Part shown: piece after piece, positions 1 to 21,926 of the stretch
How the letters are laid out: each line of letters opens with the position of its first letter
How positions within the stretch are numbered: position 1 is the stretch's first letter
DNA from: Hormoscilla sp.
Lineage (GTDB): Bacteria; Cyanobacteriota; Cyanobacteriia; Cyanobacteriales; Desertifilaceae
Length of the DNA stretch: 21,926 nt
Direction of reading: 5' to 3'
NCBI GenBank assembly: GCA_051439505.1
Contig: JBFRWI010000184.1
Span: 1-21,926, forward strand
Made by a program: the position numbers and the translations under genes
Notes under the pieces: generated by a model
Told to the model about the DNA's origin: nothing
Seen by the model: the letters and a program-made list of their open reading frames with translations, nothing else
The model's database searches: none

Positions 1-20
1 GGATACGCTGTCGCTATTCT

Positions 21-464
21 TTACAACTTAAATTCCGCTGGACTTAAGGTCAATTCTTTGCACATTTCTCTGATCATGCTCTTCTCATCATCATCAAAAT
101 AGCCGTCCGCAGCCCCGATCGCGCAACAAACCGTCACCAACAATTTCGCTGCTTCTTCATTATCCCTAATTTTGACCACAGCATTTAATGCTTGTCGCTT
201 GCCGATGTCAAAATTGAATTCAAAATCCGAGGCATACTTGTTAAACTTTTCCAACACGTCTCTCATCTCAAAGACACGGAGTTCGGGACTGCGTTCGATA
301 AAACCCGTCATCTTTTGCTTTTCAGAAGCATCGATATGGCCGTCCGCCGCCGCCACCAAGGCGCACCCAGCGACAACTGCCTCCAGAAAGTCTTTGTTCT
401 TAAAGCGGCCCACAGCCTCTTGCAGATTTTTTCTCTGGGCATTGAGCCAATCCATAAAACTCAT
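21..464 (-). CDS. terB: TerB-family tellurite/stress-response protein
   Basis: 147-aa ORF with the TerB-type duplicated motifs CALVAAADGHIDASEKQKM and CCAIGAADGYFDDDEKSMI; GGAGG RBS upstream; lies downstream of TerD-like genes. Confidence 0.85.
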   Translation of the reverse strand: MSFMDWLNAQRKNLQEAVGRFKNKDFLEAVVAGCALVAAADGHIDASEKQKMTGFIERSPELRVFEMRDVLEKFNKYASDFEFNFDIGKRQALNAVVKIRDNEEAAKLLVTVCCAIGAADGYFDDDEKSMIREMCKELTLSPAEFKL

Positions 465-479
465 AGTGTACCTCCTATG

Positions 480-1046
480 CTAAGCTAAAATCACGTGAGA
501 GCCAGGAATGTCCGTCTCGAAGCTATCTAGACTCATAATCTGGTTTTCGTTAATCAACTTAGCACCGATCGGGCTAGTATTGTCGATTTTTGCCACCACA
601 GCCACTGCTCCTTTTTCCGGCGAATTCAACGGCACTTCTACCGATTCGCCCTGGTTCCCCACCACCTTAACACTACCATCATAGGCGCTGAAAGAGGACT
701 CTTTTTTCTCGATCGCGTCGGTATAGTTAATAGCGCAGATATAGACAAATGCCATATCATCCAGGCGAGTAATGCGCAAAACTTCTTCATTCTCGCCACC
801 GACTGCACCCACGCCAGCATCGCCACTCAGTTGAATAAAAGGAAAGTTATTCAAGGAACCCATTTCTCCACCGGGATAGTTCTCAGACACCACTCCCCCA
901 GTTCGACCGTCCTTCGTTTTATAGAATGCCATCAAGTCCAAATCCACGTCCGCAGTCCAGCTCAGGGTGACCATTAACTGCTTGATCGGTATATATGCTT
1001 CCTCTCCCTTAGTTTGGAGAGTAACTTTAGGTTTTAGTTCCGCCAT
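480..1046 (-). CDS. TerD/TerA-like stress-response protein (paralog 3)
   Basis: 188 aa; LSW..DVDLDLMAFY and GSLNNFPFIQLSGDAGVG..GGENEE motifs of the TerD fold; GGAGG RBS; paralogous to 1073..1639 and 5995..6561. Confidence 0.8.
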   Translation of the reverse strand: MAELKPKVTLQTKGEEAYIPIKQLMVTLSWTADVDLDLMAFYKTKDGRTGGVVSENYPGGEMGSLNNFPFIQLSGDAGVGAVGGENEEVLRITRLDDMAFVYICAINYTDAIEKKESSFSAYDGSVKVVGNQGESVEVPLNSPEKGAVAVVAKIDNTSPIGAKLINENQIMSLDSFETDIPGSHVILA

Positions 1047-1072
1047 ATTTTTCCTCCACCAAAAAGTTCCTG

Positions 1073-1639
1073 TTAGCCCAAAATATGTTCCGCACCGGGA
1101 ATGCTACCAGCGAATTTGCCCAAACTGACGACCCGGTTTTCGTTAATTAACTTAGCACCGATCGGGCTAGTATTATCAATTTTCGCGATAATGGCAATGT
1201 GACCCTTTTCCGTTGCATCCAAAGGGATCGCTACCGATTCACCTCTGTCGTCTCGCACCACCACACCACCATCATAGTCGCTGAAGGAGCTATCTTTCCT
1301 GACGCTCGCATCAGTATAGTTGATGGTGCAGATGTACACTTCTGCCATCTCCTCCAATTTGGAGATCCCTAACTCTTCCTGATTATCCCCGCCTCTGGCC
1401 CCCACACCAGCATCCTGGCTGAGTTTAATATAGGGGAAACTACTGAGACTGCCCTGGTTGCCCCCTGGGTAATTTGCGGACAATACTGCACCGGTGCGAT
1501 CGTCCTTAGTTTTGTAGAATGCCATCAGGTCTAAATCTACATTTGCCGTCCAATGCAGGGTGACTATCAGTTTGTGGATGGGAATGTAGGCTTCATCGCC
1601 CTTTTTTCCCAGGGTTACTTTTGCTTTCAGTTCTGCCAT
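1073..1639 (-). CDS. TerD/TerA-like stress-response protein (paralog 2)
   Basis: 188 aa; LHWTANVDLDLMAFY and GSLSSFPYIKLSQDAGVG motifs; tandem paralog of 480..1046. Confidence 0.8.
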   Translation of the reverse strand: MAELKAKVTLGKKGDEAYIPIHKLIVTLHWTANVDLDLMAFYKTKDDRTGAVLSANYPGGNQGSLSSFPYIKLSQDAGVGARGGDNQEELGISKLEEMAEVYICTINYTDASVRKDSSFSDYDGGVVVRDDRGESVAIPLDATEKGHIAIIAKIDNTSPIGAKLINENRVVSLGKFAGSIPGAEHILG

Positions 1640-1642
1640 GTT

Positions 1643-1691
1643 TGCTAATTGCTAATCGCTAATCGCTAATTGCTAATCGCTAATTGCTAAT
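1643..1691. repeat. Heptameric short tandem repeat (YGCTAAT x7), STRR-like
   Basis: Seven consecutive TGCTAAT/CGCTAAT units just upstream of the start codon at 1639. Confidence 0.9.
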
Positions 1692-1742
1692 TGTAACTTA
1701 ACAATCAACCCGACGCAATTTTCCCTAACCGCATGTGGGGAA

Positions 1743-2471
1743 CTAAATCCCCACAGTCCTAGCTTTGCTGGCCCAAAGGCTCTGAATCCATAATAATATA
1801 TCTTGTGTCCCAGCATGAGATATAGCAGGGGAGCAGTAACCCCCTTCCTTAGATTTAACCATATCTTTAACTTTTTCATGAGCATCAACCAGAGTAGCTG
1901 GGTGGAGGGCATGTCCCAGCATGTCCAAGTCATTCAGGTCATTGCCCAGGGCCATCCAGGGTTCCAGGCCCAATTTCTCCAGTCCGGATAGTTTGTTAGC
2001 AAGGGTTGGATAGACATATATTTTATGTCGGTCTAAATAAATATGTCCATGCTTGCCAGTTTGGCTGAGGACGGACCGCAACATGGCTTCCGGGTCGTCC
2101 ACAGATTTGGGCGGAATCAGACCGAGACATTGTTCGTAACCGGTGATGCGCAGCCAATCTGGGAGTAAATTGGCTACTGTGTCCCACTGCGCTCCATCCG
2201 ATCCTGGATGGAGGTGCCTGCGGGCGATCAGACCATTTTCGGTGACAAAGCCGCAAAAGTTTACCTGGGGCAGTTGGTCCACCAGTCTTTTGACGCTTTG
2301 GGCATTGCGGGCGCTGGCGATCGCCACTGGCATCTGGTGACTGATTTCCTCTAGTAGCTGGGCTGCCATTGAACTCATATACTGGTAATGGGAACGACCC
2401 CAGACCGCGATCGCCTCTGGTTCGGGATGCAGTAGGGTTCCATCCAAGTCTACAGCTAAAACTTTTTCCAT
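1743..2471 (-). CDS. HAD-superfamily phosphatase (Cof/IIB-like), Ter-cluster associated
   Basis: 242 aa; motif I AVDLDGTLL, motif II ASAR, motif IV ALGNDLNDLDML. Confidence 0.85.
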   Translation of the reverse strand: MEKVLAVDLDGTLLHPEPEAIAVWGRSHYQYMSSMAAQLLEEISHQMPVAIASARNAQSVKRLVDQLPQVNFCGFVTENGLIARRHLHPGSDGAQWDTVANLLPDWLRITGYEQCLGLIPPKSVDDPEAMLRSVLSQTGKHGHIYLDRHKIYVYPTLANKLSGLEKLGLEPWMALGNDLNDLDMLGHALHPATLVDAHEKVKDMVKSKEGGYCSPAISHAGTQDILLWIQSLWASKARTVGI

Positions 2472-2497
2472 TGTCAGTTGTCAGGTAGGGTGGGCAT

Positions 2498-2713
2498 CAA
2501 TACTTCTCTTGTCATTGCGAGGGGGGTACGCAGCGATTAACGTATGGGAAATTGAGTCAACCCCCCCGAAGCAATCCCCACGCCGTATGAGGAATAACGC
2601 TTCGGTGTCGTCGGTGAGATTGCTTCGGGGGGGGATCCGAGGCGGGGATCAGAAGAATGCTCGTTTGGTAACCCCCCCCCTCGCAATGACAAGTTATTAA
2701 CCGAGAAGTATTG
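2498..2713. mobile_element. MITE with 11-bp terminal inverted repeats and 10-bp target-site duplication
   Basis: CAATACTTCTC (2498-2508) and GAGAAGTATTG (2703-2713) are perfect inverted repeats; the direct repeat GGGTGGGCAT flanks them at 2488-2497 and 2714-2723. Confidence 0.8.
2509..2692. repeat. Cruciform palindromic element, copy 1
   Basis: TTGTCATTGCGA-G6 / 34-nt loop / C7-GAAGCAATC / centre / GATTGCTTC-G8 / 37-nt loop / C9-TCGCAATGACAA; further copies at 8963-9120 and 9269-9339. Confidence 0.9.
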
Positions 2714-2757
2714 GGGTGGGCATTGCCGGCAATGCCCACCATGTCAGTTTTCAGCTT

Positions 2758-2780
2758 ACCACTAACCACTAACCACTAAC
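2758..2780. repeat. Heptameric tandem repeat (ACCACTA x3)
   Basis: accactaaccactaaccactaac just upstream of the methyltransferase start. Confidence 0.7.
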
Positions 2781-2787
2781 TATTAAA

Positions 2788-3543
2788 ATGAACAACAAAC
2801 TGAATATGGGACCAGCGGAATTTGCCCAAATCAAAGCCGACCTTTGGAACGCCTGTGATTACGATCGGGCTTTTATCACTCCACAAGGTCAACTGATCGA
2901 TCGATTAGAGAGACAGGCATTGAGAACTGCTTTATCAGGTCGCGTTTACGAATCCGCCTTAGATGTAGGAATTGGCAATGGGCGCTTGCTAGAAGAATAC
3001 AGTCCCCATGTCAAGCGGATAGTCGGATTAGATCTTTCCGCCAAGCAACTGTCCTTAGCTAGGCAAAAAGCCCAAAAACTTCATATTGACTTAACCGTCA
3101 AATTGTCAGAAGATGCTTCGCAAATTACTCTTCCAGATAGCAGTTTTGATTTGATCGTTTGTACCCGCGTCTTGCAACATTTGTATAATCGCCAGCAGGC
3201 GATCGGGGAATTTGCCCGCCTGTTAAAGCCAGAGGGGGAGTTATTGCTTTTAACCTACAACCGCTATTCTATCTTGGGAATGAAGAAACTTTATGAAAAC
3301 AATTTTATCAACCCGCTGAAGGGAAACTTTTCCAGTCCCCTTTCCCTGAACAAAGAACTGAAAGCACGTGGTTTTGAAATCAAATATTATGCGGGGGGAC
3401 TGTTGGGACAGCCAGAGTTATTTAGGGAAAACCTGTCTGCTGCGTCCCAAAGCATGATTATCTTTTTAGAGAGATTCTCTCAGGTGACTCCCTTTAAGTT
3501 ATTTGGAGGGAGACAGGTTGTCAGAGCATGTTTAAAAAGTTAG
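2788..3543 (+). CDS. Class I SAM-dependent methyltransferase
   Basis: 251 aa; motif I ALDVGIGNG, post-I GLDLS, LPDSSFDLIV, and RLLKPEGELLL. Confidence 0.9.
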   Translation: MNNKLNMGPAEFAQIKADLWNACDYDRAFITPQGQLIDRLERQALRTALSGRVYESALDVGIGNGRLLEEYSPHVKRIVGLDLSAKQLSLARQKAQKLHIDLTVKLSEDASQITLPDSSFDLIVCTRVLQHLYNRQQAIGEFARLLKPEGELLLLTYNRYSILGMKKLYENNFINPLKGNFSSPLSLNKELKARGFEIKYYAGGLLGQPELFRENLSAASQSMIIFLERFSQVTPFKLFGGRQVVRACLKS

Positions 3544-3663
3544 CGAGGCCAGAATTCAGAACCCGGTTTTTGGTCGAAACAGAGTTTCTGAGCAGCTGCT
3601 AATTGCTAATTGCTTATACGAAGTGCGCGACGCAGGAGCGCTATTGCTAATTGCGGGTGCATC

Positions 3664-3784
3664 GGGTGCATCTCACTTTCGCACGGGCGAAGCAAAAGGA
3701 GCAGTAAATTTGTCGATCTCTGACTGATATTGTCGCCCAAATGCTACGCCCCTACAGATAGATTTGCAAATATGCAGTGTACCC
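3664..3784. mobile_element. MITE-like element with GGGTGCATCTCA terminus (degenerate right end), copy A
   Basis: Starts GGGTGCATCTCAC, ends TGCAAATATGCAGTGTACCC, internal REP-like AATGCTACGCCCCTAC; aligns with the reverse complement of 14558-14703. Confidence 0.7.
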
Positions 3785-3785
3785 A

Positions 3786-4748
3786 TTATAGCATGTTCTT
3801 TAGGGAGCAGGCAACTCGGGTTTGATAATCTGCTAATTGCTTGGCATCATAGACAATGTTTACACGCCGTCGCTCTGCTAAAGCCAATAGCAGGCTATAA
3901 TGTTCTCGAACGTAGACGCGATCGTCTGCAAAATAGATAGTATCTGGATTAGCATTGATTAAGGCACGGCAAACTTCATTGCCGTGTATTCTCAAGTCAG
4001 TCTCTAACCAAAATCGTTGCTTATCTGCTAGCGGTGTTGATGGCAATTGAGGGCAATAATTCTGCCAGGTTGTAACTAAGTTGGGGCGAGAATAGGCTTC
4101 GGGAAACAGGTAGGCGGCAAATAAACTGCGATCGTCCACATAGAAAGTTCTGGAAAAGCCGAGAGTAGCGACGCCAGTGAAGCAAGCTGTAGGACAGAAG
4201 AGATCGTCAACTGCACCAGAAAAATCGGCCCACCCCCAAGGGTCAATTAAAACAGCTAGGGGTCCGATTCCCAGTTTTGATACCTCTCTCGCAACGCGAC
4301 CTTTTCCAGTCCAACCGTCAACAAAAATAATTTGGCGATCGCCATATAGCGATCGCACCTTCTGCAAGGCTACTCGATCGATTCCCATACCCGGAAATAG
4401 AGATAAGATAACTCCTACCGATCCGGGGATTAAGCGACAAAGCCAATCTGCGATCGGGACTCCGGCTCTTAAAATAGCTACAAAGAGTAACTTGCTAGGG
4501 TCAGGTGATGTAGTGATAATAGCAGCAGCGAGGCGAGTAGCGGCCAGTTTAATTTTATCATCTTCTAGGCTGGAGAGTAGCAATTGCCAAAAGTCGTCAT
4601 CCAGATTTGGTTCTGGGGAAGGTATTGACCAAAAGCTATTATTGCCATCATAAGTCTGGGACAAGTCCCGGAAATATTTACTGTCTCTAAAGGGGTCAAT
4701 TTCCTCCATAAACTGGGCGTATACGGTTTGATTCCAAAGATTTTTCAT
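3786..4748 (-). CDS. StiP-like PRTase-fold protein with probable C-terminal PELOTA-type RNA-binding domain (Ter biosynthetic module)
   Basis: 320 aa; LFVAILRAGVPIA, IIFVDGWTGKG and DDLFCPTACF motifs match the Ter-associated StiP/PRTase family; context in the ter cluster. Confidence 0.75.
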   Translation of the reverse strand: MKNLWNQTVYAQFMEEIDPFRDSKYFRDLSQTYDGNNSFWSIPSPEPNLDDDFWQLLLSSLEDDKIKLAATRLAAAIITTSPDPSKLLFVAILRAGVPIADWLCRLIPGSVGVILSLFPGMGIDRVALQKVRSLYGDRQIIFVDGWTGKGRVAREVSKLGIGPLAVLIDPWGWADFSGAVDDLFCPTACFTGVATLGFSRTFYVDDRSLFAAYLFPEAYSRPNLVTTWQNYCPQLPSTPLADKQRFWLETDLRIHGNEVCRALINANPDTIYFADDRVYVREHYSLLLALAERRRVNIVYDAKQLADYQTRVACSLKNML

Positions 4749-4749
4749 A

Positions 4750-4819
4750 CAGGTTCGTAGTAAGGACTTTAGTCCTTCAGGTTCGTAGTAAGGACTTTAG
4801 TCCTTCAGGTTCGTAGTAA
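4750..4819. repeat. 28-bp tandem REP-like repeat (CAGGTTCGTAGTAAGGACTTTAGTCCTT x2.5)
   Basis: Units 4750-4777, 4778-4805 and partial 4806-4819; internal hairpin AAGGACT-TT-AGTCCTT. Confidence 0.9.
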
Positions 4820-4871
4820 ATATTTTATATCATTTTGGGGAAAAATGCTACGATTACTTTACAACTTCCGT

Positions 4872-4892
4872 GGTGGGCGGTGCCCACCCTAC
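4872..4892 (-). repeat. GTAG-type REP hairpin (GTAGGGTGGGCACCGCCCACC), possible terminator/stabiliser
   Basis: Hairpin GGTGGGC-GGT-GCCCACC abutting the stop codon of 4892..5965. Confidence 0.7.
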
Positions 4893-5965
4893 TATAGGAT
4901 AAGATCGTTTACTGTAAAGCCAGCTTGGGATAACTTTTTTTTCGCGGCCAATGCGATGGGTTCATCATCGGGATCGTACAGTAGGTAGATGGGAGACTTC
5001 AACTGCTTGTAGTTATAAAGATAATATTTATCGCAAATATCTAAGCGATGATGAATATTAATGCCATCAACGCGCCAGGGACTCAGAGTGATATGCTGGA
5101 AGGATAATTTCCGATTCACCCGCACCATTCTTAAGGCTAAATCAATGGCTTCCCCGATCGCCAAAAGCGAACCTTCGAGATTGTTTGGTAAATTCGGGAG
5201 TAGATGCAATTGTGCATTGAGGGCTGCCCGTTGTTCTGGCAAGTGCCATTGACTCTCAGTTAGTTCTTTGACAATCAGATCTTCACTAATGATAATATCT
5301 TCATGCAATAAGTCTTGGGCCCGATATTGGAGATCGGGAGGTAACCGAATTAAAGTCTGGCTAGAGAACAGAATGTCGCGATCGGCAAGAATGGACTCAA
5401 ACTGGGCAATTTGGGCAGAACTGCGGCGATCGGCGATCGCGAATAATCGCATCTGGCGAACATGTAGGAGTGCCGACAGATGCAGGGCTAAATTTAAAAT
5501 AGTGCGACCTGTAGTAATTTCATCTTCTACGAACCACAATTGAGAGGGTGAAAATTGGGGCAGAGGTAGGGTATGATGGGGACCGTGAGAATGGCTTTCG
5601 ATAAAGCGAATCCCAGAAGCCCGTCTGCGGGTCGAACAGATCCAGCCTGCGGAGATATCCCGTTCTCTGACCACTTGATGCATCAAAGCCGAGGGGATAA
5701 TTCCCGATTCAGTTAAGCCAATAATTAAAGGATATCCTGATATTGGCGTTTGGGAGTCCGATGACCGCAGCAGAGCGATAAAGTGTTTTTTACAGGAGAG
5801 CAAATCTCGATCGGAAGTCAATCCTAACTTGCCCAGGAAAGAAAAGCTGAGGGCTGTTTGGCGATGGGGATTATTTTCTCGTTGCAGATGATAGGTAGTG
5901 ATTGCTGCTGTCATTGGCACCTTAACAAAATCGCTCAGTTGCCCTCCCCATCTTTGTGAGAGCAT
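4892..5965 (-). CDS. Phosphoribosyltransferase-domain protein, PRTase-TRSP-like (Ter biosynthetic module)
   Basis: 357 aa; LIIGLTESG, FIESHSHGPHH, and PRPP-binding loop WFVEDEITTGRT. Confidence 0.8.
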   Translation of the reverse strand: MLSQRWGGQLSDFVKVPMTAAITTYHLQRENNPHRQTALSFSFLGKLGLTSDRDLLSCKKHFIALLRSSDSQTPISGYPLIIGLTESGIIPSALMHQVVRERDISAGWICSTRRRASGIRFIESHSHGPHHTLPLPQFSPSQLWFVEDEITTGRTILNLALHLSALLHVRQMRLFAIADRRSSAQIAQFESILADRDILFSSQTLIRLPPDLQYRAQDLLHEDIIISEDLIVKELTESQWHLPEQRAALNAQLHLLPNLPNNLEGSLLAIGEAIDLALRMVRVNRKLSFQHITLSPWRVDGINIHHRLDICDKYYLYNYKQLKSPIYLLYDPDDEPIALAAKKKLSQAGFTVNDLIL

Positions 5966-5994
5966 GGGAAAGGCAACAAAAACGGGGACTAGCT

Positions 5995-6561
5995 TTAACC
6001 CGCCAGTTTGTTAGCGCCGGGAATATTGCCGAAGAAAGTCTCCAATGAGACAATCCGGTTTTCGTTGATCAACTTGGCACCCATGGGACTGCTATTGTCA
6101 ATCTTGGCAATAACTGCCACGTGACCCGGTTCCTTAGAGTCCAAAGGCACGGCCACGGACTCGCCCTTATCATCGATGACGACAATGCCGCCGTCATAAT
6201 TGCTGAAGGAGGCGTCTTTCTTCTCACTAGCGTCCGTGTAGTTTAAGGTGCAAATGTAGAGTTCCGCCAAGTCGTCCAGCTTGGTGATTCTCAAAACCTC
6301 CTCGTTGTCGCCGCCCTTAGCTCCAACTCCGGCATCACCGCTCAGCTGAATGAAGGGAAACTCGTTGAGACTGCCCATGGAACCGCCCGGGTAGTTGTCG
6401 GAGAAGACACCGCCAGTGCGACCGTCCTTGGCCTGATAGAAAGCCATCAAATCCAGATCGACATCTTGGGTCCATTTCAGGGTCACCATCAGTTGCTTGA
6501 CGGAAACATATGCTTCGTCGCCCTTTTTCTGAAGAGTGACCTTAGCCTTGAGGTCTGCCAT
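5995..6561 (-). CDS. TerD/TerA-like stress-response protein (paralog 1)
   Basis: Start moved from 6591 to the ATG at 6561 (MADLKAKVTL, GGAG RBS), giving 188 aa like its two paralogs; DVDLDLMAFY and GSLNEFPFIQLSGDAGVG motifs. Confidence 0.8.
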   Translation of the reverse strand: MADLKAKVTLQKKGDEAYVSVKQLMVTLKWTQDVDLDLMAFYQAKDGRTGGVFSDNYPGGSMGSLNEFPFIQLSGDAGVGAKGGDNEEVLRITKLDDLAELYICTLNYTDASEKKDASFSNYDGGIVVIDDKGESVAVPLDSKEPGHVAVIAKIDNSSPMGAKLINENRIVSLETFFGNIPGANKLAG

Positions 6562-6715
6562 ATTGACTCCTTTGTGAAAAGCTATCCCCAAGAGTGTACT
6601 ATATTTGCAGGTCCGATTTCATCGACCCCAGAAGCAGATCCCTCGGATAGTAGAGGGATGGCGGTGCTGGGAGCAGATAAACTAGAGCGGAAACGGTTGT
6701 AGCCAGGGGTGAGTA

Positions 6716-7798
6716 ATGAATTCTGACATGCCAGACGATCGATCACAACAGGAGACCAGACCAGACGATTACTGGAATTGGTACGACCAGGGGCGAAATT
6801 TAGATGTGGAGGCTAACTACTCCGAGGCGGTGGCCCATTACGACAAGGCATTAGAGTCTCGACCGTTAGACTACTGGGCCTGGTATAACCGAGGCAGTGC
6901 CCTGTTGAGCTTAGGACGGTACTCGGAGGCGGTCGAGTCTTACAAACAAGCTTTGGAGTTAAGACCGGATGATTACTGGGCCTGGTACCGCCTGGGAAGG
7001 GCGTGGCATTACTTGGAAAATTATCGGCAAGCAGCAGTCAGCTACGAAAAAGCTATAGCATGTAAATCTGAGGATTATTGGGCCTGGTATCGGTTGGGCG
7101 ATGCCCAGCGCCAGTTGGGAGAACTTTCCGAGGCCCTGAACAGTTACTTACGGGCCACGCAGATCAAACCCAAGCGTTGGGAAGCCTACTACGGTCGCGG
7201 ACGGGCCCTGGATGCTGCCGAACGGTTTGATGAGGCGATCGCCCACTACGAGGAGGCTTTAGCAATTCAACCCCATGAGGCTGTGGTCTGGTACGATCGG
7301 GGACGGGCGCTGCATGATTTAGAACGCTATGACGGGGCCCTGTCCGACTACGATCGCGCGATCTCCTTGGCACCGGACAATTACTGGGCCTGGTATCAGC
7401 GGGGCGTGGTGTTGAGTGAGTTGGGACGTTACGAAGAGGCGATCGTTAGTTTTGACCGGGCGATCGACCGACAACCAGATTTGCAGCAGTGGCATTTTCC
7501 GAGTTTGGGTAGCTGGGTATGGTCCGATCGGGGTTACGCCCTGGACCGACTGGGACGTCTAGATGAGGCGATCGCGAGTTACTCCAAAGCTTTGGAAATA
7601 GAACCCCATGACCCAGAGATTATCTATGACTTAGCTAGCTGCTATGCCCTTAAAGGTAAGGTGCAGCAGTCTCTAGCCTACTTGCAGCAGGTAATTGATC
7701 GAGAAGAATATCGCGCCAAAGCGAAAACCGACAGTAAGTTTGACAAGCTGCGGTCAGAGAAGATGTTTAAGAGTTTACTGTCTGTTGAACCTGAATAA
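6716..7798 (+). CDS. Tetratricopeptide repeat protein with C-terminal capping domain
   Basis: 360 aa; about 9 34-aa TPRs (DYWAWYxxG..L..Y.EA...Y..A); C-terminal YDLASCYALKG...AKTDSKFDKLR cap. Confidence 0.9.
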   Translation: MNSDMPDDRSQQETRPDDYWNWYDQGRNLDVEANYSEAVAHYDKALESRPLDYWAWYNRGSALLSLGRYSEAVESYKQALELRPDDYWAWYRLGRAWHYLENYRQAAVSYEKAIACKSEDYWAWYRLGDAQRQLGELSEALNSYLRATQIKPKRWEAYYGRGRALDAAERFDEAIAHYEEALAIQPHEAVVWYDRGRALHDLERYDGALSDYDRAISLAPDNYWAWYQRGVVLSELGRYEEAIVSFDRAIDRQPDLQQWHFPSLGSWVWSDRGYALDRLGRLDEAIASYSKALEIEPHDPEIIYDLASCYALKGKVQQSLAYLQQVIDREEYRAKAKTDSKFDKLRSEKMFKSLLSVEPE

Positions 7799-7861
7799 AT
7801 TCTAATTAGCAATTCATAGCCTTATCCTTTTGAAGCAGATATAAGTTACAAGGAAGGATGA

Positions 7862-8047
7862 CGTTGTTACTCGGAGTCTCTTGATAGCTTCGATCGGGCG
7901 CTGGAGTTTAATCCCGATGACGAGAGAATCTGGTTAAATAGAGGTATTGTCCTGCGGGACTCGGGAAAGGTGGAAAAGGCGTTGATTAGCTTTGAAAGAG
8001 CAATAAAAATCAAGCCGGAGGGCTACAAATATTGGGTAAAAAATTAG
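7862..8047 (+). pseudogene. TPR gene fragment lacking an in-frame start
   Basis: Own translation: RCYSESLDSFDRALEFNPDDERIWLNRGIVLRDSGKVEKALISFERAIKIKPEGYKYWVKN*; in-frame TGA at 7859; the nearby ATG at 7858 is out of frame. Confidence 0.7.
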
Positions 8048-8077
8048 CAGTGGATAGTAGATCGGAGGCAATTGAAC

Positions 8078-8144
8078 AAGAAGCCGGGTTTCTGTTGTAA
8101 TTGAGGCAAGCAAGATGATAATTAACAAAAGAAACCCGGTTTCT
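8078..8144. repeat. AGAAACCCGGTTTCT-type paired palindromic repeat
   Basis: AAGAAGCCGGGTTTCT...AAGAAACCCGGTTTCT; a degenerate relative (CAGAACCCGGTTTT...GAAACAGAGTTTCTG) is at about 3557-3590. Confidence 0.65.
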
Positions 8145-8177
8145 GGCCTTCACGCGCTCAGTACCTCTGCCCGGGCC

Positions 8178-8269
8178 GCGATACCCTAAAGGGTATCGCT
8201 ACATGGACAAAGCCCGCCGGCGCGGGCTGAGTGAGTGTCTCTCGTTCCCTGACTCTGGCAGGGAACGGG
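8178..8269. repeat. Cluster of small hairpins/REP-like palindromes between convergent genes
   Basis: GCGATACCC-TAAA-GGGTATCGC (8178-8199), AGCCCGC-CGGC-GCGGGCT (8211-8228), CTCGTTCCCTG...CAGGGAACGGG (8241-8269). Confidence 0.7.
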
Positions 8270-8312
8270 CGAATGAGGCTCCGCGGAGGGTGTAAAATGT
8301 ACAGTACGGATA

Positions 8313-8528
8313 TTATGTCAACTTCTTTTGCTTGTATTCTTCTAGCAGGCGTTGGCCTCGGTTCCGGCGATAGACATTGAGGATATTATTGCGATTTTCC
8401 GCTTCCACTTGGGCGATCAATTCATCCAAAGCCATAATTTGCGCGTCAAACATATAGCAAACGTCCCGCAGGCGGGCAACGGATTTTGCTCTTGTTTCAG
8501 CATCAGGTATCCTTGGTTGGTTGTTCAT
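8313..8528 (-). CDS. Small hypothetical protein (71 aa, helical, basic C-terminus)
   Basis: ATG overlaps the stop of the upstream gene (ATGA), suggesting translational coupling. Confidence 0.65.
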   Translation of the reverse strand: MNNQPRIPDAETRAKSVARLRDVCYMFDAQIMALDELIAQVEAENRNNILNVYRRNRGQRLLEEYKQKKLT

Positions 8529-8869
8529 GATAAATTCCAGTTTCTTTTAACGTCTTGAATGCTTGCGTATCCAGCATCAACGCCAGCTTCTGCTTCTGCG
8601 ATCGATCGGGCTAGTAAGTTCATTGTAGCAGCAGTGGCGACGGGTTGGGATTCGGCGCTCTGCCATAGAAGTCTGTAAAGGCGCGAGGAGTAACCGATCG
8701 CGCGTTCTCTGATGTTATCCAGTTCTTCGAGTTCGGGAATTGTCTCCTCTGTCTCGCCAAACTGTTCCAGCATGACGAAAACTGTTGCTGAGGCTTCGTG
8801 ACCCAGTTGCAGCAGTCGCCGCTGTAAGCTGAAAACATTGTTTATGGTGTCTTCTGGTAAGTTTGCCAT
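8525..8869 (-). CDS. Hypothetical protein (114 aa, acidic, helical)
   Basis: ATG start with AAGGA upstream, protein-like composition; coupled to 8313..8528. Confidence 0.7.
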   Translation of the reverse strand: MANLPEDTINNVFSLQRRLLQLGHEASATVFVMLEQFGETEETIPELEELDNIRERAIGYSSRLYRLLWQSAESQPVATAATMNLLARSIAEAEAGVDAGYASIQDVKRNWNLS

Positions 8870-8962
8870 CTGCTTGATTGATATTCCTTATAAATTATAC
8901 CATAGGGGAGCATTCTATTTTTGCAAAAATGTATGTATTCGTGAATAACACTCTCAATAAGC

Positions 8963-9120
8963 TGTCATTGCGAGGGGGGAGATCGAACCAACATTTTTCT
9001 GAGCACAACCAGTAGACCCCCGAAGCAATCTCATAGGCTGTTGGGAGGCTGGAGATTGCTTCGGGGGGGTAAACTCATAGCAGTACAAGGAGAATTACTA
9101 GCGCCCCCCTCGCAATGACA
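8963..9120. repeat. Cruciform palindromic element, copy 2
   Basis: TGTCATTGCGA-G6 / 37 nt / C5-GAAGCAATCTC / 19 nt / GAGATTGCTTC-G7 / 34 nt / C6-TCGCAATGACA. Confidence 0.9.
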
Positions 9121-9268
9121 AATAGGATATTTTAGCTTAACGAGTGTACCATTTCCTATATTCGTAGCAACCCAACGGCTTCCCAGATCGGTTATGCTGG
9201 GTAAGGTCAAGATGGTAACCGGGAACTGGATATAGCAGTTCTCGCCCTTTGTGTGATATGCTGTTGGG

Positions 9269-9339
9269 GAGATTGCTTCGGGGGGGATAAATCATAAAGC
9301 ATAAGTTATCGCGCTTGTCCCCCCCCCTCGCAATGACAA
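9269..9339. repeat. Cruciform palindromic element, half copy 3
   Basis: GAGATTGCTTC-G7 / 32 nt / C9-TCGCAATGACAA; left half absent. Confidence 0.85.
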
Positions 9340-9358
9340 ATAGTATAAAATAGAGGGC

Positions 9359-9386
9359 TTGACATTTTGACGGCACGTGCTATGAT
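9359..9386 (+). promoter_or_regulatory. Putative sigma70-type promoter of the NTPase-TPR operon
   Basis: TTGACA (9359-9364), 16-nt spacer, TATGAT (9381-9386) preceded by TGC (extended -10); 38 nt before the ATG at 9425. Confidence 0.6.
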
Positions 9387-9424
9387 GAGAACGGGACTGC
9401 ACAAACTTAGGGAATTGTTGATTT

Positions 9425-10738
9425 ATGGAAGAATTACTGGATGACATTTACAACGCTTTTGACCCTTTCCAACCCTTACCACCTGGAGATCCTGTATATG
9501 TGGATTTAAGGGCAGTCCGGGGAGATGAGAATATCGAGGTGTTAGGGAAGAGAATTAGCCGGTCTAAACGGAGGACTTGCAACCTTTATGCGGGTCATCG
9601 GGGTGCGGGGAAATCCACGGAACTCCTCCGTTTGAAGGAATATTTGGAAAAACGGGACTTTTGGGTGGTTTATTTTGCAGCGGACGAGCAAGATATTGAC
9701 CCCGAGGATACCCAATATACTGATATTCTACTTGCCTGTACCCGCCACTTGCTAGAAGATCTCAAATATGCTAATGCTAGTCCTTTGCTGAACTGGTTGG
9801 GCGATCGCTGGCAAGAGTTGAAAGATTTGGCCCTGACTGAGATAGAATTTGAAAGTCTGGGTGTAGAGGGTCAGATCGGACTATTCGCTAAGCTAACGGC
9901 GAATTTAAGAGCTGTACCGACCCTGCGCCACCAAATTAGAAGTAAAGTCGATCCCCAAACGGTTACCCTGATGACGGCGTTGAATGAGTTTATTGGGGAG
10001 GCGAAAAAAAAGCTACCTTCAGGACGGAAAAAGTTGGCGGTGATTGTTGATAACCTAGACCGCATGGTGCCGGTTATCCAGGAAAGCGGGCGCACCAATC
10101 ACGAGGAGATTTTTATCGATCGCAGCGAACAACTGAAGGCTTTGGATTGCCATTTGATCTACACGGTGCCGATCTCAATGGTCTATTCTAGCAGGGCGAA
10201 TAGCCTCAGAGAGATCTATAGCGACCCGCAAGTTTTGCCGATGATTATGGTGCAGACTAGATCTGGCGAGATCCACCAACCGGGTTTTGAGAAGATTAAA
10301 GAGGTAATTGATAAGCGAGTTCGCCAATTTGCTCCGACTCGTTCCCTGGAAACGGACATATTTGACAGTCCCGATACCCTGGAAAAACTTTGCCTCATGA
10401 GTGGCGGTCACGTCCGGAATTTGCTATTATTGGTGCAAGCGGCGATCGACCATACCGAAAACTTGCCGATCGCGGATAAAGCGGTACGGCGATCGATTAC
10501 GGATGCGCGGGATACCTATCGGAGAACGGTTGAAGATAACCAATGGCGTCTGTTGGCAGAAGTTGCGGGTTCCAAGCAACTGCGCAATGATAATGATTAT
10601 CGGAGTTTATTGTTTACTCGCTGTATTTTAGAATATTGCTTTGAGGAAGCAGGAGAACGACTGCATTGGTATGACGTTCACCCTCTACTCAGAGGGGTGC
10701 GGGAATTTCAAGAAGCGGTGGAGCAGATGAAGTCATGA
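9425..10738 (+). CDS. P-loop NTPase (AAA/KAP/STAND-like)
   Basis: 437 aa; Walker A GHRGAGKST, Walker B LAVIVDNLDR, SGGHVRNLL helical-domain motif, C-terminal WYDVHPLL. Confidence 0.85.
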   Translation: MEELLDDIYNAFDPFQPLPPGDPVYVDLRAVRGDENIEVLGKRISRSKRRTCNLYAGHRGAGKSTELLRLKEYLEKRDFWVVYFAADEQDIDPEDTQYTDILLACTRHLLEDLKYANASPLLNWLGDRWQELKDLALTEIEFESLGVEGQIGLFAKLTANLRAVPTLRHQIRSKVDPQTVTLMTALNEFIGEAKKKLPSGRKKLAVIVDNLDRMVPVIQESGRTNHEEIFIDRSEQLKALDCHLIYTVPISMVYSSRANSLREIYSDPQVLPMIMVQTRSGEIHQPGFEKIKEVIDKRVRQFAPTRSLETDIFDSPDTLEKLCLMSGGHVRNLLLLVQAAIDHTENLPIADKAVRRSITDARDTYRRTVEDNQWRLLAEVAGSKQLRNDNDYRSLLFTRCILEYCFEEAGERLHWYDVHPLLRGVREFQEAVEQMKS

Positions 10739-12300
10739 AAGCAGCATTAACTGATTGGGACAGGGATGCACCTGTCGATCCAGAGGAAGCATATAAGGCA
10801 TTGGTTCGCTCTCTCAGGCGGAGAAGGGGGTTTGGACTGCTATTCGTTCACGGTTCGCCAGCAGAAGGTGAGCGGGTAATTGCGAGAGTAAAAAAAGATC
10901 TGCCCCAGAAAAGGATTGAGGTGTTGGAGTTGAAGCAAGGGGTTGATAACTTTTATAATCTGGTTGAGGAATTTTCCAATATAGAGAAAGTCAATATTCT
11001 GTTCGTCACGGGGATAGAATATTCACTGTACGAGTATGAAGAGGAGAAACGAGAGCAGGGATGGGAGAGTGAGGATATTTACTTCTACAGTTGGAAAGGG
11101 GTGCCGCGAATTTTGATGAACTTAAATCAACAGCGAGAACGGTTTAGAGATAATTTTAATGTCTGCTTTGTTTTTATCTTGCCGAGATTTGCTCTTGATT
11201 ATATGAATGAGAGGGCTCCGGACTTTTTCGATTGGCGATCTGGAATATTTAAGGTATATAAAAATACAGAACTACTGGCGGAGGAAGCGGATTTATTAGA
11301 TTGTATAAACTTGACTGATGCAGAGCGAGGAGTTAAAATTAGAGAAATTGCAGCCCTGCTTAAGGACAGTAGTCAAATGGTGGCGGAGGAAAAGGCTGAT
11401 TTGTTTTATCAGCAGGGTTTGCTGCTAACGAGTGCGGAGAGATATTCAGAGGCGATCGCATCTTTTGACAAAGCGATAAAAATTAAACCTGACGATCACC
11501 AATTATGGTACTATAGAGGCAATGTGCTGGGCAAGTTGGAAAGATATTCAGAGGCGATCGCATCTTTTGACAAAGCGATAACAATTAAACCGGATGACTA
11601 CTATGCCTGGAATAACCAGGGTATTGCGATGGGTAATTTGTCAAGATATTATGATGCTCTCGGAACCTACGACAAAGCCATAGAAATAAAACCGGATGAC
11701 CATAATGTATGGAACAACCGGGGCGTTGCGCTGAATGAATTGGAAAGATATGAAGAAGCGATCTTATCCTATAACAAAGCCATAGAAATAAAACCTGAGT
11801 CCCACCAGGCTTGGAACAACCGGGGTTGGGTGCTGCATGAGTTGTCAAGATATTCAGAGGCGATCACATCCTACGACAAAGCTATAGAAATAAAACCTGA
11901 TTATCACGAGGCTTGGAGCAACCGGGGCTTGGCGCTGCATGATTTGTCAAGATATTCAGAGGCGATCGCATCCTATGACAAAGCCATAGAAATCAAACCG
12001 GATTTCCACTATGCCTGGAACAACCGGGGCATTGCGCTGGGATATTTGTCAAGATATTCAGAGGCGATCGCCTCTTACGACAAAGCCATCGAAATCCAAC
12101 CTGACGACCAGTCTACATATTACAATAAAGCCTGCTGTTATGCCTTGCAGGGTGATGCTGAACTGGCTGTAAGGACTTTCCAACAGGTTCTTAATCTGGG
12201 TGGTCAGGAATACTTAGAGTATGCCAAAACAGATTCAGATTTTGACAAAATTAGGTCAAATCAGCAGTTTCAGGCGCTGCTGCAAGGACAAACTGATTGA
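10735..12300 (+). CDS. TPR protein with N-terminal alpha/beta (probable degenerate NTPase) domain, paralog 1
   Basis: 521 aa; ATGA overlap with the NTPase; about 175-aa N-domain ending RAPDFFDWRSG; about 8 TPRs with a 102-bp period; C-terminal YYNKACCYALQG...AKTDSDFDKIR cap. Confidence 0.88.
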   Translation: MKAALTDWDRDAPVDPEEAYKALVRSLRRRRGFGLLFVHGSPAEGERVIARVKKDLPQKRIEVLELKQGVDNFYNLVEEFSNIEKVNILFVTGIEYSLYEYEEEKREQGWESEDIYFYSWKGVPRILMNLNQQRERFRDNFNVCFVFILPRFALDYMNERAPDFFDWRSGIFKVYKNTELLAEEADLLDCINLTDAERGVKIREIAALLKDSSQMVAEEKADLFYQQGLLLTSAERYSEAIASFDKAIKIKPDDHQLWYYRGNVLGKLERYSEAIASFDKAITIKPDDYYAWNNQGIAMGNLSRYYDALGTYDKAIEIKPDDHNVWNNRGVALNELERYEEAILSYNKAIEIKPESHQAWNNRGWVLHELSRYSEAITSYDKAIEIKPDYHEAWSNRGLALHDLSRYSEAIASYDKAIEIKPDFHYAWNNRGIALGYLSRYSEAIASYDKAIEIQPDDQSTYYNKACCYALQGDAELAVRTFQQVLNLGGQEYLEYAKTDSDFDKIRSNQQFQALLQGQTD

Positions 12301-12312
12301 GAGGGCTGTAAG

Positions 12313-12714
12313 ATGTCAATGGTAGATGAATTTCCTATTGGAGAGACTCTGACAGAAGTCTCGATCGTGGAATACAAAGAATTTGGCGGTGATGAACTTT
12401 GTCTGGACAAGGTGCAGCTGATTTTTCCCGACAGAACTGTCATCCTGCAACCGCTAGCTGATACGGATGAGATAGAGATAATCCTGAAAAGTACAACCCT
12501 CACGTCCCTGACGAATCATCCGACATGGTGCAGTTCTCTTCTGGGGAAAAAACTCCAGACAGTATGGGTATGCGAAAACGATCAAGGTTATCAAGACCAA
12601 ATTATTTTCGCCTTCGATCGCCTGCATCCAAGTATCGCTTTCATTGCTGAAGGTTCAGTTCTCAAAGCTTTCCACTGCGAGCAAATTCTCAAATTTCCAG
12701 GATCGTCAACCTAG
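12313..12714 (+). CDS. Hypothetical protein, DUF6334-like (tentative)
   Basis: 133-aa acidic beta-rich ORF with GAGGG RBS right after the TPR stop; family assignment from memory of the WVCENDQGYQD motif, unverified. Confidence 0.65.
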   Translation: MSMVDEFPIGETLTEVSIVEYKEFGGDELCLDKVQLIFPDRTVILQPLADTDEIEIILKSTTLTSLTNHPTWCSSLLGKKLQTVWVCENDQGYQDQIIFAFDRLHPSIAFIAEGSVLKAFHCEQILKFPGSST

Positions 12715-12727
12715 AGGATCCCAAGAG

Positions 12728-12767
12728 GGCGATCGCCCAAATAATTCTGTAGCATTGGGCGATCGCC
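12728..12767. repeat. 13-bp perfect inverted repeat built on two HIP1 sites (possible terminator)
   Basis: GGCGATCGCCCAA (12728-12740) / TTGGGCGATCGCC (12755-12767). Confidence 0.7.
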
Positions 12768-12799
12768 GCAGTTTCAACAAGCAATGGAGGTTCAAAGTC

Positions 12800-14380
12800 A
12801 TGAAAGCAGCATTAACTGATTGGGATATCGATTTACCTGTAGATCCAGAAGAAGAATATAACGCCTTAGTTCGCTCCCTCAGGCGGCGAAAGGGGTTTGG
12901 ACTGTTATTCCTTCAAGGTTCCCCAGCAGAAGGCGATCGGGTAATTGGGAGAGTGAAAGGGGATCTGGCCCAGAAAAGGATTGAGGTATTGTCACTGGAT
13001 AAATCAACGGACAATCTCTACGGGATAATAGAGAGTTTACCAGAGCGAGACCAAATTAATATCATCTTTATCAAAGGGCTGGAAAATTCCTTATATGAAT
13101 ATGAACTGATGAAGGTCCAAAAAGGATGGAATAGCCGGGAGATTTACAATTATAGTTGGAAAGGTGTCCCGCCCCTTTTAAGTCACTTAAACCAACAGCG
13201 AGAAAGGTTTAGAGATAATTTCCAGATCTGCTTTGTCTTTATCGTCCCTCTGTTCGCCCTCAAATATTTGATCCACCGGGCCCCCGATTTTTACGACTGG
13301 CGATCGGGTTTGTTTCAGTTTATCCCCGATCGGGAAATGCTGGCCAGAGAATGCTCTCGCATTATCCAGGAAGAATCATATCAAAAATACAGCGAACTAA
13401 CCATGGAAGAAAGAAGAAAAAAAATAATGGAAATTCAAGAGCTCCTGGAACATCAATCTATTACCTCAAGGGAGAGAGCAGATTTACAATATGGATTGGG
13501 CAAATTACTGAGTGTGGAAAAAGAATATGAAGCAGCACTGGCGTCCTATGAAAAAGCCGTAGAAATTATACCGGAATCAGCTAGATATTGGAAAGGATGT
13601 GGCATTATCATGAGGAAGCTAGAAAGATCTCAAGAGGCAATAGATTGCTATAATAGAGCGATAGAAATAAATCCAGATTACCACAATGCCTGGAACGGAC
13701 GGGGTATTGTTTTCACTCAGTTGGGACGCTATGAAGAGGCGATCGCATCCTATGATTGTGCCCTAGAAATTAAACCAGATTATCACAAAGCCTGGTTCGG
13801 ACGGGGCAATGCGTTAAATTGGTTGGGACGCTATGAAGAGGCGATCGGGTCCTATGACCGGGCGCTAGAAAGCAAAGCCGATGATTACTATTCCTGGAAC
13901 GGACGGGGCAATGCGTTAAATCGGTTGGGACGCTATGAAGAGGCGATCGGGTGCTACAAGAAAGCCATAGAAATCAAAGCCGATGATTACTATTCCTGGA
14001 ACGGACGGGGCAATGTCCTGGGAAATTTAGGACGCTATGAAGAGGCGATCGCGTCTTATGACAAGGCCCTAGAAATCGCCGATGATTACTATTCCTGGAA
14101 CCGAAAAGGAAATTTGCTGATCACTTTGGGAAGGTATGGAGAGGCGATCGCATGTTTAGACAAAGCTATCGAAATTAAACCGGATGACTACTATGCATAT
14201 TACAACAAAGCCTGCTGTTATGCCTTGCAGGGGGATGCCGAACCGGCGATAAAGAACTTGCAACAGGCTGTTAATCTGGGTAGTAAGGAATACCTAGAGA
14301 AAGCCAAAACAGATTCAAATTTTGACAAAATTCGGTCAAATCAGCAGTTTCAGGCCCTGCTGCAAGGACAAACGGATTGA
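12800..14380 (+). CDS. TPR protein with N-terminal alpha/beta (probable degenerate NTPase) domain, paralog 2
   Basis: Start moved from 12644 to the ATG at 12800 (MKAALTDWD, identical to paralog 1; GGAGG RBS); 526 aa; same N-domain, about 8 TPRs and C-terminal cap. Confidence 0.88.
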   Translation: MKAALTDWDIDLPVDPEEEYNALVRSLRRRKGFGLLFLQGSPAEGDRVIGRVKGDLAQKRIEVLSLDKSTDNLYGIIESLPERDQINIIFIKGLENSLYEYELMKVQKGWNSREIYNYSWKGVPPLLSHLNQQRERFRDNFQICFVFIVPLFALKYLIHRAPDFYDWRSGLFQFIPDREMLARECSRIIQEESYQKYSELTMEERRKKIMEIQELLEHQSITSRERADLQYGLGKLLSVEKEYEAALASYEKAVEIIPESARYWKGCGIIMRKLERSQEAIDCYNRAIEINPDYHNAWNGRGIVFTQLGRYEEAIASYDCALEIKPDYHKAWFGRGNALNWLGRYEEAIGSYDRALESKADDYYSWNGRGNALNRLGRYEEAIGCYKKAIEIKADDYYSWNGRGNVLGNLGRYEEAIASYDKALEIADDYYSWNRKGNLLITLGRYGEAIACLDKAIEIKPDDYYAYYNKACCYALQGDAEPAIKNLQQAVNLGSKEYLEKAKTDSNFDKIRSNQQFQALLQGQTD

Positions 14381-14427
14381 GAGGGCTGTAAAATGTCAAT
14401 GGTGGTAGCAATAATTACCTCTCTTCG

Positions 14428-14466
14428 CTGTTAGCCCGCCGGGGGTTCAAACCCCCGGCTAATAGC
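14428..14466. repeat. REP-like hairpin (GCCGGGGGTT-CA-AACCCCCGGC)
   Basis: 10-bp perfect stem at 14438-14459 with TTAGCC/GGCTAA flanks, downstream of TPR paralog 2. Confidence 0.7.
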
Positions 14467-14557
14467 TAAAGGAAGGTTTTGACCGACTAATGCCATAATG
14501 CTTATTGAGAGGGCTGTAAGATGTCAATGGTGGTATATAAATTTCCTAGAAGTATTG

Positions 14558-14703
14558 GGGTGCATCTCATATTTGCAGCAATGTACTGTAGGGGCGAAGC
14601 ATTACGGAGACAATCTCTGACATAAATTGAAAAATTACCTGTCGTAATGCTAGCTGCTGCGCAGCCGCTGCGCTAGCGCCCGTGCAAAGCGTGAGATGCA
14701 CCC
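14558..14703. mobile_element. MITE-like element with 12-bp TIR GGGTGCATCTCA, copy B
   Basis: GGGTGCATCTCA (14558-14569) / TGAGATGCACCC (14692-14703); internal GTAGGGGCGAAGCATT REP; homologous to 3664-3784 in the opposite orientation. Confidence 0.8.
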
Positions 14704-14708
14704 GTAAA

Positions 14709-14753
14709 ATTTACCTGTAGATCCAGAAGCAGAAGATAATGCCTTAGTTCGCT
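14709..14753 (+). pseudogene. Remnant of the 5' end of a third TPR paralog
   Basis: 42 of 45 nt identical to 12831-12875 (LPVDPEEEYNALVR-coding segment). Confidence 0.75.
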
Positions 14754-14873
14754 ACTCTAAGCAATTGGGAAATTATTTCTTCAAAAGCAAAATGGGAAAA
14801 TTGATGGTAATATTGAAGCGATCGCATTTACAACCAGGCAATTCGGCGCGATTTAACCAGATAATGAACAAGA

Positions 14874-14913
14874 AACAATCAAGAATGAACAATCAAGAAT
14901 GAACAATCAAGAA
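14874..14913. repeat. 14-bp tandem repeat (AACAATCAAGAATG x~2.9) overlapping the MFS start codon
   Basis: Units 14874-14887, 14888-14901 and partial 14902-14913. Confidence 0.8.
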
Positions 14914-16248
14914 ATTAAACTAAAATGGCAAACGATCGCGGCATTTGCAGTGCCAGCAGTACCAATTTCCGCCCTCGGTCTGCCCTTAGTAGTGTACCTA
15001 CCACCGTTCTATGCCGAGGAGATGGGACTGGGTTTGGCTATGGTAGGGACAATTTTCATGATTACCAAGTTCTGGGACGTTTTCACTGACCCGGTTCTGG
15101 GTATTCTCAGCGATAAGATTAAAACGCGCTTGGGACGCCGTCGCCATTGGATAATTCTGTCAGTCCCCATCCTCATGCTTTCGGTCTATAGGGTATTTAT
15201 GCCCCAAAGTTCGGTCACGGGTACCTATCTGTTGGTGTGGATGGTGCTACTTTATGTAGGTTTCACCCTGTTGAGCATTTCTCACATGTCCTGGGGGGCA
15301 GAACTTTCCCCCGACTATGACGATCGATCGCGAGTGCAGGGTTGGCGGGAGTTCGCCATGCTGTTCGGGATGTTAGCTGTTTTGGCTTTGCCAGCGGTGA
15401 TCGAGCATTTATTGGGGGCAAAAATACAAATGAAAATCGCCTCTATGGGTTGGTTCGTGATTATTCTGCTACCCATTACTGTAGCGATCGCGGTTTGGAT
15501 GGTGCCAGAACGTCAGGTACCGGATCTGCCCAGGATTAGTTGGCAGCAAGCAACCCAGATCCTATTAAAGAACAAGCCTCTACAACGGTTACTGTTAGCA
15601 GATCTGCTGATCGGCCTCGCCCCTGGTATTATTGGATCTCTCTACATCTTCTTCGTCAGCTACGTAATGGAACTTCCCGAAGTAGCGAGTCTGATGCTAT
15701 TAGTATATTTTGTCGCTGGTTTCCTGAGTATTCCCGGCTGGATCTGGATTAGCTGCCGACTGGAGAAGCACCACACCTTCACCATTGCCATGATTTATGG
15801 GACTATAACCCTGCCCATACTACTATTAATCGAACCTGGTTCCATAATGTTCTCTATGCTTGTTTTAGGGCTTTACGGTTTAGCTTCCGGGGCCGGGTCA
15901 TTCCTGCTACGATCGATGATGGCGGACGTTACGGATATCGATAACCTCGAATCAGGAACGCAACGTACAGGTCTATACTTTTCCTTGTTGACCCTGACCA
16001 ATAAGATCGGTTATGCTGCCGCAGTAGGCATCACCTATCCCATGTTAGACTGGATCGGCTTTGTCCCCAATCAGACTAACACGCCCGAGGCCATTGAAGG
16101 GCTCAAATATATGTTCGTCTTCCTGCCGATCCCACTGACGCTGTTAGCAGCGCTGCTGATGTGGAACTTTCCCCTTGATAGCAAGCGACAGCAGGAATTG
16201 CGTCGCTTGATTGATGAACGAGACTCTGCCAAAGCTGCTGTCAAATAG
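14899..16248 (+). CDS. MFS transporter, glycoside-pentoside-hexuronide (MelB/MFS_2) type
   Basis: 449 aa, about 12 hydrophobic segments; WDVFTDPVLGILSDKIKTRLGRRRHW, ELSPDYDDRSR and MMADVTD motifs. Confidence 0.9.
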   Translation: MNNQEIKLKWQTIAAFAVPAVPISALGLPLVVYLPPFYAEEMGLGLAMVGTIFMITKFWDVFTDPVLGILSDKIKTRLGRRRHWIILSVPILMLSVYRVFMPQSSVTGTYLLVWMVLLYVGFTLLSISHMSWGAELSPDYDDRSRVQGWREFAMLFGMLAVLALPAVIEHLLGAKIQMKIASMGWFVIILLPITVAIAVWMVPERQVPDLPRISWQQATQILLKNKPLQRLLLADLLIGLAPGIIGSLYIFFVSYVMELPEVASLMLLVYFVAGFLSIPGWIWISCRLEKHHTFTIAMIYGTITLPILLLIEPGSIMFSMLVLGLYGLASGAGSFLLRSMMADVTDIDNLESGTQRTGLYFSLLTLTNKIGYAAAVGITYPMLDWIGFVPNQTNTPEAIEGLKYMFVFLPIPLTLLAALLMWNFPLDSKRQQELRRLIDERDSAKAAVK

Positions 16249-16253
16249 TTAGT

Positions 16254-16293
16254 GATGGTTCGTGGTTCCTAGCCGATCGTACCATGAACCATC
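16254..16293. terminator. Putative hairpin between convergent MFS and glycosyltransferase genes
   Basis: GATGGTTCGTGGT (16254-16266) pairs with ACCATGAACCATC (16281-16293) with one G-U; no clear U-tract. Confidence 0.4.
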
Positions 16294-16330
16294 CATGTCA
16301 GTTGTCTGTTGTCAATGAAATAATTTTGAA

Positions 16331-17611
16331 TTACTCTGTTGTCGCCAAGACTGGCTTCCCCGTAGATGCCACCTGTTCGATGATATCAGCAGCTCGGCGA
16401 ACCCCGCCCGATCGCCCGATCGCCTCTTGTAGCCTCAAGGCATTCTGTTTGTACGATTCTTCGTTGAGCACCTTCATAATAGCCTCTCGCAGCCTGTTCG
16501 CGTTCAATTTCCCCAAGGGGACAACCTCCCCGGTCCCCGTCCAAGCTATACGCGCTGCTACTCCTGGCTGGTCGTTGGTAACCGGAATGGCCACCATCGG
16601 CACTCCATTACTCAAACATTCCAAAGCGGTATTCAGCCCCGCGTGGGTGATAGTCAGGGTAGTTTTTGGCAGCAGTTCCAGTTGGGGCGCATAGCCGACC
16701 ACCAAGGGCGAACCGGGCAATTCTCTTAGTGATTCCGGTTTAGCGGCACCTCCCAGAGAGATTACCAATTGAGCACTACTATCCTGACAAGCTTCTGCGA
16801 TTTTCTCAAATACCCACATCAGGCGATTTTGCACGCTTCCCATCGAGGCATAAATCAAAGGTTTACCAGTCAATTTTTCATAGGGGAAATCTACTGGTTC
16901 CCGACTGGCTGGGTTATGGTACGGTCCTGTGAAATGGAAATATTGAGGTAAATTGCTGCGGGGGAATTCAAATTCAGCAGGCTGTTGAGATATCTGAGCC
17001 AGTTGAGAGTAAGCATCATTGGGACTAGAATGTCGGGGTAAGTTCCACTCCCGACGTACCGATGCGATCGCCTCTAGAACTGGTTTTGCTAGAAGCTTGA
17101 ATAACTCATTACCCATACAGTTGCGCAAACGCGCCCACCCAGCCGGGCTATACTGCCAAAGGGTGTAACAAGGAGGAACCGTGGGATCTAGATTCAGCAC
17201 CGCTGCACTGCACACAGTAACGAAGGGAATGTCCTTGTATTCGGCCACAGTCCCTCCATCTCTTGAAACTTGGTCTACTAGGAGTGCTTCTACACCTGCT
17301 TGTTCGATCGCTTCTGGGGCTTCCCGGAGGCACATCATAGTCTCCCGCTGTACTAAACCGATGGTATAGACTAATGCAGACAGTCCCCTCAGTTTCCCCA
17401 GTTGGGCGGCGGATTGAGCCACTGCACCTCTGGGATACTCTTCGGTTCCAATTGCCCAGAATTCCAATCCTGCGGCCACTGTCTTTGGTTCCATATCTAG
17501 TACCCCAAATACGGTGACCCTATGACCCCGCTGTTGCAGTTCGTATCCTAATGGGGTCATGGTGTTCATGTGACCAGTTGAGCCAGGACATATAATACCA
17601 AAATGAGTCAT
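16331..17611 (-). CDS. GT1/MGT-family UDP-glycosyltransferase (CrtX-like)
   Basis: 426 aa; GHMNTM...ELQQRGHRVT N-terminus; YASMGS; APQLELL...ITHAGLNTALECLSNGVPMVAIPVTNDQPG sugar-donor motif. Confidence 0.9.
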   Translation of the reverse strand: MTHFGIICPGSTGHMNTMTPLGYELQQRGHRVTVFGVLDMEPKTVAAGLEFWAIGTEEYPRGAVAQSAAQLGKLRGLSALVYTIGLVQRETMMCLREAPEAIEQAGVEALLVDQVSRDGGTVAEYKDIPFVTVCSAAVLNLDPTVPPCYTLWQYSPAGWARLRNCMGNELFKLLAKPVLEAIASVRREWNLPRHSSPNDAYSQLAQISQQPAEFEFPRSNLPQYFHFTGPYHNPASREPVDFPYEKLTGKPLIYASMGSVQNRLMWVFEKIAEACQDSSAQLVISLGGAAKPESLRELPGSPLVVGYAPQLELLPKTTLTITHAGLNTALECLSNGVPMVAIPVTNDQPGVAARIAWTGTGEVVPLGKLNANRLREAIMKVLNEESYKQNALRLQEAIGRSGGVRRAADIIEQVASTGKPVLATTE

Positions 17612-17633
17612 GTGCTTATCTGTGTCAATTCAA

Positions 17634-18671
17634 CTAGGGTGTCGGATTGGGATACTGTTTGTGAACGGCATCCAGTTCTGCTAGCATATCTGGATCTAGC
17701 TTAACATCTATACTGCTGATATTTTCCTGAAGCTGTGCCATTGTCGTGGCACCGATGATGGTGCTGGTCACGAACCAACGCGATCGCACGAAGGCCAATG
17801 CCAACTGAGCCGGACTTATCCCATGTTCCTGGGCAATCTTCACATAAGATTTCACCGCCTCAGTCAAATTCTGTTTCTCGTAACGCTGACCAAATCCTTT
17901 AAATAAAGCCAACCGGGAATTTTCCGGTATTCCATTGAGATATTTACCAGTCAACAGGCCAAATGCTAAGGGACTATATACCAGCAAACCCACATTATTG
18001 AACCGACAAGCTTCTGCTAAGTGAGTCTGAAACACGCGGTTAGTCAAGCTGAACGCATTTTGAATTGATACTACCTTGGGTAATCCCAGCTTTTCAGCCA
18101 AATGACAAAATTCACATACTCCCCAAGGGGTTTCGTTACTCAGTCCTAGATAACGGATTTTACCAGCTTTGATCTGGTCGGCAAATACTTCCAACTGTTC
18201 GGCAATGGGGACTGTATCCCTTTCCTGGGATGGGTCGTAGTCCGGGGCCCCAAATAGAGGCACGTAGCGATCGGGCCAGTGAATTTGGTAAAGGTCGATG
18301 TAGTCTGTGCGCAGGCGCTTGAGACTATCGGACAATGCTTGTTCTACATTCGCGCGATCGACCCGGCGTTTATCCCCGCGAATCCACGTAAACGCTCGAC
18401 CGGCCCCTGCCACCTTCGTGGCAATAATCAGTTTGTCTCGCTGCTGCTTGACCAACCACTCACCGATATATTCCTCAGTTTTCCCCTGAGTTTCCGGTCT
18501 TCCAGGCACCGGATACATTTCTGCCGCATCGATGAAGTTGATTCCTTGGGCCACGGCATAGTCCAGTTGATCTCTGGCCTCCTCGATGCTATTCTGCTGA
18601 CCATAGGTCATGGTGCCCAGACATATTTCCGATACTGATAGGTCGCTATCGCCCAGTTTTTTGTATTCCAT
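17634..18671 (-). CDS. NADP(H)-dependent aldo-keto reductase (Tas-like)
   Basis: ICLGTMTYG, FIDAAEMYPVP, IATKV, DYIDLYQIHWPDR and GLSNETPWG motifs; ATG at 18671 (MEYKKLG) preferred over the TTG at 18689. Confidence 0.9.
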   Translation of the reverse strand: MEYKKLGDSDLSVSEICLGTMTYGQQNSIEEARDQLDYAVAQGINFIDAAEMYPVPGRPETQGKTEEYIGEWLVKQQRDKLIIATKVAGAGRAFTWIRGDKRRVDRANVEQALSDSLKRLRTDYIDLYQIHWPDRYVPLFGAPDYDPSQERDTVPIAEQLEVFADQIKAGKIRYLGLSNETPWGVCEFCHLAEKLGLPKVVSIQNAFSLTNRVFQTHLAEACRFNNVGLLVYSPLAFGLLTGKYLNGIPENSRLALFKGFGQRYEKQNLTEAVKSYVKIAQEHGISPAQLALAFVRSRWFVTSTIIGATTMAQLQENISSIDVKLDPDMLAELDAVHKQYPNPTP

Positions 18672-18830
18672 CACTCTGTTTAACGTCAACTCTTCTCTAG
18701 TTTATCTGCTTTCCTATTTTACCTCAACTATCAGAGATCGCATTGTTTTATCCTAGCAGGTATAATTCTCATGAGGCACTCAAGGACTCTATGAGGGTCT
18801 CATTTTCCCAAAGCGCTACTCCGAAGATGT

Positions 18831-19385
18831 CTATGCCATTACTGCTTGACGCATTTTGATTTCCGTTCCAGTATACTGGGGAACCCAACCTTCTGTGCCA
18901 GTGAAGTAGCGTAGTGCCTTGATCCGTCGCTGGGGGGTAAGATAAAACCAATGTTCCGTCCCCGCTGGGACGTTAATGTATTCTTCTGGCTGCACTGTTA
19001 ACTCCATCTGGCTGCCATCCGGTAGCACGAAACCAAACACTCCTTCCCCATCTATTATATAGCGCACTTCATCATCTGCATGGGTGTGCATGCGATCGAA
19101 CTTAGAAAGGATCCCATCCAGATTAGGAACATCAGGGTGCAGTACAATTAAATCCCGGGACTTATAACCGTCCTTTTGCTGGAGTTGCTGAAAGTAACCA
19201 TCCAACCCAGTCAGCACTTCGGTTTTTTCCTCTTTACTGAGACTTGCTTGTGCCAATAAACTCTGCAAGCGGGGGCTATCTCCCACGGGCCACCGGTGCA
19301 ACTGAATCTTCAGGGGGGCGAGATGACTGGCAATTTCGGACTCTTCGCTATAGGTGGTCTCGTTTTCTAGGCGCAGAACTGCCAT
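18831..19385 (-). CDS. mtnD: Acireductone dioxygenase (ARD, cupin; methionine salvage)
   Basis: 184 aa; metal-binding motifs HTHADDEVRYIIDGEGVF and VPAGTEHWF; C-terminal RYF...GWVP. Confidence 0.85.
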   Translation of the reverse strand: MAVLRLENETTYSEESEIASHLAPLKIQLHRWPVGDSPRLQSLLAQASLSKEEKTEVLTGLDGYFQQLQQKDGYKSRDLIVLHPDVPNLDGILSKFDRMHTHADDEVRYIIDGEGVFGFVLPDGSQMELTVQPEEYINVPAGTEHWFYLTPQRRIKALRYFTGTEGWVPQYTGTEIKMRQAVMA

Positions 19386-19521
19386 TGCTTGACTCCATTA
19401 AATATCATGTTAATATTACAGTATATTCTGGTTCCTGTCACTGGATGTGCTTGTACTCGGTGGCTGTTGGTTGGTTCATATTATGCTCTTGTTGGTTTCA
19501 TCTGTGATATTACGATATCAG

Positions 19522-19625
19522 ATCCAGTGAAATGTCAACTGTCTGTTTCTGTTGACAAGTCCGTTCTTAACTCCTATCTGTCAAGTGAATCATGAAAATT
19601 AAGGAGAAAGCATGACTTACAGAAT
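19522..19625 (+). repeat. Diverged duplicate of the ureC promoter, RBS and first codons
   Basis: AAGGAGAAAGCATGACTTACAGAAT identical at 19601-19625 and 20069-20093; ATCC.GTGAAATGTCAACT...TTGACAAGT at 19522-19560 and 19985-20023. Confidence 0.85.
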
Positions 19626-19651
19626 ATAAACAACAATCACTGTTTATATTT

Positions 19652-19950
19652 CTACAGCTTGCGAGCAGCTTCGGCTACTTCTGCTTGAAACTCCTCCAAT
19701 GTCATGCTATCGTCAAAGGGTGAAATGTCATACTCGCTCATTAAGTCTAACACCTGTAAGCGGGAAAGCGAGAGCAGTCTTGCTGCCAGTCCAGAAGTTC
19801 GGGTAGAGACTAAACTGCGACAAAGAGACTGCACCGCGAGATTATCAATGCTTCCTTACCTTTGCGATATGCCTCTAACCAATGGGCTTCTGGTATGCCA
19901 CTCACCGGAATGCAAAATTCAACTTGCATCGGTGATTCTCTAATTTCCAT
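19652..19950 (-). pseudogene. Disrupted UPF0175-family (antitoxin-like) gene
   Basis: GGAGG RBS and ATG at 19950 give MEIRESPMQVEFCIPVSGIPEAHWLEAYRKGKEALIISRCSLFVAV* (stop at 19810); the HTH-like C-terminal half SGLAARLLSLSRLQVLDLMSEYDISPF is in another frame (19652..19834). Confidence 0.65.
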
Positions 19951-19972
19951 AGTTTTTTCCCTCCTATCTGAT

Positions 19973-20043
19973 ATAGTATATTATATCCTGTGAAATGTCA
20001 ACTATATATGTCCCTTGACAAGTACGATATAATATTCTATCCT
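19973..20043. promoter_or_regulatory. Putative back-to-back sigma70-type promoters (ureC / UPF0175)
   Basis: Plus strand TTGACA (20015-20020), 17 nt, TATCCT (20038-20043); minus strand TTGACA (20001-19996), 17 nt, TACTAT (19978-19973). Confidence 0.55.
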
Positions 20044-20079
20044 ATATGTTAAGGGACTCAGCCCATACAAGGAGAAAGC

Positions 20080-21789
20080 ATGACTTACAGAATGGATCGC
20101 CGCGCCTACGCCCAAACCTATGGCCCCACGGTGGGCGATCGCCTGCGTCTGGCGGACACGGAACTGTTCATTGAAGTGGAACGGGATTATACTACCTATG
20201 GTGATGAAGTGAAGTTTGGCGGCGGCAAGGTCATCCGCGATGGTATGGGACAATCTCCTATTGCTAATGCTGATGGTGCGGTTGACATGGTCATCACTAA
20301 TGCTTTAATCTTAGATTGGTGGGGCATCGTTAAAGCAGATGTGGGCATCAAAAATGGTAAGATTGTGAAGATTGGGAAAGCAGGCAATCCCTATATTCAA
20401 GACAGGGTCGATATTATCATTGGTCCGGGTACGGAAGCAGTGGCGGGAGAAGGGATGATTCTGACCGCAGGAGGTATAGATGCCCACATTCATTTTATCT
20501 GCCCCCAACAAATTGAAACCGCGATCGCCTCTGGGATCACGACGATGTTGGGGGGTGGAACTGGCCCCGCGACGGGCACCAATGCTACTACTTGTACTCC
20601 TGGACCTTGGCACATTCACCGCATGTTGCAAGCAGCAGATGCTTTTCCCGTTAATCTCGGTTTCTTAGGTAAGGGTAACAGCAGTCAACCCCAAGGTTTG
20701 GTAGAACAGGTGATGGCCGGGGCCATGGGATTGAAGTTACATGAAGATTGGGGTACTACTCCCCAGGCGATCGATACTTGCCTCTCTGTTGCTGATGCCT
20801 ATGACTTGCAAGTTGCCATACATACTGATACTCTTAATGAGGCGGGATTTGTCGAAACTACTATCGATGCTTTCAAAAATCGCACTATCCATACCTATCA
20901 CACGGAAGGCGCTGGGGGCGGACATGCCCCCGATATTATTAAGGTTTGCGGTCAAGCAAATGTGTTACCATCTTCGACAAATCCTACCCGTCCTTATACT
21001 CTCAATACCCTGGAAGAACACCTGGATATGCTGATGGTTTGCCATCATTTAGACCCGAGTATCCCCGAAGATGTCGCCTTCGCTGAGTCCCGCATTCGCC
21101 GGGAAACGATCGCTGCTGAAGATATCTTACATGACTTGGGGGCTTTTAGCATGATTGCTTCTGACTCCCAAGCTATGGGACGAGTCGGAGAAGTGATTCT
21201 CAGAACTTGGCAAACGGCCCATAAAATGAAGGTCCAGCGTTCTCATCTCCCCCAAGACCCCGATCGCCATGACAATTTCCGCGCTAAGCGCTATATTGCT
21301 AAGTATACCATTAACCCCGCGATCGCCCACGGCATTGCCCATTATGTCGGTTCCGTAGAGGTTGGCAAATTGGCAGATTTGTGCTTGTGGAAACCCGCAT
21401 TCTTTGGCGTCAAACCGGAAATGGTTATCAAGGGTGGCGTGATCGCCTATTCCCAAATGGGTGACAGCAATGCTAGCATTCCTACACCCCAACCAGTACA
21501 TATGCGCCCGATGTTTGCCAGCTTTGGGGGGGCAATTTCTGCAACATCCGTGACATTTGTCTCCCAAGCAGCGATCGCACAAGAAATTCCAGCCCAACTG
21601 GGGTTGCAAAAAAACGCTGTTGCCGTCCGCAATACCCGGAAATTAACTAAAAAAGACATGAAACTGAACGAGGCTTTGCCGAACATAGAAGTAAACCCAG
21701 AAACCTACGAAGTTAGGGCAGATGGCGAATTACTCACCTGCGAACCCGCAACTGTTCTGCCAATGGCACAACGTTATTTTCTCTTTTGA
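20080..21789 (+). CDS. ureC: Urease subunit alpha
   Basis: 569 aa; [60 protein letters not shown] and C-terminal AQRYFLF; AAGGAG RBS. Confidence 0.98.
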
Positions 21790-21796
21790 CTGGGAG

Positions 21797-21926
21797 GGAA
21801 AGACTAAAGTCTTTACTACGAACCCGGAAAGACTAAAGTCTTTACTACGAACCCGGAAAGACTAAAGTCTTTACTACGAACCCGGAAAGACTAAAGTCTT
21901 TACTACGAACCCGTAAAGACTAAAGT
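21797..21926. repeat. 29-bp tandem REP-like repeat (GGAAAGACTAAAGTCTTTACTACGAACCC x4 plus partial, runs off window)
   Basis: Exact units start at 21797, 21826, 21855 and 21884; partial unit from 21913; reverse-complement relative of 4750-4819. Confidence 0.92.

Follow-up and report, generated by a model that had tools for sequence, protein, structure and literature searches.

An AAA+ NTPase encoded with degenerate-AAA+/TPR partners in a cyanobacterium: a possible NLR-like receptor split over two genes

The 21,926-nucleotide stretch of Hormoscilla sp. DNA analysed here (the window) contains an operon-like module of a stand-alone NTPase and two tetratricopeptide repeat (TPR) proteins, partners A and B, whose shared N-terminal domain of about 175 residues is modelled as a degenerate AAA+/P-loop core. 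In partner A this domain is predicted to sit on the nucleotide face of the NTPase. We tentatively read the locus as an NLR-like receptor divided between two genes, in which the TPR groove would bind a foreign protein and the dead AAA+ domain would switch the NTPase. The features of the locus are as follows.

9359-9386, + strand: sigma-70-like promoter candidate with an extended -10, 11/12 matches in a consensus scan
9425-10738, + strand: NTPase gene, 437 aa, ORF call
10735-12300, + strand: partner A gene, 521 aa
10735-11265, + strand: partner A N-domain, modelled as a degenerate AAA+ core with collapsed P-loop
11395-12300, + strand: partner A TPR array, 8 repeats of 102-nt period followed by a TPR end-of-group cap
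12313-12714, + strand: DUF6334 gene, 133 aa (Pfam PF19860, E 2e-40)
12770-12803, + strand: putative remnant similar to the final ~10 codons of an NTPase gene (~21/30 bases match the 3' end of the NTPase gene)
12800-14380, + strand: partner B gene, 526 aa, encoding 8 TPRs and an end cap behind a predicted degenerate AAA+ N-domain
14376-14407 and 14504-14535, + strand: repeat D6, two more copies of a 32-nt junction found after partner A
14709-14753, + strand: repeat D5, 45 nt left over from a third partner gene (5' end), 93% identical to 12831-12875

The preliminary description of this DNA had noted an NTPase gene coupled to a TPR gene by an ATGA overlap and followed by a second, paralogous TPR gene, and both observations hold: the NTPase stop overlaps the start of partner A at 10735-10738, and partner B, counted from the ATG at 12800 (the 578-aa ORF with a TTG start is over-long), is 59% identical to partner A overall. 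The promoter candidate, 38 nt upstream of the NTPase start, is the best among 15 consensus sites in 8900-14900 and is a candidate only, since shuffled sequence yields 10.3 +/- 2.9 such sites. The DUF6334 gene between partners A and B is a strain-specific passenger, absent from all other 168 loci searched and skipped in the contig of a relative. Both this gene and the nSTAND2 precedent (PMC8195603) discussed below had been overlooked. As already remarked from the letters, no effector is visible: Pfam and NCBIfam profile scans found no effector domain in either partner, and there are no MoxR or vWA genes among the window ORFs.

Walker A (GHRGAGKS, residues 57-64) and Walker B (VIVDNLDR, 206-213) of the NTPase are intact. 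Archaeal ATPases 2qen and 2fna align with its residues 10-430 at Z 14.9 and 14.4, tied with TnsC and Cdc6, and NLR chains give Z 11-13; it is a Cdc6/TnsC/MNS-STAND-like AAA+ protein standing alone. By sequence, a PDB search returned nothing below E 0.69 and there was no match to Pfam nSTAND2 at E 0.1. The gene is under purifying selection (dN/dS 0.29-0.36 against three genus orthologs). R331, inside an SGGHxR motif, is invariant; R233, at the equivalent arginine place, is found in 106/107 close alignment rows and is missing from deep clades, and there is no deep-conserved arginine ahead of strand 5.

The N-domain carries no Pfam, NCBIfam or PADLOC family name in profile searches. The AlphaFold2 model of residues 1-185 of partner A (pLDDT 88) places strands at 34-39, 61-65, 88-92, 144-149 and 170-173, with the P-loop collapsed such that just residues 40-41 separate strand 1 from the next helix. 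VIA-align listed AAA+ proteins in 50/50 matches, the best being TnsC (Z 10.4, rmsd 4.2, 147 aligned), while the top Foldseek matches were ORC and the DNA-replication regulator 5x06, which we take to be Hda (E 1e-4 to 9e-4). The motifs in which an eroded P-loop fold had been suspected (LLFVHGSPAEG, ILFVTGIE, CFVFIL and RAPDFFDWRSG) are all present in partner A, and the suspicion agrees with the model, for which the listed VIA-align matches and the top Foldseek matches are AAA+ folds. The reported lack of GKS/T extends to the family: [GA]xxxxGK[ST] occurs within the first 230 residues of 4/270 proteins, always near residue 189 and beyond the N-domain. The domain is under purifying selection by codon comparison, and N131, R134 and D163 are invariant (113/113 close and 24/24 deep rows). 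Two further proposals were rejected: homology between NTPase and N-domain at the sequence level (hhalign probability 2%, so that a common origin is not established) and R168 as a universal arginine finger, a residue that 84/113 close rows retain and deep clades have lost.

An interaction of NTPase and N-domain, as had been supposed, is predicted for partner A. The 1:1 complex scored 0.82 against 0.00 for the best control, on a scale whose mark is met by 116/157 solved and 2/215 mismatched pairs; these counts are only rough here, and the score may reflect likeness to AAA+/AAA+ interfaces already solved (ORC, TnsC). The runs share at least 92% of contacts, with partner pLDDT of at least 82. The predicted interface comprises P-loop residues 59-60, post-Walker-B residues 210/213 and R331 on the NTPase side, and residues 131-135, 158-163 and 166-171 on the partner A side, the tightest contacts linking the NTPase N-terminus and lid to helix 16-31 of the partner, not to R134. 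Distance matrices of the two proteins correlate strongly over 114 pairs, kin included (Pearson 0.93, permutation maximum 0.22).

Beyond the N-domain, partners A and B each have 8 Pfam TPR_1 matches and the TPR end-of-group cap NF047558. With groove positions taken from PMC1261162, groove codons of 46 repeats gave dN 0.62 against dS of 0.35 (groove) or 0.24 (all), and framework dN was 0.09, values that are approximate because the repeats are non-independent and recombining; the six repeats of partner B alone gave a weak signal (groove pN 0.40 vs pS 0.30). Variable groove positions are a general trait of TPRs (PMC1261162). Repeat counts in four genus orthologs are 8, 8, 12 and 34, and the groove is likely a fast-changing sensing surface.

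In the split-receptor reading, the variable groove of the TPR partner would capture a foreign protein, presumably invader-derived. The dead AAA+ domain, predicted to dock on the ATP site of the NTPase, would likely switch it on through a trans-acting arginine, for which R134 is the best candidate, and the switched NTPase would then signal in trans to executors such as caspase-like CHAT, TIR, NACHT or vWA-MoxR, which we place elsewhere because the locus has none. We infer a role in defence; if so, many filamentous cyanobacteria would carry several paralogs of a split, cassette-swappable receptor design in their genomes. It is conceivable, if doubtful, that the family constitutes an undescribed modular two-gene NLR-like class in which a pseudo-AAA+ plug-in adaptor, carried on any sensor or effector, would complete in trans the ATP site of a cognate effector-less NTPase and so license it. 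Were this true, one switch could serve exchangeable sensor cassettes in cyanobacteria, each genome would maintain several clades of cognate switch and sensor, and the design would be a bacterial parallel to sensor/helper NLR pairs. Inactive STAND domains have no functional precedents and nucleic-acid sensing was proposed for them (PMC8195603); the present data favour a role of inactive STAND/AAA+ domains in regulating a partner ATPase in trans, which can be tested on two soluble proteins and their single mutants. The analysis also explains a very common cyanobacterial gene pair annotated as an ATP-binding protein with a TPR or WD40 protein, and gives the unannotated N-domain a predicted fold and partner.

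As a precedent, the nSTAND2 active/inactive two-gene system comes closest; it is itself predicted and proposed to form a hetero-multimer (Kaur et al. 2021, PMC8195603), and the locus does not belong to it. The preliminary description had raised the question of a match to a characterised system: the layout is shared, with a two-gene operon in which an active STAND precedes an inactive one that carries TPRs, whereas the sequence family, module and effectors differ. Like the NTPase, none of 41 N-domains matches Pfam nSTAND2. The inactive nSTAND2 module measures ~320 aa including a wHTH and mostly comes with GT4 or HEPN (PMC8195603), whereas here the modelled core ends at ~175, a short linker follows and TPRs begin at ~221, with GT4 and HEPN absent from both partners and from 19 extended relatives scanned. 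The nSTAND2 rows compared are gammaproteobacterial; the present family is expanded in cyanobacteria, usually without effector. Both nSTAND2 proteins have a conserved arginine finger; here R134 is invariant in the partner and R233 occurs in some NTPase clades.

Like the iSTAND/iSTAND2 MoxR-vWA ternary systems (PMC7159879, PMC8195603), the family has an inactive STAND-like domain in multicellular cyanobacteria, and some of its members are fused to iSTAND, VMAP-C or vWA proteins. Unlike in those systems, MoxR and vWA are missing at the locus and the constant partner is an active NTPase; iSTAND PF19995 matches 0/41 N-domains and, in P0234, a C-terminal domain. With Avs and other bacterial NLR receptors (PMC13581612) the locus shares a TPR sensor and an NTPase resembling the STAND type, but Avs is a single chain with an N-terminal effector, not split, whereas here two genes encode the sensor and the switch, a pseudo-ATPase links them, and no effector is present. 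Curated models gave scores far below their cut-offs (DS-41, 19.8 bits vs 370; PDC-S20, 20 bits, E 9e-5, positions 28-197 of 464). Two traits of KAP-family NTPases, a DNLDR Walker B and an insert separating it from Walker A, are present in the NTPase, which scores 15.2 bits against a gathering cut-off of 20 with KAP Pfam PF07693. Literature word searches, with most subscription papers outside their scope, found no paper on the NTPase/N-domain pair. Four accessions were not in the supplementary files of PMC13581612, though the NTPase may still be among its 589 clades, and the family terms were not in the files of PMC7159879, whose source data may lie outside that search.

A different role altogether, namely signalling or proteostasis in large-genome cyanobacteria, in which the TPR partner would deliver client proteins of the host to the ATPase, for instance during development or under stress, is in our view unlikely. 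It fits the lack of a defence-island signal: the defence setting looked for with PADLOC did not emerge, matches being confined to 11/150 flanking ORFs at 24 loci (150 of 163 flanking ORFs scanned, no control set), mostly kinase, TPR and other generic domains. Several paralogous pairs per chromosome and fusions of a sigma-factor-like or other regulatory kind also agree with it, and many STAND clades have been classed as non-defence (PMC13581612). Against it stand the dN>dS of the groove and the rapid repeat turnover, the patchy presence of the family with broken copies in close relatives, and fusions to ternary conflict-system parts. In favour of the split receptor, some partners bear CHAT, NACHT-HEAT, iSTAND, VMAP-C or nSTAND1-WD40, SAV_2336/vWA-type proteins beside MoxR carry the NTPase as a C-terminal fusion, and one plasmid copy adjoins NB-ARC and TIR genes. 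Against the split receptor, the locus has no effector, the sigma70_r4, sugar transferase and periplasmic binding domains of some fusions are not conflict-like, and most partners consist of N-domain and TPRs only; a further stretch of at least 110 aa is present in 51/315, many of these stretches being divergent TPRs.

Pairing, which had been expected to be conserved, is so. The N-domain was found in 30/101 cyanobacterial genomes, all 30 of which also have the NTPase, and among the matches listed 88/117 N-domain genes lie directly behind an NTPase gene (<=2.2 kb). The domain occurs in no fewer than 820 protein clusters (90% identity) or 505 (50%); a search of a phage collection gave no match, an atlas search with homologue P0096 returned cyanobacterial clusters, unnamed or TPR-named, and one mostly Acidobacteriota cluster, and one copy of the pair occurs in Acidobacteriota. 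The predicted complex might instead work as a guard, in which the partner caps and silences the NTPase until a TPR ligand frees it to self-oligomerise and act. We consider this less probable still than the client-adaptor role, even though the partner covers the nucleotide face in the predicted complex and, having no P-loop, would terminate a chain of AAA+ subunits, R233 is retained by the NTPase in close clades, and 14/23 orphan N-domain genes encode solo proteins of <=230 aa that could be decoys. The invariant NxxR on the trans face fits a catalytic contribution better than a plain cap, 3/55 NTPase loci with downstream room have no partner, and some copies are fused: 2/25 longer homologs are NTPase-N-domain-TPR fusions, and in the full fusion P0400, with NTPase then TPR order, 4/14 cluster members are 1087 aa.

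ORC/Cdc6 and TnsC assemblies, the closest folds, supply an arginine in trans. Active and inactive AAA+ subunits occur together in one complex (PMC8195603), and an ORC/TnsC-like, DNA-binding hetero-oligomer of this kind, sensing or remodelling nucleic acid with the TPRs as adaptors, would accord with TnsC and Cdc6/ORC as best structural matches of both domains and with the nucleic-acid sensing proposed for inactive STAND domains (PMC8195603). We regard it as improbable: those matches are nearly tied with other AAA+ folds, sequence identity is <=18%, replication or transposon context is missing, no transposase or nuclease neighbour recurs (PADLOC only) and it is a protein-binding groove that diversifies.

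It is very improbable that partner B is a relic without function and its tandem position meaningless, for although gene remnants lie on both sides of it and 0/55 NTPase loci have a second N-domain gene in the DNA fetched, the A and B N-domains (66% identical) show dN/dS of 0.22 at dS 1.13, conservation between the two is higher at predicted interface residues (35/44, against 81/133 others, p 0.03), the partner B ortholog P0034 is intact with an N-domain 98% identical, and one NTPase with two TPR partners, as described here earlier, recurs in 4 other genomes. A recent tandem duplication was rejected given that N-domain dS of 1.13, against 0.16-0.22 among genus orthologs; judged by this divergence partner B is an old paralog of partner A. 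It would use the same NTPase site and add a second specificity. Only the ends of genes A and B are alike (86%), and the stretch at 12770-12803, a match so short that its NTPase origin is presumptive, is in register with the partner B start.

The NTPase gene is followed on the same strand by two genes for N-domain/TPR proteins. The first, partner A, is coupled to it by an ATGA overlap and the second, partner B, is a paralog of partner A, just as the preliminary description had it. The two partners are 59% identical. Each partner carries eight TPRs and an end-of-group cap.

Features of the NTPase/partner locus
9425-10738, + strand: NTPase
10735-12300, + strand: partner A, ATGA overlap with the NTPase gene
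12313-12714, + strand: DUF6334 gene, between partners A and B
12800-14380, + strand: partner B
3' of partner B: two extra copies of the 32-nt post-partner junction (remnants)
3' of partner B: 45-nt fragment of a partner 5' end (remnant)

The nearest named relatives of the NTPase come from Hormoscilla genomes (92-93% identity), and all 55 NTPase loci recovered are cyanobacterial. The top promoter-like candidate lies 38 nt upstream of the gene, the count of such sites being near chance. Short dispersed repeats with many copies genome-wide occupy 14410-14700.

The NTPase gave only sub-threshold Pfam matches (AAA_16, KAP and others), and its scores against NCBIfam DS41 and PADLOC PDC-S20 fell far short of a full match. 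Its model (pLDDT 93) aligned with TnsC (Z 15.5, rmsd 4.0, 287 residues aligned), Cdc6 (Z 14.9) and the archaeal ATPases 2qen and 2fna (Z 14.9 and 14.4 over residues 10-430), with ORC/Cdc6 at the top in Foldseek. The Walker A residues, D209 and R331 show no variation, either across 107 close rows or in any deep row covering them, in agreement with the intact Walker A/B first read here. The N-domain matched no Pfam or NCBIfam family in the 41 members scanned, its sequence homology to the NTPase is undetectable, and its relatives number at least 820 when clustered at 90% identity and 505 when clustered at 50%. Its model (pLDDT 88, pTM 0.84) has five strands in AAA+ order, with a two-residue loop at the place of the P-loop. 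Every one of the 50 matches listed by VIA-align is an AAA+ protein, with Z from 10.4 down to 8.1; taken singly these values are middling, but there is no other fold in the list and Foldseek points the same way. The eroded P-loop fold suspected earlier, and with it the structural half of that interpretation, holds up well. N131, R134 and D163 are invariant in 113/113 close and 24/24 deep rows.

An ESMFold2 complex of the NTPase, N-domain A, ATP and Mg supports, short of proof, the binding of the two proteins that had been anticipated: it scored 0.82 against 0.00 for the best control. Among 157 solved complexes 116 attain the mark that was set, as do 2 of the 215 mismatched pairs, counts that are only rough here. 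Runs agreed in at least 92% of contacts with a partner pLDDT of at least 82. Since AAA+ interfaces have already been solved, likeness to these may contribute to the score. The predicted interface joins the nucleotide face (59-60, 85-93, 210-217, 331) and lid of the NTPase to helix 16-31 and the conserved segments 131-135 and 158-171 of the partner, the contacts of helix 16-31 having the lowest predicted error. From its conservation and position, R134 would reach the nucleotide.

The pairing is conserved across genomes, as the preliminary description required. An N-domain gene lies directly 3' of the NTPase at 45 of the 55 loci; by our own reading, seven others are cut off too early and three have room, two of the latter with an incomplete NTPase. 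Among 101 genomes of the phylum the NTPase occurs in 31, and 30 of these also have the N-domain, which is found in no others; both are absent from the small genomes listed. Conversely, 88 of 117 listed N-domain genes have an NTPase within 2.2 kb upstream, 6 lie within 4.5 kb ahead of one and the remaining 23 are orphans, including 14 that encode solo proteins of up to 230 aa; 87 of 115 NTPase matches have an N-domain gene behind. A search with the N-domain gave 80 metagenome loci: the NTPase lies upstream in 67, the sequence is too short to tell in 11, and in 2 the NTPase is absent. Distances of the two proteins correlate (r 0.93, 114 pairs, kin included). A second, distant pair in the genome of the window (G000:C148:4419-10891) has a partner with N-domain, TPR-like region, nSTAND1 and WD40; its ortholog in genome G104 is broken by a frameshift. 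An Acidisarcina plasmid also bears the pair, its partner identified via motifs and alignment and missed by the profile. NTPase, N-domain and TPRs are fused in 2 of 25 longer homologs, and the cluster of one such fusion (P0400, 14 members) holds four full fusions and seven NTPase-sized proteins. A clade of solo N-domains (~160-215 aa, e.g. G041:C1:564139, G050:C52:22115, G002:C16:94739) occurs without an adjoining NTPase in at least 14 places; these could possibly be trans regulators or decoys.

Partner B is an old paralog held by purifying selection (dS 1.13, dN/dS 0.22 against A), with an intact ortholog (P0034). A-B identity is 35/44 at predicted interface residues versus 81/133 elsewhere, and 18/23 versus 44/88 past residue 66. 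It was likely captured from another pair whose NTPase has since been lost. A short stretch upstream of it resembles an NTPase 3' end. On a single contig of a relative a partner 3' end is joined to the start of B without DUF6334. In four further genomes a single NTPase has two N-domain genes around it; the three orthologous loci of the genus have one each.

NTPase and N-domain orthologs show dN/dS of 0.23-0.36. TPR number is eight at this locus and 8, 12 and 34 in three relatives from the genus; across 42 loci, some of them clipped at contig ends, the range is 2-34. At the groove positions (2, 5, 6, 9, 12, 13, 33, 34; PMC1261162) of 46 distinct repeats dN is 0.62 versus dS 0.35, and in the framework 0.09 versus 0.22; half-sampled repeats gave a groove ratio of 1.2-2.7. 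This suggests an arms race, short of proof because the repeats are non-independent and groove variation is general among TPRs.

Our own profile found TPRs in 293 of 315 partners, and 51 have an extra stretch. In 19 extended partners scanned we found single cases of CHAT, NACHT-HEAT, iSTAND, VMAP-C, a sugar transferase and a periplasmic binding domain, and sigma70_r4 in two. Partners P0159, P0161, P0220 and P0254 share an unannotated C-terminal domain, without Pfam match in the two scanned, which we take to resemble HetZ-related proteins. The NTPase also occurs fused behind SAV_2336-type N-termini; in one such protein, right after MoxR on a Nostoc plasmid (NZ_CP040291.1, L088:5207-8131), no N-domain partner was detected alongside. 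A copy on an Acaryochloris plasmid adjoins NB-ARC and TIR genes.

PMC8195603 predicts nSTAND2, a two-gene active/inactive STAND system, and describes inactive STANDs as without functional precedents; the NTPase/partner module would work alike. In its source data, "AAA_22 then TPR+nSTAND1+BetaPropeller" appears for two Nostoc strains, and there solely among the neighbours of a caspase-bDLD3 gene; the architecture of these rows suggests the long clade of our family. iSTAND systems are defined by MoxR-vWA in PMC7159879, and the consulted passages of PMC13581612, PMC10907252 and PMC13092281 gave no description of the pair, which is outside nSTAND2, iSTAND and Avs. With the overall observation confirmed, we tentatively favour a sensor-licensed ATPase switch in conflict as the best reading. 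Two results count against defence: PADLOC gave only 11 matches, mostly generic domains, on 150 flanking ORFs, and the phage collection searched contained no copy. An adaptor outside defence ranks below the licensed switch and seems rather unlikely. A guard role, also ranked below it, is less probable still.

Upstream, a Ter-type stress cluster (21-6591, - strand; Pfam TerB, StiP-like, PRTase_2, HAD) includes three paralogous ~190-aa ORFs (480-1046, 1073-1639, 5995-6591), presumably TerD-like; ORF 480-1046 was scanned and gave no Pfam match. Relatives in the genus also have, upstream of their NTPase, the 114-aa ORF at 8525-8869 (- strand), which matched nothing in Pfam or NCBIfam. At 6716-7798 (+ strand) a 360-aa stand-alone TPR protein has the partner-type cap and no N-domain, and at the syntenic position of a relative (L003) lies a longer TPR gene.
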